This document shows positions 1 through 64,000 of a stretch of DNA of 64,000 nucleotides, one piece after another. The notes under the pieces are model-generated. The model made no database searches. It saw only the letters and a program-made list of their open reading frames with translations, and was not told the origin of the DNA. Both the position numbers and the translations under genes were made by a program. How positions within the stretch are numbered: the stretch's first letter is position 1; every line of letters starts with the position of its first letter. Source of the stretch: an uncultured virus (IMG/VR IMGVR_UViG_3300028805_000097) (taxonomy: Duplodnaviria > Heunggongvirae > Uroviricota > Caudoviricetes); the IMG/VR virus record IMGVR_UViG_3300028805_000097, positions 1-64,000 of that record. The stretch is one strand, 5' to 3'.

Positions 1-133
1 TGGCATATGTATCACGCACAGCCTCATCAAGAAGAGTCTTGACTGCGCTCTCCGTATTTTCCTTCAAAGAATTTGCGAGTGTATTGTAATCCAATAAAGA
101 TTCCCTTACTACTTTGCTTCTAATCTTGCTCAT
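1..133 (-). CDS. 5' part of probable prohead core/scaffold protein (runs off window start)
   Basis: Read by hand: MSKIRSKVVRESLLDYNTLANSLKENTESAVKTLLDEAVRDTYA...; TATTTATA box upstream (167-174); divergent from prohead protease. Confidence 0.55.
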   Translation of the reverse strand, partial: MSKIRSKVVRESLLDYNTLANSLKENTESAVKTLLDEAVRDTYA

Positions 134-309
134 AGAAAATAGTTTAAATACGTTATTATTTTTAAATATAAATATACCACAAATACAAAAAAACTTTGTA
201 AATCCCTTAAAAAAGTTGATTTACAGTCATTTTCGCATATCCATGATTAAATAGTCTATTATATAAATATTTAAAGATTGCGAAATATTTATAATAAAAA
301 TTACTAGTA

Positions 310-1005
310 ATGAAAAAGGAACTCGAAATAATAAAGGAAGGTAAAACAGGTCATGGTATCCTCATAGAGAAGGACGGATACATGTTCCTCAAGAACCCTC
401 AGAAGATAACAGAAGGTATAGATGGGGAATGGAATGTACCACACCCATTCATTGTTGACGCTGTATTCCAAAAATTCGGTATTAAGAACGCTAACGGTAG
501 AATATATCCAGAGAACGTACTGAAGAAACAGGTTGAACTCTACCAGAAGAAAATACAAGAGAGTAACGCAATAGGTGAGCTTAACCACCCAGCAGAGTCA
601 ACAATAGACCTTGATAGAATCGCAATTAATATAACAGAGCTTCACTGGGAAGGTAGGACACTTGTCGGAAAGTGCATGATTAATACATCATACGGTTTCA
701 GAAAGTATGGAATAGTCTCAACACGTGGAGACCAAATGGCTAACCTTCTTCTCAATGGAATAAAGATTGGTGTATCTTCAAGAGGTGTAGGCTCAGTTGA
801 GCAGAAATTAGGACAATACATTGTAGGTGAAGACTTCGAACTCATATGCTGGGACGTTGTAAGTGAGCCTTCTACACCGAATGCATATATTTCTCTTAAT
901 GGAGAAGAAGGTATAAGAGCTTGGGTTGAATCAGATGAAACAAAGATAGATAAACCAAAACTTAATGAAAAAATAGAAAAAATAAAAAATATTTTGAATT
1001 CGTAG
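310..1005 (+). CDS. Prohead core protease (T4 gp21-like)
   Basis: Motifs KNANGRIYP, GELNHP, GVSSRGVGS, WDVVSEPSTPNA. Confidence 0.93.
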   Translation: MKKELEIIKEGKTGHGILIEKDGYMFLKNPQKITEGIDGEWNVPHPFIVDAVFQKFGIKNANGRIYPENVLKKQVELYQKKIQESNAIGELNHPAESTIDLDRIAINITELHWEGRTLVGKCMINTSYGFRKYGIVSTRGDQMANLLLNGIKIGVSSRGVGSVEQKLGQYIVGEDFELICWDVVSEPSTPNAYISLNGEEGIRAWVESDETKIDKPKLNEKIEKIKNILNS

Positions 1006-1006
1006 C

Positions 1007-1040
1007 AAAAAAAAAAGCGAGACAAACGTCTCGCTTTTTA
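1007..1040. terminator. Bidirectional intrinsic terminator
   Basis: A-tract, GCGAGAC/GTCTCGC stem, T-tract between convergent genes. Confidence 0.75.
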
Positions 1041-1241
1041 TTGTATTGGAAAGTCAGCTGCGCCTGGCAGTTGTTTATCAAAAGTTTCATAATCCATTTT
1101 TCCCACAAGTCCTTCATCGTGGTTATCATCCTCTTTCTGTGAGGCAAATGGGTCTTGAGGACTGTCGGCATATTCACCAGCCACAATCTCTCTTAATGCC
1201 TTTCTGAACTTCTCTTCTGATATATTTACAATCTTGCTCAT
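1038..1241 (-). CDS. Small acidic protein, putative internal head protein
   Basis: N-terminus KIVNISEEKFRKALRE; TATTTATA box at 1258-1265. Confidence 0.6.
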   Translation of the reverse strand: MSKIVNISEEKFRKALREIVAGEYADSPQDPFASQKEDDNHDEGLVGKMDYETFDKQLPGAADFPIQ

Positions 1242-1270
1242 AATCTTCTTATTTTAATATAAATATATCA

Positions 1271-1705
1271 TTACTTCCTCTTTTCTATCTGAAAATCGTT
1301 TTCTCTAAAGGAATACACCAGATTATTCGATATTGTACTCACCTTTCCCCTCAATAACGGCTGGAGTGATGCAAGCTCCTTCTTGTTCTTCTCGCTCTGC
1401 CTCAAGTAGAAATCAAACGACAGGAACATCTTGTGCGATGGTGATAACCTCTCAGAATTTACATCAAAATCCAGTATAAACTTCTTGTCAAAATTGACAC
1501 CATCAGTCATGATGTTCTTGATGTTCTTTCTCATATCTTTCTCGATATTTGATACCACCTTTGGATAATCCATTTGGTGTAGAGGACAAACCCAACATTT
1601 TCCAGAAATGTATATAACCTGTGGGTTGTCCCTATTAACCGTTCCGTATTTTAAAACAATGTGGTTACATACATCTAACTTATACTCTTTCCTTAATTTC
1701 TTCAT
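1271..1705 (-). CDS. Hypothetical protein (start revised to MKKLRKEY)
   Basis: The upstream in-frame extension runs through a terminator and T-tracts. Confidence 0.7.
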   Translation of the reverse strand: MKKLRKEYKLDVCNHIVLKYGTVNRDNPQVIYISGKCWVCPLHQMDYPKVVSNIEKDMRKNIKNIMTDGVNFDKKFILDFDVNSERLSPSHKMFLSFDFYLRQSEKNKKELASLQPLLRGKVSTISNNLVYSFRENDFQIEKRK

Positions 1706-1804
1706 GTTATATTTTTTTTTGCATATAAAATATAACAAAAAAAGTTGGAAAAACAAGAGATATACAGAAATAAAAAATGCAGCCATCACTGACTGCATTT
1801 TATT

Positions 1805-3589
1805 TTAGTATGGGAACACATATCCACTGTTAGGTGACATATACCAATATGTGCTTGTAATCCTATTCTGTCCCCAGTTGTTAAACTCTGAGTAAGCGTT
1901 CTTGATGCATACCTTCTCAAGTGGGTACTTGAAATCGTATGGAATCATTATACCATGAGGGTCTTCTCCAACTTCAGAAAGCTTTACTACATTTCCAGTT
2001 GTCAAGTCAACAATGTATGGCTGAGTGTCCTTGTCCAAGAAACTGAATGCCTTTGCAACCTTCACCCTATCTGTCACTGGGTCTATTAGCCGCTCACCAG
2101 CCTGTGTGTTGACATATCCACCAGTCACTCCGAACATAGCGTGTACCTCTATGTTACTGTTAATCTTAGTTCCATTTATATTCATTATCCTAAGCTCATC
2201 ATAAGCACCACACGCAACGACTGAGTACTCGATGGTTGTCTCGTCAATTCTGTTAGCCTTGATAACCACATCGTTCATGTCGTAATCACCAAGCTCAGTG
2301 TCCTCGAAGCAATATGTATAGACATTGTTCTCGAACTCTGGTATAAATATGATTGGCTCAACACCACCCTCAACCTCAAGGATGATGTCGTTAAAGTCAC
2401 TGTCCGTTCCAGACTCAACACATGCATACATCCTGGTGTTGACTGTTATCCAGCCCATACGAGGACCATCGCTTCCAAGGTTTGAACTTTTAAAATTCCC
2501 AAAGCTGTTGATATTGCTATTCAACCTACCATCACCATAGAGTTCTCCCTGTTTCTTCTTACCATCAGCCGTAGTCTTAGCACGTACCATGAAGCCAATC
2601 TTATAACCCTCTGGGAATACATAAGAACCAGTAGTACCTATTGATGGCTCTCCATCACCCCAATATATCAATGGATAGGCAGCACGTTTGCTAATAACGT
2701 CATCCTCAGTCTCTCCGAAGTGGTTGCAGAATGATAACAGCTTGTACTTAGGGAGGCTATTAAGGAATGCCACCTCATCCTGTCCTGCAAGGTCTGACTC
2801 CTTGAAGTAATAGTAATAAAGGTCTGAGTTCCATATCTCGTTACCATACTTCGTTGCCTTATCACTCTTATATACAGGACATACAACAATAGGGTCTTTA
2901 CCTGTTGTGATAGGATACACAGATGCATTGAAATATCCACTAGCCTCAATAAGTGGAAGGTTGTTGTACTGTCTTCCGTTCTTGAAATAAGAGAATATGA
3001 TACTTCTGAATACTGCCTTAAATGCATCGCTATAGTCAGAAGCTGCAATAGATGGTGTCCCATCTGGGTCGTAAAGAACCTGTCCTGGAATCCAACCACG
3101 CTGGCTTGCGTATGACTCTACTGTAGAACCAATTAAAGGTGTGCCACCTGGCATTGTGTATTCGTTTGATAATGCCCTTGTTCTTGCCTCACCGACCTCA
3201 CCTAACTTTTTAGTGATACATGAACCATTTGAAATAAATGAGACGAACATTCCCAGGTTGTCAACTGGTATGTCGTATGAGAGCGATATACTTGCCTGCC
3301 CCTTAACCTCAGCCTCGTTAAGCGTGAGAAGTGATGTCGTTGTATCATTCTCAGCAACGTATACCAACAGCTGTACCTTCTCAGTCCCAGCTGGTATTCC
3401 ATTGATTACAGCCACACCAGACTTGGTTGTACACCAGTCATGGTTAGCGTCAAACTCAACTCCGAAAACCTTCTTAACGTTTTCTTTAATCTGTTCACTT
3501 GTGACATTACTTTCACTAGTGAATTCATGCTTCATACACCCTGTTAATAGGAGTGTACCCATAAGCATACAAACTAATCCCTTTTTCAT
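1805..3589 (-). CDS. Bacteroidota-type lipoprotein, LruC/DUF4842-like
   Basis: Lipobox LLLTGC; repeated acidic motifs ESGTDSDFNDII and CFEDTELGDYDMNDVV. Confidence 0.75.
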   Translation of the reverse strand: MKKGLVCMLMGTLLLTGCMKHEFTSESNVTSEQIKENVKKVFGVEFDANHDWCTTKSGVAVINGIPAGTEKVQLLVYVAENDTTTSLLTLNEAEVKGQASISLSYDIPVDNLGMFVSFISNGSCITKKLGEVGEARTRALSNEYTMPGGTPLIGSTVESYASQRGWIPGQVLYDPDGTPSIAASDYSDAFKAVFRSIIFSYFKNGRQYNNLPLIEASGYFNASVYPITTGKDPIVVCPVYKSDKATKYGNEIWNSDLYYYYFKESDLAGQDEVAFLNSLPKYKLLSFCNHFGETEDDVISKRAAYPLIYWGDGEPSIGTTGSYVFPEGYKIGFMVRAKTTADGKKKQGELYGDGRLNSNINSFGNFKSSNLGSDGPRMGWITVNTRMYACVESGTDSDFNDIILEVEGGVEPIIFIPEFENNVYTYCFEDTELGDYDMNDVVIKANRIDETTIEYSVVACGAYDELRIMNINGTKINSNIEVHAMFGVTGGYVNTQAGERLIDPVTDRVKVAKAFSFLDKDTQPYIVDLTTGNVVKLSEVGEDPHGIMIPYDFKYPLEKVCIKNAYSEFNNWGQNRITSTYWYMSPNSGYVFPY

Positions 3590-3705
3590 ATTAAAAAGCA
3601 TATTATCCTATAAATATCTACAAAGATATATAAAAAAAAATGACAATTCCAAATTTTAAGACATAAAAATGGAGATAGATTCGAATCTACCTCCATTATT
3701 TTTTG

Positions 3706-4026
3706 TTATGCTATTGTTACATTTGGGTCATTCCCAAGGGTTCTATTAACAGAATCATATCCAAGCTGTCCACAAAGATAAAGTGATTTATCAATTAATC
3801 TTGCAGCCTCTATTATTGCATCAGCCAATGCCTTTTCAGTTGATGAAGGTGAAGGTGATGCGAATGGTATAAAACCACTGTTCATAATGTCATTAAGAAA
3901 GGCTTTTGCCTGCTTAAGGTCTTCTGTTGCAGTCCCCATCTGTCCTTCCCTCAATATCTTCTGTGCTGATTCCTTCACAATGTTACGAAGGTCTTTCTCT
4001 GTAAGTTTTATAATTCGTTTTGCCAT
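3706..4026 (-). CDS. Putative internal head protein with LTE..L..IVKES leader
   Basis: MAKRIIKLTEKDLRNIVKESAQKILRE. Confidence 0.7.
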   Translation of the reverse strand: MAKRIIKLTEKDLRNIVKESAQKILREGQMGTATEDLKQAKAFLNDIMNSGFIPFASPSPSSTEKALADAIIEAARLIDKSLYLCGQLGYDSVNRTLGNDPNVTIA

Positions 4027-4037
4027 AATTGTATATT

Positions 4038-4973
4038 TTATTTATCCAGGAGTATGTCCCTTATTTCAAGTAATTTCGCTATATCCTTCACTATTGATTC
4101 CTTGTTGAATTTCTGTTCCTCAAGCTGTTTCTTAAGAGCCTCCAACTCAACGTTGCCTTCGTCCTCCTTGAGCATATCATTAACCTTGTCAATGCACTCA
4201 TTCTTGAACTTGTTGAAAAGTTTCTCCTTCCTCTGCTCAGCAAGTGGGCTTCTCCAGTTCGTAATCTGCTGTACAAAGGACATTTCAGACTCTGTAAGGG
4301 TATCCTTCAACTTCTCCTCAAACTCCCTAATAAGCTGACTTGGGTCAACAGTTTCCTTAACAACGTCGTTCTTATGAGCCTCCATGTAGTTTGAAAGAGA
4401 ATTAAGGCTCTCAGTCAATGCAACCACATTATTAAGGTTCTTCTTTCTGGTAAGTATAATATGACCAGCGTCATAGAGCTTTTTCTCTTCCTCCGTAAGG
4501 AACTCAGTAGGCATGATGTTGTTTTCTTTCAATACTTTCCTAAACTTCTTATTTGACTCTATGATTGTATCCTTGTCAATAAACTTATATGTCTCAGCTG
4601 TCTCATTGAACTTACCCAATAGTGTAACTGGGTCAATTGTCTCAGTTATCTTGCCCTTATATTTTCTTATGGTATCGTAGAAGCTAAACTCAGATGAAAG
4701 GTTTTGGTCTTCCTTAATAAGCTTCATGACCTTCCTAACAGCAGCCTTATTGGTCTTGAACAACTCTGGCAACCTGCTCTCAAAAATGTGATTGAGTACA
4801 CCGAAGTTGGTGGTATCAAGCTGCTTCTCAAGTTCCTTCTCTTGTCTACGCTCTTTTATCGCTTCTTTAAGCATCTCCACAGCGGCATCAAAGGCATCGT
4901 AATTCTCCCTATCACATGCCTCTGCGATGATGTTTATATAGTTTGTAAACTCTTCCTTATATTTCTTGTTCAT
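4038..4973 (-). CDS. Helical/coiled-coil head-module protein
   Basis: 311-aa ORF adjacent to portal; TATTTATA box at 4990-4997. Confidence 0.7.
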   Translation of the reverse strand: MNKKYKEEFTNYINIIAEACDRENYDAFDAAVEMLKEAIKERRQEKELEKQLDTTNFGVLNHIFESRLPELFKTNKAAVRKVMKLIKEDQNLSSEFSFYDTIRKYKGKITETIDPVTLLGKFNETAETYKFIDKDTIIESNKKFRKVLKENNIMPTEFLTEEEKKLYDAGHIILTRKKNLNNVVALTESLNSLSNYMEAHKNDVVKETVDPSQLIREFEEKLKDTLTESEMSFVQQITNWRSPLAEQRKEKLFNKFKNECIDKVNDMLKEDEGNVELEALKKQLEEQKFNKESIVKDIAKLLEIRDILLDK

Positions 4974-5044
4974 ATCATTACATTTTCTTTATAAATATTT
5001 TCCAAACATAAAAAGCGTGACATCCGCATCACGCTTTTTACTTT

Positions 5045-7090
5045 TTATATCTCATCCTCTGCATCCTTATCGTCAACAAACTTTCCAAGGGCATTAATCA
5101 TGTTGTCGAACTCCTCATTTACAAGTAGTGACTCACTATCATATACCTTAGCCCTCTCATACTTCGTCTCCTTAGGTGAATGGGTATGCCCAGTCAGTGA
5201 AGAAAGATACTGTTCAAATAAGTTAGACTGCTCATTAATTATCTTCTTATTCCTTCTGGTACTTTCATTTGCCTGTCCTGTCTGGTCTGGTGTCATGTCA
5301 GCAGTAGGCATTGAGCCTTCCTGTCCTGCTAGGTCTCCACTATCATCAGCTCCAGGTGCTCCCATTGCATCCATTTCACTTCCGAAGTCAGCTGCTGGAG
5401 GTGGTGGTGCTCCCATACCTCCTCCTCCACCAGCACCGCCATCTGCTCCTGGCATACCGCCTTGCTGGTCGTCCATGTACTCTGCTCCTGGCTCACCATA
5501 GATTCTATCAACCGTATCGAAGATACCAGTCTTCTTAATAATCTGTGCTGTCTTCTCAAGTTCAGCAGCAATACCCTTCTCAAGACGTATCTCCTCAAGG
5601 TTCTCCTTGATTTCCTTGTCAGACCATTTCATAATCTGCTTCAATGCACGAGTCTGTGACATTACTGGTAGACCGTTACCTGGGTCTGAAACCGCATCCC
5701 TAACTGCATCAATCTTTTTCTGCATGTTCTCAATCTCAAGCTGTTCTGCCTGTGTTGATGGGTTGTTCATTGACAATGTGAAGTTGGTCAACTCATCGTC
5801 GAAGCCAAGCAAGAACAAATGGATTGTTGCAACCTTTGTAAGCTCCATCAAGAATGCCTGCTGTATCCTGTTGACTGTCCTTGTAAACCTTATGTCCATA
5901 AGTGCAAGGTTCTTACCCTCTCCAGCAGCCTCGTCAAAGTTCAAGAACGACCTAGGTATTCTAAGGGCTGTGAGCACCTTATTCTGTACGAACTTGATGT
6001 CATCAAGGGCTGTCATGTTCTGTGCAGCAGAAAGCGTGTCAATAGGCGTAGGAGCGTTCTCATCACGCACTGGTATAAATATATCCTGGTCAACTGACAG
6101 GATGTTCTTTCTCAAGTCAACCTGTCCCGTGATTGGGTCGATGATTGGGGTTCTCTTAAACTCATTTGCAATCTGCTCTATGTATGCTGGTACATCGGCA
6201 TCGTCGATAGCTCCAACGAATATCTTGTACACACGTCTTTCAATTGAACGCTCAAGACGATAAATAAGCATCATATCTTCCATAAGTGACAGCATTCTCC
6301 AGTGTCTACGCGCAGCATTCAAGTAGCTAACACCGTAAGGCAGATAGAGTGAGTTGGTAAGGAGTCTGAAGTGTGCAACCTGCCAGTCCCTAAATGGAAT
6401 CTGTGACTGGTTGTCGTCAATCCAAACGAACTGTGTTGACAGGTCGTTGTCCTTCAATACCACATTGTTGACAGCTATTGACATAGCCTGTCCGTATGGG
6501 TTCTGTATACCATTCTCGATTCTCTCCACATTGAATACTGGCATTTGTTTCCATCCCTTGATACCGTTCTTGTGGTCAATATCCAGCAACATAAACTGGT
6601 TTCCGTACTTACACATAGCACGGATAATCATCTGTCCCGTAAGCTGTATGTTAAGCCTGTTGACGAACAAATCCTCAAGAATGTTACGTATTCTGTCTGA
6701 CTTAGAGTATACGTTAACCACCATTCCCTTATCATTCACGATGGTACTCTCCTCCGACACAATGTCAAGTGCAGCACCTATCTCTGGGAATGCGTCCATC
6801 AGCTCAGCATCACGATACATCAGCTTAACATTATTTAAGCCTGCATATGCTGAAACTGACAGGTTAACGTTAGCCTTAACCCATCTTTCCTTGAGAAACT
6901 TATCCTGCTGAAGCTCCAGCTTTTTCTGTAAATAATCTTCCTTGTTATCGGTAGTGTAAAGCACCTTACCCTTAGGCTCTGATAGGTCATACGAATTAAC
7001 GTGTGGCGCAATAGCATCAGTTGGTGATTTCCAGTTACCAGTAATTGCCCTGTCAAGGGCTTGAAAGACTGTAGGTTTCTTCTTAGCCAT
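5045..7090 (-). CDS. Portal protein (T4 gp20-like) with Gly/Pro/acidic C-terminal extension
   Basis: YGVSYLNAARRHWRMLSLMEDMMLIYRLERSIERRVYKIFVG, DIFIPVR, ALRIPRSFL. Confidence 0.92.
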   Translation of the reverse strand: MAKKKPTVFQALDRAITGNWKSPTDAIAPHVNSYDLSEPKGKVLYTTDNKEDYLQKKLELQQDKFLKERWVKANVNLSVSAYAGLNNVKLMYRDAELMDAFPEIGAALDIVSEESTIVNDKGMVVNVYSKSDRIRNILEDLFVNRLNIQLTGQMIIRAMCKYGNQFMLLDIDHKNGIKGWKQMPVFNVERIENGIQNPYGQAMSIAVNNVVLKDNDLSTQFVWIDDNQSQIPFRDWQVAHFRLLTNSLYLPYGVSYLNAARRHWRMLSLMEDMMLIYRLERSIERRVYKIFVGAIDDADVPAYIEQIANEFKRTPIIDPITGQVDLRKNILSVDQDIFIPVRDENAPTPIDTLSAAQNMTALDDIKFVQNKVLTALRIPRSFLNFDEAAGEGKNLALMDIRFTRTVNRIQQAFLMELTKVATIHLFLLGFDDELTNFTLSMNNPSTQAEQLEIENMQKKIDAVRDAVSDPGNGLPVMSQTRALKQIMKWSDKEIKENLEEIRLEKGIAAELEKTAQIIKKTGIFDTVDRIYGEPGAEYMDDQQGGMPGADGGAGGGGGMGAPPPPAADFGSEMDAMGAPGADDSGDLAGQEGSMPTADMTPDQTGQANESTRRNKKIINEQSNLFEQYLSSLTGHTHSPKETKYERAKVYDSESLLVNEEFDNMINALGKFVDDKDAEDEI

Positions 7091-7170
7091 TATATTATTG
7101 TTTATTAAAATATAAGATAATTCTATATAAATATAAATATTAAATTACACTTATTTAACGCTACTAAACA

Positions 7171-9051
7171 TTACTTATAGCCGCCAAACAACCACATACA
7201 GTTTCCATATTGCATACTGCTGTAATTGTTCTTCATCTTATCCTGCTTATAGAATGGTAGACCAACACCTGGTGCTATGCTTCTTCCATTCTCCATCTTA
7301 GGCTTACTTACGTGGAATGAGTTAGTCATCATGTATGAACTAAGTATTGCCTTATCCTTCTTAACGGTGTTAAGCAACCTGTTGAATGAGTACTGCATGA
7401 CGAATAGTCCCATAGCAAGAGACGTAATCGTATCATCATGAGCACCATCCATATGGTCCATCCTCGCATTGTCACCCTTGAATATCCAGGTGTCAAGCTC
7501 ATTAATAACCCTTGCAGACCTAATCTTGAACTCATTGTTTCTAACCAATCCAGCGAAGTTAGCCAATACTGGATATCTGTTACCCTGGAAGTGGAAACCA
7601 GGAAGCTTATCTGTATAGCTGTCATAAACTTTCGTAGCCCTCTGCAACATATACGTCTTCTGATTCATATCCTCATAGTACATGTTCTTGTAGCCCATTT
7701 GAAGCATCGTAATGATACAGGCATCACCCTGTCCTCCAGTAGCATCTACGACAACGAAAGCGTCGTTATACATTGTAGCATACTGATAAGCAATAGCACC
7801 TATATCGTCACCAAGTCTCTTTCCAACATATTCAGCAACCTGTTCAATGATAGGCATACCATTCTCATCCCTACCGTCCATATCGATAATCTCTATGGCT
7901 GTTCTATCGGCTGCTGTACCCCTAGAAGGGTCAACAGCACATATATACCTGTGTCCCTCAATCGGCTGCTTCCAGAACCATGTCTCTTCTACCAGTGGGT
8001 CTTTGAAATCATCAAGCGGCTCTCTTACATTAAGCTTATCCTGCATTTCAATGTACTCTGGTGCGATAACGTTATCAGAAGAACCCATGAACGACACATC
8101 AAGCTCCTGTGCAATCTTCATGGAGTCGTTGTTGAACTGTTTGCACATTTCATCATACCAAGGAGCGTCTGGTGTCCATCCGTCGTGCTCAAGTCTAGCC
8201 CATCTTTCCTCGTCGTACTTGATTCCACCTTCCTCGTCAACAATTGGGTCTTGGTCGAACATCCACTCACCAGTCTCCTCGTTCTTCTTCTTCCATACAA
8301 GGTACTTGTTGAAACGTGGGTCTTGATACCATCTGAACTGTACTGCCACAAAGTTGTTTTCGTGGCTCAGAGCCTGTCTATAGGTGTTGTAGTACAACTC
8401 ATCCTTACCGTTAGGCGTTGACACCATGACGGTCTTAGAATTAGGGTTAGAAGCCATTGTAGCAGCAGCTGTGGTAAATGCAGCCACACCTTCTTCAATG
8501 AATGCAGCCTCGTCAAGAATCAATACAGATACAGCCGAGATACCACGAGATGCATTAGGACCTGATGCACGTGCTATAACCCTGCAACCGTTAAACAGTT
8601 TCAACTCACCCTTTGCATCTTTCAAGAAAATTGATGTGATGTTTTTATCGGAATTAGGGTCTGGAGAAAAATATTCGTCACCCCAATACCACCTTGGTAC
8701 TTGTTCAAGAAAATCCCTAACCTTGATAATAATTTCCTGTGCCTGCTCAAGTTTGTTTGCGATACACAGGATTGTTTCTGGCGCATCCTTTGGGGCAAAT
8801 GCACACTGGGCTGCTGCCCAAGCACTTGATAGGGTTGTGATACCACACTGTCTTGGCTTAACAGCTACTACATTTCTATTCTCCGAAAGGGCTTTCAAGA
8901 ACGCTCTCTGTCTTGGAAAACAGTGAAACTGTGTTTTCTTACCCTTTATAGCATTGAATGTACTAAAATATTTCTCTATGAATGTGATTCTGGACTTGTC
9001 AGCGTAACAAGTTGCATAATCTATGGCCATTTCCTGTCTGTCGTATATCAT
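7171..9051 (-). CDS. terL: Terminase large subunit (T4 gp17-like)
   Basis: KPRQCGITT Walker A region, LILDEAAF Walker B, STPNG motif, nuclease domain AVDPSRG...HDDTI. Confidence 0.95.
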   Translation of the reverse strand: MIYDRQEMAIDYATCYADKSRITFIEKYFSTFNAIKGKKTQFHCFPRQRAFLKALSENRNVVAVKPRQCGITTLSSAWAAAQCAFAPKDAPETILCIANKLEQAQEIIIKVRDFLEQVPRWYWGDEYFSPDPNSDKNITSIFLKDAKGELKLFNGCRVIARASGPNASRGISAVSVLILDEAAFIEEGVAAFTTAAATMASNPNSKTVMVSTPNGKDELYYNTYRQALSHENNFVAVQFRWYQDPRFNKYLVWKKKNEETGEWMFDQDPIVDEEGGIKYDEERWARLEHDGWTPDAPWYDEMCKQFNNDSMKIAQELDVSFMGSSDNVIAPEYIEMQDKLNVREPLDDFKDPLVEETWFWKQPIEGHRYICAVDPSRGTAADRTAIEIIDMDGRDENGMPIIEQVAEYVGKRLGDDIGAIAYQYATMYNDAFVVVDATGGQGDACIITMLQMGYKNMYYEDMNQKTYMLQRATKVYDSYTDKLPGFHFQGNRYPVLANFAGLVRNNEFKIRSARVINELDTWIFKGDNARMDHMDGAHDDTITSLAMGLFVMQYSFNRLLNTVKKDKAILSSYMMTNSFHVSKPKMENGRSIAPGVGLPFYKQDKMKNNYSSMQYGNCMWLFGGYK

Positions 9052-9150
9052 AATTGTAACTTTTTAAATTTTAATAAATATAGCATTAACATTAAAAAAT
9101 ATCAAATTTCATATATAAATATTAGGACAAAAAAAGAGTAACCAATTTGG

Positions 9151-10365
9151 CTACTCTGGTTCTTCTGTAATTACATCATCATCATTTTCATCACCGTCAA
9201 GCTCGAAACCATCAAGCTCCGCTGCTGTAAAGTAACTATCTGCAATTACTGATTTATCTACATTTCTTACATTAATCCTGTTCTTAAACTCTTGGTATCC
9301 AGAATTATATGTTGCTTTCTCAAGCATATCTTTCATAATCTGTTCTCCCTTCTGTGTTCCAGAAAGTATCTCCCTCATGGCTATATTAAACTCATCACCA
9401 GGTAGTGATATTAATTCCATGAATACGTAAGGTACAATGTTACTATCACCAATACCTCCAAATATCATATCCCACATTTTCACGCCAAGCCTCATATCCC
9501 AAGGTTCTGCAAGTATGAAGTCAGACTTTCTTATTACGTATTGAGCTTTCTGTTTATCTTTTGGGAGTCCATATACAGAGAAAAGTTCAAATAATCCCTT
9601 TACAGTATCATGTAGTAACAATGGGAATATGACACCCTGCGCTTCTATGTTTGATTTACCTCCATTAGTACCAAGGTGTACCTCTACATATGACCCCTGC
9701 TTAGGGTTTTCGTCTTCCAATACTTCTTGAGTTGTAAACAAGAGGTATTCATTGATTGTCATAATTTGGTCATATAATTGTGGAAGTTCCTGGTTAATCT
9801 TCGCAATGTCAGATTCGTAGAATAGTTTGCTTGAAGAATAACCCTTTGAAGCACCCATGATAAGTGAGTTAATAAATCTTCTCTTAGCTATAGCCTTCTT
9901 GGAGAGTTCCTTTTCATCAATATCCTTAAACTGATACTTCGTCTCATTGGAATCCTCTGGTGTAACCCCTATGGATGTCTTGAACTTAACCTTATCCACA
10001 AGTTTACACTTTAGGTTAATAGCACCCTCTGGAATGGCAAACATCTTATTTACTGCATTCTCGCATATCTTCTCTAGTGAATCCCTAACAGGTTTCTCCA
10101 GTTCCTTGCACCTTGTGACAAGTGAACTTAGTAAAGAAGTAAGACTGTCAGTGTCAGTAATCTCTATACCAACATCCTTCATTGCGAGGCATACATCGTT
10201 GTATCTCTCTTTCAATATGACATAATCAAAAGGATAATCATCCTCACCTGGAAACGCTGGATTGTCCCCAAGTGAAGTCTGATGGTCTTTTACCGCCTTA
10301 AACAAGAAATCTGGTAAAAGAAGTTGTTTACTCAATTGTCCCTCTCTTATGTATATCTTCTTCAT
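9151..10365 (-). CDS. Hypothetical head-module protein
   Basis: 404-aa ORF in late operon; N-terminus MKKIYIREGQL. Confidence 0.7.
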   Translation of the reverse strand: MKKIYIREGQLSKQLLLPDFLFKAVKDHQTSLGDNPAFPGEDDYPFDYVILKERYNDVCLAMKDVGIEITDTDSLTSLLSSLVTRCKELEKPVRDSLEKICENAVNKMFAIPEGAINLKCKLVDKVKFKTSIGVTPEDSNETKYQFKDIDEKELSKKAIAKRRFINSLIMGASKGYSSSKLFYESDIAKINQELPQLYDQIMTINEYLLFTTQEVLEDENPKQGSYVEVHLGTNGGKSNIEAQGVIFPLLLHDTVKGLFELFSVYGLPKDKQKAQYVIRKSDFILAEPWDMRLGVKMWDMIFGGIGDSNIVPYVFMELISLPGDEFNIAMREILSGTQKGEQIMKDMLEKATYNSGYQEFKNRINVRNVDKSVIADSYFTAAELDGFELDGDENDDDVITEEPE

Positions 10366-10853
10366 TAAATACTTTTCAAAAATTCTGTAAGCTCTGACTT
10401 TGTAAATGGTATTGAGTTCTCCCTCATTTCATCCATAGTTTTCTTTGAAGCAACCGATGAGTTCTCCATTGCACCGTTTCTCTGTTTTGTTCCGTCAACG
10501 AACTTAACATCAAGGTTAGACTTTTCTGTAGGATTCATTCTGTTCAGTATGTTCTGCGTTTGCTGTATTGACTGTGGACTCTTAACGTCTGTTGTTATAA
10601 CAGGGTCTTGTGACACACCATTTGCTGAATTACCATTTCCTAATGTAATATCATCTGCACTACCAGTAACATCAGTTAGGTTTCCGTTTGCAGCCAGTTT
10701 TGTTGCAGCATCACGTGCAGCAGCACTTACATTTGCAGCACTCCTCTCAAAACCACTGACCCCAGATTCCTTTAATACCAAATCCTTCTTGGAAAATACC
10801 TTACCTTCGCCAAGAAGCTTCAACATCTTATCTTTTTTAACGTATACTTTCAT
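10365..10853 (-). CDS. Hypothetical head-module protein (start revised to MKVYVKKD)
   Basis: TATTTATA box at 10868-10875 lies inside the longer predicted ORF. Confidence 0.65.
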   Translation of the reverse strand: MKVYVKKDKMLKLLGEGKVFSKKDLVLKESGVSGFERSAANVSAAARDAATKLAANGNLTDVTGSADDITLGNGNSANGVSQDPVITTDVKSPQSIQQTQNILNRMNPTEKSNLDVKFVDGTKQRNGAMENSSVASKKTMDEMRENSIPFTKSELTEFLKSI

Positions 10854-10923
10854 AAGATTAATTTTAATATAAATATATAAGACAATGAAAAAGGGACACT
10901 GCAAGCAGTATCCCCTTTTTATT

Positions 10924-11349
10924 TTATATTCCAGGTGTATATGGATTATTTAAATTACCTTTAACATCACTCCCAAGCTCTTTCTGAGGTCTTTCAGTAC
11001 CTTCCTGGGTATCATCCAGTATGGTTGAAAAAGTCTCGTCTATGGCTCTCCTTATCCTATCAATTGACTCAGTGTTAAGCATACTGTCAACATACTTGTC
11101 AGCTGCTTTCTGCTGGTCTGGTGACAATTGTTGATACTTCTGTGAAATATCTCCACCTGCTGCATTTGGGTCTCCTGCACTCAATGCGTTTGGGTCTCCT
11201 GCAAGCGGGTCATCATCAGGTCCTCCTGCAATTGGGTCTGTTTCTGGAGCTGGAGGTGGGGGTGGAGGTGTTTCTCCATCCATAGGCATACCTGGGTCAG
11301 CGTCCACTGGAGGCATTGGAGCATTATCTAAACCACCCATGCCATCCAT
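10924..11349 (-). CDS. Pro/Asp-rich protein, possibly the C-terminal extension of 11399..13156 via frameshift
   Basis: Its frame is open back to the A10 run at 11414-11423. Confidence 0.65.
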   Translation of the reverse strand: MDGMGGLDNAPMPPVDADPGMPMDGETPPPPPPAPETDPIAGGPDDDPLAGDPNALSAGDPNAAGGDISQKYQQLSPDQQKAADKYVDSMLNTESIDRIRRAIDETFSTILDDTQEGTERPQKELGSDVKGNLNNPYTPGI

Positions 11350-11398
11350 GTCACCTCCAAGTGGTGCACTGTTAGGTATTCTTAATTTTGTTGGTCTA

Positions 11399-13156
11399 TT
11401 ACTTTCCGTTAGATTTTTTTTTTAAACGGTCGAAAGCTTCAGCGATTGCATTGTCGATTGCCTCTGGGTCAATCTCAAATGGTGCGCCATCACCAATCTT
11501 CTCACCATAAGGTGTATCATTCTTAACAGAATCATCATTCATATCGTAGTTGCCTGGGAACTCCTTCATATCCTTTGGAGGAAGGTCCATAACAACCTTC
11601 TGATATGCTGGGTGCTTTCCGAAGTCATCAAGCTTGTTCATGTTTCCCTGTGGAACACGACCAGCGTCCTTAAAAGGGGTCATACCCTCTTCATTCATTC
11701 TCTGCTTGCCCATAGCTCTCCTATAAGCTGCTGTCTCGAAAATCTGGATTCCCTCGTTGTTTCTTGACTCGTAAGTCATACCTGCACCAGGATTCATTCC
11801 GCACTCTCTGTCAAGTCCGTCCTCGATGTCATCTTCTGGTTCTACTTCTCCCTCACCGCCAAGGTCATCACCACCGAATTTATCATCACCAAATTCGTCA
11901 CCTTCTGCACCAAGTTCATCACCACCAAGGTCATCACCCTCTCCATCGAAAAGTTCATCATCACCATATGCATCAGCGTCCACTGCTGGAGTCTCGATTC
12001 CAAGCTTTGAAGCAATCTGTGAAAGAATGTCCTCCATTGCACTGATACGCTGTTCAAGGTCATCCTCACCACCGAATTCGTCATCACCAAATTCGTCACC
12101 CTCGTCTCCAAGGTCATCACCCATATCGTCACCAAGCTCGTCACCTTCTGCACCAAGGTCATCACCAATTGGCTCGTCCCCACCAAGGTCATCACCCATT
12201 GGCTCATCACCTACAGGTTCTCCCTCGCCTTCAACATCATCAACGTCTCCTTCGATACCGTCAATAGCCTCGTCAATCTGTTTACCCTTCTCATCATCGA
12301 AAGGCTTGTTGTTATCATCTGAAGGACCTTCACCAACACCTACAGCTGGCTTGTTCTGGTCATCTGTATCGTGCATTGAAGTACCATGATTCTCAACAAC
12401 ACCGTTCTTCATTTCGCCAGTCTTAGTTACCTTCTTATCCTGGTCATCGATGTTACGTGCCTCAGCATCATCGAATGGTGCGCTATCACCGATTTCAGTT
12501 CCATGAGACTTGTCCATATAGTCTGGACTCTTTCTGTTCCAACCAAGAACCTCTTCTTCCTTGATATTCTCCTTAGCCTTGAACTCCTCTGCTGGTTCTT
12601 CAGTGAATCCGTCTGGTGCATCCTTTGCATCTCCAGTCTTTGGGGTTTCTTTCTTGATATTATCCTTAAAACCTTCCTGTCCGTCGCAGCAGATTGCGCC
12701 TTTCTTCTCCATGATATTCATGGCATTCTTCATAATCTGACGCTCACGAAGAATCTCACCCTTCATCTTATCAGAAGCCTCAGTAACAACCATTTCCTTT
12801 TTGTTCAAGTCCCAAGACTCAACATTGAAGGTAGGATTGTTGTAAGCCTCCTTAAGAGACATCATCTTCATGTCAAAGTTTTTCTGAGCATTAGCATAGC
12901 TGGTGTACTCATTGTCCTTTCTGTTTCTAAAACCACCAATGTAGCTAAAGTCTTCTTTGATAAGGTTTTGCTTGTTAGGAGCAGACTTTATGTAATACTT
13001 AGTACCCTCACGTACAATACCATAAACCTTTCCATCAGCACCAACCCTCTGGTACTCAACCGCACTGTATGGTGCTTTTTTACTCTCAGTCTGAAGTCCG
13101 TAATTCATTAATGACTTCATTCTGTTAAGAGTGTCGTTAGTGTTTACTTTATTCAT
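11399..13156 (-). CDS. Highly acidic scaffold/core-like protein
   Basis: GD(D/E)LG repeats, many (L/I)xE motifs; TATTTATA box at 13190-13197. Confidence 0.7.
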   Translation of the reverse strand: MNKVNTNDTLNRMKSLMNYGLQTESKKAPYSAVEYQRVGADGKVYGIVREGTKYYIKSAPNKQNLIKEDFSYIGGFRNRKDNEYTSYANAQKNFDMKMMSLKEAYNNPTFNVESWDLNKKEMVVTEASDKMKGEILRERQIMKNAMNIMEKKGAICCDGQEGFKDNIKKETPKTGDAKDAPDGFTEEPAEEFKAKENIKEEEVLGWNRKSPDYMDKSHGTEIGDSAPFDDAEARNIDDQDKKVTKTGEMKNGVVENHGTSMHDTDDQNKPAVGVGEGPSDDNNKPFDDEKGKQIDEAIDGIEGDVDDVEGEGEPVGDEPMGDDLGGDEPIGDDLGAEGDELGDDMGDDLGDEGDEFGDDEFGGEDDLEQRISAMEDILSQIASKLGIETPAVDADAYGDDELFDGEGDDLGGDELGAEGDEFGDDKFGGDDLGGEGEVEPEDDIEDGLDRECGMNPGAGMTYESRNNEGIQIFETAAYRRAMGKQRMNEEGMTPFKDAGRVPQGNMNKLDDFGKHPAYQKVVMDLPPKDMKEFPGNYDMNDDSVKNDTPYGEKIGDGAPFEIDPEAIDNAIAEAFDRLKKKSNGK

Positions 13157-13223
13157 AATTAATATATTAATTTTTCAACTTATTTTAAATATAAATATTT
13201 CGTATTAGTAAAAAATCAGTAAT

Positions 13224-16200
13224 TTATGGTCTTATATCGTCATAAGTACCCCTTTGATTATCGAAGCCTCTATCATCATATTGCAAATTTCTCCTTATAA
13301 ATGGAGTAAACTTATCAAGTGCTCTAATATAGACCGTACTCTTAGGTTTCATTGTTAATTCATCCCACTGCACACAGATGCAATAATTGTATCCTATAAG
13401 ATTAGACATTGTTTCATCATAATAAACCTTATACAATCTACCCTGCTTATTGTCTTCTTTCGACTGCATCAGTTTACCATAGTTGGCAACAAAGTTTTTC
13501 AAAGCTTCTCTTTCAGCTTTCCACCTCTTCTCATAAGGATTACCTTCAGATGAACCATCCATTGCGAATTCCTCCTTGATGAGTGTTAAATATTTTTTAA
13601 TGGATTCGTTTTTAAATGGGTGTTTAATGAATTCATTATCAAACTTCGGTCTGCTGAATCCCCAAGGTTTAAACCCACTTTTTCCAGCCACTATCTGATT
13701 TCTATATTGTGGAAGATTCTCTGTTGCCCAATATGCAAGTTCACTAGGTTTTCCAGTTTTTAAAACTTCTCCATTTGCCCCTATTATATTCCAATAATGA
13801 GAATATTGTTCTTTCTCTATGGATATCATTTCTTTTATGCTTGGACCCCAGAATACAACTTGGTCTTGTTCATCACCATGATGCCTTAATAATACACCGC
13901 TTGCTCTAAATATTACAGCTTCGTTACCATAACCATTAAAATCCACACTTCTGTCACCAATTAGGAAGGCAAAATCATATCCAGGATAAAGCTTCTGTTT
14001 ACCAAAACTAGTATATGCTAAATCTTCAACATCTGGTGTCCCACCAGTGAAACCTTTCTGTGCAACACTATATGCATTACTTGTGAAATGTATACACCAT
14101 TCATTTTTAACCAATCTGATGAAATCCATTATCATCCATGATGGAAGGTCTGAATAATGAACATAGTTATGTGCATTATCAAGCAATTTGTTAAATAATT
14201 TATTCCTTTCTAAAGCATTTATAAGTTTATTCAGAAAATCATCATCATATGCCAAATTATAATCACTACTAAGTTCATCACAAAGTTCATCAATATCATC
14301 ATAGTATCCAGACACATCTTCAGAAAATTTCTCAAGTATATATGGGCAATGACGAATTAAATCTTCTACTTTATCTCTGTCTGAAGCTTTCTCAGCCCAT
14401 TGGAAATATTTGTACAATGGCATACCATAGTTATTATCAAGAAACTCATTTAGTGGTTCTTTAGATTCTGTTATAGAGTTTGACTTATCATATGACGCTG
14501 AGAATAACTTAAATAGTTTATCAAGGTAACCAGTTCTTCTAAGTACCTTATACACTATATTTCCCGCACCGTTTTCTCCACGCTTTGTGAGGCTCTTCTT
14601 TCTTAAATCCTTTACCTTATCCCATAGGTAATGAGCATCCTCACCAATCTTACTTACTTCATATTCATCATTAGTTGATGATAATGCATCACACATATCA
14701 TCAATAATTGTCATTATCTCAGCCGCCTTATCCTTTATATTGAACTTATTAAGGCCAATATTCTTTATACTATGTGGGTTAGGCTTTCTAATCCACACAT
14801 TTTCCTCAAGGTCATATATTCCCCCAGCCTCTGGATTCTCTCCAATATTCTGCACATACAACTCAACAGGGAAACCCATTATCTTAAGCCCCTCATGTTC
14901 ATTGTTCCACTCATTCTTCTTCGAGTCTAGATATTGTCTAACAAATTCAGTCTTACTGTCAATTTCATTAAAATCTACTATAAGATGAAGGTCAATGTCA
15001 GAGAACTTAGACCAATTGAAATTACATATAGAGCCAGTAATTATTATACCCTTAGGTTCAACCCAGGTGAGATTTACAAACTCCCAGAAATCATCAGCAA
15101 TGTCAAGTAATTTTAACCTAACTCTAGAATTTAGTGTTTCCTCATCCTTCCATATCTTAGGAGGGAGGGTGTCACGTTTCTTGAATGAAGACAGGTCAAC
15201 CTCTGATGAGGAAACTTCTGGTTCAAGATTCTCATTAACTACAAAAGAACCAACTTTCTTAATTTGTTCTGGATAGAAAGCAACCCATTCCTCATTTAAG
15301 TCTCCATTATAATACACTCCATCATATCCCTCTGATTCAAGATATTCCCTAAATTCATCTGATGCTTCCTTTGAATTAGCCTCAGACAATTTATCCATGT
15401 CTTCTCCCGTTGCTATATATGGATTTCTTATATTTAAATAGCACTCCATCACAACACCATTTCTTCCAGCATACTGCCCAGCATATATATCATTATCACC
15501 ATAGAAATAAAAGCCAGTTCCTAACCATCCTGGGTCAGTACTTGTGCCTATCATCTTACTGTCAAATGTATCAAACTTGTTTGGTGTTCCATGTTTGACA
15601 ATTCCAGGCATCCTATTTTCGTCAACAACTTTACTAACATCCTCATTGTACCAAAAGTCATCAGCATCTACATTTTCCCAGTCTCCGAACCAACTCTTGA
15701 ATGCTTCAGAATATATCTCTTTGTTACTTGCCTTTGATATTTCATTAATCGTCTTCATAGACTTTTTTGACTCATATGCGAAACCTCCCTGTGGCTTTAT
15801 ACCCTCAGAGTAGAATCTATCTATTTCTCCAAGTACATAACGATAATCTGCTGATGGATAGAAAGCACTTATTTCTCCTCCATCATGGAATATGTCAACG
15901 TAGAACTTCTCACCTTCATAAGATGACACTATTTGTCTCAATACCCTTTCCTGTTCCCATGTAGGTTCTGCACCAATATCTATTGACCTCTCTAACACTC
16001 TTATATTACCAAGTTCAACAAACTGAAATTTATCATGTATACCAGGTATTCTCTGCACATCGTTGTGTTCACCTTCAGTATACAGAACGACACCATTACT
16101 TAATACGAACCCTCTACAGTCCTTAAAATACTCGCCATGAGGTAGAAGTTTCATGGCAATATCGTTAAGCTCCTGTGGGTTGTTTATATCATAGGACGAG

Positions 16201-17231
16201 TCTGAATACAATTCAGTTGTATCGAACTTAGACTGTCCGTACTTAAGCATATCAGCCTCAATCCTCTTTGCAATTTTCTCTCCGAATACTTCTTCAAGGT
16301 CATCATAGTAAGCCCAATCTCCACCCATAGTATGGTAGGTCTGATTATCAAGGTAAGTTATCTCAAACTCTACGTTGAAATCTTCTATATAAGCCATCTT
16401 ATTCTCTGGCGTATCTGGTATCTCATTGTCAGCAAGCCATTCCTGGTATTCCTCTTCATCGTATGTCCATTCATCACACTTCACTTCACCTACTTCAGAC
16501 ATATCGATGTTTGCAATCCTGTTGCCGTATGATTCTTCCACAGTACCCTCGTGATAATAGTTTCCACCAACAGGAGGGTCACTGCTCTCAGCACCAATTG
16601 AGAATTTGTCAACCTCTGGTGCTGCTTCATTAATAAAGCCTTCCCTACGAACAGCATCCTCACCAAGAACGTTAGCCATTATAACCCCAAAATCCTGGTC
16701 TCTAACACTCATATATGTATCTTCGTTACCAGACCTTTCACACCAGTTATAGAAAATCTCATCCCTCATCCATTCGATAGGGTATCTCTCACCCTTTTCA
16801 GTGAGTATTCTATAACAGTTATTAAGACCTTCTCTAGTATGTCCACAGAAATATTCCACCTTAGGACTATACCCAGATATATCAAGGCATGAATTTCTTG
16901 ATGTTACGTGAACACTATTCATTACTTGGAATTCTTTACCCAAGTCAGATTTAGGTACTTCTATTGAGAAACAAGCACCTCTATTAAAGCTACCATCATT
17001 TTCTAACGAAAACCAATTTATACCATGAGTTTCACCATGCTGTCTGCCCTCGCCTGCACATACCCTGTTTGTTTTTAATATGTTAACAAGAGCCAGTATG
17101 TCAGTCCCATGATATAACTTAACAGTAACGTCGTTATGGCTGACAATATCGTTACTGCCAGCCATAATTTCGTTTAATTCATTTTTCAATGCTATTAAAC
17201 TGTTCTCGTTAAATCTAATAGTCTTTCCCAT
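13224..17231 (-). CDS. Large polyvalent protein: ART-like domains plus pol-beta nucleotidyltransferase domain
   Basis: LYHGT; FKSWFGDWE..KHGT..GTGFYF..EEWVAF; ITGSICNFNWSKFSDIDLHL; IHFTS..GF..YG..QVV. Confidence 0.75.
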   Translation of the reverse strand: MGKTIRFNENSLIALKNELNEIMAGSNDIVSHNDVTVKLYHGTDILALVNILKTNRVCAGEGRQHGETHGINWFSLENDGSFNRGACFSIEVPKSDLGKEFQVMNSVHVTSRNSCLDISGYSPKVEYFCGHTREGLNNCYRILTEKGERYPIEWMRDEIFYNWCERSGNEDTYMSVRDQDFGVIMANVLGEDAVRREGFINEAAPEVDKFSIGAESSDPPVGGNYYHEGTVEESYGNRIANIDMSEVGEVKCDEWTYDEEEYQEWLADNEIPDTPENKMAYIEDFNVEFEITYLDNQTYHTMGGDWAYYDDLEEVFGEKIAKRIEADMLKYGQSKFDTTELYSDSSYDINNPQELNDIAMKLLPHGEYFKDCRGFVLSNGVVLYTEGEHNDVQRIPGIHDKFQFVELGNIRVLERSIDIGAEPTWEQERVLRQIVSSYEGEKFYVDIFHDGGEISAFYPSADYRYVLGEIDRFYSEGIKPQGGFAYESKKSMKTINEISKASNKEIYSEAFKSWFGDWENVDADDFWYNEDVSKVVDENRMPGIVKHGTPNKFDTFDSKMIGTSTDPGWLGTGFYFYGDNDIYAGQYAGRNGVVMECYLNIRNPYIATGEDMDKLSEANSKEASDEFREYLESEGYDGVYYNGDLNEEWVAFYPEQIKKVGSFVVNENLEPEVSSSEVDLSSFKKRDTLPPKIWKDEETLNSRVRLKLLDIADDFWEFVNLTWVEPKGIIITGSICNFNWSKFSDIDLHLIVDFNEIDSKTEFVRQYLDSKKNEWNNEHEGLKIMGFPVELYVQNIGENPEAGGIYDLEENVWIRKPNPHSIKNIGLNKFNIKDKAAEIMTIIDDMCDALSSTNDEYEVSKIGEDAHYLWDKVKDLRKKSLTKRGENGAGNIVYKVLRRTGYLDKLFKLFSASYDKSNSITESKEPLNEFLDNNYGMPLYKYFQWAEKASDRDKVEDLIRHCPYILEKFSEDVSGYYDDIDELCDELSSDYNLAYDDDFLNKLINALERNKLFNKLLDNAHNYVHYSDLPSWMIMDFIRLVKNEWCIHFTSNAYSVAQKGFTGGTPDVEDLAYTSFGKQKLYPGYDFAFLIGDRSVDFNGYGNEAVIFRASGVLLRHHGDEQDQVVFWGPSIKEMISIEKEQYSHYWNIIGANGEVLKTGKPSELAYWATENLPQYRNQIVAGKSGFKPWGFSRPKFDNEFIKHPFKNESIKKYLTLIKEEFAMDGSSEGNPYEKRWKAEREALKNFVANYGKLMQSKEDNKQGRLYKVYYDETMSNLIGYNYCICVQWDELTMKPKSTVYIRALDKFTPFIRRNLQYDDRGFDNQRGTYDDIRP

Positions 17232-17252
17232 TCAAAACAATATAAAAAATAA

Positions 17253-17552
17253 TTATGGATTTGTAGAACCGTTAGGATTGCAAGCGCAAACACCCTGTCT
17301 AAGGTCTGTATAGTTAGCACCATTCTCAGAAATGAACTGTCCAACTTCTGAATACTTTCTAGCCTTCTCAACCTCAAGCTGTGGCTCGTGTCCTACAATT
17401 CCCTGGTGGGTAAGGGTCTCCATACCAGCAGTTGACATCTTTGATTCCTCTGTAAGAGCCTCTTCGTAATTCTCAACATCAACATAAAGGAGCTGGTTGT
17501 CCATATCATATCCATAACCCTCGTACATGTAGTCTAACATATTAGTTTTCAT
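17253..17552 (-). CDS. Small acidic late protein
   Basis: TATTTATA box at 17583-17590; first gene of the unit containing the polyvalent protein. Confidence 0.65.
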   Translation of the reverse strand: MKTNMLDYMYEGYGYDMDNQLLYVDVENYEEALTEESKMSTAGMETLTHQGIVGHEPQLEVEKARKYSEVGQFISENGANYTDLRQGVCACNPNGSTNP

Positions 17553-17627
17553 ATCAAAATATAATTAATTAAGTTATTTCTCTATAAATATCAGTCAATA
17601 AAAAAAGGTATCAAGTTTATGATACCT

Positions 17628-19664
17628 TTATTGCTGTTCGCCCTCATATTCATCTTCACTCCTCATTTCGTCAAACACATAATGATAGTCAATAGCTAAC
17701 ATCCTAGCAGCTTCCATATATTTGTATGTTAGTTTATCTAACTCCTCTTCTGGTTCAAAAGCATCGAAGTTCATTCTATCTCTCTCCAGGATTGATTTTC
17801 CATTGACTTTTACGTAGTCTTCAGCTATCTCAAGAAGTCCGTCCGTTTCTTTTCTGTTGACATAGAAATCATATAGTCCCTCCATGTAGTTCTTATGACC
17901 GAAAGGATAAGGGGCATTATGCATAAAGTCATCCAGCTCTTTAGCCATTTCCTCGTACTTTTCATGTTCATCATACCCACAGACATCTGGACTTGATATA
18001 CTACGCAATTCGCCATGCTCAAACTGGGCATAATATAATCCACCTATTTTTACCAGTACATACCTACCAGGCGAATATCTTGAGCCTAGTTTATCGAACA
18101 ACAGTTCGTTTGCCAATTTTTTCTTATCATAACATATTTCGTCATATCCGTTTTCATTCAAGAGTGTTCTTGTCCTATTGTTAAAGATGTAGTATTGCCT
18201 ATCAAGGTTTTGAAGTATCACCCAATCATTACCAACAAAGTACAGCTTCTGATAGTATTCGTGCCACAAAGCCTCTCCAGTTTCCATATTGATTATAGAA
18301 TAGAAATCATTTGTACATTTAACATATGCTAGACCATTAAATATAGCTTCAACAGACTTGTATGGTTCATTTCTTATAATCATTTCATTTTCAAGATTAT
18401 AAAGATATTTCAATTTAGATTCATCATTAATATACATAACGACTGCACCAGATTCCATAACATTAACAAATTTTATTCCAGTAACTCGTCTAGTAATTTC
18501 CCTTGAATCGAACACATCAAACAACATACTAACTCCCATATCAGTAATGTTTACAATACCATTACGTATTGAAGTAATCTCATCATACCAATCTTTAAAT
18601 ACAAATTTTCTGTTATTAAAATCAACTACATTAAAATTATCATCATATTTAACAAGATAAAATCCTTTACCAATATTAAAATCCAAATCAAAATATGCGC
18701 TAATACTCCAAAAATCATCTGCTGTTTTTATTTTTTCTTCCAGCTCTTTTAATCCTAAATTATATTTTCCAGTAAATGTTTCTTTAAAATTACGATTTAT
18801 TATTTTAGAAATTTCATATTCATCCAATATACTATCAACCTTTCTAGCTGGCTCATTTCTATGATTTCTATTCCATTGTTCAACATACGCATGATTCCAT
18901 CTTACATTAGATGTTGTTAATTTCCCTTTAGTGTCAACAATAACAAAAATCATAGATAAACCATATTCATCAAATGGGGCATCTTCTCCTGGTTTTGGTT
19001 TAACACTTTCAAAACCATGCTTAAGGCACACATACACATTATATTCCCCATTATTTGTAAAATTATTCCATGTATTTCGTGATGTTGTATAGCATATTTT
19101 ATGACCCTCTGCCATATATCCACCTGTATAATCAGAAAACCTTGTTGCCAATTCATAATTTTTTAAATGCATTATATCATAATCGCTTTGACCATACGTT
19201 TCATTATTTATTTTATCAGTAGTTTCCTGTTCTTTTTGCTCTATCTGTGGCATAAAATAATTGTATAGGTCATTATATGTATACTTAATAGCTTCATTCC
19301 AAGGTAAAGAGCCGAGTTTAGGGTCTGATTCGAATAAAGGAACAATTTTACCAAACATTGCTATTTTATCAGCTTGTGGATTAATTCCCATAAAACCAAG
19401 TTCATTAAAAAGAATATTGGCGATAACTGGAGTAAGCTTTATGTTTTGCCTACACCAGTGGCTAGTAATTTCTTTATAAACCCAATCAAAATATGTTATA
19501 CTACCATCCATACCATCCTCAGTACATGGATTATCTATTACAGATGCAACCCAAGAATTACCATTTTTCAATACCTGGTATGTTCTATTCTTTGCTTGTG
19601 TCGTAAGTTTACCTTCTGCAATGAATAGCTTATGGAATATATCTTCGTTTAAGTGTATTATCAT
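17628..19664 (-). CDS. Multi-domain late protein (PcfJ-like segment plus beta-rich repeats); start revised to MIIHLNE
   Basis: TATTTATA box at 19682-19689; ICYTTSRNTWNNF..YGLSMIFVIVD; domain call tentative. Confidence 0.6.
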   Translation of the reverse strand: MIIHLNEDIFHKLFIAEGKLTTQAKNRTYQVLKNGNSWVASVIDNPCTEDGMDGSITYFDWVYKEITSHWCRQNIKLTPVIANILFNELGFMGINPQADKIAMFGKIVPLFESDPKLGSLPWNEAIKYTYNDLYNYFMPQIEQKEQETTDKINNETYGQSDYDIMHLKNYELATRFSDYTGGYMAEGHKICYTTSRNTWNNFTNNGEYNVYVCLKHGFESVKPKPGEDAPFDEYGLSMIFVIVDTKGKLTTSNVRWNHAYVEQWNRNHRNEPARKVDSILDEYEISKIINRNFKETFTGKYNLGLKELEEKIKTADDFWSISAYFDLDFNIGKGFYLVKYDDNFNVVDFNNRKFVFKDWYDEITSIRNGIVNITDMGVSMLFDVFDSREITRRVTGIKFVNVMESGAVVMYINDESKLKYLYNLENEMIIRNEPYKSVEAIFNGLAYVKCTNDFYSIINMETGEALWHEYYQKLYFVGNDWVILQNLDRQYYIFNNRTRTLLNENGYDEICYDKKKLANELLFDKLGSRYSPGRYVLVKIGGLYYAQFEHGELRSISSPDVCGYDEHEKYEEMAKELDDFMHNAPYPFGHKNYMEGLYDFYVNRKETDGLLEIAEDYVKVNGKSILERDRMNFDAFEPEEELDKLTYKYMEAARMLAIDYHYVFDEMRSEDEYEGEQQ

Positions 19665-19747
19665 TATAAAACAATATTTCCTATAAATATAAAAAGGTGC
19701 TGAAAAAATCAGCACCTTAATTACAGTCATACTTGCGTCCAAGTATC

Positions 19748-20275
19748 TTAAGCACAATCAATACAGAATTCTGCAATATTCTCCAAGTCACTGGTATTGA
19801 CCTTGAACGAAAGGTCATCCCTTCCCCATTTCTTTCGCTTGTAGGGGACGTAACAATTGTCTGGTGTGTCGTATACCACGTCCTTCCCTTTAATGCATTC
19901 TAGGGCAAAAGAAAGCAGTTTCTGACGCTTTACGAACAGTATCTTACTGAACGTCATGAATGCAATGTATTCAGCCTTACCATACAACCAGCCAGGATTA
20001 CCGTTTACGTTCTGTAATTCCAACCAATGAATCTTGTCATCATATCTATTATCCCTCCTGTTATTCTTCTTGACACCCTTGACATCTACACCAATTCTTC
20101 CCTTTCGTGGGCTGTCCCACCAAAAGTCTACATGGTCATATATATCCTCACGTCTGGATGCCTTCTCACAAGAACCACCGAATGCTGATTCAACAGCCTC
20201 CATTACCAATTTCTCATCAACCAGTCCCTTCTTGTAAGATTCCTTGATAACATTGCCTAGATTCCTTATAACCAC
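19748..20275 (-). CDS. PD-(D/E)xK-like nuclease-fold protein
   Basis: HVDFW..GVDVKG..WLELQNVNGNPGWLYGKAEYIAF. Confidence 0.6.
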   Translation of the reverse strand: MVIRNLGNVIKESYKKGLVDEKLVMEAVESAFGGSCEKASRREDIYDHVDFWWDSPRKGRIGVDVKGVKKNNRRDNRYDDKIHWLELQNVNGNPGWLYGKAEYIAFMTFSKILFVKRQKLLSFALECIKGKDVVYDTPDNCYVPYKRKKWGRDDLSFKVNTSDLENIAEFCIDCA

Positions 20276-21411
20276 TAGCCCACATTCAATTGGAATTTGA
20301 TTGGCGGGTCACACTCGTAGTTCAATATCTGTATATCATCAATTGTCAAGTCCTCTAAAGACCCAACCTCTCTTATTTTCAACGTTGGAAGGTTGTTATA
20401 CCCAACCCTACTAAGTTGTTCTTTAGCCCCATCAATATGGTTCTTGTAAATATGACAATCTCCAAGACTTCCAATAAGTTCATCTGGAATCATATTTACC
20501 TGTTTGGCAATAATATGAGTCAAAAGTGCATAAGATGCAATATTAAATGGCAGTCCTGCACAACAATCCACCGAACGCTGGGTCCACATACAACTCAAAC
20601 CATATTTTGGTATACCAAGTTCATCAAGTTCATCATGAGTAAGTGTATGCCCTGGATTAATTTCTGTAAGCAATTTAAGTCTCTCGTGTATATCCAGTTT
20701 TCTTGCGTAAAACTGGAACATTACGTGACAAGGTGGTAATGCCATTTCATCCAATTGTTCTGGATTAAAAGCTATACATAATATTCTTCTATCAAAAGGA
20801 TTGGTCTTAAGAGTTTCTATTATATTCTGTATCTGGTCAATTTCTAGATTTCCAAATGACCTCCATTGTTTTCCATAAACTGGTCCTAAATCACCAAATC
20901 TGTATGAGTAAGCCCAACCAAATTTTATTTCAACTTTTTGGAGTGTCAATTCCAAAAATTCCTCTTTTGTTATGTTCTTAAGCCAATCTTGGTCTTTTAT
21001 CTTTGAATCCCTTTCAATCCAATATTCATAACTTGGCTTCTTATATGGGAATTTTTCATCATCCGAAACACATACAACAATATCCCTTATGTCTTCTTGC
21101 TTATTCGAAATTTCGCTCTTAAACCATCTATAGGCATCATCATCCCAGATGTGAACTCCGTTTCTAACAAGATATTCGATATTCATACTTCCGTGAGAAT
21201 TATATGGTCTCTGCAAAAACCATAACAACTCATGTATAATACCTTTTGTAAACACCTTTTTGGTGGTAAGAAGTGGAAATCCTTCTTGTAGGTCAAATCT
21301 AAGTTGCTTACCGAATAATGATAATACTTCTCCAGCTCTAGTATTCCTCTCGTCACCAAACCTTATTATTTCTTCCAATAAATGGAGGTACTGTTTATCT
21401 ACATCATTCAT
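20275..21411 (-). CDS. thyA: Thymidylate synthase (with insertions)
   Basis: FPLLTTKK, ELLWFL, GPVYGKQWR, MALPPCH, QRSVD..GLPFNIASY, GDCHIY. Confidence 0.96.
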   Translation of the reverse strand: MNDVDKQYLHLLEEIIRFGDERNTRAGEVLSLFGKQLRFDLQEGFPLLTTKKVFTKGIIHELLWFLQRPYNSHGSMNIEYLVRNGVHIWDDDAYRWFKSEISNKQEDIRDIVVCVSDDEKFPYKKPSYEYWIERDSKIKDQDWLKNITKEEFLELTLQKVEIKFGWAYSYRFGDLGPVYGKQWRSFGNLEIDQIQNIIETLKTNPFDRRILCIAFNPEQLDEMALPPCHVMFQFYARKLDIHERLKLLTEINPGHTLTHDELDELGIPKYGLSCMWTQRSVDCCAGLPFNIASYALLTHIIAKQVNMIPDELIGSLGDCHIYKNHIDGAKEQLSRVGYNNLPTLKIREVGSLEDLTIDDIQILNYECDPPIKFQLNVG

Positions 21412-21430
21412 GTATATTAACTTTTTTTAC

Positions 21431-21571
21431 TTAATTATTTGCTGGCTGACACACTTCTTTCCATGCTATAGCCATCATTGAATCTAACTCACGCATTTCA
21501 CGCTTCATTTGCTTCATTATTTTCCTCGCTTCGTGTAGATTCTTCCACTCCAGTGATAGGTTTCTACTCAT
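21431..21571 (-). CDS. Small hypothetical protein (46 aa, not in ORF track)
   Basis: MSRNLSLEWKNLHEARKIMKQMKREMRELDSMMAIAWKEVCQPANN fills the operon gap and overlaps the upstream stop. Confidence 0.55.
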   Translation of the reverse strand: MSRNLSLEWKNLHEARKIMKQMKREMRELDSMMAIAWKEVCQPANN

Positions 21572-22055
21572 TGTTACCTTGTGTTTGGTCTATGTTATTT
21601 ATATACTGCATAATTGCAGCATCATTGCCTATAAAATGACCCTGTTCCTCCATCTTATGCTTGTAACAGTTCTCTGCCTCTATCTCATCGATTCTATCAA
21701 CAATTTTATCAAAATCTCTGTCAAGCATCATAATATCATTTCTTAAGGCTCTCTTCCTAACCATATTCTCCAGGAACTCTTTTCTTCTATCTTTGGATGG
21801 ATAGAAAATATCATAATCAATCTTCCTGTTGTTTAATACCTCAAGCAGCCTCTCCGCAACTGGTATAAACACTATATCATAGTCATCAACAATACCCATT
21901 ATATTATCAACCCATATATTATAGTCGTATTCACCTTCTCCTCTGTTGCCAACCAATTCTGGAGTAAATGCGTCAAGCATCTTTGCCTTTTTTCCATGAG
22001 TGTTCATTAGGTAACTTTTACCACACCCAGGAAACGAACTAATCAATATTCCCAT
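21564..22055 (-). CDS. P-loop kinase-like protein
   Basis: N-terminal SFPGCGKS Walker A. Confidence 0.65.
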   Translation of the reverse strand: MGILISSFPGCGKSYLMNTHGKKAKMLDAFTPELVGNRGEGEYDYNIWVDNIMGIVDDYDIVFIPVAERLLEVLNNRKIDYDIFYPSKDRRKEFLENMVRKRALRNDIMMLDRDFDKIVDRIDEIEAENCYKHKMEEQGHFIGNDAAIMQYINNIDQTQGNNE

Positions 22056-22263
22056 AAGCACCAAATCTATTATCCAAATTATCTTCCGAGTCAGCCATCC
22101 ACGCTATAGGTACATCTTCAGCTCTAGCAATTATCGGTCCTATCCAACCCATTTCTTCCCAGTATCTTTGCTGTTCCATTTCCAGTGCTCTCTTCTCCTG
22201 GTAGAGAGCATTTATTTCCTCATTAATCTCCTTGAGTCTCTGAGATATGCTGTTCTCTTTCAT
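22039..22263 (-). CDS. Hypothetical protein
   Basis: Overlapping operon ORF with coiled-coil N-terminus. Confidence 0.55.
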   Translation of the reverse strand: MKENSISQRLKEINEEINALYQEKRALEMEQQRYWEEMGWIGPIIARAEDVPIAWMADSEDNLDNRFGAYGNID

Positions 22264-22540
22264 GCTTATCCAATCTTTCTTTTAACCTTTGTAATTTATA
22301 TTCCTTTTCTGCTTCGAACTCTTCATACCCGAAGAGTGTAGCCATCTGCTCAACCATTATGGAGGCATCAGCGATTTCAGTTATGACATCTTTTTCTCCA
22401 ACACGTCTTCTGTCAAATTTTCCAAGTGCAGCGAAGAGTTCACCAATCTCTTCAACAAGCATCTTAAACTGAGCTGTTACACCATACATTTCAAGTGCTC
22501 TCTCATACTGTCTAATCATCTCCTGTTTCTCCATTGTCAA
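22223..22540 (-). CDS. MazG-like NTP pyrophosphohydrolase
   Basis: EEIGEL...EIAD motif pair. Confidence 0.75.
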   Translation of the reverse strand: MTMEKQEMIRQYERALEMYGVTAQFKMLVEEIGELFAALGKFDRRRVGEKDVITEIADASIMVEQMATLFGYEEFEAEKEYKLQRLKERLDKHEREQHISETQGD

Positions 22541-23006
22541 ATTCCTTAGTAGTTGTTAGTTTAATGTCCTTTCCAACAGCAACAAGCAAGCCACACATAT
22601 CGTTTAATACCTCCTTGTTAACCTTTGTCTTTTTCTCGAAGATAACTTTATCCATGTTATCTCTCATCTTTAGGGTTTCCCCATCGTAGTCAATGAATAT
22701 CCCACCTTCCATTCTGAAGCTGAGTTCACCGTCCAGAGTAGCAAGGTCAGCATTATCCAGTTTCTCGTAAGAATAACCCTTCGTCTTAATAAACTGGTTA
22801 AGTGCTTTTCCTTGAGATTCGTCGTTCTTGAAGAGAAGATAATCTCTCACATCGACTTTGTCATACCTGTATTGAGTTCCATTATTGAATACCACAGTAA
22901 GGGTTTTCAACTCATTATCATGGTCAATACATTCACTGTACTTGATGTTGCTAGATTGATACCACACCCTGTCAACATCATTTGAATAAAAACTAAAAAT
23001 CTTCAT
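22512..23006 (-). CDS. KTSC-domain protein
   Basis: SSNIK..D..LTVVFNNGTQYRY..V..ESQGKALN; promoter at 23023-23032 fixes start MKIFS. Confidence 0.7.
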   Translation of the reverse strand: MKIFSFYSNDVDRVWYQSSNIKYSECIDHDNELKTLTVVFNNGTQYRYDKVDVRDYLLFKNDESQGKALNQFIKTKGYSYEKLDNADLATLDGELSFRMEGGIFIDYDGETLKMRDNMDKVIFEKKTKVNKEVLNDMCGLLVAVGKDIKLTTTKEFDNGETGDD

Positions 23007-23111
23007 ATTGTTAACGATTTTTTGCAAAGATATAAAAAAAATGTTAAAAAAACAAGTTTTTTGACAAAAAAATATCTCACTCTAGCGTTAGAGTGAGATA
23101 TTACCAATACA

Positions 23112-23837
23112 TTATCTCAAACCAAATCTTTCAGCCCAAGATTTCTTTCTCTTCTTTATAGAACTGAGTGTATTTTTGAGGTCTTTATTCTCGCTAATTA
23201 CAGATTCGTATCTAGTCTCCAAATCATGCAGCTTCTTCCTTTCCTCCTCAATTGTACTGAGTAATCTAGCATTAGTGTTTCTTGCAACCTCTAGTTGTTC
23301 TTTTAGGGATTCATTTTCCTTTTCAAACATATCTAGGAAATCGTTTATTTCCTCACTGTTTATAGGTTCATCATCAGAGATTGTTGAAATTTCTTCAGTA
23401 TCAGTAACTGGAGTTTCGAACTCGTGGAAATCAAGCTCCTGCTCCTTACTCTCATTACCTTGTATACCAATTTCAACTTCAAGTTTCTTCCTTAAATCTT
23501 CTGGATTGAGATTCAATCTATAAACTTTACCACTGTTAGTTCTCCTAAGAATTTCTACCAGACCATATTTGATAAGGTTGTTTAATGCTCTCCTCATTGG
23601 AGCAGCACCAAAAGTCATATTACCTTTGATACTGTTATCACCATTACCATTAATTGTAATAGGTTCTTTCAAACGACCCAAACTGTCTAGTACAATTAAA
23701 TGCCCCAAAACAAGAAGCATCCTTAGTGCCTCCTTGCTCTCAGTGTTGAACTGTTCCCTAATTCCTTCTGGTACGAAACCAATTAGTTTCTTACCATCTT
23801 CAGTTCTGAAGAAATTGTATTCTCTCTTATTATTCAT
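23112..23837 (-). CDS. Putative winged-helix plus coiled-coil protein
   Basis: RRALNNLIKYGLVE..GKVYRL; own promoter (23879-23888) and terminator (about 23068-23102). Confidence 0.55.
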   Translation of the reverse strand: MNNKREYNFFRTEDGKKLIGFVPEGIREQFNTESKEALRMLLVLGHLIVLDSLGRLKEPITINGNGDNSIKGNMTFGAAPMRRALNNLIKYGLVEILRRTNSGKVYRLNLNPEDLRKKLEVEIGIQGNESKEQELDFHEFETPVTDTEEISTISDDEPINSEEINDFLDMFEKENESLKEQLEVARNTNARLLSTIEEERKKLHDLETRYESVISENKDLKNTLSSIKKRKKSWAERFGLR

Positions 23838-23989
23838 ACTAAAGTGTTATTTTAAGTTAATAAAAAATTCTTTGGTGATGCAAAGATATAAAAAAAGTTT
23901 TAAAAAAACAAGCATTTAGATAAAAAAAATTAAAAATCTCTTGTCTTGGAGACTGTGTTGATTATATTTTAAATGTAATACGAAAAATT

Positions 23990-26476
23990 ATGAGTAGAAA
24001 GAAAGATAACACTTACACTTTAGAATTGAATGATGTGTTGGAGTATATGTCTAACACACTTCCTGGCATGTTCCCTACGGACATACTGACTCCAGAGTAT
24101 CTTATTCTGTCAATACTGGACATAAGGAACTGTCATGCAAATCTTATTCTTGACAATTGTCTCATGTCAAACAATCTTGAGGAACTTAAGAAAGTATATG
24201 AGTCTGCAATTGAAACTCATGTTAACCCTCAAGTAAGTTTGGTTGGAGAGATAAAATTCAGTGATGAGCTTGTTAGGCTTCTTGAATGTGCCAAGAAAGA
24301 AAGAGATAAGTTGAAGAATGTAGAAATAGGTACAGAACATGTCCTGTTAGCTGTATTAAATAAGGAATATGGTTTCAAGAACTCAGAAGTGTTTGAAAAG
24401 TTCAGACTTGAGTATGAGTTCATACAGAATAAGTGTGATGTACCGAAGAAAGATAAAACAGAAAGTAAATCTCCTAAGAGTCTGAAAACAAAATCGGCTG
24501 CAATACCTCTCAAGAGCCAGGTTAATGCAAAGCCTGTTTCAAGTCTAACAGATGATTTCATATCCAAGTACACCATCAGTATCAACAAGATGGCTAGAAA
24601 CGGTGAAATTGATGATATTGTTGGAAGAGAGAGTGAAATCAAGGAAATCATAAAAACATTATCTAGGAGAAAGAAAAATAATGCCGTATTGGTTGGTCGT
24701 GGAGGTTGTGGTAAGACAGCAATCGTATATGGACTTGCAAGTCTCATAGAAGCTGGAAAAGTACCATCCATACTCGAAGGTAAGGAAATCGTACTCCTCA
24801 ACATAATGGCATTGGTAAGTGGAACACACTTCAGAGGTATGTTTGAAGAGAGAATAAATGGTTTATTCACTGAATTGCAAGCTTCTGATAAATATATCCT
24901 TTTCATTGATGACATGCACAATGTACTCAAAAATGGAAGTAAGGATAAAGACACTGATATTTCTGGAATGATTAGTAATGCATTGTCAGAGGGTAAACTT
25001 AAGATTATAGGTACAACAACATTCAAGGACTACAGGAACTCTATCGAGAATAATACATCAATATCAAGAAAATTACAGAAGATTATTATTGAGCCTAATA
25101 CTGTTGAAGAATCAATAGAAATACTTGAGAATAATAAAAGATATTACGAGCAGTTCCACAGGGTTTCATACGATGAGAAAACTATTAAGAAAGCTGTAGA
25201 ACTTGCTGATAGGTACGTTACAGATAGATGCCTTCCAGACTCAGCGTTTGATATTATCGACCTCGCTGGTGCTAGCACATCACTTCTGGAGAGAGAACCA
25301 GTAGAGATACAGAACACGAAAAAGAGAATGAGGGAAATAGAGGCAGAAAAGTACAATGCTCTTAACAACGGTGACTTTGAACTCATAGACTCCCTTACAA
25401 TCGAGGAAAACGTCCTAGCATCTGATATGGCAGACTACAAGAGGGATATTAAGAAACTAAAGATAGATACAATAGAAATCACTGAAGACAATATTGCTGA
25501 TGTGGTTTCTGAAATGACTAAGATACCTGTAAGCAAACTGTCAGTGAGTGAGAAAGCCAAGATAGCCAACATCGACAAGATTCTTAAGGAGAGCGTTATT
25601 GGACAGGATGAGGCTGTTGATAGTGTTTGTAGGGTTATCAAGAGAAATAAGGTAGGACTTGGTGATAAGTCCAAGACACTTGCCAATATTTTGATGGTAG
25701 GACCTACTGGTTCTGGTAAAACACTCATTGCAAAGAAACTTGCTGAAGAGATATTCGGTGATGAAAAAGCACTTATCAGAATCGATATGTCTGAGTATTC
25801 AGAGAAAAACTCAGTAGCGAAACTAACTGGTGCTGCTCCTGGATATGTGGGATATGAGAATGGTGGACAACTGACAGAACAGGTTAAGCACAAACAACAC
25901 TGTGTATTGCTACTTGATGAGATTGAGAAGGCTGACCAGGAAGTATATAACATATTCCTCCAGTTGTTCGATGAAGGTAGACTTACAGACAGCTCTGGAC
26001 AGATTGTAAACTTCAAGAACGTCATCGTACTCATGACATCCAACATTGGTGCTAGAAAGGCAGCAGAGCTTGGAAATGGAGTAGGATTTGTAAACAGTGA
26101 AGAAGCTAATAAGAAGTCTATTATTGATAAGGAACTCAAGAAGAAATTTACACCAGAATTTATAAATAGATTGGACCAAATAGTATACTTCAATAGTTTA
26201 TCAGATGATAATCTTAAGGATATAGTTAAATTGGAAATTAATAAGTTTAATAAGAGATTAAATAGCTTAGAATATAGTATAACTTATACTGATGATGTAG
26301 TTACATGCATTCATGCTGAAGCTCTTAAGTCTAAGGAATTCGGTGCTAGACCAATCATCAGACTTATCCAGACGAGCCTTGAGGATAAGATTACAGACCT
26401 CATGTTGACAAATGAATATCCAATAAACTACGTATTCAGTGCGTCATGCTTAAACGACCAGATTGAAATCAAGTAA
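23990..26476 (+). CDS. clpC: ClpC/ClpA-family AAA+ chaperone
   Basis: Clp N-domains, GRGGCGKT, PDSAFDIID, GPTGSGKT, IDMSEYSEK, LLDEIEKA, GARP. Confidence 0.9.
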   Translation: MSRKKDNTYTLELNDVLEYMSNTLPGMFPTDILTPEYLILSILDIRNCHANLILDNCLMSNNLEELKKVYESAIETHVNPQVSLVGEIKFSDELVRLLECAKKERDKLKNVEIGTEHVLLAVLNKEYGFKNSEVFEKFRLEYEFIQNKCDVPKKDKTESKSPKSLKTKSAAIPLKSQVNAKPVSSLTDDFISKYTISINKMARNGEIDDIVGRESEIKEIIKTLSRRKKNNAVLVGRGGCGKTAIVYGLASLIEAGKVPSILEGKEIVLLNIMALVSGTHFRGMFEERINGLFTELQASDKYILFIDDMHNVLKNGSKDKDTDISGMISNALSEGKLKIIGTTTFKDYRNSIENNTSISRKLQKIIIEPNTVEESIEILENNKRYYEQFHRVSYDEKTIKKAVELADRYVTDRCLPDSAFDIIDLAGASTSLLEREPVEIQNTKKRMREIEAEKYNALNNGDFELIDSLTIEENVLASDMADYKRDIKKLKIDTIEITEDNIADVVSEMTKIPVSKLSVSEKAKIANIDKILKESVIGQDEAVDSVCRVIKRNKVGLGDKSKTLANILMVGPTGSGKTLIAKKLAEEIFGDEKALIRIDMSEYSEKNSVAKLTGAAPGYVGYENGGQLTEQVKHKQHCVLLLDEIEKADQEVYNIFLQLFDEGRLTDSSGQIVNFKNVIVLMTSNIGARKAAELGNGVGFVNSEEANKKSIIDKELKKKFTPEFINRLDQIVYFNSLSDDNLKDIVKLEINKFNKRLNSLEYSITYTDDVVTCIHAEALKSKEFGARPIIRLIQTSLEDKITDLMLTNEYPINYVFSASCLNDQIEIK

Positions 26477-26639
26477 TCTCATAATTTTTAAATATTTTGT
26501 TTATCGTACTATTACTTTTTAAGGAGGAGATTATTCGCTTTTCTCCTCCTTTTTGTTAAAAATAAGCATTTTTATACAGAAAAATTTGGTTATTTAATTT
26601 TTTTTCTGTATCTTTGCACTTGTAAATCTTTATCAAGCC

Positions 26640-27203
26640 ATGATGATAGATTTATGTAACAAGCTCGTTGACAACAACTTAACTAAAAACGACTTGTTAG
26701 AAAGAATTGAAATTAGGAAGACTTGCCCAGAGGACATAGAGGCAATATGCAATACATTGTCCAAGGCATTCGATATGTATTCAGCAGAGGAAGCTTACCA
26801 GCAATTGCTACAGTCAAGAGCTAGACTGGATGAATCAATAAAGCTGGTTGATAAGGAAACAGGAGAGATATATGGACTGTTGATGTTCTGTGAATATCCG
26901 ATAACAATCGGAAGCCCTATAAGACTGCTGAACCAGGATATGGCTGAATATCTCAGTCAGTTCGTACAAGTAAACGGTCACTCATTCATCATTGATGAGA
27001 GACTTAGAGGTACGGGTTTAGATAGGAAGATGTTGTTTCACAATATCAACTTCCTCATCAAGAACTACGACTTCATATGGGCTGGTGTTGAGATAGACTT
27101 AAAGAGCCACAGGTATTGGGAAAGACTTGGGTTCATTGAGGTATTTAGGATACCAGAAGCTGTATTCTACATGATGCCGTTGAATAAAAAGCTAGTGAGC
27201 TGA
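26640..27203 (+). CDS. GNAT-family acetyltransferase
   Basis: RLRGTGL and YWERLGF motifs. Confidence 0.7.
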   Translation: MMIDLCNKLVDNNLTKNDLLERIEIRKTCPEDIEAICNTLSKAFDMYSAEEAYQQLLQSRARLDESIKLVDKETGEIYGLLMFCEYPITIGSPIRLLNQDMAEYLSQFVQVNGHSFIIDERLRGTGLDRKMLFHNINFLIKNYDFIWAGVEIDLKSHRYWERLGFIEVFRIPEAVFYMMPLNKKLVS

Positions 27204-27230
27204 TATTTATAGTATAATGTTAGAATTGAT

Positions 27231-27605
27231 ATGAAAACGTTTATACTATCAGAGAAAGCCTTCAACGGCATAAAGAAAAGAATTGTGAATGAGTCATACG
27301 GGGACAAGATAACATTGGTTAAAAAGTTTCTGGATGATAACTTCATGAGAGCATCCATCGAGAAAGCCGCACCAGACGGTACTAGGAAGAGTGTTGGTAT
27401 ATTTGTTCAACTGAACGATAAACACCTCCCTACTGAATCATCCATGTGGTTCGACGATGTAATAGACATGCTCAACTCTGAGAATAATTTTATGAACATA
27501 ATAAGTAACGAAAAAGAAAGAGACGGATTCCTTCGCCAGGTTACAAGAGACTGGTATGATAACAAAATCAGTAAGTATGGAACTCTGTCAAAGTATGATT
27601 TCTAG
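27231..27605 (+). CDS. Late hypothetical protein
   Basis: TATTTATA box at 27204-27211; leader MKTFILSEKAF..IVNE. Confidence 0.65.
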   Translation: MKTFILSEKAFNGIKKRIVNESYGDKITLVKKFLDDNFMRASIEKAAPDGTRKSVGIFVQLNDKHLPTESSMWFDDVIDMLNSENNFMNIISNEKERDGFLRQVTRDWYDNKISKYGTLSKYDF

Positions 27606-27617
27606 GAATATTAATAA

Positions 27618-27688
27618 GAGGAGACGGTGACGTAACTCGCTCTCACATATCGTCACCATATCGGTGCAGCATACTGCATACGAGCCTC
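27618..27688 (+). promoter_or_regulatory. Candidate structured RNA leader of the transglycosylase gene
   Basis: GAGG/CCTC closing pair, GGTGACG/CGTCACC stem, TGCAG/CTGCA stem; GC-rich in an AT-rich context. Confidence 0.4.
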
Positions 27689-27702
27689 ACATAAATTTAT
27701 AA

Positions 27703-28140
27703 ATGATGAGACTAAAAAAAATTATTTTATCGTGCATGTTGGCACTTCCTATTAGTGTCATGGCACAAGAAAAGACAACGTATGATTGGAATCCTGTTAT
27801 GGATGCCATCATAGCAGTAGAAAGTGAAGGAAACCAAAAGGCGCATAATCCTAACGGAGACTGTGCTGGAATCCTACAAATTACACCAATTTTGGTGAAG
27901 GAGTGCAATCAAATCCTCGAAAAGAGGAATTCTAACAGGCGTTATACCAAGGGAGATAGATATAATGCTAAGAAATCCAAGGAAATGTTTATCCTGCTAC
28001 AGGAACATTTCAACCCAGAACACAATGTTGAGAAAGCCATAAAGTGCTGGAACAGTGGCTTCTACGGAGCTTGGAAAAACAGGAGTGGAAATTATTACAA
28101 GAAAGTTATGACACACTATAAAAAAAAGGGGGCTAGTTAA
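27703..28140 (+). CDS. Lytic transglycosylase (SLT/lysozyme-like) with signal peptide
   Basis: AIIAVESEG, GILQI, WNSG motifs; hydrophobic N-terminus ending VMA. Confidence 0.8.
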   Translation: MMRLKKIILSCMLALPISVMAQEKTTYDWNPVMDAIIAVESEGNQKAHNPNGDCAGILQITPILVKECNQILEKRNSNRRYTKGDRYNAKKSKEMFILLQEHFNPEHNVEKAIKCWNSGFYGAWKNRSGNYYKKVMTHYKKKGAS

Positions 28141-28149
28141 GCTCCCTTT

Positions 28150-28431
28150 TTATTTTATATCAAAATCTGGACTATCTATTCTGTTTCCCATTTGGTTATG
28201 TAGCATGTGGCGCATAGTAGAACCCTTCATCTTCTCAGCCATAGGGTCTCCCATGACATATGCGTGCGCAAACCCAGTATCGTCCTGGGTGTTCATATTA
28301 CTATCAAGTGCTATATTCATCTGGTCTTCGCCAGGATACTTGTCAAAAGCACCTTCCTTAAGTATCTTATTCACTGCCTCTTTCACAATCTTGTGAAGGT
28401 CACTTTCTGTTAATCTGATTATCTGTTTCAT
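28150..28431 (-). CDS. Putative internal head protein with LTESDL leader
   Basis: MKQIIRLTESDLHKIVKEAVNKILKE; TATTTATA box at 28496-28503. Confidence 0.7.
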   Translation of the reverse strand: MKQIIRLTESDLHKIVKEAVNKILKEGAFDKYPGEDQMNIALDSNMNTQDDTGFAHAYVMGDPMAEKMKGSTMRHMLHNQMGNRIDSPDFDIK

Positions 28432-28557
28432 ATTGTAAAATCCCTATTATAAATATGGTTTTCCCTAAAATGTATCTGGAAATCCCTAATTATACTATAA
28501 ATACTTGTATTTTTAAAAAAAACTCCATATCTTTGCACTAGTTATTGTAAAACACGT

Positions 28558-29001
28558 ATGCTTATGAAAAAGATTTTTTTATTTATTGTTGGATTAGTGA
28601 TGTCATTCAGTCTGACATCATGCGTGACAGCAGCCTACGCTCAGCTTGACGATGAGGCTGACATTTCCGTTATCGTATCAAACGGAACTCCATATTATAA
28701 TACTGATGGTCTACTCATGTACTACATCTATCGTGACCTATACTACTATCCTTACTATTACAACAACGGATGGCATTTCAGACATTATGCAAGACCATTA
28801 CCTCCAAGGCATCATAGACCAGTTCCTAGAGACTTTTATCGCCATAGACCTCACCAGCCAAGTTATCATCACGAACCACACCCAGGAGGTACACACAGAC
28901 CAGATATTAACAGAGGAGGTCACACGCACAGACACGTACCTAATAATATAAATAGAGGTGGAAACAGACCTTCTGGAAGGCATTTTGGTGGAAAAAGATA
29001 G
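28558..29001 (+). CDS. Lipoprotein with Tyr-rich core and Pro/His/Arg/Gly tail
   Basis: Lipobox LTSC; promoter at 28528-28537. Confidence 0.65.
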   Translation: MLMKKIFLFIVGLVMSFSLTSCVTAAYAQLDDEADISVIVSNGTPYYNTDGLLMYYIYRDLYYYPYYYNNGWHFRHYARPLPPRHHRPVPRDFYRHRPHQPSYHHEPHPGGTHRPDINRGGHTHRHVPNNINRGGNRPSGRHFGGKR

Positions 29002-29109
29002 AAAAATGAAAAAAAATTCTCAGAAAATTTGGAATTAAGGAAAAAAATATATATCTTTGCACCGTAAATCACAAGTTTACGAAAAAACTTAATATAAACT
29101 TTAATAGTT

Positions 29110-29607
29110 ATGGAAGCAAAAATTTTTGTTATCGGTATTCCTACGTTCAGTGACGTAGCAGAGAAGATTGGTGAGGCTATCTCACAGGTTTTTGAGAAGC
29201 CAGCACCTCGTTGCAACAAGCCAGCATGGACACCACGTCCTGCTGAACCTTGCAAGCCACAGTGGACACCACGTCCAAACCCATGTGGTTGTGGCGCACC
29301 AGCCCCAGAGTGGGGTATCGCTGGAACACCAGCATGTGAGAACAAGCGTTTTGGCGCAGCATTTGAGATTGATGAGCCTCGTTGCGAGGATTACGACAAG
29401 CGTTGGCAGTTCGAGAGCGACCACGCTGCATACGACAAGTTCGTAGAAGCTGGTGAGGACTGTATCGCTCGTGGAATGGGCAAGAAGGGTAACGCACCTA
29501 TCACAAAGTGCCAGGCTGTTCGTCAGCCACTGAACTGTCCTCCTCCAATGAACAAGGAGCTTATCGGTGAGACTCACTGGTGGGATTGTGAAGATTTTGG
29601 TTGGTAA
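29110..29607 (+). CDS. Cys/Pro-rich hypothetical protein
   Basis: Own promoter at 29052-29061; repeat KPxWTPRP; biased codon usage. Confidence 0.7.
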   Translation: MEAKIFVIGIPTFSDVAEKIGEAISQVFEKPAPRCNKPAWTPRPAEPCKPQWTPRPNPCGCGAPAPEWGIAGTPACENKRFGAAFEIDEPRCEDYDKRWQFESDHAAYDKFVEAGEDCIARGMGKKGNAPITKCQAVRQPLNCPPPMNKELIGETHWWDCEDFGW

Positions 29608-29703
29608 TTCAACCATTAAAAAACATTAAAAAACGGGGTAACATTTGGTTATCTCGTTTTTTTTGTGTATCTTTGCAACAGAAAATAAAAAGATAAACAA
29701 AAA

Positions 29704-30084
29704 ATGGAAGATATAAGTTTGAAATTCGAAGGTAATTATATTCCGCTATGTGAGGGTGGATACGATGTACCACTTGCGCCAAGTGGTACGTTATACGCTA
29801 TTATGGAGTCAACCAAAAAAAAAATCGGGTCATTATCGATTTATTATTCTAAAATTAGAGGTGGTATATACCTCCATAGTTTTGGTATTTGGAATGAAAA
29901 TAACCGAAATAAAGGTATTGGTAGACAAATGCTGAGGCATATAAAAGAAATGTGTGGTGAGATAAACATATACCTGTCCTGCGCTCATGGTAACTACAGG
30001 GCATTACACCTGTATAAATCCGAAGGCTTTGAGATTGTTGAAGACGGTGATTGGTACGAAATGATATATATTAATTCTAAATAA
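29704..30084 (+). CDS. GNAT-family acetyltransferase
   Basis: RNKGIG, N..ALHLYKSEGF. Confidence 0.8.
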   Translation: MEDISLKFEGNYIPLCEGGYDVPLAPSGTLYAIMESTKKKIGSLSIYYSKIRGGIYLHSFGIWNENNRNKGIGRQMLRHIKEMCGEINIYLSCAHGNYRALHLYKSEGFEIVEDGDWYEMIYINSK

Positions 30085-30086
30085 CA

Positions 30087-30326
30087 ATGGCTCAGATAGG
30101 ACGTAAACCATTCTGCAAGAATTGTGACAGGAAACTGGCCATAAACTGTGACTACGAGACGTACACTTGTGGGGCAGCTTACATTGCAGCAGAGAATTCT
30201 GGCAAAACAGATGAGGTTGATAAAAGGTTCACCCACCTCAAGAAGAATTCAAGATGCCCAGATAAAACATATTTTATCCCAAGGTGGACTATAGAGGAAG
30301 TTCGTAAACATAACAATCATAAATGA
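30087..30326 (+). CDS. Small Cys-rich hypothetical protein
   Basis: CKNC..C..C..C; operon spacing. Confidence 0.55.
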   Translation: MAQIGRKPFCKNCDRKLAINCDYETYTCGAAYIAAENSGKTDEVDKRFTHLKKNSRCPDKTYFIPRWTIEEVRKHNNHK

Positions 30327-30327
30327 T

Positions 30328-30690
30328 ATGAAGAATAATGATATTTACATCCGCAGCATAAATAAGTATATAAGCTTGAGCGAGTTTAAGAAGTATACCT
30401 ACAAGGAAGGCCATGTCTACAAAATTAACGATGGGTATTTCCAAAGGTGTATTGGTTATGAAGACTACACACCTATCATTGACTATATATGTATTCTCGA
30501 CAATGTTAATGGTGGACATTGTAATATCTCATATGAACCAAAAGGATTACCAATTCCGTCATTAGACTTTGTTAATAGTGTGTTGGCTGGTGAAATTACT
30601 GAGATTGACCCAACCGTATACGAGAACGTATTGTTTGGAATAAAGAACATAACACCATCACTAAAAGCGATGATTAACAATGGAAAGTAA
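30328..30690 (+). CDS. Hypothetical protein
   Basis: Tightly packed operon ORF. Confidence 0.55.
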   Translation: MKNNDIYIRSINKYISLSEFKKYTYKEGHVYKINDGYFQRCIGYEDYTPIIDYICILDNVNGGHCNISYEPKGLPIPSLDFVNSVLAGEITEIDPTVYENVLFGIKNITPSLKAMINNGK

Positions 30691-30922
30691 AACAGCACCT
30701 TGGTTTGAATGTACACCCTGGAGTAAGCCTGGAGTGTTAAGGAGATATAAATATAAGGGTTATGTTATAGAATATATAGAGCAGACTTGCCATAACCATT
30801 GCTCTGTATATCGGCATCATGAGTTTAGAGCACTGAAGGATAGAAAGGTTGTAACCAAGGGTCACATGAGATATTCCGACTGTGTTAATGCATTAAAAAA
30901 AATAATTAGCAATGAAAAATAA
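30680..30922 (+). CDS. Hypothetical protein
   Basis: Overlapping operon ORF. Confidence 0.55.
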   Translation: MESKTAPWFECTPWSKPGVLRRYKYKGYVIEYIEQTCHNHCSVYRHHEFRALKDRKVVTKGHMRYSDCVNALKKIISNEK

Positions 30923-31595
30923 GGGTTGTTTATTCAAGAGTATTAAGATACTTCTGGTTCTTATACTAGTCGTGTGTATCTCTTTCGTGTTTGTTGTTGG
31001 TGGACCAGCAGCAATCGACAGGGTTGGAGAGAAACTTACCGAATATAAGGATACTGCTTATAACAGGGTTGCAGAAGCTTTCAGCTTACAAAGAATTAAA
31101 CAGGAAGCTAATGAAGGACTTACCAACATAGGTATCGTCAATGACACATTGCCAGAGCAAGAGATTCCAACTCCAGAGGTTGAGAATACAATCAAGATAA
31201 AACTTGAAATCAGCAATAATATGATGTATATCAGACCAAAGATTAATGGAGTTGAAATGCGTTTTTTACTTGATACTGGATGTGCTGATATACACCTAAC
31301 ACCAGTAGAGGTTTTATTCCTAGAACACCAGGGGTTACTTGATTCTAAGAAACCTGTAGGGACAGCAACATGTATCTATGCTGATGGAAAAGAACATGAG
31401 TGCGTAGAATATCTGCTTAAATCAGTGGAACTGACTGGTATTAGGATAGATTCTGTCAAATGTACATCAGACCCAGAAGGTGGTAGTGCTGATGATTCTC
31501 CATTATTTGGACAAAAAATGCTCAGTCGGTTTGGAGATATAATGATAAACTATAGTGATTCAACATTAATAATCAAGAAGAAAAATGGCAAATAA
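30912..31595 (+). CDS. Membrane-anchored retropepsin-like aspartyl protease
   Basis: N-terminal TM helix; FLLDTGC catalytic motif; PLFGQKML. Confidence 0.8.
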   Translation: MKNKGCLFKSIKILLVLILVVCISFVFVVGGPAAIDRVGEKLTEYKDTAYNRVAEAFSLQRIKQEANEGLTNIGIVNDTLPEQEIPTPEVENTIKIKLEISNNMMYIRPKINGVEMRFLLDTGCADIHLTPVEVLFLEHQGLLDSKKPVGTATCIYADGKEHECVEYLLKSVELTGIRIDSVKCTSDPEGGSADDSPLFGQKMLSRFGDIMINYSDSTLIIKKKNGK

Positions 31596-32388
31596 GAGAG
31601 ATAGTCTGGGAGACAGGATGAAAAATAACTACGAGAACAGAGCTAAGACTTATCTCGTAAGACGTATGCCAGTCATCATTAGACTGGATGGTAAGGCATT
31701 CCACACCTTTACACGTGGTTTCGATAAACCATTTGATAAGGTGATGATGAAAGCAATGCAGCAGACAACTCTGAGGTTGTGCGAGAATATCCAGGGTTGT
31801 GTGTTTGGTTATACTCAGTCGGATGAGATTACACTTATTCTGATTGACTATGAGACGCTTGACACAAATGCTTGGTTTGATTACAGTACTCAGAAGATAT
31901 GTTCTGTGGCTGCTTCTATGTGTACACTGTATTTCAACCAGGAATTCGAGAAGGCGTATTCTGAATGGTTCTTAGGGACATTCGCCAATGTTGAAGTTGA
32001 TGAAAATGCACATAAGCTAAACTCTGTTTATGAAAAAGCTATTAACAAAGGAGCAATGTTCGATGCACGTGTGTTCAACACTCCTGTTGAGGAAGTAACT
32101 AACTGTGTTCTCTGGAGACAACAGGATGCTACACGTAACTCTATTTCTTCACTGGCACAGTCCAAGTTCTCATATAGGCAACTACATGGAAAGAACTCAA
32201 GCCAGATGCAGGATATGCTAATGGATAATTTCGGCATCAACTGGAATAACCTTACCGTTCCAGAGAAACGTGGCACAGCAGTTGTCAAGAAAGGTGAAAA
32301 GTGGGTTATTGACTACGAAATGCCAATCCTTAAGGGTGAGGATAGAAATTACATTGATAAGTTAATTAAATTTGAAGATGAAGACTAA
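31585..32388 (+). CDS. thg1: tRNA(His) guanylyltransferase Thg1-like protein
   Basis: LGDRMK.YE, IRLDGKAFHTFT, YTQSDEI, FDARVF, WRQQDATRNS. Confidence 0.93.
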   Translation: MANKRDSLGDRMKNNYENRAKTYLVRRMPVIIRLDGKAFHTFTRGFDKPFDKVMMKAMQQTTLRLCENIQGCVFGYTQSDEITLILIDYETLDTNAWFDYSTQKICSVAASMCTLYFNQEFEKAYSEWFLGTFANVEVDENAHKLNSVYEKAINKGAMFDARVFNTPVEEVTNCVLWRQQDATRNSISSLAQSKFSYRQLHGKNSSQMQDMLMDNFGINWNNLTVPEKRGTAVVKKGEKWVIDYEMPILKGEDRNYIDKLIKFEDED

Positions 32389-33622
32389 TTTCGATAAAAT
32401 CAGAGAAGACGGTAGACTCCTCTACGAGTATGTGAGGGGTTCTCACCTCTATGGTCTGAATAACCAGGATTCAGACGTTGATAGCAGTGGACTCTTCATT
32501 GCACCTCACAATACCCTACTTGGTATCGGTCTTGGATACCAGGAGCTTGTTGCGGATGCAAAGAATGATAATACATGGTATGAGCTTCGCAAGTATATGC
32601 ATATGCTTATGAAGTCTAACCCTAGCATTATCGAATCACTGTTTGTTCCAGAAGACAAGATTCTCACTAAGCCTTCTCCAATCCTTGCTGAACTCTTTGA
32701 GAACAAGGATAAGTTCATCACCAAACAGTGTTTCAACCCGTTCGTGGGTTATGCTGTCATGCAGATTAAGAAGGCTCGTGGATTGAACAAGAAGATTGTG
32801 AATCCAGTAACAGAGCGTCTTACTCCTTATGACTTTGCATATACCTTCTACAACCAGGGTAGCACCAAGATAAAGGATTGGCTGTGGAATCGTGGACTTG
32901 AGAAGGACTTCTGCGGACTTGTACATATTCCTAACATGCACGATACCTATGGTGTATACTATGACTTCGGTGCTCATTTCAAGGCTAAAGGTATTACTGC
33001 TGAAATGCTGTTTAACGGTTATTCAAGTGATACTGTTAGTGGTGATGAGCTTGGACGTTTGTCTCACTTTATCGTCTTCAAGTATGAATTAACCAACTGG
33101 AATACTTTCAACAAGTGGTTCGAAGAGAATAAGGTTGTAAAGCATTATCGTGGTATGTGCCTTGACCAAGCTACTGATATGCGTGGTTCTTCTGTATCAA
33201 AAGGAGAAAAACCTCTTGTTCATATGGTATACAACGAGAGTGGTTTCCAAGACCACTGCAAGAAGTATAAGGAGTACAAGGAGTGGGAACAGAACCGCAA
33301 CCCGAAGCGTTATGAATCAAATCTCGATAAGAACTATGACTCAAAGAACATGATGCACTGTATCAGACTTATGAGAATGGGTAGAGAGATTGCAGAGGGT
33401 AAGGGACTTATTCTTGACAGACGTGAAGCTGGTGACAGGGAGTTCTTGATGGATGTCAGAAATCATAAGTTCGAATATGATGAACTAATGGCAATCGTTG
33501 ATGAGGATAAGGAAGAGCTTGACAAGGCTATTGCTGAGTCAACAATTCCAGCCAAAATCGACGAGAGGTTCGTAGATGATTTACTAATCAGTATTAGAAA
33601 GAAAGCTTATCATTTATATTAA
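32378..33622 (+). CDS. Pol-beta superfamily nucleotidyltransferase (Nuc-transf/RlaP-like)
   Basis: RGSHLYGL...SDVD, KSNPSIIESL, YDSKNMMHCIRL. Confidence 0.82.
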   Translation: MKTNFDKIREDGRLLYEYVRGSHLYGLNNQDSDVDSSGLFIAPHNTLLGIGLGYQELVADAKNDNTWYELRKYMHMLMKSNPSIIESLFVPEDKILTKPSPILAELFENKDKFITKQCFNPFVGYAVMQIKKARGLNKKIVNPVTERLTPYDFAYTFYNQGSTKIKDWLWNRGLEKDFCGLVHIPNMHDTYGVYYDFGAHFKAKGITAEMLFNGYSSDTVSGDELGRLSHFIVFKYELTNWNTFNKWFEENKVVKHYRGMCLDQATDMRGSSVSKGEKPLVHMVYNESGFQDHCKKYKEYKEWEQNRNPKRYESNLDKNYDSKNMMHCIRLMRMGREIAEGKGLILDRREAGDREFLMDVRNHKFEYDELMAIVDEDKEELDKAIAESTIPAKIDERFVDDLLISIRKKAYHLY

Positions 33623-33718
33623 AAAGTGTTAAAGGATTTGGTTTTTACAAAAAAAACATATATCTTTGCACCGAAATTCGAAATTAAACGGAATTATAAC
33701 TTATAAACAGTTTAGAAA

Positions 33719-34513
33719 ATGAATAGACAAATTTTACAAGCATCGGCCAGCGAGTGGGTTCGCCAGGCGAAGAATGACATCCGCAGTAAGATGTCTCAGT
33801 TCATGCAGGAGGTTAACACTTCTCGTAGCGAGTTGGCATACGCACTTGCCATTTCTGAGGGCGAGTTGGCGCAGATTCTCGACGGTAATGGTGAGATTAC
33901 CCTTACCACTTTCGCAAAGTTGCTCATTGCAACTGGTAATGTTCTGGAGATTAAGCCAATCGAAGAGTCACCCCTTGCAATGGAGAACGGTGCTCCAGTA
34001 CCTCCAGTAGGCGGTCAGCCACAGGGTCGTACACCACAGGGTCGCCCATTCCCTCCTCGTCCATGCGGTGCTCCTCGCCCAGGTGGAATGCCTCATCCAG
34101 GTGGATTGTACGATGATTTCCATCGCCAGGGAGCAGAGCCTGTACCACCAGTTGGTATCCAGCCTCGTGGTGCAGATGGTCGTTTCAGACCTTGGCCACG
34201 CAATCCGCAGCCAGCTCCACAGGGTCAGAGCCAGCAGCTTCCATTCGCAAGCATGGAGCGTGAGCAGCTGGTAGACATCATCCAGACCAAGCTTTGGGAC
34301 ACCGAGATTGACGTAGAGGGTGCAAGCCGTGAGCAGCTCGTTCGTTTCCTTGAGGACAAGGACAGACGTATGAACGAGGTTCGTGCAGCTCGTGAGGGCA
34401 GAGGCGTAGCCATCGACCCCTCAGTAGTACAGCTGAAGGACAAAATCAAGCAGACGCTTGAGAAGAATCCTCACCTGCGCAACTACTTGAAAGACATCTT
34501 CCAGGAGGGTTAA
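33719..34513 (+). CDS. XRE-type HTH protein with Pro/Gln/Arg-rich linker
   Basis: SRSELAYALAISEGELAQILDG HTH; own promoter at 33661-33670. Confidence 0.7.
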   Translation: MNRQILQASASEWVRQAKNDIRSKMSQFMQEVNTSRSELAYALAISEGELAQILDGNGEITLTTFAKLLIATGNVLEIKPIEESPLAMENGAPVPPVGGQPQGRTPQGRPFPPRPCGAPRPGGMPHPGGLYDDFHRQGAEPVPPVGIQPRGADGRFRPWPRNPQPAPQGQSQQLPFASMEREQLVDIIQTKLWDTEIDVEGASREQLVRFLEDKDRRMNEVRAAREGRGVAIDPSVVQLKDKIKQTLEKNPHLRNYLKDIFQEG

Positions 34514-34613
34514 AGGAGAAGTAGACAGAAAAATGAACGGGTTAGATAAGTTTCTAGCCCGTTTATTTTGTTTTTTAATATTTTTTATATATCTTTGCAT
34601 AAAAACAAAGATA

Positions 34614-36407
34614 ATGGGAAGAAAGAAAAAAGTAACAGATGATTTTACACCTAGCAAATATCAATCAGCCATATTTGACCAGATTCTTCATGGAAACGGT
34701 CACATTGTAGTAGAAGCCGCTGCTGGTGCTGGAAAAACAACAACACTAGTGAAGTGTTTAGAACTAATACCAGAAGACAAACAGGTTCTCATGACAGCAT
34801 TCAATAGGGATATTGTAACTGAATTACAGAAGAAAACGAAAAAATTCAGCAATGTGCTAGTGAAGACGCTTCATGGTGTTGGTCTTGCAATGCTTAATAA
34901 GAATTTCCCAGGACAGATTGGAGGAAATCCAGATGAATATAAGTATATCTCTCACATAAGAAACAATATAAAGGACTATACTACAATCAATCTGAGAAGA
35001 ATATCATCTAAGGATTACTTTAGATACATAAACAACGTAGCTAAGTATGTTGACTTTGGTAGATATTACCTGTGTCAGACTGAGAAGGACTTAGATTTCA
35101 TTGAGGCGAGATATGGTATCGAAACGTTTGCGGATGAGAAGGCAGTTGCAATCAAGATTATGGAATGGGGAAAGCATGTACTTGACCATATAGATTATGT
35201 CGATATGATATGGTTGCCTAATGTGCTTTACTTAAAGCCATTTGGACTTCTGTTTGACTACATTATGGTAGATGAGTGCCAGGATATGAATAGAGCTGAG
35301 AGAGAGCTTGTATTGAAGTGCTTTAAGATGGGTACTAGACTTATATCCGTAGGTGATACAAACCAGATGTTATATTCGTTTGCAGGTGGCGACCCAGAAT
35401 CATTCAATACTCTTAAGTCAATTCCTAATACCGTATGTTTACCGCTTAGTATTTCATACAGGTGTGGAAAGAGCATAGTAGAACACGCCAGAACCATTGT
35501 CCCATCAATCGAATGGAATGAAGCTGGTGGCAGAGAAGGTAAAATACTATATGACGTTCCTCTGGATATGGTAGAGGATGGAGATATGATACTGTGTAGA
35601 AATAATGCACCTCTTGTACAAGTCTATAACGAATTTCTAAAGCTTGGTAAAAAAGCATTTATTAGGGGTAAGGAAATTGGTAAAAATCTTAAGACGCTCG
35701 TGATGAGTATGAAACAGGATGAGATAAATGTTGATTGTAGAAAGGATGGCTTATTTGTAAGGCTCTACGACGATTTATTTATCACTAGGAATAACATTAT
35801 GGTAAGGTCTGGAATAGACGCTCAGACAGCCTTAAAAAACCCTCTAATCGAGAATAAACTGGATATCATCAAGGCACTGGAGATTCTCTCTGAAGGCATT
35901 AATAAGACAGAGGAACTTATTAAGAAAATAGATGAGATATTTCCAAAGGGTGACAAGGGAGAGGGTATAGCACTTTCAACGGTACATAAAGCTAAGGGAC
36001 TTGAAGCTAACAGGGTGTTTATCGTGTGTCCATCACTAATGCCTAGTAAGGCTGCTCAGAAGGACTGGGAAATTCAACAAGAAACCAACCTCATGTATGT
36101 TGCCTACACTAGGGCAAAAGACGTGCTTGGTTTCATTGATGAGAAGGATTTCGATAGTTTTGATACAAATAGTGCAAATAGCACATCAGCACTTGCAAGA
36201 ATAGAATACCAGGTAAACAGGATTCTTGGTAAAACAACGAAGACAATCATCAACGAGAGTTCAGCAAGAGCTATCATAGCCAACGCAAAGCCAGTTGAGA
36301 AGAAGATTTCATCAAGTTCAACCATAAACATTAACTCAACCAGGACAATTAATTCGTTCAATGATATATTTAAAAATAAGAAAAAAATTAAGATAGGAAG
36401 AAGATGA
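34614..36407 (+). CDS. SF1 UvrD/Rep-like helicase
   Basis: AAAGAGKTTT, VDECQD, VGDTNQ, SYRC, STVHKAKGLE, YVAYTRAK; promoter at 34590-34599. Confidence 0.92.
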   Translation: MGRKKKVTDDFTPSKYQSAIFDQILHGNGHIVVEAAAGAGKTTTLVKCLELIPEDKQVLMTAFNRDIVTELQKKTKKFSNVLVKTLHGVGLAMLNKNFPGQIGGNPDEYKYISHIRNNIKDYTTINLRRISSKDYFRYINNVAKYVDFGRYYLCQTEKDLDFIEARYGIETFADEKAVAIKIMEWGKHVLDHIDYVDMIWLPNVLYLKPFGLLFDYIMVDECQDMNRAERELVLKCFKMGTRLISVGDTNQMLYSFAGGDPESFNTLKSIPNTVCLPLSISYRCGKSIVEHARTIVPSIEWNEAGGREGKILYDVPLDMVEDGDMILCRNNAPLVQVYNEFLKLGKKAFIRGKEIGKNLKTLVMSMKQDEINVDCRKDGLFVRLYDDLFITRNNIMVRSGIDAQTALKNPLIENKLDIIKALEILSEGINKTEELIKKIDEIFPKGDKGEGIALSTVHKAKGLEANRVFIVCPSLMPSKAAQKDWEIQQETNLMYVAYTRAKDVLGFIDEKDFDSFDTNSANSTSALARIEYQVNRILGKTTKTIINESSARAIIANAKPVEKKISSSSTININSTRTINSFNDIFKNKKKIKIGRR

Positions 36408-36715
36408 ATACAAACAGAACAAAGAAAGTATTAAAATTTAGTGCTACATGGTGTGCTCCATGCCGCACATATGCCTCAACATTCAAGAAGGTGAGTGAAA
36501 TGGAAGACTTCAAGGATATTACATTTGAGGCAATCGATATTGAAAAGGATGTAGATATGCAACCATTAGTTGAGAAACTTGGCATTAAGTCGATTCCAAC
36601 GACAATACTGTTCGATGAAAACGATAAACCAATATACAAGGTTCTTGGTAACGTACCTCTTAAAGATTTGGTAGACCTTATAAACAGTACTTTAAAGGGT
36701 GAAGAGGAGGAATAA
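36404..36715 (+). CDS. Thioredoxin
   Basis: FSATWCAPC, IKSIPT. Confidence 0.9.
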   Translation: MNTNRTKKVLKFSATWCAPCRTYASTFKKVSEMEDFKDITFEAIDIEKDVDMQPLVEKLGIKSIPTTILFDENDKPIYKVLGNVPLKDLVDLINSTLKGEEEE

Positions 36716-36717
36716 TC

Positions 36718-37578
36718 ATGATTATCGGTTTTGCGGGTCGTATGCGTTCTGGAAAGACAGAACTTGCGAAGGTTTGTGAAGCTATGGGCTATAGAAAGCT
36801 ATACTTCGCACTGCCGCTTAAGCAGTTGTGTGCAGACTTATTGGATATATCAGTTGATGCCCTTAACGATGCTAAAAACAAGGGTGTTGATATAGGTATA
36901 ACAATGGATAACGATATGTGCGAAATACTGTCTGAAGAAACAGAGATTCCGTTGGATATTGTTAAAGAGAAATGTAACGGAAAGGTCTTGAACACTGTAA
37001 GGGAAATGTTACAGTTCATAGGGACAGACTTAATTAGGGAATATAATACAAACTGGCACGTAGAGAGAATACGCTCCATGATTGACACAAACTATGATTA
37101 CGTCATAGACGATGTAAGGTTTAAAAACGAAAAGGCACTCATAGATGAACTTGGTGGGGAGTGCTGGTTTGTTGTAAGACCTACATTGGAGAATGTGTCA
37201 AACCATGAGTCGGAGACCTCATTGAAGTGGCATGATTGCTGGAACAGAATTATAATAAACAATGACACACTCCATTATTTACAATTTAAGTGGGAAACTT
37301 TCATGGGTAACTACCAAAGCTCTTGCGCCCTTAGGGATAAAGAGTTTAACAGAATACTGGAAAATGGTTCTGAGAATGAGATAACCAAGATGTCAACCCT
37401 TGACATGCTCATGTTATCGAAGGATATTTTCACATATTCGCCAATAGAATTTAACGAAGAAAATATAAAGTCTATAGAATCTGCATGGGGGTATGGAGTA
37501 AAGATAACCTATAAGGATGATACATATGAATTCGTGTATAATTCTTTAAACATAGAGGATATAAAAATGCTAGTTTAA
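36718..37578 (+). CDS. Deoxynucleoside monophosphate kinase (T4 gp1-like)
   Basis: GRMRSGKT, FALPLK, REMLQFIGTD, DDVRFKNE, HESE. Confidence 0.85.
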   Translation: MIIGFAGRMRSGKTELAKVCEAMGYRKLYFALPLKQLCADLLDISVDALNDAKNKGVDIGITMDNDMCEILSEETEIPLDIVKEKCNGKVLNTVREMLQFIGTDLIREYNTNWHVERIRSMIDTNYDYVIDDVRFKNEKALIDELGGECWFVVRPTLENVSNHESETSLKWHDCWNRIIINNDTLHYLQFKWETFMGNYQSSCALRDKEFNRILENGSENEITKMSTLDMLMLSKDIFTYSPIEFNEENIKSIESAWGYGVKITYKDDTYEFVYNSLNIEDIKMLV

Positions 37579-37633
37579 CATGATTTAACTAGACATATTT
37601 GTTTTTTCGAAAAAAAATATATAACTTTGCAAA

Positions 37634-38254
37634 ATGAAAGAGAATATTAGTACAAAATATCCAGACGGTTCGAAAATATTTTTTACATCAGACACACATT
37701 TTGGACACGCAAACATCATAGAATTCTGCAACAGACCCTTTAAGGATGTTGAGGAAATGAACTATAAACTTATACAGAACTGGAATGAGAAAGTCCCACC
37801 AGATGGGTTGGTATTTCATCTTGGAGATTTTGCATGGGGTGGATACCCATTCTGGAAGAAGATTAGAGAACAGCTCAATGGTAGAATTATTTTAATCAAG
37901 GGAAACCACGATGAGAAAAATATGACACCAACTGCCGAGCAGGAACTGTTCGACTATGTAACCTTCCAGATGAAGGTGGAAATTGAAGGTAGGAAGGTAT
38001 ACCTTAACCACGTACCATTCCTGTGCTATGGAGGTACGTATCGTGACCCAAAAGGATTAGTATATCAGCTATTTGGTCATGTGCATTCTGGTCCTAATCA
38101 AAAAGGGTTGGATATAAATAGGTTAAACATGTTATTCCCAACACAATACGACGTTGGTGTAGATAACAACGACTATTCACCAGTGTCATGGGGAGAGGTT
38201 GTAGAAAAAATAGGTAAACAGTTGTTGAAATCAAAATTTAAGAAGGAAAAATAA
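37634..38254 (+). CDS. Calcineurin-like metallophosphoesterase
   Basis: SDTHFGH, HLGD, GNHD, GHVH, DVGVD. Confidence 0.9.
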   Translation: MKENISTKYPDGSKIFFTSDTHFGHANIIEFCNRPFKDVEEMNYKLIQNWNEKVPPDGLVFHLGDFAWGGYPFWKKIREQLNGRIILIKGNHDEKNMTPTAEQELFDYVTFQMKVEIEGRKVYLNHVPFLCYGGTYRDPKGLVYQLFGHVHSGPNQKGLDINRLNMLFPTQYDVGVDNNDYSPVSWGEVVEKIGKQLLKSKFKKEK

Positions 38255-38267
38255 AAAGTAGTGGTGT

Positions 38268-38639
38268 ATGACACGAAATGTAAAGTTATCAAGAATTGCT
38301 AAACTAACGTTACAGTTTCTGAAACATAATGGCTTATATGAGGCATACTATAATGAGTTCAGAACCAACAGATATATAAAACCATATTTTTATCAGAAAA
38401 ATGGGTATCTAAAATTTCTGCGTGACAGAATAGAGAATGATGGATGGTATCTATCTGTGCAAGACGATAGAGAACTTGATAGTTATTTCATAAGGTACGT
38501 TCTCTTCAAAATAAATGAGGTTCACATATTACTTAGAGAACCGCCAAGCTATGATGACATATGTTTCTTCTACGATATGGTAGAGTTACATTTCAAGGAG
38601 CACGCCTTACTTGGAGCAAACATATTAGTAAATGAGTAA
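38268..38639 (+). CDS. Hypothetical protein
   Basis: Operon ORF. Confidence 0.55.
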   Translation: MTRNVKLSRIAKLTLQFLKHNGLYEAYYNEFRTNRYIKPYFYQKNGYLKFLRDRIENDGWYLSVQDDRELDSYFIRYVLFKINEVHILLREPPSYDDICFFYDMVELHFKEHALLGANILVNE

Positions 38640-39336
38640 AATATTAATAATCCCAGATGTACATGGTCGTACATTCTGGAAAGATGCCATAGAAAAACAC
38701 GCTGATGAGTGCTCTAAAATAATATTCCTTGGTGATTACCTTGACCCATACCCTTGGGAATTTATAACCAGGAAAGATGCAATAAGAAATTTCGAGGATA
38801 TTATAAAATACAAGCAGGATAACAAAGATAAAGTGATACTCCTACTTGGAAACCACGACCTCCATTACTACGATGACCACTTCAGAACAAGGTCAAGATA
38901 TGATTCAAGTAATGCATATCACATTAAGGAGGATTTTCGTTCACACAAGAGCCTGTTTGATATGGCATACGAGGAAATGATAAATGGGCAGAGATACTTG
39001 TTCACACATGCTGGTGTGTTGAACTCGTGGTATAAGGCACATAAGGACTTAATTGGAGAACTCACAGTTGAAAACCTAAATCACCTCAAGGACATTAAAA
39101 GGGGAATCGAGGTATTAACACAGGTTTCTAGTGAGAGAGGTGGTATGGGAAGAATTGGAAGCATGGTGTGGTCAGACATCAATGAAAAGGGGAATACTGA
39201 AGATATTGATGGTATTTACCAGGTTTTCGGTCATTCCCAGCAAGAAGAACACCCAGTCATAACAAAGACGTGGGCTTGCCTTGATTGCAGAAAAGCATTT
39301 ATATTAACAGAAGATGGAGGATTTCAAGATGTGTAA
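38632..39336 (+). CDS. Calcineurin-like metallophosphoesterase
   Basis: PDVHG, GDYLD, GNHD, THAG, GHS. Confidence 0.9.
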   Translation: MSKILIIPDVHGRTFWKDAIEKHADECSKIIFLGDYLDPYPWEFITRKDAIRNFEDIIKYKQDNKDKVILLLGNHDLHYYDDHFRTRSRYDSSNAYHIKEDFRSHKSLFDMAYEEMINGQRYLFTHAGVLNSWYKAHKDLIGELTVENLNHLKDIKRGIEVLTQVSSERGGMGRIGSMVWSDINEKGNTEDIDGIYQVFGHSQQEEHPVITKTWACLDCRKAFILTEDGGFQDV

Positions 39337-39521
39337 AAAAAGTAAACCAACTAAGAGCACTGAACAGTATAAGATACTGAGAATGATAAGCCGTAACGAA
39401 CAGCTTGAACGTTATGGTGGCGGTCAATTTGTTTCTATGAACCGTGCTTATAAAGACAAAAGTAAATACAATCGTAATGATAAGAAAAAAGAGTTAAGGA
39501 GTGACCTTAACTCTTTTCTTT
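39329..39521 (+). CDS. Small basic protein read into a terminator with no stop codon; ArfA/BrfA-like candidate
   Basis: ..SRNEQLERYGGGQFVSMNRAYKDKSKYNRNDKKK..; ATG overlaps the upstream stop; first in-frame stop is at 39620-39622, inside the convergent gene. Confidence 0.55.
39487..39521. terminator. Bidirectional intrinsic terminator
   Basis: AAAAGAGTTAAGG-agtga-CCTTAACTCTTTT perfect stem with flanking tracts. Confidence 0.85.
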
Positions 39522-39974
39522 TTATCCTCTTCTGTCAAAAACATCTTCTTCATCAACTATTGAAAGATTGGTTATCCTCTCACCAGTCTTGTTTTCAAAC
39601 CAAAGCCATACCTGTTCCTTAGCCTCTTCCTCAATGTCGTTAGTAGGCATATTAGGTGCTGATACTGCAACTTCTATTATGATGTTTACAAACCCATGCT
39701 CATCACGTGTGAGCTGTACGTTTCTAACCAATACCGATACATAGCTCTGCTCTGACTCAATATTCTCGTCTTTTACTGACTGGAGAGTTTGTATAATCTC
39801 TGGAGCAAGTTCATCAAGATAACCACCGACTTCCATTTTCATGATAGAGCCATATGAGTAGTCTGATATGTCATCTTCCTCACTTGGATACCACCTTTCT
39901 CTCAATATCTTCTGTACAGATTCCTTCACAAGCTGGTGAAGGTCACTCTCTGTTAACCTTATAATCTGTTTCAT
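39522..39974 (-). CDS. Putative internal head protein with LTESDL leader
   Basis: MKQIIRLTESDLHQLVKESVQKILRE. Confidence 0.7.
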   Translation of the reverse strand: MKQIIRLTESDLHQLVKESVQKILRERWYPSEEDDISDYSYGSIMKMEVGGYLDELAPEIIQTLQSVKDENIESEQSYVSVLVRNVQLTRDEHGFVNIIIEVAVSAPNMPTNDIEEEAKEQVWLWFENKTGERITNLSIVDEEDVFDRRG

Positions 39975-41362
39975 TATTTATTCCAGTTTTTAGCATTCCT
40001 TGCAAAGTTAGCCTTCTTGACCATTGCAGGGGAGTAATTTTCCTTATTATTCAATACCTTGGAAGCAAACCCCTGTACAGACTCACCATGCTTGTTGGCT
40101 GCTGCTGTAAATGTACCTTCCTTGGATTTCTTTATGTGTATGTCTGACTTCTCTACTATGTTGCTAGTTGGCTCTCTACTCTCCATCTTCTTACCCGACA
40201 TAACCACATTCTGTAGATATTGGTCTGCAAGTTCCTCGTATTCACCACCGTAATGCTCCCAAATCTTTTCATATAGTGAGTTGCCTTCCACTTTTTCCAC
40301 ATATTTCATGAAGCCACTCATACCAATTCTAACACCATACTCGTAACGAAGTTTCTTGAATGCATCCATGAAAAGCTGATAGTTTTTCTTCTTGTTCTCA
40401 TCACGCTCTATCTGACCAGCATATTGCGCCCTCACACTGTCGCCGTTCAAATCCATTGGGTTATATTGGTAGTCACTCTCAAGAATTTTCATTACAGATT
40501 CCTTCACCAAACTACGAAACTCATCACCAGTCATCCTGTATGCAGTACCCTCGCCATAGATTTCATAGTTGTTTCCATCCTCAATCGTAGGTTCATTCAT
40601 TTCTGGCTCTGGCTGCTGTGTTTCGTCACTGTGAGGAGAGAATGTGATACTAGCTTTACACTTTCCACCTTCATCCTTAACTCTAAGTAGACCAAAATAT
40701 GTCATACCGTTGTTTGCATCAAGCTGTACGATATGAGTTGATTCGTTAGGCTCTATTGTACTGAGAGAACCGATGTTTCCAAGAATCTTTCCATAGAACT
40801 CCATAACATCGTTAAGACTACCGAACGTCCTGGTATTAAGCTGACCGTTCTTGGTGAGGTCGTTGATTCTCTTGAATACACCTTTTTCAGTCATTGGTTT
40901 AGTTCCATTGAAGGTTGTCTTGATATTCTCTTCCTTTCTGAAGCCCTCATTAATTCTGTTTGAAAACCTTCTCTTAAAATCTTCCTTCATGGTGAAGTTG
41001 ACAAGGTAAAGATTCCTCTGCATATCTGATAGGAATGACTCACAGTCACTTCTCATACCAGTGTATGTGTCTCCTTCATCCTCAATACTCTTATAGAATG
41101 AGTTTGCGGAATCTAATACATCCTCGACGAATTTTTTCAGCGTCGTAACCTTATACTCCTCTGGCTTAAGTTCACCCTTATCCAAGTTACCAGTAATTGA
41201 CTGTTCAACCTCTGAAACTGTATCCTGGAACTCAGCTATAGTATCAGCTATTTTGTCACAAAGCTCATGCTGTGACAGGCTGTCAGAATCCCAATGGAGG
41301 GACTTAATCGCTGTTTTGTATCCTTCTAGTTTATTTACAAAATCAAGAACTTTCTTATTCAT
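39974..41362 (-). CDS. Dps/ferritin-like N-terminal domain fused to further modules
   Basis: KSLHW..QHELCD..E four-helix pattern; internal LVKESVMKILE; basic C-terminal module. Confidence 0.6.
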   Translation of the reverse strand: MNKKVLDFVNKLEGYKTAIKSLHWDSDSLSQHELCDKIADTIAEFQDTVSEVEQSITGNLDKGELKPEEYKVTTLKKFVEDVLDSANSFYKSIEDEGDTYTGMRSDCESFLSDMQRNLYLVNFTMKEDFKRRFSNRINEGFRKEENIKTTFNGTKPMTEKGVFKRINDLTKNGQLNTRTFGSLNDVMEFYGKILGNIGSLSTIEPNESTHIVQLDANNGMTYFGLLRVKDEGGKCKASITFSPHSDETQQPEPEMNEPTIEDGNNYEIYGEGTAYRMTGDEFRSLVKESVMKILESDYQYNPMDLNGDSVRAQYAGQIERDENKKKNYQLFMDAFKKLRYEYGVRIGMSGFMKYVEKVEGNSLYEKIWEHYGGEYEELADQYLQNVVMSGKKMESREPTSNIVEKSDIHIKKSKEGTFTAAANKHGESVQGFASKVLNNKENYSPAMVKKANFARNAKNWNK

Positions 41363-41384
41363 AATTTATCTTATATTTTTTCTT

Positions 41385-41780
41385 TTATTCATCTGGTGTG
41401 TAATCTTCATCTGGTTTATCATCATCTAAGGCTGCTCTCCTTTTACGTCTTCTTTCAGCTCTAAGGTCATTAAGGTCTTCTTCAGCTTCAATCTGTAGTT
41501 TTTCATTCTCAACCCAGGAACGTGTTTTTAATTTGCTATCAACATAAGCTTTAGGAACGCCACTACCTAGAATATATCCACCACTACAAAGGAGAAATAT
41601 ACCCATATCTGTTAGGTTGGTGTCAACCTTACCATCGTAAACCACATCATATACAAGCACAAAACATATGACAAGTCCAATGATTACACCCATAATGGCA
41701 GATACCAACATGGTTATGCTGTTCACACTCATTGAAGACTTATCGTCTATTGAAGCTTTTATGTTTTTAATTACTCCCAT
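41385..41780 (-). CDS. Two-TM membrane protein, holin-like candidate
   Basis: Two hydrophobic helices, charged C-terminus; TATTTATA box at 41788-41795. Confidence 0.5.
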   Translation of the reverse strand: MGVIKNIKASIDDKSSMSVNSITMLVSAIMGVIIGLVICFVLVYDVVYDGKVDTNLTDMGIFLLCSGGYILGSGVPKAYVDSKLKTRSWVENEKLQIEAEEDLNDLRAERRRKRRAALDDDKPDEDYTPDE

Positions 41781-41929
41781 ATTATACTATAAATAGTTTT
41801 TCCAACTAATAAATATTGTTAAATATTCGTTTAAAAATAAAGATTACTTGTTTATCCCAAAATTTTTATATATCTTTGCCGAAAATTCACTGGGTGTATT
41901 GTATACCCCAATAAATTATTAGAGTAATA

Positions 41930-43078
41930 ATGGATATAAAACAATCAGAATCAATGCTAGGACGCTATCATGAGGTATTGATGGAACATTGTCAAGATGT
42001 CATCATATATACTCATGGAATAGCACCAGAGGTAAACTATAGGATGCTCTACACGTTCGTGTATAAACACAACCCAATTTACCACTTCTCAATGATGGAA
42101 CTTAAGGATGGTGGTGCTCTCAAATTTATTAATCGCTCACTTGATAATACAAAAATAGGTGAGAAGTTTACTAAATTCTCTAAAAACTACTCATTCATCG
42201 ACACAGCAGAGAAAATGGGATGCGTTGCATACCCAGTACTAAATGTTGCATTGTTCATCAGTGAAATAGGTATGATTGTGATGGAGAATTACAGTTCTAC
42301 CATTGGTGATAGCGAGCTTAAGAGGCTTGATAACGTAAATATATACACCGATAACAAGGATAATATCGGCAGGATGGCTGAATTTATCTATGAAAGCCTT
42401 GTTGAAGTTGAACTGGACAATAAGGAAATGTCTTCTTATCTGTGGGTTAGACAGGGATATTCCAACGGTCTTATGACTCAGACACTTGAGTTTAAGAAGA
42501 TGAAGATAGACCTTGAGAAAAATTATAACGATGACCTTCCATACAAGGAAATAATAGAACTTCTTACATCACCAACTAAGGAACTCATTTTGTTTAATGG
42601 TAAGCCTGGAACTGGTAAAACATCCTTAATTAAACACTTGATGGGTGAAATCAGTGACAAGAAGTTCTTGTACATTGATTCAAGCCTTCTTAAGAATATC
42701 ACATCTTCAGCATTTATCTCATTCTTGCTGGAATATCGTAACTCTATCGTAGTGCTTGAGGACTGTGAGAAAATTCTGTCTAAGAGAGAAGAGGGAAACC
42801 CATTTATGGGTACACTCCTTAATCTTACTGATGGCATTATTGGTGAGACTGTAAACTGTAAGTTCATCTGCTCATTCAACTGTGCGGAAAGCAAAATTGA
42901 CGAGGCACTTCTCAGAAAGGGAAGGTTGTCACTTAAATATACATTCAACAATCTGTCACTTGAAAAGACACAGACACTCGTCTCAGACGCAAAGAAAGGT
43001 ATGACACTTGCCGACATCTATCATAAGGATAAGGAGAATGTCATTAACAAACAGGAAGTGAAGAAAATAGGATTCTGA
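41930..43078 (+). CDS. AAA+ ATPase
   Basis: GKPGTGKT, VVLEDCE, LLNLTDG, DEALLRKGR, KKIGF. Confidence 0.88.
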   Translation: MDIKQSESMLGRYHEVLMEHCQDVIIYTHGIAPEVNYRMLYTFVYKHNPIYHFSMMELKDGGALKFINRSLDNTKIGEKFTKFSKNYSFIDTAEKMGCVAYPVLNVALFISEIGMIVMENYSSTIGDSELKRLDNVNIYTDNKDNIGRMAEFIYESLVEVELDNKEMSSYLWVRQGYSNGLMTQTLEFKKMKIDLEKNYNDDLPYKEIIELLTSPTKELILFNGKPGTGKTSLIKHLMGEISDKKFLYIDSSLLKNITSSAFISFLLEYRNSIVVLEDCEKILSKREEGNPFMGTLLNLTDGIIGETVNCKFICSFNCAESKIDEALLRKGRLSLKYTFNNLSLEKTQTLVSDAKKGMTLADIYHKDKENVINKQEVKKIGF

Positions 43079-43079
43079 T

Positions 43080-44186
43080 ATGAAAGTATTAATTGTAGGC
43101 GGTAATTTCGCCAATGAGCAATCGTTGGTTAAGCCATCTGGCGTTATAACGAAGATTTCCAATTGCTTTCATGAAATGAGGGCATTCCCAAGGTGTATTC
43201 AGACAACGACTGTCAATGGTGGACTTATGGCAGAGTTACCGAAGGAGATTAGCGAAGATGTTGCAATCTGGATACCAAATATTGCAAACGAAGAGGAAAA
43301 ACAGTATCCTAAGAAGGCAACTGGTACTATCCTCATTTGTTCAAAAGTAATGCGTGATGGTTATACCAAAATGGATGCAATTTCACGAATCTTCAAGATG
43401 CATGGGAATGCCGTTATCGCAATAACAAGTGAATTGGTCGAAGAAAAACCTCACTACCATTTCGAACTCATTGATGCCCTTGGCAACGTGTGGTGTAATA
43501 CCACGGAGATACCACTCCTGGTTGCTGGTATTATGTCATTTGTTGCATTCACGAAGAGTGCTAAGAGAATCCGTACAACCCATAAGGAGGATGGCTTCAT
43601 GCTCCATCGTGTAAGTGAGTACTTCCTCAGTAACAAGGATAACATTGATAAACTCCTTGAAACTAATAGGAAACTACAGAAACATATCATGACAAGCTGT
43701 GGGAATAGGTTTTTTGGAAATGTCAGCACAAGATGCCAGAGCCTATTCCCTTCAGCAAGACTCTATGGAACTTACATGGAAGGCATGTTCGTGTCTCCAA
43801 GAAATTCCAATAAGGAGTCCATCGCCTCAGAGGATATGGTTCTTTATACAAAGGGTGATATGTACTGTGGTGGTGCTGGTAAACCATCCGTTGATTCTCC
43901 AGCACAGTTCAGAATATATGAGAGGATGCCTAACATTAATTTCATGATTCATGGACATGCTCTTATTGATGTTCCTGGTGCTCTTACAACCAAGGAATAT
44001 AAACTTTGTGGTGATGTCAACGAGGTTGATGAAATAACGTCTATAGTTGACTTGGAGGTTAACTCATTCTATATCAATCTGATGGGTCATGGATTCCTAC
44101 TAGGAGCTAACAATGCTGGTCAGCTTGATAGAATGGTTGACAATATAATCAATAATGGTAGGGTGGTAATCACAAACCAAGAATGA
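43080..44186 (+). CDS. Class II aldolase/adducin-domain protein
   Basis: GNVSTR, KPSVDS, MIHGH, MGHGFL. Confidence 0.7.
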   Translation: MKVLIVGGNFANEQSLVKPSGVITKISNCFHEMRAFPRCIQTTTVNGGLMAELPKEISEDVAIWIPNIANEEEKQYPKKATGTILICSKVMRDGYTKMDAISRIFKMHGNAVIAITSELVEEKPHYHFELIDALGNVWCNTTEIPLLVAGIMSFVAFTKSAKRIRTTHKEDGFMLHRVSEYFLSNKDNIDKLLETNRKLQKHIMTSCGNRFFGNVSTRCQSLFPSARLYGTYMEGMFVSPRNSNKESIASEDMVLYTKGDMYCGGAGKPSVDSPAQFRIYERMPNINFMIHGHALIDVPGALTTKEYKLCGDVNEVDEITSIVDLEVNSFYINLMGHGFLLGANNAGQLDRMVDNIINNGRVVITNQE

Positions 44187-44401
44187 AGAATAGAATAATA
44201 CTTTTACAATTTGCTATAATCCTAATAATGGGTATCCATATAGCTACCTTAAACGAGGAGATTAAATGTGTTCATCTTGTATATCAGATTAAAGAATGTC
44301 TGAATAGTGATGAAGCTAAGGCACTAGAGAGATTTAATAAAAATGTCGAGGACGCTATTAACGAGGGAAGAGTTCAAGAAACAAGTGTTTGCCAAAACTA
44401 G
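44183..44401 (+). CDS. Small membrane-anchored protein
   Basis: N-terminal TM helix; ATGA overlap. Confidence 0.5.
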   Translation: MKNRIILLQFAIILIMGIHIATLNEEIKCVHLVYQIKECLNSDEAKALERFNKNVEDAINEGRVQETSVCQN

Positions 44402-44681
44402 TGGTAAATGCTGTGTTCCTGGCTGTGGCTTACCTGCTGTAGATGCTCATCACATCATGGACAGGAAGCTATGGACTGATGGTGGGTATTATCTCGATAA
44501 TGGTGCTTCACTCTGTGAAATACATCACCTACAAGCTGAAAAAGGCATAATAACCCCAAAGAGGTGTTATGAACTCATGGGGGTTACAGAATACCCAAGA
44601 CCAGATAAAGTTGACTGGTTGACGGATGATGAATTCAAGATATGTGTTGATAGTGAAATAATTAATAAATGGGGAAAATAA
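44343..44681 (+). CDS. HNH endonuclease
   Basis: CCVPGC..DAHHI..NGASLCEIHH. Confidence 0.8.
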   Translation: MSRTLLTREEFKKQVFAKTSGKCCVPGCGLPAVDAHHIMDRKLWTDGGYYLDNGASLCEIHHLQAEKGIITPKRCYELMGVTEYPRPDKVDWLTDDEFKICVDSEIINKWGK

Positions 44682-44682
44682 T

Positions 44683-44940
44683 ATGGTTTGGATTTTTGTA
44701 ATAGTATACATTGTAAGTGCAGCACTTTCCATTGCTGAGTTCATAAGAGAAAAGAACAAGGTCAGCACTGCTGAGGCTATTATGGTTTTCATACCAGCCT
44801 TCAATACCATTATAGGATTGTGGTTTATTGTGATGACAATACTTGAAAATACGAGGGGACTTATAAACTTCTGTATTGAGAAGGGTAAAACTGAAAAAGC
44901 AACTACCAATGAAGATAGTGAGAGCGGAGCAGTTCTATAA
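44683..44940 (+). CDS. Small membrane protein
   Basis: Two hydrophobic segments. Confidence 0.55.
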   Translation: MVWIFVIVYIVSAALSIAEFIREKNKVSTAEAIMVFIPAFNTIIGLWFIVMTILENTRGLINFCIEKGKTEKATTNEDSESGAVL

Positions 44941-45367
44941 CCGTGAAGAGGTTGCGAAGGACTACAAATCCATGTACATCTTTACAGACAATACGGATAG
45001 AGATAGTGGTAAAGGTGTAATACCATACAGCAACTGGTATTGTAGGTGGTATGGTGTCGGAAAACACTTTCCAAAGGTCACATCAGCCTGTATAAGAGGA
45101 CTTGATAATGCCTACCCTATAACTACCCAACGATGGTATAACAGTCAGCATAAGGGTATTTATGGACGCTGGAATGATGAAGACCTGGAAGAGTTCAAGA
45201 AAGTAATTGATGCTGACTTTCAGCATATAAAAACTGATATGAACAAATATGAAAGAATAGTGTTTCCGTTCGGTGGCATTTTCAACTCAAAGATTGCAGA
45301 TATATCAGAGTCAAGAGTTCCTAAATTGTATGAATATCTGATGAAGAAATGTAAAGAACTTTTATAA
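44909..45367 (+). CDS. Conserved-looking phage protein (YIFTDN..IRGLDNAYPITT)
   Basis: ATG at 44909; family not identified. Confidence 0.55.
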   Translation: MKIVRAEQFYNREEVAKDYKSMYIFTDNTDRDSGKGVIPYSNWYCRWYGVGKHFPKVTSACIRGLDNAYPITTQRWYNSQHKGIYGRWNDEDLEEFKKVIDADFQHIKTDMNKYERIVFPFGGIFNSKIADISESRVPKLYEYLMKKCKELL

Positions 45368-45368
45368 T

Positions 45369-46025
45369 ATGAAATATCCAAGGACATATCATCTACCGTT
45401 CTCACCAGGGGCAACGAAGGATGATAAGAAACTGAAAGATGGGTGGTTCGATTTCTATCGTGGGAAGACAATAGTATTCACCGAAAAACTCGACGGAGAA
45501 AATACATGCCTCTGCCGACAGGGTGTCTATGCCCGTTCACATTCAGCAGAAACAAGAAGTCCCTGGTCAAGAAACTTGTGGGATAATGATGGGTTATACT
45601 GGAAAGTTAGAGGACTCATAGGGCTTAATGAGGAATTTTTCGGGGAAAACCTGTTTGGGGAGCACTCGATTATATACGATAAACTCCTTAACTATTTCCA
45701 CCTATTTGCAGCACACAATGAGGAAAGATGGTATTCATGGGATGAAATCGTTGAACTATCATTTATCCTTGAAGTACCACATGTACCAGAATTATGTGTG
45801 TGTAAGGCAGAATCTGAGAGACAGATTGAGGAAATTATCAAAGACCTCATGACCCAACCATCAACCTATGGAAAGGAAAAGGAGGGCATAGTTATGAGGA
45901 TTACTGACTCCTTTGCCTTAGATTACTTCCCACACTACGTCTGTAAATATGTTAGGGCTAATCATGTACAAACTGATGAACATTGGACAAGAAATTGGAA
46001 ACAAGCTAAGTTATTGAAGATATGA
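45369..46025 (+). CDS. RNA ligase-family nucleotidyltransferase
   Basis: KYPRTYHL, motif I EKLDGEN, FGEN, EGIVMR, KYVR. Confidence 0.88.
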   Translation: MKYPRTYHLPFSPGATKDDKKLKDGWFDFYRGKTIVFTEKLDGENTCLCRQGVYARSHSAETRSPWSRNLWDNDGLYWKVRGLIGLNEEFFGENLFGEHSIIYDKLLNYFHLFAAHNEERWYSWDEIVELSFILEVPHVPELCVCKAESERQIEEIIKDLMTQPSTYGKEKEGIVMRITDSFALDYFPHYVCKYVRANHVQTDEHWTRNWKQAKLLKI

Positions 46026-46423
46026 GTAGTGTGTTTGACAGTTACAAATATGAGAAGGGAAGTAGAAAAAAAATTAAGTCAATTATAGAATCTGGCGATT
46101 TGGCTAACTTCCCAAAACAAGGAGATTTCCTTGCAAGATATGATGGTCGTGGATTAATGATTGTGGAAATTTTCAGTAGTTTTTATGATGGTGATAATGA
46201 CTTTTTCACCAGAGGAAAATACATATGTGTTGATTCATGGTGGAATTTCATTGATAGTCGTGGAAACCTAGAAAGAAATATCAATGATTCAATAATGATG
46301 GGAGACGGATATGATACATATTTTGCAAATAACTCAGAAATAGCCCTGCTTTTAAATAAACTTAAGGAAATAGGGAAGACTTGGGACTTTAAAGAGAAAA
46401 AATTAATTCCTTTAGAACAATGA
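46022..46423 (+). CDS. Hypothetical protein
   Basis: ATGA-coupled ORF. Confidence 0.55.
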   Translation: MSSVFDSYKYEKGSRKKIKSIIESGDLANFPKQGDFLARYDGRGLMIVEIFSSFYDGDNDFFTRGKYICVDSWWNFIDSRGNLERNINDSIMMGDGYDTYFANNSEIALLLNKLKEIGKTWDFKEKKLIPLEQ

Positions 46424-46872
46424 TAAAGATATTTGACGATGTTAGGGTGAATGATAAAGTCTACTTAATCTCAATAAGAGACTCACAACCCTATGAATTT
46501 CCGAAAGGGATGGTAATCAGAGAGTTAAAGGCTGAAAGCATCATACGATACCCAACTAGTGTTACCGTAAACCTATCAGACAATATTACGGCAATCAACC
46601 CAAGGAAATCAATGAGTTACCACATTAACGAAAGAGACGAAGATGAAATCTCACTCTCAATTGATGTGTATGCACTGACAAAGGCTGAGTGTGTTAGAGC
46701 TGCTAATGCAGCTATTAATGAGCGTAGAACCAGTCTCAGAGCAATTGAGAAACGGTGCAGGGAATGTGATGCTTATCTCAACAACTCGATGATAGAACTA
46801 CTTTCGGTGGATGTTAGCGAGGAAGAAGATGTAATGTCAGAAGAAGAATTCGCTAATGCAGCTTTAGTTTAA
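46420..46872 (+). CDS. Hypothetical protein
   Basis: ATGA-coupled ORF followed by terminator. Confidence 0.6.
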   Translation: MIKIFDDVRVNDKVYLISIRDSQPYEFPKGMVIRELKAESIIRYPTSVTVNLSDNITAINPRKSMSYHINERDEDEISLSIDVYALTKAECVRAANAAINERRTSLRAIEKRCRECDAYLNNSMIELLSVDVSEEEDVMSEEEFANAALV

Positions 46873-46948
46873 AGAATGTTAAAAATCGGAGTATTATTTG
46901 TATATTCCGATTTTTTTCTGTAACTTTGCCGCAAAAATTTAGTGAAGT

Positions 46949-47383
46949 ATGGAAAATATTAAGAAATTAAATGAGGTAAAACCTGGTGATACCCTCTATT
47001 GCATCGCCTATAGCCACAATGGAAAAGAAATCTCAATCGTAGATATTACTGTAAAGGAAGTCATTACGAATGGTCCAGACATTAAACGTCATATCTACTC
47101 CAGGGAGGCTATTATTATCAAGGAGAAAGTACCAAATTCTCTAGAACCTGCTGGCGAGTATGTCATTGACCAGTACTATCGTGGTGACGAATGTATGACC
47201 CACTCTCACGGTATATATACAACCTTTATTGAGGCTGCTACTGAAGCACAGAAGGAGATTGATGGGAGATTTAAGTTGTATACTAGGGAAGAGGCAAAAT
47301 ATACCAAGAAGAAGCTTGAGACATTCAACAGCCTTATGGATTTGCATGTAGAAATTCTTAAGAGATTACAGAAAGAACTATGA
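46949..47383 (+). CDS. Hypothetical protein
   Basis: Promoter at 46921-46930. Confidence 0.6.
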   Translation: MENIKKLNEVKPGDTLYCIAYSHNGKEISIVDITVKEVITNGPDIKRHIYSREAIIIKEKVPNSLEPAGEYVIDQYYRGDECMTHSHGIYTTFIEAATEAQKEIDGRFKLYTREEAKYTKKKLETFNSLMDLHVEILKRLQKEL

Positions 47384-47802
47384 AACCAATTGTTAACATA
47401 GCAAGAGAATACGCTGAGAGAGTCTTCACGAAAGAGTTTCTTGACAGTACTTCAGATTCATGGTATTTTGATGCTCTGGACTGGTTTGAATATACCTATA
47501 AGGTTGAACCAGACAGTAATGAAGCTAAAGAATTCTCTGAGAAAATACAGTATCAGTTTGATAGACACTATATAATGCACTTCGGTAAACGTGATGACTA
47601 CTATTATCTCAAGGATATTATAAGGGATATGAAAGATATGCATGAGAAACTTGAAATAATTCTCAAGCACGGAACTCTTACTGGTCATGGAACAACCATT
47701 AAGGATGCCATGAAGAAACTTACTATGATGCAATTCTCACTTGGACTGGTTACTAGTTCAGTAAATAGAAAATATAATTTCGAGAAACAAAAAAATGATT
47801 AA
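47380..47802 (+). CDS. Hypothetical protein
   Basis: ATGA-coupled ORF. Confidence 0.55.
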   Translation: MKPIVNIAREYAERVFTKEFLDSTSDSWYFDALDWFEYTYKVEPDSNEAKEFSEKIQYQFDRHYIMHFGKRDDYYYLKDIIRDMKDMHEKLEIILKHGTLTGHGTTIKDAMKKLTMMQFSLGLVTSSVNRKYNFEKQKND

Positions 47803-48247
47803 GAAAATTTATACAATCCTGGTTCTCCTGTGTAACTTCCTTGTTCGCAGGAAACACTACAGACTCAAGTTCGTCTGTGAGGAAGATTCTGGTGTAAGAA
47901 GATGGTACTATGCCTTTAGGGGCTGGGGATTTGAGCACGGAAACCTTGAAATGGTATCTGGTGCTGATACACTCTGCGACCACTACTCTACAGATGGTGG
48001 CAAGACTGCTGTTGTGAACGTCATAGCCAGTAGAAAACCAATTAGATGCGGTAATGGTAAGTATGACCACTTTGTAGGTGAAGACTTTCCAGAGGAGTGG
48101 AATATCAAAGATAGATTCATCTGGGGTAGAAACTACTACAACGAACTGTATCCAAACGAGAAATTCTGGATATGCCCAGTAACACTGTTTGTACTTGGAA
48201 GGTATCCTAAACATTTGTATATTGAAGTTAAAGAAAAACAATTATGA
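47795..48247 (+). CDS. DUF6717-like protein
   Basis: MVSGADTLCD..WICPVTLFVLGRYPKHLY. Confidence 0.55.
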   Translation: MIKKIYTILVLLCNFLVRRKHYRLKFVCEEDSGVRRWYYAFRGWGFEHGNLEMVSGADTLCDHYSTDGGKTAVVNVIASRKPIRCGNGKYDHFVGEDFPEEWNIKDRFIWGRNYYNELYPNEKFWICPVTLFVLGRYPKHLYIEVKEKQL

Positions 48248-48534
48248 GTAAATCAAACGCACCAACAATACTATTCATATTCTGTGTTGTCATGATTATG
48301 ACGGTGGTAGTGCTTATTATTTTACACGAAGGTAGTAAGTCTACTACTACTCATATCAAATCTGATATTGGGTATTCATATACGGTTGACACAATAAATG
48401 GTCATACGTACTTTTTCGACAACACAGGTCCAATGGAAGACCATGAGTGCAAGAAATGTGAGGAGAGATTCATACAAATCATGGATTCTATCATAGATGA
48501 AAAGGTTATTAAAATTATAGCAGCTGAAAGATGA
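48244..48534 (+). CDS. Membrane-anchored hypothetical protein
   Basis: N-terminal TM helix, HECKKC. Confidence 0.55.
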   Translation: MSKSNAPTILFIFCVVMIMTVVVLIILHEGSKSTTTHIKSDIGYSYTVDTINGHTYFFDNTGPMEDHECKKCEERFIQIMDSIIDEKVIKIIAAER

Positions 48535-48800
48535 AAAAGTGTGAGAAAGTAATAAGGTTTAGGACAGATACCATCAACAAGTATGAAATAGCACCATACG
48601 AAAACGGTGGCTATCGTATCGAACTAACCATGAACTCAACTTATGATAGCGTTACTACGTTTGATGTTGGGAGTTATAATGAGTGTAACAACTTCATGAA
48701 CTATATAGCTAACTATAGCTTCTTCTATGTTGTTGTCGGACTTGATGGTCTGTGCAAGATTTATACATCATACAACAGTTTGGACGAATATCTACGGTAA
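48531..48800 (+). CDS. Hypothetical protein
   Basis: ATGA-coupled ORF. Confidence 0.5.
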   Translation: MKKCEKVIRFRTDTINKYEIAPYENGGYRIELTMNSTYDSVTTFDVGSYNECNNFMNYIANYSFFYVVVGLDGLCKIYTSYNSLDEYLR

Positions 48801-49144
48801 TGGAGAAATTATACGTAATAAGCTTCAAGAGAGGTGTAAAGGAATATGAAGGTCTTTTCAATGTTACTCACAAGGTAACTATGGATGGCGATACATTCAT
48901 CACACTGGATAATAAGGATGAAGTTATCCTGTATGAGTATAGTAACCCTAATTTCTTCTGCAACATAGTTGGAGACTCATTCGTTTTCTGCGCAGACACA
49001 AAAGAAAACTGTCATATGCTTGCAAAAAGGCACATCATCGAGAAAATAATGTATATCAAAGAGACCTTGAAAGATACCAGGCAGTTAACAAATACCTTTA
49101 ATAAATGTGTATTAATGTTAATTTCCTTGGTTATTTCAAGATAA
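48800..49144 (+). CDS. Hypothetical protein (start revised to MEKLYV)
   Basis: TAATG coupling; 3' end overlaps the next promoter. Confidence 0.5.
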   Translation: MEKLYVISFKRGVKEYEGLFNVTHKVTMDGDTFITLDNKDEVILYEYSNPNFFCNIVGDSFVFCADTKENCHMLAKRHIIEKIMYIKETLKDTRQLTNTFNKCVLMLISLVISR

Positions 49145-49177
49145 ATCTGTAACTTTGCACCAAAAATTAATAAGACT

Positions 49178-49606
49178 ATGGCAATTTTCGTAATTAAATT
49201 AGTATCAAAAGAAAATAATTCCGTCAACTACTATAGGAAGATGGTGCAGAAGGCCAAGATGGTTGATGGTATTAAAATGTGGTACTGGGATTTCGAACTT
49301 ACTGATGACATCAACAAGGCAGAAAAGTTCGGTGACCAGGAGTTTGCTGAACAGCATATCTACGCCAACATAGCTGAAAATCAACCAGCATGGGCTAACA
49401 AGTTCATTATAAGCGTTGACAGATTACCAACAAGACGTGAAATGATTTCCCTTGACCTACAGCCACTCAATAAGATGTTGGGGCTTGTAAGGGGCTATAA
49501 CAGCGCAAGTCTAAAGGGTAAGGCGTTAATCAGAAAGAAACTCTTCAACGACGAACTTGTCGGTGCTTGCTCTGAATCCATCAGACAGATAAATCTTCTC
49601 AAATGA
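49178..49606 (+). CDS. Hypothetical protein
   Basis: Promoter at 49150-49159. Confidence 0.6.
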   Translation: MAIFVIKLVSKENNSVNYYRKMVQKAKMVDGIKMWYWDFELTDDINKAEKFGDQEFAEQHIYANIAENQPAWANKFIISVDRLPTRREMISLDLQPLNKMLGLVRGYNSASLKGKALIRKKLFNDELVGACSESIRQINLLK

Positions 49607-50010
49607 ACGAGGAATTCTATTTCACAATAACAACGAATAGTTCCTTTGGGTATAAGAATATTAATCTAAGGAATGTGTCCACAAATGAAGTTATGTCAGC
49701 AATCATCGTAGAAGAAGTTAAAAACGACTTCCCACACGATGGTGTGCTGGCAGAACTTACAGCAAATGGGAGACCATGTGTGGCACTCTGGGACTTTAAC
49801 ACTGGACTCTGCTACAGAAGACGGGGCTACGGTAAGAGAATACTGGAATATGTCCTACAACTCTATTCAAACAAGAATATGGTGCTAGTGGCGAAGCCAG
49901 GAAGAGGTATAGAACTTGGAGCACTGATAAAACTCTATCAAAGCGTTGGGTTTGAGGTGTCTACGATGTTTAAGGATAGGGCTATAATGAAAAAAGTAAA
50001 TATACAATAA
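49603..50010 (+). CDS. GNAT-family acetyltransferase
   Basis: YRRRGYG, LYQSVGF. Confidence 0.75.
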   Translation: MNEEFYFTITTNSSFGYKNINLRNVSTNEVMSAIIVEEVKNDFPHDGVLAELTANGRPCVALWDFNTGLCYRRRGYGKRILEYVLQLYSNKNMVLVAKPGRGIELGALIKLYQSVGFEVSTMFKDRAIMKKVNIQ

Positions 50011-50011
50011 C

Positions 50012-50341
50012 ATGAAGTATAAAGTATGTGACTTGATTTCCTTTGATGGCTCAATGGAAAATACAAAGGATGTGTACTACTCTGGAATTAGGACAAAAAA
50101 GGAAATTAATGAGAGATTTCCTAATAACACCCGCATTACCAGAATACTAGTAACACACCCCAATGCCAAATTTAGGGTGACAAAACTATACCCACCTTAC
50201 TACCTATGCGAGAAACTGTGGGAAAGCGGAGACGAGGAAATACCAGTATCAGCTGGAATTGTCTTTATTCATGAGAAAGAAGCAATCCCCTATGACAAGT
50301 CATTTGACGGTAAAGTAATCAATAAAAAGAAAATCATATGA
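50012..50341 (+). CDS. Hypothetical protein
   Basis: Operon ORF. Confidence 0.5.
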   Translation: MKYKVCDLISFDGSMENTKDVYYSGIRTKKEINERFPNNTRITRILVTHPNAKFRVTKLYPPYYLCEKLWESGDEEIPVSAGIVFIHEKEAIPYDKSFDGKVINKKKII

Positions 50342-50637
50342 AAGATTGTAACGAACTCCCAAAGATTGTAAAGGTCACTACCACTACATACACAGTCGAA
50401 GACGTAGCACCAGAGAATGGTGTTAGATTCAACTACGGAGACTTTCATCACATGGCAGTTAAGCATTGCCTCTCTTGGCATTTGAAACAGACCAAGTGTT
50501 TCAACTGTGAGAAACCCTTCAAGGACGAAGACTATATGTATCTGATTATCACTGACAAGGGTAATCAATTCCTCTGCCAGGAGTGCGCACAGAAATTCAG
50601 AATCCAATTAGGTAAACCAGATTACGTAAAAAAATGA
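50338..50637 (+). CDS. Zn-finger-like protein
   Basis: CFNC...CQEC. Confidence 0.6.
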   Translation: MKDCNELPKIVKVTTTTYTVEDVAPENGVRFNYGDFHHMAVKHCLSWHLKQTKCFNCEKPFKDEDYMYLIITDKGNQFLCQECAQKFRIQLGKPDYVKK

Positions 50638-50718
50638 CAGAAGCTGATATTTTAAGACAATTTGTTGATGGTTATTAACAAACTACACAACTTATAGTTT
50701 AAAATTGTATTTCCAAAA

Positions 50719-51747
50719 ATGAATAATATTGTACCATACTTCAATAACGTATATGACTGGGTGAATAGTCTGCCATATGAGCAGCCACTCCATATGTACA
50801 AGGGTAAAGACTGTGGCGGTTATGTATATCACAGCCCATTCAAGTCAAGATGGGGAGCGAAGCCAGAATACGTCTACAGTAGGCTGTTCAAGCAGGAACA
50901 CTACTATAACCTCACAGACGAGGAACTGACAGAACTTAGAACCACCATACAGTACATGCCAGTTTACCTTGATACCGCATTCAATAACGTTATCAAATTC
51001 CTTGAGTCATGCGGTTTCACACTCTACAAGAAGGAAGGCAAGCCAGGAAACCTTATTCATGCTTACTTGAAACGTAATAACGTGTCCTTGTATGTGTCCA
51101 ACCAGACAACACCACAGGATTACAGACCCAATAAGCTTGAAGTTAGTGTTGGCGAACTCGTTAAAAAACCAAACTGGAAGAGACAAAGACGTGTGGAACG
51201 TGGAAGTGTGTTTTCTGATGAATATGGTATCGATATGCCAGATGAGTTGGGGGAACTAACTAGACAGGAGCTTGAAAAGTACATCAAGAAATATGTTGTT
51301 GAACTAAGCGGAGAACCTCCAGTGTTTAAAGAAAGGAGCAAGCTTACCTTCGGAGACCTGTATAAGTTCGCTATAAAGGGTGAGACGTTCAAGAAACTTA
51401 CAGTACCAGTATATCTAGTTAACACCAAGTCTGGTACATTAAAGGCTATAACTAATGCTGAATATGTATCCAAGGAAAGCCTTGGATATGACCTTGAGAA
51501 ATGTATCTGTGCTGTCTTCTGTGGATATTCCTTCTCGTTTTATGTGACAAAACAGGAAGCAAAGGCTACGAAGGTTAGACAATTACTCTTCCCTGGTGTG
51601 GCACTTAGAAGCGATAATGAACATAAGTCCTACAGCGACTTCGTACTGTGCCTAGAAAAAGATGAGGCAAAGAAACTGGCAATAGCTGCCATCAAGAATA
51701 AAATAAAGGCTGAACAGGTTAAGATAAATGAACTAAAAAAGCTATAA
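50719..51747 (+). CDS. Hypothetical protein
   Basis: 342-aa ORF. Confidence 0.65.
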   Translation: MNNIVPYFNNVYDWVNSLPYEQPLHMYKGKDCGGYVYHSPFKSRWGAKPEYVYSRLFKQEHYYNLTDEELTELRTTIQYMPVYLDTAFNNVIKFLESCGFTLYKKEGKPGNLIHAYLKRNNVSLYVSNQTTPQDYRPNKLEVSVGELVKKPNWKRQRRVERGSVFSDEYGIDMPDELGELTRQELEKYIKKYVVELSGEPPVFKERSKLTFGDLYKFAIKGETFKKLTVPVYLVNTKSGTLKAITNAEYVSKESLGYDLEKCICAVFCGYSFSFYVTKQEAKATKVRQLLFPGVALRSDNEHKSYSDFVLCLEKDEAKKLAIAAIKNKIKAEQVKINELKKL

Positions 51748-51749
51748 CA

Positions 51750-52100
51750 ATGAAAAAGATTTTTAGAAATCCATTCCTCCTGCCACTGTTGGTAATAGTA
51801 TTCGCATTTACACTCTTTACAGCAGCATCATGCGAAGACGCAAACAAGGAAACCCTAAGCCCATATAAGGCAAAGGAAAAGGTACAGTTCAATGATTCCA
51901 CTTTCTTCACAGAGATTGGAGTCATCGACAAGTGGTCAACAGCAACCACCAAGGTCTACATCATCAAGTATGACGGATGCGAGTACATTATGACAACATC
52001 ATACACTGGTGACTCTCGTGGAGGCGTGACAACAACTGTCACTCATACAGCATCATGCCAAAATCCAGTACATCTAAGCCAAACAAATAATAACGAATAA
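51750..52100 (+). CDS. Putative lipoprotein
   Basis: Signal peptide ending TAASC; C-terminal HTASCQNP. Confidence 0.6.
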   Translation: MKKIFRNPFLLPLLVIVFAFTLFTAASCEDANKETLSPYKAKEKVQFNDSTFFTEIGVIDKWSTATTKVYIIKYDGCEYIMTTSYTGDSRGGVTTTVTHTASCQNPVHLSQTNNNE

Positions 52101-52104
52101 GACA

Positions 52105-53427
52105 ATGAAAAAAGAAGAACTTATCAACAAAATCGGTGACGTGGTAATGAAAAACTCCAAGAAGGGTAAACTCACCACCACCAAATTCGTAGGCACATAC
52201 AACTATAAAAGTGGCTACGATACCTATTTCGCAGTGTCACTTGACATCAACATGGTGCTCATTGTCTACTCCTATTACCAGAATGATAGAGGAGAACATA
52301 TCGACACATGCACGTATAAACTGGTTGACCTCAAGGAAAATGAACTGAAAGAGGTCTACGACAACCTTAACACTGATGACAAGGATATTCTCCAATACGT
52401 CGGTTGGACTGAGACTGAGGACAAGAACCTGGAAATCATCAAACACCTTGGTATCTATAACCCCAAACCCAAGAAAGTCAAGAAGCTCTCAGTGGATGAT
52501 ATTCCAGAACTGGAGAACCCAGATGATGCATACGTCGTTGATAGAAATAACAATATCTCCATTCTCAAGTTCGCTGGTAAGTCACCTTCTGGCAAGAAGA
52601 TATTCGTCGTTGATAAAAATAATAATGGCGTGTATGAACAACCACTCTACGACAATGAGACGTATACATTCTGCGCAACAGGAAAGTTCCAGAAGAACAA
52701 GGGCATCTTCATGATTTCTGGTGGAAGAGAAACATCAGACGATAAGTATGTCTTCGCACCAGATAAGAAGACACTGATTAAACTCATCAACGAAGCAAAC
52801 GAAATCAAGGAATACTACCTTGTAAACGACAAAGACCTCTCCACATCAAAGACCGAAAGGGAAGGTGACTACAGAACCCCAGGAGACTGGACAGGATTCA
52901 CAACCAAGGAAGAGGCTGTTGAGCACTTCAACAAAGTTAAGACTAAGAAAATCAAGTCACTCACCAACCTCAAGGAAAGACTTGAGAACAGGATAGCAGA
53001 AGCCAAGGACTCAACAAACGGAGTGGAACTCCTTGAGTTCAATGATGTCCACATCAAATATGAGAATGCAAAGCCTGGACAGATGTACTACATCTACTGG
53101 AGCGATAAGTACTACGGACCACATAAGCTGACGAAACTGGAAAACGGTGTCGCATACTTCGATAACGGATATGCACTCGGCAAGTGGGAACGAGTCATCA
53201 CACCAGAGAACCTGGAGAAGTACGAGGCTTCAGAGAAGTTCAATAAAATCAAGGAACATATTGATGAATGCCTTGGAGAACTCAATTGGGTGGAGAAAGC
53301 ACTCAAGACAGCCAACTCAATCGTTCCATTCATTAAGTCAGACGATTATATCCCAGAGTGGATTGAACAGGATGCAAAGAAAATACTCAAGAAATCAATC
53401 CCAGTATTGAGTAAGGTAACAGCTTAA
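52105..53427 (+). CDS. Hypothetical protein
   Basis: 440-aa ORF followed by terminator at about 53435-53470. Confidence 0.7.
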   Translation: MKKEELINKIGDVVMKNSKKGKLTTTKFVGTYNYKSGYDTYFAVSLDINMVLIVYSYYQNDRGEHIDTCTYKLVDLKENELKEVYDNLNTDDKDILQYVGWTETEDKNLEIIKHLGIYNPKPKKVKKLSVDDIPELENPDDAYVVDRNNNISILKFAGKSPSGKKIFVVDKNNNGVYEQPLYDNETYTFCATGKFQKNKGIFMISGGRETSDDKYVFAPDKKTLIKLINEANEIKEYYLVNDKDLSTSKTEREGDYRTPGDWTGFTTKEEAVEHFNKVKTKKIKSLTNLKERLENRIAEAKDSTNGVELLEFNDVHIKYENAKPGQMYYIYWSDKYYGPHKLTKLENGVAYFDNGYALGKWERVITPENLEKYEASEKFNKIKEHIDECLGELNWVEKALKTANSIVPFIKSDDYIPEWIEQDAKKILKKSIPVLSKVTA

Positions 53428-53491
53428 TACAATAAAAGGAGACCCAATAACGAGTCTCCTTTCTTTTTTTTTCTTTCCTCTCATTCGGGGG

Positions 53492-54370
53492 TTAATTACC
53501 ATTAATTACATGATTTATCATCTTAGGAATAATGGCATTCATCTTGTTCTCATACCTCCTTATAAACTGCTTCAACCACTTTCTAAAACTGTTCCAGTTC
53601 TTAAACCTGTAATCAGAACACTGCCTAACTGCATATAAGGCACGCATCTGGTCAGCCTCATCAGTTAAATTAACAAGAAACAAAGCACAAGCAACAGACC
53701 TCTCATAACGAGAATACTCACCAGTGCTACGCAAGAACCTAATGGCATCATCGTAAGACCTTATACTACCAGCAGGCAAATCCTTTAACTTGGTGAACAT
53801 GGCAGCATTCCTGGCATTCCTCTCAAAACCAACACCATGATATATAACCCTGTTTACAGCCTTCTCAATAGAACTGTATGACTTGTTATCATCCCTCAAC
53901 ACACCATTCTTAATAACATTGTCAAAAGCCTTCATGTGACCAATCCTAGTCATTTCATCACCAAGACCATTCTCACTACTACCCCTCCTGCCAATGTCCT
54001 CAATCATATGAGTCAACTCATGAACCAACGTAGCATGAAAAGTATAACCTTCTTCATTTTCACCATTTAATACTCTATCTGGATTGATGAAAATAACACA
54101 TGGCTTATTAAGATAAATCGGAGGTATGGCATAAGAAGCACGAAGATTCATGGTGGTTGGACGCACCTCTAAGTAGCCAAAAGGAAGACCATTGAATGGA
54201 ATGGTAAACGAATCATAATCCCCATTACCCCACATTTGATTTACCTTACCAATTATAAAGTCAACAACATCATCAATATTATTGGGCAGACCATAATATT
54301 CCATGATTAACCTGCATTGACCCTCAGTAATGTATACTTTCCTATTATTTTCTCTAACATTTAGAATCAT
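53492..54370 (-). CDS. Zincin-like metallopeptidase, late gene
   Basis: TLVHELTHMIE plus downstream ERNAR; TATTTATA box at 54390-54397. Confidence 0.65.
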   Translation of the reverse strand: MILNVRENNRKVYITEGQCRLIMEYYGLPNNIDDVVDFIIGKVNQMWGNGDYDSFTIPFNGLPFGYLEVRPTTMNLRASYAIPPIYLNKPCVIFINPDRVLNGENEEGYTFHATLVHELTHMIEDIGRRGSSENGLGDEMTRIGHMKAFDNVIKNGVLRDDNKSYSSIEKAVNRVIYHGVGFERNARNAAMFTKLKDLPAGSIRSYDDAIRFLRSTGEYSRYERSVACALFLVNLTDEADQMRALYAVRQCSDYRFKNWNSFRKWLKQFIRRYENKMNAIIPKMINHVINGN

Positions 54371-54555
54371 ACCATTAATATATTATGTATATAAATAACA
54401 ACCCACTTAATAAAATAACCAAATTTTTTTTCCAGAATTTTTTTTCTGGGACTCCAATGAGAAAAAAAGAAATGGCCACCCATTCCTGGATTACACAAAA
54501 ATTTTTCCGAAATTTTATTTAGCAAACTGTCCCAGCCATATATGTGTCAAAATGT

Positions 54556-54599
54556 GGGGGCAGGGGGCGGGGGGACATAGGTGGGGGGTATCCCCTGCC
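54556..54599 (+). other. Four-G-tract element (potential G-quadruplex or competing hairpin) at the strand-skew switch
   Basis: G5-CA-G5-C-G6-ACATAGGT-G6; GGCAGGGG/CCCCTGCC inverted pair. Confidence 0.6.
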
Positions 54600-54611
54600 A
54601 CACCCTGCCGA

Positions 54612-54658
54612 TGTAAAGATTTTTTATCCCCTATATAGTATATATATTTCGTTGTAAA
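54612..54658 (+). repeat. Site A: TGTAAA-N11-CCCTATATAGTATAT-N9-TGTAAA
   Basis: Inverted counterpart at 58980-59026. Confidence 0.75.
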
Positions 54659-54876
54659 GAATTTTCGCATAACCTATTGTATATCAATTTAATACAAGCT
54701 AAAATTAGGCTTGTCAGAGCGTTTGTTTAGGGTGTACCCTTATAGTTATACCTTCGAAGGGTGAAATGCGCCTGACGGGCAAGGAAATGCCCTTAAATTT
54801 GATTTTTCGTGTATGGTTGTGGTTGGTTGTGCATACGTGCGTGTGTGTATTGCCAGGATTCCTGGCGAATAGGCAC

Positions 54877-54912
54877 AAAAAAACCTATCCGTTTCGGGAT
54901 AGGTCTTTCGTG
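54877..54912 (-). terminator. Repeated terminator, copy 1 of 3
   Basis: ACCTATCC..GGATAGGTCTTTCGTG; related copies at 56207 and 57274. Confidence 0.75.
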
Positions 54913-54933
54913 TAACTTGCAGCGTGCTATTGT

Positions 54934-55521
54934 TTAGTAGGCTGCGGCTACGGCTACTGCATAGGCAGGTTCGGGTTCGTAGTCGAAATCGGTGATAGCA
55001 ATTTCGTAGGTGGTGTGGTTGGCAGTGAGACGTGTCACGTTGCGAACACTGACGGTGCGATACTCTACGGGTGCGTAGGTCTTAGATGCCTTAGACGTGT
55101 AACGTTTCTCGGTCTGTTCGTCCTCCTCGGTGTAGGGCAGTCCGTTGTTGAACTTACCATCAGCGTAGTTAGTGCCGTTCATGTAGATGATGCAGGGGTT
55201 GTTAGTGGACTTGTAGCGCATCAGCAGATTAGGGATAAGGGTCTCAATGTTATCGTTGCCGCCTTTGGTGTAATCTTCGCCCAAAGCCTTAGACATGGCA
55301 CGTTCGTAGTCGATGCCGAATTGATAGTTAACATGATAGCGGTTGGTGGGATGAAAATCCAGAGTATCAATGTGAATTTTCTCGCTGCCGTCGGTAGGGT
55401 ACTTGTTAAGCTTAATGCCTACCTCCGCATACAGGGTTACAAACTGACCGCCCAACTTAGCGGCTTTCAAAATCTCTACCATCTCTTTGAGTGTGGTTAC
55501 TCTTACAACTTGGTTTGCCAT
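54934..55521 (-). CDS. Hypothetical early protein
   Basis: Own promoter (55582-55591) and terminator; strong codon bias. Confidence 0.75.
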   Translation of the reverse strand: MANQVVRVTTLKEMVEILKAAKLGGQFVTLYAEVGIKLNKYPTDGSEKIHIDTLDFHPTNRYHVNYQFGIDYERAMSKALGEDYTKGGNDNIETLIPNLLMRYKSTNNPCIIYMNGTNYADGKFNNGLPYTEEDEQTEKRYTSKASKTYAPVEYRTVSVRNVTRLTANHTTYEIAITDFDYEPEPAYAVAVAAAY

Positions 55522-55740
55522 AGAGCTAAAAAATTTTGTTTATTAATAGTGTTAATTGTGGTGTGAAATTCAATTTCACGCTGCAAAGTTACGACATTTC
55601 CAAATAATAACCAAAGAATTTAACGTTTTTTATGAAAAAAGTTTTCTTACACCCTGCAATTGGGTTTGCAGGTACAAAGATACGGAAACTGATGCAGGTG
55701 GATGCAGGTTTTTATACGTATAATTCAAAAGTAATAAATC

Positions 55741-55798
55741 TTTACAAACTAATGCCCTATATAGTATATCAGCTTAGTGATGGTAAAAAGATTTTACA
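55741..55798 (+). repeat. Site B: TTTACA-N8-CCCTATATAGTATAT-N23-TTTACA
   Basis: Inverted counterpart at 57098-57155. Confidence 0.75.
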
Positions 55799-56206
55799 TG
55801 GCTATATTTTCTTGCAGGGTCTTAATAACATATTAAGGGGTGCTGGGTTGTAGGTTGCAGGCTGGGAATGCTGGCAGGCTGGCTTATTTGCTGGGTTGTA
55901 GGTGTAATATAGTGTTATGGCTACGTTATGTATGCTTCGCATATATAACATAGACATAACGTATATTAAGGTGCTTGGTTGTGGGGTGCTGGGCATGACT
56001 ACCAGCATATATGTACAATTATTGCCTGCGTGTGGGAGCCTGCATAAATCGTCCCTGCTGGCTTGTTTTGGGTGTGGGTGGGTAACATATCCACAAAGGT
56101 GGTGTTATGCGCTTAGGAGCGATTTTAGGGGCATTTGTGAGCATCATGTGTATATGGTTCAAGATGTGCTGGCAGGATAGCTTGCTTGTACTTGTTTCAG
56201 TACAAT

Positions 56207-56246
56207 AAAAAAACCTACCTTGTTAGGGTAGGTCTTTCGTGCTGGG
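56207..56246 (-). terminator. Repeated terminator, copy 2 of 3
   Basis: ACCTACCT..AGGGTAGGTCTTTCGTGCTGGG. Confidence 0.75.
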
Positions 56247-56256
56247 TATTGCTGGC

Positions 56257-56979
56257 TTAGATATATTTAACCAGCAAAGCCATAACCTTTGGGCTTTCCT
56301 TTAGCTTGTTGATAGCTTTTTCCGAGATTTGGCGTACACGTTCCTCAGTAAGTCCGAGACGTTCCGCAATAATGAACTTAGATACTGGCATGGTCTCAAT
56401 GCCGAATAGGTTGCGCACGATGATTATTTCCCTTTGATTGAGTATTGCACGCATGGCACGCAGGATGTCAGTCAATAGGCTTGCATCTGACTCCTTATCG
56501 AAATGCTGACAATAAACGTCTGCAAGGGTTGTGTCTGAATCGTCGTAGGCTGGAGCATCAAGTGATGTGTGGGTGTTGGCAGATGTAGGGTGATAGTCAG
56601 CGACGATGCGTGATGTGTGAGTGATAGCCAACATGATATACTTGCGGATGCTGAATACCGCATGACTAATGAACTTAAAACCCTTAGTGGTGTCGAAGGT
56701 GTCAACGGCTGCAATCAGTCCGAGATTGCCCTCATTAACAAGGTCTAAGATAGTGAGTGAGCCACGACAATAATTGTACTGCTTGGCGATTGATACAACA
56801 AAGCGAAGGTTGCAATTAACCAGCATATCCTTAGCCTGCTTGTTTCCATCCTGCGCTGCAAGTGCAAGGTCAATTTCCTGCTCAATAGTCAGAATAGGAA
56901 AGTTAGCGATTGTTGCAAGGTAGGCGGCTAATTCGGGGGTGCGCTCTACCGACGTTTTTTCAATTCTAATTTGTCTCAT
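56257..56979 (-). CDS. Sigma70-family RNA polymerase sigma factor (compact, RpoD/RpoH-like)
   Basis: NLRFVVSIAKQY, DLVNEGNLGLI.AV..FD..KGFKFISHA, SLDAP, GLTEERVRQI. Confidence 0.92.
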   Translation of the reverse strand: MRQIRIEKTSVERTPELAAYLATIANFPILTIEQEIDLALAAQDGNKQAKDMLVNCNLRFVVSIAKQYNYCRGSLTILDLVNEGNLGLIAAVDTFDTTKGFKFISHAVFSIRKYIMLAITHTSRIVADYHPTSANTHTSLDAPAYDDSDTTLADVYCQHFDKESDASLLTDILRAMRAILNQREIIIVRNLFGIETMPVSKFIIAERLGLTEERVRQISEKAINKLKESPKVMALLVKYI

Positions 56980-57097
56980 AATAATGTTGTATTAAAAGTT
57001 ACTACCTTTGCGGAGTGCATCGGTTTTCGCTGGCAAAGGTAATAATAATATTTCATACTACCAAAGATTTTAACGTTTTTTATGAAAAAAGTGTGTT

Positions 57098-57155
57098 TGT
57101 AAAAAAATCGGAAAGCTACGGCTGGGATATACTATATAGGCAGATAGATTGTAAA
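57098..57155 (-). repeat. Site C (inverted copy of the site B architecture)
   Basis: TGTAAA-N23-ATATACTATATAGGc-N8-TGTAAA. Confidence 0.75.
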
Positions 57156-57273
57156 TAAAAAATCATGTGCAGGTTAAAAGTGGCTTGTGCTGGCTTGTTT
57201 TAGTGCTGGGGGTATAGTTATAGGGTATGCTGGGTAAAACGTCCTTAGAAGGGCAGGAAATAGGCTTAAACGT

Positions 57274-57313
57274 AAAAAGACCCACCTTATTAGGGTAGGT
57301 CTTTCGTGCTGGG
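57274..57313 (-). terminator. Repeated terminator, copy 3 of 3
   Basis: AAAGACCCACCT..AGGGTAGGTCTTTCGTGCTGGG. Confidence 0.75.
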
Positions 57314-57323
57314 ATGCTGGGTG

Positions 57324-58832
57324 TTACTTGTTGTCGAATTTAAGTTTGAATAGGTCTTTTTGTTCAACGTCAACAAAAACCAGTTCTTTCTTGGCTCTTG
57401 TATAGGCTACATATTGCAGGTTGCGCTCTTGTTGGTATTGCCAATCAAGCTGATTTTTCCATGTCAACGGCAACTTGTTAGGCAGCAGGATAACGACACG
57501 ATTACTTTCCAAACCCTTAGACTTGTGGGCGGTTGAAAGCGTAACGGCATTCACGATATTTTCGTCACTGAAAATCTTATTAATATAGTCTTTAACACTT
57601 TCCAACTTGGAAACATTTTCACCGATGGCGAAGATACAATTAACTCTATCCATATAGGCTATATAGCGACCTGTTTCCTCCGCTTCTTCGGCAGTGCAAT
57701 TTTCCTTCTTGCAGATGTCCTTAACCAGCTTTTGTTTCTCAATCTCTACGTAACTTTCGAAACCCTTCATAGTCTTAGCCTCCGACTTGTCGATAAGGTT
57801 AATCAAACCTTCTGCAATATCACGACCTTTAACGATAGCGGTTACACCAGCTTGTATCAGTTTGAAACACATAGAGACCAACGGAGCAGTGGTGCGGCAA
57901 AGCACCATATCATTAGGCTGGAATAGTCCTAAAGTGATTTCAGTCACACGATTAACGTCACCTTCGATAGCACCATTATGTGCTTGTATTGCAGGAACGA
58001 TTTGCTGGGCAAGTTCAATCATAGCACGACCACAACGATAGTTAACGCTAAGTGGCAATTCTTTGGTATTAGGCAGGGTTGCAATCTTATCGAAACTATT
58101 GCAGTCAGCACCAGCAAAGCCGTTAATAGCTTGGTTGCGGTCGCCAACGGCAACAAAACGTCCTCTTCTTGCAGCATATAGCATCAGTTCACGCTGGGCG
58201 CAGTTAAGGTCTTGGCATTCGTCAATAAACACGAACTTGTAGGAAGGGATATAACACTTATAGGTCAAGGGTAAAACCAGCATATCGGTAAAATCAATTT
58301 CGGGTGCTGGCACATTATCCAGCTGATAGCAATCTTTCAGCAGGGCATTAACGATGGTCATTTCGTTACCCATAGTTACTATCTGATGTTCGTCGCATAT
58401 AGCATTAATTGAACTCATGTCACCAGACTGAACCAAATTAACCCTGCAAAGGTTAAATAGCTTGTTAGTGTTATTCACGATGGCGACAAAGTTCTTGTCA
58501 TTCCTATCAACCTTTTCACGTATAAAATTAATATATTTACGATTATTAATCTTAACCTTAGAGTTAACCTTGCGGAGCACTGCAAAGCCAAAAGAATGCA
58601 GGGTGGAAACGTCGGCATAGTTACCGATTTTCATTTCAAGTTCTTGTACGATAGCTTTATTAAAAGCCAAAAACTTTACGTCAAACTTGTTAAGACGTAA
58701 CAACTTGCAGCATTCCACAATCGTAGTGGTCTTACCGCTACCAGCAACCGCATTAATAGCTAAATTGCCTTGTCCGTTTGCTACTTCATTGAAGATAGCC
58801 ATCTGAAACTTTGAAAAATTCATTTTGCTCAT
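57324..58832 (-). CDS. SF1 UvrD/Rep-like helicase (second paralogue)
   Basis: AVAGSGKTTT, IDECQD, VGDRNQAI, NYRC, STAHKSKGLE, YVAYTRAK. Confidence 0.92.
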   Translation of the reverse strand: MSKMNFSKFQMAIFNEVANGQGNLAINAVAGSGKTTTIVECCKLLRLNKFDVKFLAFNKAIVQELEMKIGNYADVSTLHSFGFAVLRKVNSKVKINNRKYINFIREKVDRNDKNFVAIVNNTNKLFNLCRVNLVQSGDMSSINAICDEHQIVTMGNEMTIVNALLKDCYQLDNVPAPEIDFTDMLVLPLTYKCYIPSYKFVFIDECQDLNCAQRELMLYAARRGRFVAVGDRNQAINGFAGADCNSFDKIATLPNTKELPLSVNYRCGRAMIELAQQIVPAIQAHNGAIEGDVNRVTEITLGLFQPNDMVLCRTTAPLVSMCFKLIQAGVTAIVKGRDIAEGLINLIDKSEAKTMKGFESYVEIEKQKLVKDICKKENCTAEEAEETGRYIAYMDRVNCIFAIGENVSKLESVKDYINKIFSDENIVNAVTLSTAHKSKGLESNRVVILLPNKLPLTWKNQLDWQYQQERNLQYVAYTRAKKELVFVDVEQKDLFKLKFDNK

Positions 58833-58979
58833 AATAAATTAAATTAATATTAAACGATTTCGGCTGCAAAGTTAGGCATTTTTTGGCAACCAGCCAAAGA
58901 ATTTATGAAAAATTAAGATTTGTTTCAAATCGTTTACATTTGGCTTGCTGGATGGATGCTGGCTGGGTTTTCCGATTTC

Positions 58980-59026
58980 TTTACAACTGCCAGCATATAC
59001 TATATAGGGCATGAAAAGTTTTTACA
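58980..59026 (-). repeat. Site D (inverted copy of the site A architecture)
   Basis: TTTACA-N9-ATATACTATATAGGG-N11-TTTACA. Confidence 0.75.
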
Positions 59027-59302
59027 AACCGCAGGCTGGCAGGATGCAGGCTGGGTGTGCTGGTGTACTACCCAGCTGGTACACTGGTTCGCCTATATAT
59101 AGATTAATATATATTATAGCGTGTGGGTGCGTAGCTGAGGTTATGCTGGCGACACATTATCCAGCACGTCACGATACCTTGTGCTGACTCTCGTGTGCTC
59201 GTGTTGCCAGCACACTTACCTGCCTTCGTGCTCGTGTTGTGTAGGGAGGCACGCCTGGGCTGCTCCTGGAGGGTGCACCACCCGCATACACATTACGTAT
59301 TA

Positions 59303-59318
59303 TGTTTCACGTGAAACA
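59303..59318. promoter_or_regulatory. parS: parS (chromosomal ParB/Spo0J-binding palindrome)
   Basis: Exact TGTTTCACGTGAAACA in noncoding DNA. Confidence 0.8.
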
Positions 59319-59347
59319 CGTGAGACAATTGAGACACGTACACACAT

Positions 59348-59493
59348 AAAGAAAAATCCTGCTTATCTTCTCAGACCAGCAGGATAAAACCTAAAACCAT
59401 GAAAAACATGAATAACTAAAAACCTTTTGAATATTATTATGAGCAAATCGAGTTGTATCTTCCTATATATGTTGTAATGTACTTTTTTAAGTC
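59348..59493 (-). ncRNA. Candidate sRNA, unit 2
   Basis: Starts GACTTAAAAAAGTACAT; ends in a hairpin containing GTCTGAGAAGATA plus U-tract. Confidence 0.5.
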
Positions 59494-59497
59494 CTTT

Positions 59498-59601
59498 ATA
59501 AAAACTTATCTATCTTCGCAGACTGATAAGTTATTGATTAACTAATCCAAAACAAAATATAATGTGTTATGCCTATGTACCTTTATGTACTTTTTTAAGT
59601 C
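59498..59601 (-). ncRNA. Candidate sRNA, unit 1
   Basis: Directly behind promoter TAACTTTGCA (59604-59613); same 17-nt 5' end; hairpin containing GTCTGCGAAGATA plus U-tract. Confidence 0.55.
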
Positions 59602-59715
59602 GGTGCAAAGTTACACATTTTCCATGTAATAACCAAATCCCTTAACATTTATTATATATTATGCAGGGTACACCTTATCGTATTTCTTCTCACATTTGGA
59701 GTTGTAGAAAGTAAC

Positions 59716-59943
59716 TTAACGTGCCATAAATCTCGGTGAACCACCACGATGAGTGTCGATGTAGTAAACATCTTCCTTTACATCAGTCTTTTCGTAGGTA
59801 ACTTTCTCACCCATTAGTTTGGCTGCCCTCTTGCATTCTTTTACCGCTTCCCAATCGCAGCCAGTAGTCGTGCGATAATTCCAATCACCTCGCCACCAAT
59901 CTACCGAATATATGTTGGTCTTCTTTACAATCTTTCTTGCCAT
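59716..59943 (-). CDS. Small hypothetical early protein
   Basis: Operon ORF. Confidence 0.6.
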   Translation of the reverse strand: MARKIVKKTNIYSVDWWRGDWNYRTTTGCDWEAVKECKRAAKLMGEKVTYEKTDVKEDVYYIDTHRGGSPRFMAR

Positions 59944-59947
59944 AGTC

Positions 59948-60163
59948 TTAACTCTCTGCTATCATGTCTAATAACTCTTGTAAACTTAACTCTTCGTAAG
60001 CCTTGTTACCTCTGGAGATAAACAATGGCTTATGGGTTTCGTGGAATCTCTCCAGAGCCATAAGTAATGACTTCTGGGAATCAGCATTAAACCACTGCGT
60101 TTCTCTATCCAGAATCTTACCGCTTTTTGTTTGCCCTAATCCTACTCTAATAACGTTTGCCAT
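59948..60163 (-). CDS. Small hypothetical early protein (start MANVIR)
   Basis: AT-rich leader before ATG at 60163. Confidence 0.55.
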   Translation of the reverse strand: MANVIRVGLGQTKSGKILDRETQWFNADSQKSLLMALERFHETHKPLFISRGNKAYEELSLQELLDMIAES

Positions 60164-60167
60164 AATT

Positions 60168-60518
60168 TTAATTATTTTCAATAAAAAATACATCCGTGTA
60201 ATTACCTCCCATAAACTTCGGGGTTAACTTCTGTCTGCCCTTAAAGTCCTCCATTGCTTCTGTCCTATCGTTGAAATAGGTAATGTTCTGATAACCTACC
60301 AAGCCATTGTTATAGCGGATGGATGCAGGGACACCAAATCTATTCTCATATTTTTCCCCACAATCCACTTTAACCTCTGTGTAGGCTACTGCATACTTGC
60401 AAGCATTAAAAGAGCCACTAAAGACCTTTTTCTTGTCCTCTCCGATAACGTAATAGTTGTTATCAACACTGAAAGAAATTCGCTTGCCCTCTGTTGTAAA
60501 TGATTGCCTTGCTCTCAT
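60168..60518 (-). CDS. Hypothetical early protein
   Basis: Operon ORF. Confidence 0.6.
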   Translation of the reverse strand: MRARQSFTTEGKRISFSVDNNYYVIGEDKKKVFSGSFNACKYAVAYTEVKVDCGEKYENRFGVPASIRYNNGLVGYQNITYFNDRTEAMEDFKGRQKLTPKFMGGNYTDVFFIENN

Positions 60519-60532
60519 AACCTTATATGTTT

Positions 60533-60634
60533 TTAATCGTTCTTACCACAAGCAATCCAGCCAATCGGTTTACCATCGTAGGCGTAGCCTATTGCCTTGT
60601 GCTTGATTCCGTTAATATACTTATACTTCTTCAT
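60533..60634 (-). CDS. 33-aa microprotein (not in ORF track)
   Basis: MKKYKYINGIKHKAIGYAYDGKPIGWIACGKND; ATGA-coupled to upstream ORF. Confidence 0.45.
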   Translation of the reverse strand: MKKYKYINGIKHKAIGYAYDGKPIGWIACGKND

Positions 60635-60936
60635 GACCTTATATCAATATTGTTAAACAATTTAGATGAATCCCACATATTTCTGTTCTCGTCCTCGCAC
60701 CACTTGTCGTATTGGTCGCAGGATAATCTTTCTTCAAGTTCCACCTTGAACACGCATACCTTTTCGCACACGTATTGGTAGAGTAACCTATTCGCTTTCT
60801 TTCTTGCGCTCTCGAAGTATTGGTAGCACTTCGGATAACGTCTAAAGAACCATGCTAAGACGTTACCTTCTTGCAGGGTGCATCCAACACCATCAATGAA
60901 CACCACTACGATGTATCTAACCTTGCTCTTATCCAT
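60631..60936 (-). CDS. Hypothetical early protein
   Basis: Promoter at 60961-60970. Confidence 0.6.
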   Translation of the reverse strand: MDKSKVRYIVVVFIDGVGCTLQEGNVLAWFFRRYPKCYQYFESARKKANRLLYQYVCEKVCVFKVELEERLSCDQYDKWCEDENRNMWDSSKLFNNIDIRS

Positions 60937-61068
60937 AACTCATGTTTGTTAAATTGATAGTGCAAAGTTACACATTATCCAGCATATATCCAAATTATTT
61001 AATATTATTTAATAAAAATGACTGACCCTATTCGCATAGAGCCAGCCACCAAATATGAAAAACGAAAA

Positions 61069-61758
61069 TCACATTCCTTCCCTAAACACCTTCTTGTATA
61101 TGGTAATAAGTTCCTCTTCGGTCTTGCCTTCCAAGTCATTGACGTGCTCCTTAGCATAGTTTTCAATAGCTTCCTTGCCATTGCAGTATTGTTTGTATCT
61201 CGGTGTCGTAGTGGCATAAGAGAAAGGCAGGTTACTAAGCCTTAACTCCTTATAGAAATAGTCACACACTGGGTTTACTACCTTGTAGTTCAGTAACTTT
61301 GCTATACGTTGTGCCTGCTCCCTATCTGCTTTCTCAATGTAGGTGTAATACACATACTCTGCAAGGATGCAGCGAATAACGTCTGCCACCTCGTCAGCAT
61401 CATATCTAAAGCTACCCAACCTGCAAGAACCACGATACCCATTGCAGGAATTAAATTCAGTATAGCTGACACTTGTAGATGTATCAGTTTTGTCACCCTG
61501 CACATAGAACATCAGCATTGGTCTATTACCATAGATATACAAGTGCTCGATGGTGCTATCCCAATTGTTTCCTGCCCTGCGGTCAGAATCAATCCAAAAA
61601 TCACCATCATCATTCTTGCACTCACTAATGATGCGAAGGATAGTTGCAGGTGTGGTTTTACGAATCTCCTGCGGTGATGCAGTCTTGATGTAGTGTAAGA
61701 TGTTCTCGGCAGGTGTGTTGCTGAAAACCATTTTGTTAATGTCGATAAACTTTTCCAT
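61069..61758 (-). CDS. Hypothetical early protein (start MEKFID)
   Basis: Promoter at 61786-61795 lies inside the longer predicted ORF. Confidence 0.65.
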   Translation of the reverse strand: MEKFIDINKMVFSNTPAENILHYIKTASPQEIRKTTPATILRIISECKNDDGDFWIDSDRRAGNNWDSTIEHLYIYGNRPMLMFYVQGDKTDTSTSVSYTEFNSCNGYRGSCRLGSFRYDADEVADVIRCILAEYVYYTYIEKADREQAQRIAKLLNYKVVNPVCDYFYKELRLSNLPFSYATTTPRYKQYCNGKEAIENYAKEHVNDLEGKTEEELITIYKKVFREGM

Positions 61759-61786
61759 AATGTTGTTATTTAATTGGTTTGATGCT

Positions 61787-61898
61787 GCAAAGTTACAAAA
61801 AAAGATTGGAATAACCACGTATTACTCCAATCTTTTATAGTTTATTAACAATCAGTGAGGTCTTATCTTGCTGATACTATGGCGTTGCAAGTTCTTAT
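61787..61898. repeat. 112-bp direct repeat, copy 1 (gene end, terminator and promoter)
   Basis: 7 mismatches to 63247-63358 by manual alignment. Confidence 0.9.
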
Positions 61899-62001
61899 TA
61901 AAGTCAGCCTTTACCTCTCTCATGCTCCTGCGTGGCATCATGCTGGGGTAGGGTGCAATCCTTCTCCCTGTAAGCCTGTCGTAAAACCTGTTATCGTTCA
62001 T
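61852..62001 (-). CDS. 49-aa basic microprotein (not in ORF track)
   Basis: MNDNRFYDRLTGRRIAPYPSMMPRRSMREVKADFNKNLQRHSISKIRPH. Confidence 0.5.
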   Translation of the reverse strand: MNDNRFYDRLTGRRIAPYPSMMPRRSMREVKADFNKNLQRHSISKIRPH

Positions 62002-62018
62002 ATATAGTGTATATATTA

Positions 62019-62519
62019 TTAGCGCACGACAATCACCTTCTCGATAATCTTAATGTCCTCATAGTAGTCATCGCTGGGGTCGTTGATATACCAGCGGTCA
62101 TCGTCCTCTTCAATCTCGAACTCTTCTTCCAACTCTTCTGGAGTGTAGTGGTCGTAGTGAGGGGAATCTTGCAGGATAGTGTTCTTTTCGTTCTGTAATA
62201 CCTTTCTTGCAGCCTCCAGAGTAGCGCATGGTACAGCGTTGATAATAATCTCTCCGTCCACGTTACTCTCTTGTAAGACGATGTACGTTTTCTGAAGGCA
62301 ATATGGATGACTTATAACATAGCTGCCCAGCAACAACCTTGCAACCTGTTCCCTGTCAGCTAATGGTATAATCGTGTAGTAATCACGTAACCAATCCATC
62401 AAATCTCCGTAAATGGTCTGGCGTTCACTATCACTCTCCAGACTGCTCTTGTCAAGAAGTTTTTCAACCAAGTTTGGGTACTTGGTCATAATCTCTTGGT
62501 AAATCTCTGATACTCCCAT
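62019..62519 (-). CDS. Hypothetical acidic early protein
   Basis: 166-aa ORF. Confidence 0.6.
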   Translation of the reverse strand: MGVSEIYQEIMTKYPNLVEKLLDKSSLESDSERQTIYGDLMDWLRDYYTIIPLADREQVARLLLGSYVISHPYCLQKTYIVLQESNVDGEIIINAVPCATLEAARKVLQNEKNTILQDSPHYDHYTPEELEEEFEIEEDDDRWYINDPSDDYYEDIKIIEKVIVVR

Positions 62520-62572
62520 AATGATTGCGTATTAAATAACCTACTTGTACTGATTTAAGTACATTTATTTGT

Positions 62573-62821
62573 TTAGTTGTTAATAATGTTTACAATCTGA
62601 TAGCCGTAACACCACTTATGATTATCAAGGCTGAAAGTGTATTCAACACCATGCCCGAAATCTCCAGCCCTATCATCGAAGTTTACTTCGTCGATGGGTT
62701 CACCATACTTTTCGCCACACTCGCATTCCTCAATGGCTACAACCACTGCTACATTGGTTTCTTTATCGTTGGGTAAGCGATATTCAACCTTCGTACCTTT
62801 TTTAATGACTTGTTTCTCCAT
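62573..62821 (-). CDS. Hypothetical early protein (start MEKQVI)
   Basis: Promoter at 62843-62852. Confidence 0.6.
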   Translation of the reverse strand: MEKQVIKKGTKVEYRLPNDKETNVAVVVAIEECECGEKYGEPIDEVNFDDRAGDFGHGVEYTFSLDNHKWCYGYQIVNIINN

Positions 62822-62966
62822 AACTAATAATTGTTTAGACGCTGCAAAGTTACACAAAAACCATGAAATAGCCAAATAATTAGTGTTAAAAAAAATTAAG
62901 GGTGCTGACCGAATTGTCAACACCCTGCATCAACTTATAAGATATGAGCAAAGAAAAGAAATCGTC

Positions 62967-63218
62967 TTATATCATCCGTAGAGTAACCTTTTCAATATCA
63001 CGATGTTTCAAACTAATCTCGAAACAGATGTTGCTATTAAGCCATTCCTCTGGGGTCTTGCAATCTGGCTCGTACATACTCCATAACTCGTAAGTGCCAA
63101 TCACCTCGCCATCATAGAGCATTTCAATCTTCTTGCCATAACCTGTCATTGCGGTCATGTTGTGGTACTTCGTTGCATAGGTCTTAACCTGCTTGCGTAA
63201 TTTTGCAATCTTTTCCAT
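62967..63218 (-). CDS. Hypothetical early protein
   Basis: Promoter at 63246-63255. Confidence 0.6.
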   Translation of the reverse strand: MEKIAKLRKQVKTYATKYHNMTAMTGYGKKIEMLYDGEVIGTYELWSMYEPDCKTPEEWLNSNICFEISLKHRDIEKVTLRMI

Positions 63219-63246
63219 ATAATTCGTTATTTAATTGTTTGATGGG

Positions 63247-63358
63247 GCAAAGTTACGGAAAAAGATTGGAATAACCACGTATTACTCCAATCTTTTATAG
63301 TTTATTAACAATTAATGTGGTCTTGTCTTGCTGATACTATGACGTTGCAAGTTCTTAT
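63247..63358. repeat. 112-bp direct repeat, copy 2
   Basis: Matches 61787-61898. Confidence 0.9.
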
Positions 63359-63968
63359 CACTATCCGTATCGTAGATAGCACGAAGACTCTCCAGTTCTT
63401 TTTCTTCGAACTTTTCCATTTCCAGTATGTAGTCACGCTCTTCCGAAGCACCTTGCCAGTCCAGTTCAGCCTCGAAGCGTAGTGCTGCGCTGCGTACAAG
63501 TTCTACAGCGGTGTCGTAGCCATAGACTCCCGACATATTGTATATCTGTTTGTATATATCGGCAGCAAGCAGGATAAAGGTTTCAGCCAGTTTGAAGGCG
63601 TTGTCTCCAGTTGATTTTACATACGCATTATTCTTTGGGTCGCAATCCAGTTTACCATATTTGAGACAAACGTCATACTGGTTAATCCCGTCATCAATGC
63701 CAGTGTAGTCACAGATGGCATTCTGTTTCCTCGTGCATTCCTTGATACACTCCATCTTAGAGTAAGTCATAAACAGACCGCTACCATCTGTAGCTATAGC
63801 CAGTCCATCGTAGAACTCCATTTCAATTTCACACTCTCCGTTTTCGTCGAACTCGTGGAGTTTGTTAAATGGGTGCTCCAGTTTTCTCAATGCCTTGCGG
63901 TTAGCAGGCGTATCGTACACTATAATGGTGTCGATGTAGTTGGGGATAATTTCAAATGTTCTTTCCAT
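63312..63968 (-). CDS. Hypothetical early protein
   Basis: Promoter at window edge (63993-64000). Confidence 0.65.
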   Translation of the reverse strand: MERTFEIIPNYIDTIIVYDTPANRKALRKLEHPFNKLHEFDENGECEIEMEFYDGLAIATDGSGLFMTYSKMECIKECTRKQNAICDYTGIDDGINQYDVCLKYGKLDCDPKNNAYVKSTGDNAFKLAETFILLAADIYKQIYNMSGVYGYDTAVELVRSAALRFEAELDWQGASEERDYILEMEKFEEKELESLRAIYDTDSDKNLQRHSISKTRPH

Positions 63969-64000
63969 AATACATATAATTTAAATTGACGCTGCAAAGT

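Follow-up and report, generated by a model that had tools for sequence, protein, structure and literature searches.

Among the described ribosome-rescue factors, the one that most resembles the locus analysed here in design is BrfA (YqkK) of Bacillus subtilis, a small basic protein whose gene carries a rho-independent terminator ahead of the stop and which serves as a back-up to tmRNA in a lineage without ArfB. It is encoded as a protein of 72 aa and has an active form of ~62 aa, as given in PMC8012679. ArfA of the beta- and gamma-proteobacteria (PF03889) is likewise made from a stop-less message that arises from a stem-loop inside the ORF, and the 3' end of E. coli arfA overlaps the convergent gene mscL. 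PMC8012679 attributes the truncation of E. coli arfA messages to RNase III or to termination. ArfT of Francisella is a very small factor of ~40 aa with a charged helix. PMC6514570 and PMC8012679 describe it as recruiting either RF1 or RF2, and the former source also describes how the basic C-terminal helix of ArfB (YaeJ) probes the empty mRNA channel. ArfA, BrfA, and ArfT are thought to be independent in origin, and further small release-factor-recruiting proteins that have escaped identification may exist and would be hard to find by sequence (both as stated in PMC8012679). A further unrelated family that follows the same logic would fit this pattern of independent origins. In the literature that we searched, mostly at the level of abstracts, we found no account of such a factor in Bacteroidota or phages.

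The window, i.e., the whole stretch of DNA that we analysed, comprises 64,000 nucleotides of an uncultured Caudoviricetes virus and belongs to a record (IMGVR_UViG_3300028805_000097) that is itself a 77-kb fragment with an estimated completeness of 26%. The locus in question lies between a metallophosphoesterase gene and a convergent gene and consists of the following features:

38632..39336, plus strand: upstream metallophosphoesterase gene (PF00149, E 1.9e-9).
39329..39622, plus strand: small basic ORF of 97 codons (ATG at 39329, stop at 39620-39622).
39329..39520, plus strand: conserved coding part of this ORF (residues 1-64) with a K-rich N-terminus, a predicted helix at residues 13-29, a linker, a basic motif, and a hairpin-coded end.
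39452..39490, plus strand: basic motif KDKSKYNRNDKKK (residues 42-54) with the invariant Tyr47 and Arg49.
39479..39526, both strands: hairpin and T-tract within the ORF that make up an intrinsic terminator as judged by folding, terminator scan, and covariation.
39527..39622, plus strand: unconserved read-through tail that extends to the formal stop at 39620-39622 and overlaps the convergent gene.
39522..39974, minus strand: convergent gene of 150 aa that shares the two-way terminator.

The TAA of the metallophosphoesterase gene and the ATG of the small ORF overlap by 8 nt (as ATGTGTAA), which confirms the coupling of the two genes that had been noted in the original prediction. That prediction had also described the frame as running without a stop through a strong terminator, with a formal stop that lies ~100 nt inside the convergent gene, and this description proved correct in every particular. 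The convergent gene matched no Pfam or PHROG family, and the region 37600-41400 had no match in a megablast search of a phage collection. An RNA-library contig spans 38591-39457 with zero differences to the window. None of the listed RNA-library pieces bridges 39458-39526 (they end at 39457, 39527, and 39529), an observation to be read with the fact that a hairpin can break an assembly and that contigs cannot show transcript ends.

Codons 51-66 of the small ORF overlie the hairpin and its T-tract, which ends at codon 66. The segment 39479-39526 folds at -21.8 kcal/mol (z = -5.67; 0 of 200 shuffles were as good), and the terminator scan places a plus-strand stem at 39487-39517 with the tail CTTTTTATCC and a minus-strand stem at 39519-39485. 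Plus-strand transcripts terminated here would end without any stop codon, and the two shifted frames meet a TAA and a TGA inside the same hairpin. An alignment of 13 close relatives revealed that 5 of the 13 base pairs have changed on both sides (14 cells) and that 94.1% of cells remain paired; this covariation score was reached by 0 of 500 shuffles, and slid controls gave zero double changes. More distant members of the family, described below, have a hairpin of different sequence at the same place. Together with the compensatory changes, this argues that the hairpin is selected as RNA. Our own scan found 67 terminator-like sites in the 77-kb record, and by our reading of this list only four are clean hairpins at which a frame stays open for at least 60 codons through the T-tract. 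Three of these four are preceded by the stop codon of an ORF that is longer and lies in a different frame, and the hairpin at 39487(+) is the only one of them that lies inside the sole plausible coding frame.

Using the first 64 residues as query, a word-indexed search returned 204 proteins at E <= 0.01, of which 120 were listed; this homologue set is limited to proteins of <=112 aa and leaves out those with longer tails. The listed homologues measure 61-106 aa, and they are encoded on contigs that reach 426 kb. All 120 share the sequence as far as the pattern encoded by the hairpin, K[KR]E[LF]R with two loop residues and [LI]xS after it, and then diverge into 93 distinct and unrelated tails of 3-45 aa. 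The two loop codons encode 18 different dipeptides among these proteins, and never a stop. At the nucleotide level, the frame is open through hairpin and T-tract in 13 of 13 close viral loci and equally in 13 of 13 distant ones (37-61% identity). We then counted stops between the invariant Tyr codon and a point 8 nt past the hairpin in these 26 phage loci with their 20 distinct hairpins and found 0/26 in the coding frame, compared to 21/26 in the +1 frame and 26/26 in the +2 frame. The check on homologues that the original prediction had proposed thus found no stop before the terminator in any of the 120 listed proteins or 26 phage loci. The consistency of this pattern indicates that selection has conserved the no-stop design across the family, and such a design must yield stop-less messages wherever the predicted terminator works.

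The predicted product is a basic protein of about 62-66 residues. Its family shares the core DYIKAxRKAxRExE-linker-HK(S/N)KKxY(D/N)RK, in which Tyr47 and Arg49 are the only columns that are invariant family-wide (alignments A2 and A4) and the H, K, K, K, and K that flank them are almost invariant. An AF2 model built on 58 relatives (mean pLDDT 85.6) places one helix near the N-terminus (residues 13-29) and a second, basic helix at the C-terminal end (residues 49-63), with an extended stretch between the two. A GGGQ sequence in the window protein was considered as a catalytic motif and rejected, given that other members have NGGRW, SAGW, or HxRP at the same place; this lack of conservation in the family makes a hydrolase activity of its own unlikely. 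Searches with the ORF and its relatives against Pfam, PHROGs, and NCBIfam gave only scattered weak matches (<=5 members each), and profile searches of the PDB returned chance-level rows only (7tgh_3B at E 1.2, eS10 of 6rm3 at E 0.9, and 6skg_Bo at E 0.11). Similarly, Foldseek found nothing at E <= 0.001 among solved structures, and the ESM Atlas yielded unnamed clusters only. The best result of a wide VIA-align search was a Z of 2.3 for 7jil_z (a 55-residue chain of the Flavobacterium johnsoniae ribosome; rmsd 5.8), which is at noise level.

The phage gene also has relatives in bacteria. An exhaustive profile search yielded 90 cluster representatives at E <= 0.001, and a scan in which each prokaryote species was represented by one genome, run with a narrower alignment (A3), found 166 relatives, of which 80 were kept. 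Nearly all of these 80 belong to Bacteroidota, including cultured Bacteroides, Dysgonomonas, Alistipes, Butyricimonas, and Gabonibacter. Cultured carriers include Bacteroides cellulosilyticus DSM 14838, B. intestinalis, Alistipes timonensis, and Butyricimonas synergistica. Two rows labelled as Mycoplasmatota and Eubacteriales MAGs group with a phage row in a tree and may represent contigs of phage origin that ended up in the bins of those genomes. The relatives are nearly all chromosomal, and all are named "hypothetical protein"; no NCBIfam model covers the bacterial copies. They are found in ordinary chromosomal settings and as a single copy in each of the five genomes that we checked. The Dysgonomonas copy, for example, lies between proline-biosynthesis genes and a carbamoyltransferase gene, an arrangement conserved in both loci with scanned neighbours (L112 and L061). 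The gene thus belongs to a new small-protein family, so far without a name, that occurs in Bacteroidales and in their large phages.

The bacterial loci fall into two types. In 50 of the 80 kept loci we find the no-stop design, with hairpins of -9 to -23 kcal/mol that end 42-57 nt after the Tyr codon and a stop that follows 2-936 nt beyond the hairpin (>=9 nt beyond in 48 of the 50); the frame that runs on for 936 nt does so into the next gene. In the other 30 loci, from Dysgonomonas and allies, a plain stop follows the Tyr codon at a distance of 36-51 nt (39 nt in most cases), and 29 of them have no hairpin of -9 kcal/mol or better there, the exception being L064, where the stop lies inside a hairpin. 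As these distances from the Tyr codon indicate, the protein finishes at almost the same residue whether it is ended by a stop codon or by a terminator. A tree with only 59 usable columns calls for two changes of the stop label and five of the bacterial no-stop label, so the state has switched more than once. As a family trait, the no-stop design therefore holds for all 26 phage loci and for the 50 bacterial ones, but not for the bacterial members with a normal stop and, save the one exception, no hairpin; with 30 of 80 built in this way, the design is frequent in the family and not universal.

Compared to the known rescue factors, the predicted design is closest to that of brfA. The window ORF encodes 97 aa, of which about 62-66 precede the T-tract, much like the 72 encoded and ~62 active residues of BrfA, and the role of BrfA as back-up to tmRNA where ArfB is lacking is another likeness to what is proposed for the new family. 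Unlike BrfA, the family belongs to a different phylum, is also phage-borne, and has a normal stop in about three-eighths of its bacterial members. Profiles A1, A2, and A4 matched no rescue-factor chain of the PDB at E <= 10; BrfA, of which a chain is presumably present in that database, was compared in this way only. The overlap of the ORF with a convergent gene recalls arfA and mscL, and a stop-less message is expected here from the sequence design alone and from a canonical terminator, where RNase III or termination truncates the arfA message. ArfA also has a basic K-rich stretch with Tyr-x-Arg-Lys, onto which hhalign places our motif (RVHKSKKVYNRKKT on KNKKGKGSYMRKGK) with a probability of 0.4% and E 0.16. 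The resemblance of KDKSKYNR to the ArfA motif, which had been pointed out beforehand, thus holds with regard to its position and its alignment with the KGKGSYMRK stretch, yet it is far below significance. PF03889 did not match the ORF and was absent from the families listed for 28 and 58 members (for the latter, the first 25 of 34 weak families), and the lack of Pfam and PDB matches beside this poor hhalign probability leaves kinship with ArfA unsupported. ArfT shares the very small size and charged helix, and the gene for it ends in a normal stop codon, as do those of the 30 stop-type members; no Pfam match connects it with the family. ArfB shares the basic C-terminal helix and differs in having a GGQ hydrolase domain of its own, whereas the family has no conserved GGQ, and PF00472 (ArfB and class I release factors) matched neither the ORF nor the family members.

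We compared the occurrence of the family with that of ArfB (NF006718 above its cut-off) in four genome samples and with that of RqcH (NFACT_N) in one of them, using counts that ignore shared ancestry. Sampling the order of the Bacteroides genome (n = 301), we found the family in 24 genomes and ArfB in 100 with an overlap of zero (hypergeometric 3.8e-5), i.e., ArfB in 0/24 family-positive genomes vs 100/277 others. The family of the Dysgonomonas genome (n = 81) gave the same picture with 25 family-positive genomes, 19 genomes with ArfB, and no overlap (hypergeometric 2.8e-4; ArfB in 0/25 vs 19/56), which may reflect only one or two events. Samples from the family of the Alistipes genome (n = 81, 18 family-positive) and the family of the Bacteroides genome (n = 121, 20 family-positive) contain no ArfB at all and, with their overlap of zero, are uninformative on exclusivity. 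RqcH was found in 0/301 Bacteroidales genomes, while control genomes were positive, and 177 of the 301 have neither ArfB nor the small-protein family. For the FCB group as a whole, arfB has been reported in 1,426, rqcH in 404, and arfA in 0 of 1,956 genomes (PMC11633108, Table 1). In the samples searched, the distribution of the family is complementary to that of ArfB, by statistics uncorrected for phylogeny. The proposal that the phage gene represents an uncharacterised family of Bacteroidota has thus been borne out, with 166 relatives, the same design in 50 of the 80 kept, and not one co-occurrence with ArfB in these samples.

The gene closes its operon in all 12 phage loci inspected, and a convergent gene comes next in 10 of them. 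The operon is one of nucleotide metabolism (metallophosphoesterase, dNMP kinase, NUDIX, and RNR activase). Five complete genomes of close-relative phages that carry the gene (295-412 kb) all have a tmRNA above the Rfam threshold, and in three of them ARAGORN identified a tmRNA gene with the degradation-type tags GENVDSPAYEYAIAA, GENIDSPAYAMAIAA, and GENVDSPAYAYAMAA, which end in AIAA or AMAA. Searches of these genomes for a release-factor domain and for SmpB were both negative (0/5 each). No tmRNA above threshold is present in the window, in the rest of its 77-kb record, or in five gene-carrying records of phages that are more distant (only one of them complete), so that co-carriage of tmRNA is a trait of this phage group and not of all carriers.

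In one alternative explanation of this design, the product would be an ordinary small basic protein whose 3' end happens to overlap the operon terminator, with enough read-through, tolerance of variable tails, and no link to tmRNA. This would suit a gene that closes its operon in all loci inspected and mostly faces a convergent gene, and a plain stop evidently suffices in 30 of 80 bacterial members. However, the other frames of the same span contain stops in 47 of 52 frame-loci, compared to 0/26 in the coding frame, and the loop codons vary freely over 18 dipeptides without ever becoming a stop. The tails are unconserved, reach up to 45 aa among the listed homologues and in one case run 936 nt into the next gene, and the design persists even where the hairpin sequence has been replaced, all of which makes this explanation improbable. 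Still less can be said for the idea that a misassembly or a homopolymer error in the A6 run has created the open frame, or that there is no gene at all. The shifted frames do meet TAA and TGA inside the window hairpin, but over 200 homologues in independent assemblies retain this frame, the amino acid sequence is conserved down to 30-40% identity over different DNA, and the RNA-library contig over 38591-39457 has no differences. We rejected a frameshift at this run on the grounds of the homologue frames and the 0/26 coding-frame stops and regard the whole idea as barely credible. Alternatively, the stop could be completed after transcription if an A tail were added to a transcript ending in U to create UAA, as occurs in animal mitochondria. 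The sequence does suggest that terminated transcripts would end in the U-tract, as this would need, yet the two studied precedents treat terminated or cleaved messages as nonstop (PMC8012679), and we consider this route very improbable.

A more serious competitor accepts that the no-stop design gates the protein by tmRNA capacity and assigns it a function other than rescue, e.g., as another ribosome- or RNA-binding regulator or as a modulator of trans-translation that mimics basic channel-probing tails. Conservation of the design is equally expected under this explanation, which would also sit well with the absence of homology to any rescue factor and of translation genes nearby. Moreover, the close-relative phages bring a tmRNA and no SmpB, so that a protein acting on this pathway is conceivable. 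What such a function does not predict is the exclusion of ArfB (0/24 vs 100/277 and 0/25 vs 19/56), which fits redundancy with a rescue factor, and we regard it as rather unlikely overall. On balance we lean, if only slightly, towards an alternative ribosome-rescue factor that is gated by tmRNA, represents a new family, and has been copied into megaphages. In favour of a rescue factor we count the conserved no-stop design, the RNA-selected hairpin, the chromosomal family in Bacteroidota, and the exclusion of ArfB, along with the phage tmRNA, the BrfA-like size and design, and the predicted shape. Against it we count the lack of detectable homology to ArfA or any PDB entry, the 177 of 301 genomes with neither factor, the 30 of 80 normal stops, the tmRNA-less distant phages, and neighbours that are not translation genes.

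As a rescue factor, and by analogy with brfA and arfA, the protein would work as follows. Transcription would end in the T-tract and produce a message without a stop codon, on which ribosomes would reach the 3' end and stall. As long as tmRNA has spare capacity, the product would be tagged and degraded; once tmRNA is saturated, untagged protein would accumulate. Its basic Tyr-x-Arg-Lys tail would then probably sense that the mRNA channel of a stalled ribosome is empty, and since the protein has no conserved GGQ of its own, it would have to recruit a host release factor to free the ribosome. The phage copy would in this way keep ribosomes available in infected hosts, and the likely host family has no ArfB in the sample searched and belongs to an order in whose sample RqcH was not found. 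The wider proposal is that a rescue factor which measures tmRNA capacity via its own stop-less message has been invented independently once more, that it is native to Bacteroidales lacking ArfB and RqcH and exists in gated (terminator) and ungated (stop) forms, and that it was captured by megaphages of which some pair it with their own tmRNA; taken as a whole, we judge this to be evenly poised between right and wrong.

What backs up tmRNA in Bacteroidales is a question in its own right, given that arfA occurs in 0 of the 1,956 FCB genomes, RqcH in 0 of the 301 Bacteroidales genomes, and ArfB in about a third of the latter. The family described here is a concrete candidate for this role that is single-copy in the five genomes checked, present in cultured strains, and available in natural variants that differ only in having a stop codon or a terminator. 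If the proposed function is true, megaphages would supply two tiers of ribosome rescue to hosts that would otherwise depend on tmRNA only, and these phages would thereby manage the supply of free ribosomes of their hosts.

The convergent gene layout at the phage small ORF (39329-39622, +) is the same as that of arfA and mscL in E. coli K-12, where the 3' end of arfA (L041:13432-13650) reaches 4 nt into the convergent mscL. Across this 3' end, RefSeq places yrdG, described as an "arfA-derived small regulatory RNA". At the locus of a Bacteroides sp. MAG (L043:3001-4119), the family's small ORF stays open over 372 codons and the 2-hydroxyacid dehydrogenase gene downstream of it lies in the same frame, so that any read-through would produce a fusion protein with this enzyme. 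A strong family match in one genome of the Bacteroidaceae sample (G133:C3:158162-158323, -; E 1e-24) contains an in-frame TAG and could be either a broken copy or a variant of the type that ends in an ordinary stop codon. Across the order-level sample, neither ArfB nor RqcH nor the small-ORF family was detected in 177 of 301 Bacteroidales genomes.

Among the five complete megaphage relatives (G001-G005; L020-L024), the tmRNA gene is located amid tRNA genes (Met, Ile, Val, Ala, Phe, Asp, and His), and the encoded tags start with GEN and end with AIAA or AMAA. Neither SmpB nor a release factor was found in these five genomes.

The small ORF follows an operon with genes for a dNMP kinase and for two distinct metallophosphoesterases:

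34533-39336, +, operon 5' of the small ORF
37634..38254, +, first metallophosphoesterase
38632..39336, +, second metallophosphoesterase

The second metallophosphoesterase additionally hits a PHROG named RNA ligase, within the phosphoesterase portion of that family. Judged from the translations alone, we read the operon's 624-aa ORF as a UvrD-type helicase and its 103-aa ORF as thioredoxin-like.

A scan for terminator-like sites in the 77-kb record revealed at least 8 copies of one repeated element, a hairpin of ca. 31 nt (AAnTyGGGGTAAC...) that in each copy is followed by either TTTTGTGTAAC(T) or TTTTCTGTAACT:

29630-29668, +, repeated hairpin element
46883-46921, +, repeated hairpin element
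61834-61794, -, repeated hairpin element
64040-64002, -, repeated hairpin element
66075, 69586, 70313, and 72303, -, repeated hairpin element, past the window in the same record

This element could be a terminator-plus-promoter cassette that separates late genes.

Follow-up and report, generated by a model that had tools for sequence, protein, structure and literature searches.

The proximal subsite of the UP element has the consensus AAAAAARNR next to TTGACA. Phased operators and switches are known from the looping gal OE/OI sites and from the phi29 p4 sites, which lie between early and late promoters that diverge; T4 oriF/oriG and ColE1-type origins are promoter-primed, and Hin/Gin and the invertible promoters of Bacteroides are invertible DNA switches. 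To our knowledge, the primary sigma factor of the Bacteroidetes does not use TTGACA/TATAAT promoters, and we know of nothing on the timing of gene expression in large rumen or gut Bacteroidetes phages. A precedent for a phage sigma factor that serves a few near-identical promoters is provided by phiEco32 and phage 7-11: gp36 of phiEco32 has six promoters (tAATGTAtA) and gp47 of phage 7-11, a sigma that keeps region 4, has eight bipartite promoters (GTAAtg-16-aCTA) (PMC8948821).

Here we describe conserved box–core–box sites in a 64,000-nt window (the whole stretch of DNA analyzed), which is part of a rumen jumbo-phage fragment, and place them in the context of these systems.

Results

The exact sequence CCTATATAGTATAT is found at 54630-54643(+), 55756-55769(+), 57127-57140(-) and 58995-59008(-) and nowhere else in the entire 76,969-bp record. 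A fifth match at 61999(+) carries two mismatches, and 0 of 100 dinucleotide shuffles gave five matches at ≤2 mismatches (mean 0.73). All four copies are intergenic, within a minus-strand run of early genes, among them those for a sigma-70-family factor and a UvrD-like helicase, and each is flanked by two directly repeated boxes, which read TTTACA on the strand listed and, for site A, TGTAAA on the plus strand:

54612..54658, minus strand: site A (class I), boxes 54612-54617 (11 nt to the core with its preceding C) and 54653-54658 (9 nt off); core ATATACTATATAGGG on the minus strand, which is CCTATATAGTATAT at 54630-54643 on the plus strand
55741..55798, plus strand: site B (class II), box 55741-55746, 9 nt, core 55756-55769, 23 nt, box 55793-55798
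57098..57155, minus strand: site C (class II), box 57150-57155, 9 nt, core 57127-57140, 23 nt, box 57098-57103
58933..59026, plus strand: site D (class I), boxes 58980-58985 and 59021-59026 flanking core 58995-59008, with the geometry of site A on the opposite strand

Site D also has a third TTTACA, at 58933-58938. Since TTTACA or TGTAAA occurs at just 80 of the 76,969 positions of the record, the shared box offsets are not a matter of chance. Spacer lengths are equal within the A/D and B/C pairs while spacer sequences diverge (identities of 7/11 and 2/9 for A versus D and of 4/8 and 6/23 for B versus C). A sequence-only reading of this DNA had described the four sites with these places, strands, and 11/9- and 8/23-nt spacings, had pointed to the retention of spacer length over spacer sequence, and had proposed selection on protein-binding geometry; the sequence confirms the first two, and the last is supported, since spacing is under selection and spacer sequence is not, which indicates protein binding. 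Its boxes are indeed direct repeats at the positions given but exceed six bases (an A-tract plus TT(T/G)ACA), and the exact spacing holds in this genome but relaxes among relatives, where the second spacer of class II sites runs from 23 to 26 nt.

Beyond this genome the module is conserved: we tabulated 24 distinct box–core–box sites from G000, four related viral records and 10 further metagenome contigs. At loci retrieved by pattern scan, the 100% conservation of box 1, the 11-mer and box 2 is partly by construction; 16 sites were found through the 11-mer alone (G000, G001, G003, G004, L345 and L294), and there the evidence for the boxes is independent. The universal part of the core is ATATA[G/C]TATAT, an odd palindrome, and box 1 reads TTTACA in 23 sites and TTGACA in one. 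Features outside the search pattern are also conserved, namely an A-tract preceding each box and CC(T) preceding the 11-mer. The boxes of G001 and G004 are themselves partly palindromic (GTAAA-N5-TTTAC).

Box-to-box distances are 41 (three sites), 43 (two), 52 (five), 53 (ten), 54 (two), 55 (one) and 75 bp (one), forming clusters at 41-43, 52-55 and 75 bp that correspond to about four, five and seven helical turns. Compensation is evident in two sites, in which an 11-nt first spacer is matched by a 25-nt second spacer that restores 53 bp; in one A-type site (L345), both spacers are longer by 11, at 23 and 35. An additional D' site, outside the 24-site table, has a box-to-box distance of ~44 bp.

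The 11-mer ATATAGTATAT occurs four times in G000, three times in G001 and twice in G003, in clustered sites only, and twice in G004, where one copy is boxed; reversed-pattern controls gave 0 matches. A search allowing three mismatches gained no intermediate family members and no weaker copies, so that sites are all-or-none. Genomes carry one to four sites (three in G001, one boxed in G004; B and C are missing from G003).

This variation in site number, together with presence/absence polymorphism and with the remnant of site B in G003, which was lost between its two boxes so that one box remains, resembling a target duplication or a direct-repeat deletion, could be accounted for by a small mobile or duplicating cassette, made up of ~52 bp and one repeated box and spreading through intergenic DNA with no phage function. 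We consider this very unlikely. Phages with helicases just 66-82% identical share the four positional types, along with type-specific spacer features such as GCTTAG following B-type cores and TCCGATTTC preceding the second boxes of C-type sites; terminal inverted repeats are lacking; in contigs of 134-154 kb, all sites fall within a single region of ~5-10 kb; and 0 of the 22 pattern matches in 185,579 species genomes has the features of the family.

The conserved direction of a site is that of its boxes. At equivalent genome positions box direction is kept and the 14-mer is flipped in place, also between close relatives, and sequence comparison indicates that the core functions in either orientation at an unchanged distance from box 1. 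Six of six helicase-upstream sites (two class I, four class II) point away from the helicase, and all five A-type sites with a known neighbor point to the homologue of the 292-aa gene (g292). In this genome polarities alternate: A reads leftward to gene 53492-54370, B rightward, facing the 3' end of the sigma gene with the promoter of gene 54934-55521 behind it, C leftward to the sigma gene, and D rightward, away from the helicase gene. Thus A and C, like S1 of G001, are pointed to genes, and B and D, like S2 and S3 of G001, against or away from all annotated genes. The features of this neighborhood are as follows:

53492..54370, minus strand: 292-aa protein with an HELTH (HExxH-type) motif, downstream of site A
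54553..54611, minus strand: G/C-rich block adjoining site A, with CCCCCCACCTATGTCCC invariant in four related phages
54934..55521, minus strand: conserved 195-aa protein of unknown function, between sites A and B
55579..55633, minus strand: host (Bacteroidetes)-type promoter of gene 54934-55521, with TAACTTTG as -7 box and an upstream TTTG
56206..56246, minus strand: terminator hairpin after the sigma gene, 93% identical to the 57273-57313 copy after the helicase gene
56257..56979, minus strand: sigma-70-family factor, 240 aa, regions 1.2, 2 and 4
57324..58832, minus strand: UvrD/Rep-like superfamily-1 helicase, 502 aa

The two terminator copies bound a segment of ~1.07 kb with the sigma gene and site C that is absent at that place in G003, and on this evidence the sigma gene and site C are an inserted cassette with duplicated terminators as its bounds. 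Sites B and C do not bound this insertion, which bears directly on the earlier proposal that the sites serve recombination, with a site-specific recombinase inverting the sigma-bearing B-C segment, the A-D segment, or both. The cores here do pair up as nested inverted repeats of 30-32 nt with 83-88% identity, which a repeat search recovered as an outer pair (54612-54643 with 58995-59026, 32 nt, 88%) and an inner pair that flanks the sigma gene (55741-55770 with 57126-57155, 30 nt, 83%). The inner pair arose because the sigma gene and site C were inserted as a cassette, and the nested arrangement is peculiar to this genome because box direction is conserved but the 14-mer can flip; the conserved polarity belongs to the boxes, not to the cores. 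Partner sites are absent in relatives (one site in G004, three in G001, no B or C in G003). Resolvase and tyrosine-recombinase domains (PF00239 and PF00589) were found in 0 of 5 related records, all of them fragments (10-52% complete), with profile controls positive in 12 and 14 of 14 genomes. A 9,502-nt contig from another sample (X4) is colinear over 54483-60164, the X3 contigs of a second sample are colinear too, and two DNA runs yielded no strand-changing joint, although contigs can miss rare forms. The proposal is not supported and, in our estimate, extremely improbable.

Genes of this region use Bacteroidetes-type TAnnTTTG promoters, sister copies of the 55579-55633 promoter being found at 57029-57083 (sigma) and 58862-58916 (helicase), and the host is evidently a Bacteroidetes-type organism with TTTG/TAnnTTTG promoters. 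RNA-library contigs reach 55561 (X8) and 55545 (X20), 23-39 nt short of the -7 box at 55584-55591; these data are assembled contigs of two libraries from which 5' ends and strand are not readable. Gene 53492-54370 is preceded by the late-type motif TATTTATA, which has 17 intergenic copies and is far commoner than the box–core–box module.

The modules are linked to phages that carry a sigma factor. A homologue of the sigma gene is present in every site-bearing viral record (G000-G004 and G006), and the complete, distant phage G005 has neither sites nor homologue. Among eight sigma loci, four have a site within ~230 nt upstream, a fifth has one a gene further upstream, and three have no nearby site. 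The protein encoded at 56257-56979 scores above the cut-off for Pfam Sigma70_r1_2, r2 and r4, and its region 2 is nearest to SigA/RpoS-type sigmas; the region-4 helix reads TEERVRQI versus TRERIRQI in SigA, and the region-2.4 positions that read the -10 element in SigA are altered.

We tentatively favor the view that the sites are phased transcription-control modules, probably promoters for a phage sigma holoenzyme with accessory boxes. The module consists of an A-tract plus TT(T/G)ACA box, 9 bp, a 14-bp AT-rich core, and an identical second box placed about four, five or seven turns from the first. Most likely, host RNA polymerase with the phage sigma would initiate here, the first box and its A-tract acting as an UP element plus -35 hexamer and the core, 17-18 bp downstream, providing the element that melts or serves as -10; a second protein, for which alpha subunits, sigma region 4 and a phage regulator are candidates, may contact the near-palindromic core and the second box on the same helix face. 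The sequences show the anatomy of the module, its conservation, its phasing, its constant polarity and its link with phages that carry a sigma factor; from these we infer a start of transcription at the module and the identity of the bound protein. Predicted sense transcripts would run from C to the sigma gene, with possible autoregulation, and from A to the metalloprotease-like gene, and B and D are predicted to give G-rich non-coding or antisense transcripts.

Read in the direction of the boxes, 23 of 24 sites have TATA at 17-18 bp from TT(T/G)ACA, the hexamer there being GTATAT or TATATN in class II and TATAGG, TATATG or TATATA in class I, and the TTGACA variant of the box is a canonical -35. 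This candidate -10 has the A at -11, and the usual T at -7 is missing; TAGTAT fits as a -10 solely when the spacer is set at 15 bp. A -10 partner is lacking for the second box, and the A-type site of L345, with 23 bp from box 1 to the 11-mer, has no -35-like hexamer at promoter spacing, which fits phasing and not a simple -35/-10 pair. Since TATTTATA is likelier to be the general late promoter, the sigma could serve that motif instead of the modules.

In a different reading, the sites are operators or looping sites only: a phage regulator would bind one DNA face, with a dimer on the near-palindromic core and further subunits on the two boxes, and would repress or activate nearby host-type early promoters with no start in the module. 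The spacing by integral turns, including the +11/+11 variant, the odd palindrome in either orientation at a fixed distance from box 1, the partly palindromic boxes of G001 and G004, and the all-or-none character of the sites are consistent with such a regulator, as is their distance from host-type -7 boxes, 62-75 bp for C-type sites (measured from box 2) and 82-105 bp for the divergent D-type sites; site C itself lies upstream of the sigma promoter, with 62 nt from the start of box 2 to the -7 box. These distances vary, however, and family scans of the neighboring genes gave no candidate DNA-binding regulator, the 195-aa and 292-aa flanking proteins being without a DNA-binding family match. 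Furthermore, the box closely resembles an UP element plus -35, TTGACA included, which an unrelated regulator need not yield. We regard this alternative as rather unlikely.

Improbable, in our estimate, is a role in replication initiation, either as iteron-like boxes round an AT unwinding core or as a promoter-primed origin in the style of T4 oriF/oriG, at which a transcript would form an R-loop in G-rich DNA just downstream. The direct, helically phased repeats do flank a readily melted 14-bp AT core, and the sites cluster beside the helicase gene. GCTGG/GCAGG is 12-14-fold enriched on the plus strand of the four intergenic regions, the DNA beyond box 2 at A, B and D is rich in G-runs or GCWGG, and a conserved G-run block adjoins every A-type site, the CCCCCCACCTATGTCCC block having four or more G-runs on the plus strand. 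Site C, however, lacks a G-rich tract and is followed at once by a gene promoter, the AT core is short, and there are two boxes per site only; family scans recognized no replication initiator gene near the sites, single sites are dispensable, as the loss of B in G003 indicates, and GC skew in this region tracks gene orientation. The looping-anchor and initiator-site functions proposed earlier are both possible, at these different strengths.

Discussion

The reading of the sites as sigma-dependent transcription modules can be extended to one that we consider improbable, in which they would be promoters reserved for an orthogonal transcription channel. Here the phage sigma would restore to a Bacteroidetes RNA polymerase the reading of a canonical TTGACA-type -35 that the host sigma lacks and would fire from one to four master sites gated by the phased boxes, and the G-rich non-coding transcripts of B and D would form R-loops that prime replication or silence converging early genes.

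What the rumen giant phage offers is a sharply defined, conserved cis-element of measurable geometry that adjoins a phage sigma gene and lies directly upstream of it in half of the visible cases. If the sigma reads the modules, the two together would make up a compact orthogonal sigma/promoter system for a phylum in which the polymerase does not respond to standard bacterial promoters, the pair might be useful in engineering Bacteroides or Prevotella, and the modules would be a clean case of promoter accessory sites that obey helical phasing. If a regulator or initiator binds instead, the element would mark the early-to-middle switch or the origins of the phage.

Among known systems, Hin/Gin and the invertible promoters of Bacteroides share with this locus inverted repeats round a segment with regulatory or coding DNA, but here no recombinase was found in five fragment records, no alternative orientation was seen, and the arrangement is not conserved. 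T4 oriF/oriG and ColE1-type origins likewise have a promoter-like element followed by G-rich DNA beside replication genes, a tract that site C lacks. As in gal OE/OI and the phi29 p4 system, paired sites lie integral turns apart round a promoter-like core, with A-tracts, between divergent or tandem transcription units; the module boxes are direct rather than inverted repeats, and no regulator is known here.

The resemblance to a sigma-70 promoter with an UP element lies in the A-tract directly 5' of TT(T/G)ACA and in the AT-rich, TATA-containing element that follows at 17-18 bp in 23 of 24 sites, and pattern scans also catch ordinary Firmicute-type TTTACA-N17-TATAAT promoters by chance. Unlike such promoters, the modules are found with a Bacteroidetes-type host, lack the T at -7, and have an invariant 14-bp core where a normal spacer varies freely. 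Finally, the modules differ from the promoters of phiEco32 and phage 7-11 in an invertible core, in that half of the sites face no gene, and in that recognition by the sigma is here a prediction; the second, downstream copy of the upstream box and the whole-turn spacing are likewise particular to the modules. This phage resembles both in using host-sigma promoters at the start while carrying a sigma of its own, and in having a tiny set of near-identical AT-rich elements that are bipartite where the sigma keeps region 4.

Genomic setting of the four sites

Sites A to D, four copies of an element composed of a 14-mer core flanked by TTTACA/TGTAAA boxes, belong to a genuine and conserved family of cis-elements that had not been described before and is carried by uncultured rumen jumbo phages. 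The record is a large-phage fragment (CheckV 26%) that encodes a protease, a portal, a large terminase, thymidylate synthase, a Lon-like protease and RNA-repair genes, and sequencing runs with this phage derive from the gut or rumen of sheep, cattle and goats. All genes from 53.5 kb onward lie on the minus strand, and most of these have an individual promoter of the Bacteroidetes type, TAnnTTTG with TTTG further upstream, which occurs in 42 intergenic copies across the record; copies of one shared kind of terminator hairpin follow three genes of the A–D region. The sites occupy four consecutive intergenic regions, one site in each, in the following left-to-right order.

53492-54370 (-), 292-aa HExxH protein
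54630 (+), core of site A
54934-55521 (-), 195-aa protein
55756 (+), core of site B
56257-56979 (-), sigma-70-family factor (Pfam regions 1.2, 2 and 4)
57127 (-), core of site C
57324-58832 (-), UvrD-like helicase
58995 (-), core of site D

The 292-aa protein, encoded downstream of site A, contains a HELTH (HExxH-type) motif that suggests a zinc metalloprotease; it has no family match in Pfam, PHROGs or NCBIfam, and the 195-aa protein has no named relatives in the protein atlas. Strains in other samples vary: one contig carries ~1 kb of other sequence in place of the 195-aa gene region (54883-55728), a 756-nt insertion at 59715 (59715/59716) is found in two samples, and a 152-nt direct repeat of 87% identity (61747-61898 and 63207-63358) extends across gene ends and intergenic DNA.

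Anatomy of the box-core-box element

The 14-mer CCTATATAGTATAT is found exactly four times in the window and has no further exact copy in the whole 76,969-bp record; with up to 2 mismatches allowed, 0 of 100 shuffles gave as many matches as the window. Sites A and D are arranged as TGTAAA-11-(C)core-9-TGTAAA, and sites B and C as TTTACA-8-(C/G)core-23-TTTACA. These are the four exact cores, the boxes and the 11/9- and 8/23-nt spacings reported in the sequence-only reading, and its statement that spacers diverge while their lengths are kept holds as well: A and D share 7/11 and 2/9 spacer positions, and B and C share 4/8 and 6/23, with equal lengths in each pair. In a 101-nt piece over site B from a second sample, at least 11 of 15 substitutions fall inside the 23-nt spacer (55770-55792), another instance of free spacers next to fixed elements.

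We analyzed the anatomy in 24 distinct sites and derived the consensus from 17 sites of class II, one of two classes of core orientation read in box direction. Invariant in the core is ATATA[G/C]TATAT, an odd palindrome that CC(T) usually precedes. The two boxes are direct repeats, as first described, but are longer than the hexamers then recognized, each consisting of an A-tract followed by TT(T/G)ACA (consensus about AAAAATC-TTTACA); the TTGACA variant is found in both boxes of one site and in box 2 alone of another. A-tracts and CC were absent from every search pattern. Class II sites have the layout box-9-CCTATATAGTATAT-23 to 26-box, and class I sites box-9-ATATACTATATAGG-~12-box, with a first spacer of 10 or 11 in two sites; the two classes have the same 14-mer, inverted in place. 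Box start-to-start distances in the 24 sites are 41 (n = 3), 43 (2), 52 (5), 53 (10), 54 (2), 55 (1) and 75 (1), and cluster at ~4, 5 and 7 helical turns with none within 44-51. Loci from the pattern scans are guaranteed by search design to have box 1, the 11-mer ATATAGTATAT and box 2 within 39-55 bp; the 16 sites found via the 11-mer alone have distances of 41-44 (5), 52-54 (10) and 75 (1). In two sites an 11-nt first spacer is paired with a 25-nt second spacer, which returns the distance to 53, and in the A-type site of L345, a metagenome contig locus, both spacers are longer by 11 (23 and 35).

Distribution among related phages

Helicase- and pattern-based searches retrieved four related viral records, G001 (154 kb; helicase 68% and sigma 52% identical), G003 (31 kb), G004 (134 kb) and G006 (36 kb), together with ten further metagenome contigs; all six related records are fragments (10-52%). 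In the related genomes the 11-mer is confined to a small cluster near the helicase, with four copies in this phage, three within 3.2 kb of the 154-kb G001 contig, two in G003, and one boxed plus one unboxed at a start codon in G004. Reversed-pattern controls gave 0 matches, the complete distant phage G005 has no copy, and allowing three mismatches gained no weaker members. Among 185,579 bacterial and archaeal species genomes, we obtained 22 pattern matches, 0 of which have element-family features. An exact 14-mer scan of viral contigs gave at least 115 loci, and besides copies of this phage only the locus L094 is boxed among the matches listed; a looser scan (at least 118 loci) revealed no relatives among the matches listed. 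Blastn of 54500-59200 against GenBank phages gave no match, and Rfam gave for 53000-64000 only four sub-threshold matches to unrelated families. Two core-like sequences lie to the right of site D: CCTATATATAG in an AT-rich stretch (59091-59125) with the palindromic GTGTACTACCCAGCTGGTACAC before it, conserved between G000 (this phage) and G003, and an intergenic degenerate core CATATATAGTGTAT (61999-62012) that lacks a box pair and is kept in G003, there with TTAACA 12 nt upstream.

Box polarity, the sigma cassette and the question of inversion

The nested inverted pairs of cores described in the sequence-only reading are present in this genome but are not kept in relatives, the three cores of G001 reading -, +, +; a Ter/Tus-like fork trap was rejected on the same lack of conserved core orientation in G001. 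Box direction is the feature conserved at equivalent positions. All six helicase-upstream sites (two class I, four class II) point away from the helicase, and A-type sites with a known neighbor point to the 292-aa gene homologue (5/5). B-type boxes point away from the 195-aa gene promoter, in the direction of the preceding gene's 3′ end; C-type boxes point into a gene promoter; and box directions alternate in the window (leftward at A and C, rightward at B and D).

The sigma gene resides in a promoter-gene-terminator cassette bounded by a duplicated terminator (56206-56246 and 57273-57313, 93% identical). In G003, 750 nt past the helicase terminator align at 80% to 55514-56259, the non-coding stretch with site B; the 1.07 kb in this genome that comprises site C, the sigma gene with its promoter and the second terminator copy is therefore an insertion. 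The cassette is absent at the equivalent place in G003, whose sigma homologue is placed 3 kb beyond the helicase, and the sigma homologues of G001, G003 and G004 are located elsewhere with no site nearby. Site B is missing in G003, where a single box remains at its place, so individual sites are dispensable; the difference is a deletion, or insertion, between the two direct-repeat boxes, and the B/C inverted pair is a by-product of cassette shuffling.

The inverted arrangement had led to a proposal of paired recombination or inversion sites, which fares poorly. Serine and tyrosine recombinase domains were found in 0/5 related records, all fragments, with positive controls; one contig of 9.5 kb assembled from another sample runs colinear with 54483-60164, a second sample's contigs are likewise colinear, and no strand-changing joint is listed among the assembled contigs of the two samples. 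We regard inversion at the sites as extremely improbable. Two joints in the DNA sample X3 (54883 to 57068 with a 20-nt side, and 54586 to 59302) were discarded as spurious ~20-nt matches to repeats.

Candidate functions of the element

The upstream half of the module resembles a canonical promoter, with an A-tract like a proximal UP subsite followed by TT(T/G)ACA, and TATA lies 17-18 bp beyond the box in box direction in 23/24 sites. The region-4 recognition helix of the phage sigma reads TEERVRQI versus TRERIRQI in primary sigmas and is conserved in 5/6 homologues; its region-2.4 positions differ from those of primary sigmas. Canonical promoters are not known to be used by the Bacteroidetes host sigma. 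In 4/8 sigma loci a module lies no more than ~230 nt upstream of sigma, and in a fifth it lies one gene further up. There is precedent for phage sigmas dedicated to just six to eight promoters of near-identical sequence (PMC8948821). This promoter likeness, the region-4 helix, the Bacteroidetes-type promoters of neighboring genes, the proximity to sigma genes and the phage-sigma precedent lead us to favor the modules as putative promoters for a phage-sigma holoenzyme. Site C would then mediate autoregulation of sigma, transcription from site A would lead into the metalloprotease-like gene, and G-rich non-coding or antisense RNAs would come from B and D.

A generic promoter scan gave 18 sigma-70-like sites versus a shuffle mean of 19 and flagged TTGTAA-17-TATAGT at D, in core orientation. 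In the RNA libraries X8 and X20, assembled contigs leave 54081-54761 and 55670-55896 uncovered, such gaps proving nothing, and one low-depth contig (57109-57329) crosses site C, its ends likewise proving nothing. Multisubunit polymerase domains were detected in 0/5 related records (controls 14/14), and PF00940 (T7-like polymerase) had no match, as was also true of its controls.

Several features run counter to a plain -35/-10 promoter: no -10 element accompanies box 2, T is missing from its usual place at -7, the core can be flipped and stays invariant at positions where promoters tend to differ, and the L345 site keeps the phasing but loses promoter spacing. These fit a second protein that would recognize both boxes and the near-palindromic core on a single face of the helix, and such a core- and box-reading protein is what pure operator or looping sites would bind, a possible reading that we nevertheless hold to be unlikely. 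The same features keep alive an initiator or R-loop origin, which seems to us distinctly improbable. For the promoter, operator or looping and origin readings alike, we infer the mechanistic steps. Two elaborations of the promoter were rejected: a second promoter using box 2 as its -35, for which no -10-like hexamer lies 16-19 bp downstream at any of A-D, and bidirectional -10 symmetry, in which TATAGT and TATACT would place starts ~16 bp apart rather than at the favored 18 bp (PMC10268837).

Other non-coding features of the region

The motif TATTTATA is 13-fold denser in intergenic than in coding DNA (17/27 copies intergenic in the whole record; examples at 3609, 4990, 7126-7132, 9114, 17583, 27204, 28496, 41788 and 54390). 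It precedes the structural genes and lies shortly upstream of the protease, portal, terminase and other genes without a -35-like partner, so it probably serves as the late promoter in general. TATTTATAGTATAAT is the reading of three copies, which have TATAGTATA in common with the core.

GCTGG and GCAGG are 12-14-fold enriched on the + strand of the four site-bearing intergenic regions (54371-54933, 55522-56256, 56980-57323 and 58833-59715), with the + strand exceeding the - strand (25 versus 8 and 15 versus 8, respectively), and similar clusters flank sites in relatives. Beside site A, 54553-54611 is a G-run block on + that is C-rich on -; CCCCCCACCTATGTCCC beside A-type sites is invariant in G000, G001, G003 and G004, and a fifth A-type site (L345) has a C-rich block of diverged sequence. 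Between this block and the 292-aa gene come additional conserved non-coding stretches and a hairpin resembling a terminator (54468-54487). A conserved-hairpin RNA downstream of A was rejected, as the fold (z -0.58) is no better than shuffles and G001 and G004 lack its G-rich arm.

The perfect 16-bp palindrome TGTTTCACGTGAAACA at 59303-59318 is the sole exact copy in the window and is found exactly in G003 and, just past the D-type site, in L345. In a literature listing, thirteen papers contain this word along with parS; ParB_N was found in 0/5 related fragments, and the palindrome may be a host-type centromere site carried by the phage. Finally, a small RNA may be encoded at 59345-59655 (-), where ~220-250 nt lacking any minus-strand ORF ≥20 aa are enclosed by a promoter of the host type (59601-59655) and a terminator-like hairpin (~59383-59345). 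Contigs 59259-59633 and 59472-59707 of the RNA libraries cover this candidate, which is also conserved in G003.

Comparison with known systems

A literature search for regulatory elements of these phages found no paper. Phage transcription-control sites are as a kind already known; the geometry of this element, with direct boxes, whole-turn spacing and an invertible invariant core, is unusual.

What the first reader, a model, noticed from the sequence alone, without database searches (positions are those of the whole stretch)
59348..59650. Promoter-driven tandem pair of sRNA-like units bearing anti-start-codon sequences
Seen: a consensus promoter (TGTTAA-N4-TTTGG..TAACTTTGCA) fires into noncoding DNA made of two units. 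Both begin GACTTAAAAAAGTACAT and end in a terminator-like hairpin with a shared GTCTG(C/A)GAAGATA core but different outer stems (CTTATC/GATAAG versus ATCCTGCT/AGCAGGAT), a covariation-like pattern. Variable U-rich middles contain CAU-centred stretches (GGCAUAAC, GCUCAUAAUAAU, UUUUCAUGGUUUUAGGUUUU) that are antisense to A-rich Bacteroidota-style translation starts. Inference: phage base-pairing sRNAs silencing host or phage mRNAs, reminiscent of paralogous Bacteroides sRNA families (unverified).
Basis: partly seen in the sequence, partly recalled or inferred. Interest (0 to 1): 0.74.

Follow-up and report, generated by a model that had tools for sequence, protein, structure and literature searches.

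The report
Phage small RNAs masking own gene starts
A large uncultured gut phage of Bacteroidota carries two promoter-driven small non-coding RNA units, and one of them is built to pair with the start codons of the phage's own neighbouring helicase and sigma-factor genes, most likely to hold back their translation.

Summary
A host-type Bacteroidota promoter (59637-59606) fires into two ORF-free units. Each unit is a 17-nt box, an unstructured AU-rich stretch, and a GNRA-capped hairpin with a U-run.

The main new result concerns unit 2. Its stretch 59454-59434 is antisense to the start region of the helicase gene about 600 nt downstream. Among 228 candidate start regions of the 77-kb record, its two best partners are the next two genes downstream, helicase and sigma factor.

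Eight distinct relatives keep the same module upstream of their helicase. In 7 of 8, the payload pairs with its own helicase start better than with at least 50 of 51 distant helicase starts, although payload and target sequences differ between lineages.

Neither the box nor the hairpin apex is private to these units. The box is a clade-wide module-start motif. The apex is a widespread phage hairpin with a covarying stem.

The 3' part of unit 2 resembles the Bacteroides FopS seed (20 of 22 bases) but fails every family test I could run. Transcription is unproven: only low-depth metatranscriptome contigs cover the units.

Verdict: a new variant of same-strand phage antisense control, working like P1 c4. 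An earlier scan note on near-identical DNA from another record reported parS sites, not these units.

The parts
59606..59647 (-). Early promoter P1 of host (Bacteroidota sigma-ABfr) type: TGTTAA upstream element, -33 TTTG, 20-nt spacer, -7 TAACTTTG. The predicted +1 is G 59601.
   Evidence: The +1 is inferred by analogy: in true FopS loci the RNA starts a few nt after TTTG.
59585..59601 (-). Box 1 (GACTTAAAAAAGTACAT), starting at the predicted +1 of unit 1.
   Evidence: It is a clade-wide motif.
59497..59601 (-). Unit 1 (about 105 nt): box, then a 49-nt unstructured stretch (59584-59536), then hairpin 59532-59503 with U-run 59504-59500. No convincing target was found.
59477..59493 (-). Box 2, an exact copy of box 1, starting unit 2. 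It has no host-type promoter of its own.
59345..59493 (-). Unit 2 (about 146 nt): box, then a 91-nt unstructured payload (59476-59386), then hairpin 59385-59356 with U-run 59355-59347.
   Evidence: A strain 95-99% identical shows 0-1 differences here.
59434..59454 (-). Anti-start-region core of unit 2 (AACUCGAUUUGCUCAUAAUAA). It is antisense to the helicase start region and, with flanks, to those of the sigma factor and ORF195.
   Evidence: (inverted repeat I1).
59386..59409 (-). FopS-seed-like stretch (UGUUUUUCAUGGUUUUAGGUUU) in the 3' part of the unit 2 payload.
   Evidence: RF04319, 23.5 bits, E 0.57; E 0.009 for this record. It is below the family cut-off.
59303..59318 (.). Perfect host-type parS palindrome, 37 nt downstream of the unit 2 hairpin (context).
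58867..58898 (-). Promoter P2 (TTTG-N20-TAACTTTG) of the helicase gene.
58817..58837 (-). Helicase translation start region (-5 to +16, AUG at 58832), the predicted main target of unit 2. The gene spans 57324-58832.
56960..56986 (-). Sigma-factor translation start region (gene 56257-56979), the second-best predicted target.
55503..55523 (-). ORF195 translation start region (gene 54934-55521), ranked 7 of 228 here. Its homologue ranks 1 of 57 in the relative G005.

Best explanation
The locus encodes small non-coding RNAs of a phage-clade-specific modular design. Each module is a 5' box, a free payload and a 3' GNRA-capped terminator hairpin.

In this phage the host RNA polymerase starts at P1, with +1 at the first base of box 1. 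It makes unit 1. By read-through, processing or a box-linked start it also makes unit 2.

The unstructured payload of unit 2 pairs with the translation start region of the helicase mRNA made from P2 about 600 nt downstream (-6 to +14, about -19 kcal/mol). It pairs less perfectly with the start regions of the next two early genes, sigma factor and ORF195. This pairing would block initiation and perhaps create a double strand for RNase III. The result would be to limit or shut off synthesis of early replication and transcription proteins, an RNA counterpart of what T4 RegA does (RegA is recalled, not tested here).

Shown: the anatomy, the promoter class, the conserved fold, and the cognate, co-varying complementarity.

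Inferred: transcription, RNA ends, action in trans, and the direction of the effect (repression).
For: (1) Promoter class: 15 matches against 2.15 expected, placed before genes.

(2) Ranking within this record: unit 2 segment 59476-59425 was tested against 228 ATG-ORF start regions. Rank 1 is the helicase (-19.1), rank 2 the sigma factor (-18.6), rank 7 ORF195 (-16.4). These are the next three genes on the same strand.

(3) Ranking in relatives:
- G005: ORF195 homologue and helicase rank 1 and 2 of 57.
- G004: helicase ranks 1 of 66 (z -5.0).
- G001: helicase ranks 2 of 68.

(4) Shuffled start regions reach the observed energy in 2/100, 11/100, 1/100 and 0/100 trials for the window, L003, G001 and G004.

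(5) Eight distinct close relatives (helicase 68-100% identical) all have box, payload, hairpin and U-run upstream of the helicase. I compared each payload with its cognate start region and with 51 distant helicase start regions. The number of distant ones that do as well is 0, 1, 0, 0, 1, 1, 0 and 14 of 51, with mean z -2.9. The cross-matrix shows lineage-specific pairing although payloads and targets differ in sequence and register.

(6) The payload is unpaired in centroid folds and only the 3' hairpin is stable.

(7) By my reading of the payload sequences, 3 of 8 payloads contain no ATG and no ORF is conserved.

(8) In a strain 95-99% identical, unit 2 has 0-1 differences against 8 in the 136 nt downstream. 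Two differences in the helicase start region (58822, 58839) each turn a wobble or a mismatch into a Watson-Crick pair with the unchanged unit 2 (the mapping is mine).

(9) RNA-library contigs of two runs from one sheep-gut sample cover the units.
Against: - There is no proof of transcription or of RNA ends. The RNA-library evidence is low-depth assembled contigs (depth 2-7). They run across the predicted +1 and may derive from DNA.
- A 14-nt exact complement somewhere in the record is not rare: 108 of 300 shuffles of the units give 14 nt or more.
- A scan of the whole 550-nt upstream region has no power: 0-10 of 25 non-cognate start regions do as well.
- The payload boundaries were set by me from the fold, and the choice of adjacent genes as the test set is post hoc.
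- One of the 8 relatives (L376) is not distinguishable from the controls (14 of 51).
- The 8 loci are not independent; they represent about 5-6 lineages.
- Helicase relatives at 41-57% identity show no such complement (mean z 0.2).
- Unit 1 has no convincing target.
- Unit 2 has no promoter of its own.
- The simple terminator scan did not call either hairpin.
Confidence: 0.6

Rival explanations
1. Host-directed FopS mimic. The 3' part of unit 2 copies the seed of the Bacteroidales FopS sRNAs. It would repress host SusC-type transporter mRNAs at their start codons, or titrate the FopS-binding protein RbpB. This could operate alone or in addition to self-regulation.
For: - RF04319 is the best Rfam hit in the region: 23.5 bits, E 0.57 over all families, E 0.009 as the only match in the 77-kb record.
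- 20 of 22 seed positions are identical to the Rfam consensus printed.
- The relative L003 keeps UUCAUG and UUAGAUUU.
- The true family is spread over gut and rumen Bacteroidales, the likely host range.
- FopS represses susC homologues at the start codon, and a FopS sequence was already seen in a Caudovirales phage (PMC11697453; I read passages only).
Against: - The score is far below the family cut-off of 56 bits.
- The seed lies 85 nt or more inside the RNA. In 118 of 126 true loci the promoter sits 2-9 nt in front of the seed.
- None of the rows I could see (the print was cut) carries the phage's variant.
- Six of the eight relatives lack this stretch.
- The same stretch also resembles the -33 region of the phage's own early promoters.
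- It also resembles an antisense copy of the helicase start of a relative: the whole L329 payload scores -18.8 against the L331 start region.
- The host is unknown, so no target could be tested.
Confidence: 0.12
2. Cis-acting leader. P1 transcripts read through both hairpins into the helicase gene, and the anti-start stretch folds back on the start region of the same molecule. Long transcripts would then be untranslatable or cut by RNase III, and only P2 transcripts would be translated. Alternatively, the box plus hairpins form a termination and antitermination cassette of the nut type.
For: - The antisense stretch and its target lie on the same strand about 600 nt apart.
- The U-runs are short in some relatives (L335, L376).
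- Unit 2 lacks a promoter of its own.
- The box sits at +1 and in front of hairpins with GNRA loops. This recalls boxA and boxB of lambda nut (recalled, not tested).
Against: - Two to three hairpin and U-run terminators, a parS site and about 400 nt of GC-rich repeats lie between the two partners.
- Most relatives have U-runs of 7-8.
- Complementarity to the sigma factor and ORF195 starts, 2.4 and 3.9 kb away behind their own promoters, fits action in trans better.
Confidence: 0.15
3. DNA-level element. The two complementary stretches are inverted repeats of an invertible or recombining segment that carries parS and P2 (an inverton). Alternatively, the promoter plus AT-rich DNA is a transcription-activated replication origin beside the helicase gene.
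For: - An inverted repeat of 21 nt (86%) flanks a 596-nt segment that holds a promoter.
- Invertons are common in Bacteroidota (recalled).
- The units have 24-30% GC and lie beside parS, repeat-rich DNA and a helicase gene.
Against: - The right arm always covers the start codon, in different registers in different lineages. A recombination site has no reason to do that.
- The repeats are imperfect, with bulges.
- All 8 relatives have P2 facing the helicase.
- No strand-switch joints appear in 3 runs, though these are contigs only.
- None of the 12 neighbouring proteins scanned has a recombinase domain.
- The left arm sits in the unpaired part of a terminator-bounded module.
- The multi-target complementarity is left unexplained.
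Confidence: 0.06
4. No dedicated function. The hairpins are ordinary terminators, the box is a generic intergenic signal, P1 is a leftover of cassette shuffling, and the complementarity is a by-product of duplicated promoter and leader pieces.
For: - The box and the hairpin apex are generic motifs.
- In the same sample, contigs keep P1 but carry other DNA right after it (loose ends at 59603 and 59604).
- AU-rich sequences pair easily.
Against: - The cognate-specific complementarity recurs in 7 of 8 relatives with different sequences.
- Unit 2 is the most conserved part of the spacer in a diverged strain.
Confidence: 0.07

Closest known systems
c4 antisense RNA of phages P1 and P7 (immI region)
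   Same: It is a phage-encoded small RNA that blocks translation by pairing around the ribosome-binding site of a phage gene (review PMC12197685; I read passages only). The RNA lies upstream of its target on the same strand, so it is not a classical opposite-strand antisense RNA (this gene order is recalled).
   Different: - There is no sequence or structure homology: no c4 hit at E up to 10.
- The host phylum lacks Shine-Dalgarno-led initiation, so the start codon and its A-rich flanks are covered instead.
- The targets are replication and transcription genes of a large, apparently virulent T4-like phage, not an antirepressor of a temperate phage.
- The target has its own promoter.
- Here the RNA is one cassette of a reusable box, payload and hairpin scaffold.
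FopS and GibS sRNAs of Bacteroides (Rfam RF04319; PMC11697453)
   Same: - The promoter is a sigma-ABfr promoter.
- An unstructured U-rich seed containing CAU pairs with start regions.
- There is a single 3' terminator hairpin with a GNRA loop.
- 20 of 22 seed bases match.
   Different: - The score is 23.5 bits against a cut-off of 56.
- The seed is internal, not at the 5' end.
- The RNA is twice as long.
- The terminator differs.
- The best-supported targets are phage genes.
Opposite-strand phage antisense RNAs (P22 sar, lambda OOP)
   Same: They are small phage RNAs that repress a phage gene by pairing, and RNase III is involved for OOP (review PMC12197685; I read passages only).
   Different: Those are fully complementary cis-antisense transcripts. 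Here the RNA is encoded about 600 nt away on the same strand and pairs imperfectly.
T4 RegA translational repressor (recalled)
   Same: The logic is the same: several early mRNAs are shut off at their start regions.
   Different: RegA is a protein, whereas here the proposed effector is an RNA. No homology was tested.

Membership tests
FopS (Rfam RF04319) | Covariance-model score at or above the gathering cut-off of 56 bits | tested here: not met
   The score is 23.5 bits, with E 0.57 and E 0.009 within the record.
FopS (Rfam RF04319) | Seed at the very 5' end, directly behind a TAnnTTTG promoter | tested here: not met
   118 of 126 true loci have the promoter 2-9 nt upstream of the seed. Here the seed starts 85 nt after box 2 and has no promoter.
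FopS (Rfam RF04319) | R1' seed sequence | tested here: inconclusive
   20 of 22 positions match the consensus printed. L003 has a 1-nt deletion and an indel of about 9 nt relative to the window.
FopS (Rfam RF04319) | Binding by RbpB and repression of susC-type mRNAs | not testable with these tools
   The host is unknown. No binding job was run.
c4-type same-strand antisense RNA (P1/P7) | Encoded upstream of the target on the same strand and complementary to its ribosome-binding region | tested here: met
c4-type same-strand antisense RNA (P1/P7) | Homology to the c4 RNA family | tested here: not met
   No c4 match among the 7 Rfam matches at E up to 10.
c4-type same-strand antisense RNA (P1/P7) | Cut out of a precursor transcript (by RNase P in P1; recalled) | not testable with these tools
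   Only contigs were available, so no RNA ends could be seen.
Bacteroidota sigma-ABfr promoter | -33 TTTG and -7 TAnnTTTG about 20 nt apart, placed before transcription units | tested here: met
   15 matches against 2.15 expected. The placement is shown.
Intrinsic terminator | Stable G+C-containing hairpin followed by a U-run | tested here: inconclusive
   The hairpins and U-runs are present and stable, but the consensus scan did not list them. The likely reason is the internal mismatch and, in unit 1, the AU-rich stem.
Inverton (invertible promoter) | Both orientations present and a site-specific recombinase nearby | tested here: not met
   All 8 relatives have the same orientation. There are no joints. 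None of the 12 neighbouring proteins scanned has a recombinase domain.

The most novel reading that the evidence does not exclude
A clade of large Bacteroidota phages uses a programmable small-RNA scaffold: a fixed 5' box, an exchangeable antisense payload and a fixed-shape GNRA hairpin. The payloads co-evolve with the start codons of the phage's own early genes. In this phage the scaffold has additionally captured the seed of the host's FopS RNAs. One small RNA would then both time the phage's replication genes and reach into the host's polysaccharide-uptake control. The box arrays in the 295-kb and 412-kb relatives would be batteries of such RNAs.
Probability: 0.15. Interest if true: 0.85.

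Novelty: new variant of a known kind. Interest (0 to 1): 0.62.

Why it matters
- Small-RNA control is barely explored in phages of Bacteroidota, the dominant gut phylum. Translation there starts without Shine-Dalgarno pairing, and host sRNAs act by covering start codons.
- A phage RNA that covers the start codons of its own helicase and sigma-factor genes would be a simple timing device for early gene shut-off.
- The finding gives directly testable pairs of RNA and target with natural compensatory variation across eight relatives.
- Two generic motifs turned up on the way: the 17-nt box, and a GNRA hairpin found in more than 100 phage contigs, often beside tRNA genes. Both are handles for annotating non-coding RNA in uncultured phages.
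- The FopS-like seed, if functional, would link phage infection to host glycan uptake.

Tried and rejected
- blastn of the spacer against 50,697 phage records found no match.
- Whole-length duplex folding gave unnatural long loops and noisy ranks.
- Exact-complement length alone is not significant: 108 of 300 shuffles reach 14 nt.
- An ungapped complement score over 59 distinct helicase loci showed no general feature outside the close clade (mean z 0.2; 8 of 59 with z above 2).
- An energy scan of the whole 550-nt upstream region had no power.
- The other two spacers, helicase to sigma and sigma to ORF195, hold no antisense copy of any of the three start regions. The best energies were -7.9 to -13.9.
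- Unit 1 and the FopS-like stretch gave only spurious-looking partners among the phage start regions.
- Aligning the FopS-like stretch to six early promoters showed only partial likeness in the -33 region.
- Rfam on ten loci with the hairpin apex found only tRNAs and chance hits.
- A full-text search for the apex sequence found 0 papers.
- The apex is rare in host-family genomes. With one pattern it was found in 0 of 5 genomes. With a shorter pattern there were 27 matches in 24 of 201 genomes against 11 for the reversed control.
- The scan with CGATTTGCTCATAATAA found 9 loci. The 7 outside the two related contigs looked unrelated in the context printed.
- Earlier-findings look-ups gave nothing on the units.
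- Parts of the region without contig cover in the RNA runs (for example 58410-58742 and 59076-59186 in X1) say nothing.
- A portal search places the phage far from cultured ones (at most 37.6% identity).

Full report
**Context**

- The window is the first 64 kb of a 76,969-base linear IMG/VR virus record that CheckV rates 26% complete.
- It encodes a T4-type portal, a large terminase, thymidylate synthase, a ClpB-like ATPase, two UvrD-like helicases and a sigma-70-family sigma factor.
- The portal is at most 37.6% identical to any cultured phage. The nearest named ones are a Microcystis phage and Flavobacterium phages.
- A Bacteroidota host is inferred from the promoters. TTTG-N18-22-TAnnTTTG occurs 15 times against 2.15 expected (0 of 100 shuffles reach 15), almost always just upstream of genes on the coding strand.
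- The runs that hold the sequence are from sheep gut by their records.

**The observation**

It lies in an 880-nt gene-free gap between a 75-aa ORF (59716-59943) and a UvrD-like helicase gene (57324-58832).

- Promoter P1: TGTTAA at 59647-59642, TTTG at 59637-59634, a 20-nt spacer, TAACTTTG at 59613-59606. It belongs to the same class as the promoters of the neighbouring early genes. It is the only one not followed by an ORF.
- In true FopS loci of Bacteroidales the RNA begins a few bases after TTTG. By that rule P1 starts at G 59601, which is exactly the first base of the 17-nt box.
- The box recurs exactly at 59493-59477. These are the only two exact copies in the window.
- Each unit ends in a hairpin of the same shape: 8 bp, one mismatch, 4 bp GUCU/AGAU, GNGA loop. 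The hairpins lie at 59532-59503 and 59385-59356 and are followed by U-runs.
- In the centroid folds the hairpins are the only stable structure.
- The simple terminator scan did not call them.

**The shared elements are generic**

The box:
- With up to 2 mismatches it occurs 4-9 times in each of seven related virus records (G000-G006). G006 is the near-identical twin of the window's record.
- 40 of the 41 copies lie on one strand. The reversed-pattern control gave 0-3 per record, with the 3 in G000.
- In the copies I read it sits in intergenic DNA, often directly at a stop codon or behind a TATA-like stretch, and often in front of a hairpin.
- In the 295-kb and 412-kb relatives it forms arrays.

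The hairpin apex:
- Many copies lie directly upstream of phage tRNA genes. Others are followed by U-runs.
- I aligned all 60 distinct 39-nt contexts plus the window's two, with no row dropped although some look coding. The outer stem is paired in 80.9% of cells against 66.1% in shuffles (0 of 500 shuffles as high) and 36-48% when the partner is slid. The covariation score is 0.374 against 0.135.
- Two of the outer pairs were fixed by my search pattern and say nothing.
- The apex is rare in genomes of the family of a Prevotella genome that I took as centre: 27 matches in 24 of 201 genomes against 11 for the control.

But box and apex do not show that the two units are paralogues of each other.

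**What unit 2 does**

The repeat finder reported that 59454-59434 is the inverted complement (21 nt, 86%) of 58837-58817, which is the start region of the helicase gene. Both lie on the same strand, so an RNA from unit 2 is antisense to the helicase mRNA from -6 to +14, at -19.1 kcal/mol.

A 14-nt exact complement somewhere in the record is not rare in itself: 108 of 300 shuffles reach it. Its place is what stands out.

- Among 228 ATG-ORF start regions of the record, the two best partners of segment 59476-59425 are the helicase and the sigma factor. The next gene, ORF195, ranks 7. These are the three genes that follow on the same strand, each behind its own host-type promoter.
- In the relative G005 (helicase 70% identical), the ORF195 homologue and the helicase rank 1 and 2 of 57.
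- In G004 the helicase ranks 1 of 66 (z -5.0).
- In G001 it ranks 2 of 68.

**Relatives**

Helicase-guided searches gave 8 distinct close relatives (68-100% identity) and 51 further distinct start regions of more distant helicases.

- All 8 close relatives show the same order: upstream gene, box, a payload of 48-91 nt, a hairpin of the same shape with a U-run, a second box, repeat-rich DNA, a host-type promoter (found by the pattern in 3 of the 4 loci scanned, not in L376), and the helicase.
- parS is present in 6 of 8. For four loci I found it by pattern with up to 2 mismatches; for the others I read it by eye.
- I took the payload as the stretch from box end to hairpin start. I compared its best duplex with the cognate start region against the 51 distant start regions. 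The number of distant ones that do as well is 0, 1, 0, 0, 1, 1, 0 and 14 of 51, with mean z -2.9.
- The payloads differ in sequence and cover different parts of the start region: -21 to +5 in G001 and G004, -6 to +14 here, and both in-frame AUGs in L335 and L376.
- Pairing is lineage-specific in the cross-matrix. The window's payload scores about -13.5 on G001 and G004 starts. Their payloads score -9 to -13 on the window-type starts, against -19.5 and -24.6 on their own.
- In a strain 95-99% identical, unit 2 has at most one difference. Two differences in the helicase start region (58822 and 58839) both improve pairing with it (the mapping is mine).

This co-variation is the main evidence that the complementarity is selected.

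**Limits**

- The 8 loci represent perhaps 5-6 independent lineages.
- The payload limits and the test set were chosen after seeing the data.
- A scan of the full 550-nt upstream region cannot separate cognate from non-cognate.
- Helicase relatives at 41-57% identity have no such element.
- Transcription is not shown. RNA-library contigs of two runs from one sheep-gut sample cover 59259-59633 and 59472-59707. They are low-depth contigs, they cross the predicted start, and they may derive from DNA.

**Mechanism**

I think the most likely mechanism (about 0.6) is a trans-acting small RNA that covers the start codons of early phage mRNAs. In a phylum without Shine-Dalgarno-led initiation, this is how the host's own GibS and FopS RNAs repress translation (PMC11697453; passages read).

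The nearest phage precedent is c4 of P1 and P7, which blocks the ribosome-binding site of the ant mRNA (review PMC12197685; passages read). c4 also lies upstream of its target on the same strand (recalled).

Rival readings are a fold-back within read-through P1 transcripts, a DNA-level inverted repeat or origin, and no function. The Rival explanations section weighs each of them.

**The FopS resemblance**

- The 3' part of unit 2 is the best Rfam hit of the region: RF04319, 23.5 bits, E 0.57, and E 0.009 as the only match in the record.
- It shares 20 of 22 seed bases with the consensus.
- True FopS genes, found here from Prevotella and Segatella to Paludibacter and rumen MAGs, are about 70 nt long. 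In 118 of 126 loci the seed sits directly behind the promoter.
- The phage stretch fails the score cut-off and the architecture, and it is missing in six of the eight relatives.
- It is therefore not a family member.
- A mimic function is not excluded, but it rests on sequence likeness alone.
- The FopS paper already mentions a FopS sequence in a Caudovirales phage.

**Unit 1**

- Unit 1 is present only in the window lineage and in L003.
- It diverges strongly between the two, apart from the box and the hairpin.
- In L003 it has a 13-bp complement to the helicase leader (-12.7 kcal/mol).
- In the window it has no convincing partner.
- In the same sample, other contigs keep P1 but continue with different DNA right after it. 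The units therefore behave as an exchangeable cassette.

**Verdict**

This is a new variant of same-strand antisense control, built on a clade-specific modular scaffold.

Noticed in passing
window 59303-59318: A perfect host-type parS palindrome lies 37 nt downstream of the unit 2 hairpin, the only one in the window. One-mismatch or perfect copies sit at the same place in 5 of the 7 other relatives.
   Followed up: partly
window 59290-58930, 57320-57100 and 56190-55620 (minus strand): Three paralogous GC-rich spacers are full of CCAGC/ACCAGC repeats. Each ends in a CTATATAGTATAT-like element and a host-type early promoter (for the helicase, sigma factor and ORF195). Nearly identical terminators follow the helicase (about 57301-57274) and the sigma factor (56232-56207). 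Their function is unknown; a protein-binding array or an origin are possibilities.
   Followed up: partly
window 56204-56186 (minus); G002:C1:158885-159872; G003:C1:210440-211648 and 237125-239516: The 17-nt box contains the palindrome ACTT-N4-AAGT plus AC. It forms one-strand arrays between small genes in complete 295-kb and 412-kb relatives. A palindromic variant follows the sigma-factor terminator here. It may be a phage promoter or initiator, or an RNA processing site.
   Followed up: partly
loci L063-L170 (IMG/VR): A GNRA hairpin with the conserved apex GGUCUG-N-GAAGAUA and a covarying stem occurs in more than 100 phage contigs, many directly upstream of tRNA genes in tRNA arrays. No Rfam family and no paper was found for it. 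The 5' hairpin of Rfam BTnc201 has the same apex.
   Followed up: partly
window 59603/59604: Contigs from the RNA libraries match 59604-60600 and then continue with unrelated DNA directly after the -7 box of P1. One of them reads like a short leader plus ATG. The same promoter therefore carries different cargo in co-occurring strains.
   Followed up: no
window 13224-17231 (minus): A 1335-aa protein carries an ADP-ribosyltransferase domain of the 'polyvalent protein' type (PF18760, E 4.5e-17).
   Followed up: no
loci L251, L270, L299 (genome contigs): Some true FopS copies lie directly behind tRNA genes instead of a promoter, for example in Segatella copri. This suggests release from tRNA co-transcripts.
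   Followed up: no
window 59428-59400 (minus): The 5' part of the FopS-like stretch (GGUUUUUAGUUAUUCAUG) resembles the -33 region of the phage's early promoters (GGGAUUUGGUUAUUACAUGG in P1). It may be a decayed promoter.
   Followed up: partly
window 59409-59374 (minus): A 12-codon hydrophobic mini-ORF (MFFMVLGFILLV) overlaps the FopS-like stretch and runs into the 5' arm of the hairpin. It is disrupted by an indel in L003, so it is probably chance.
   Followed up: partly
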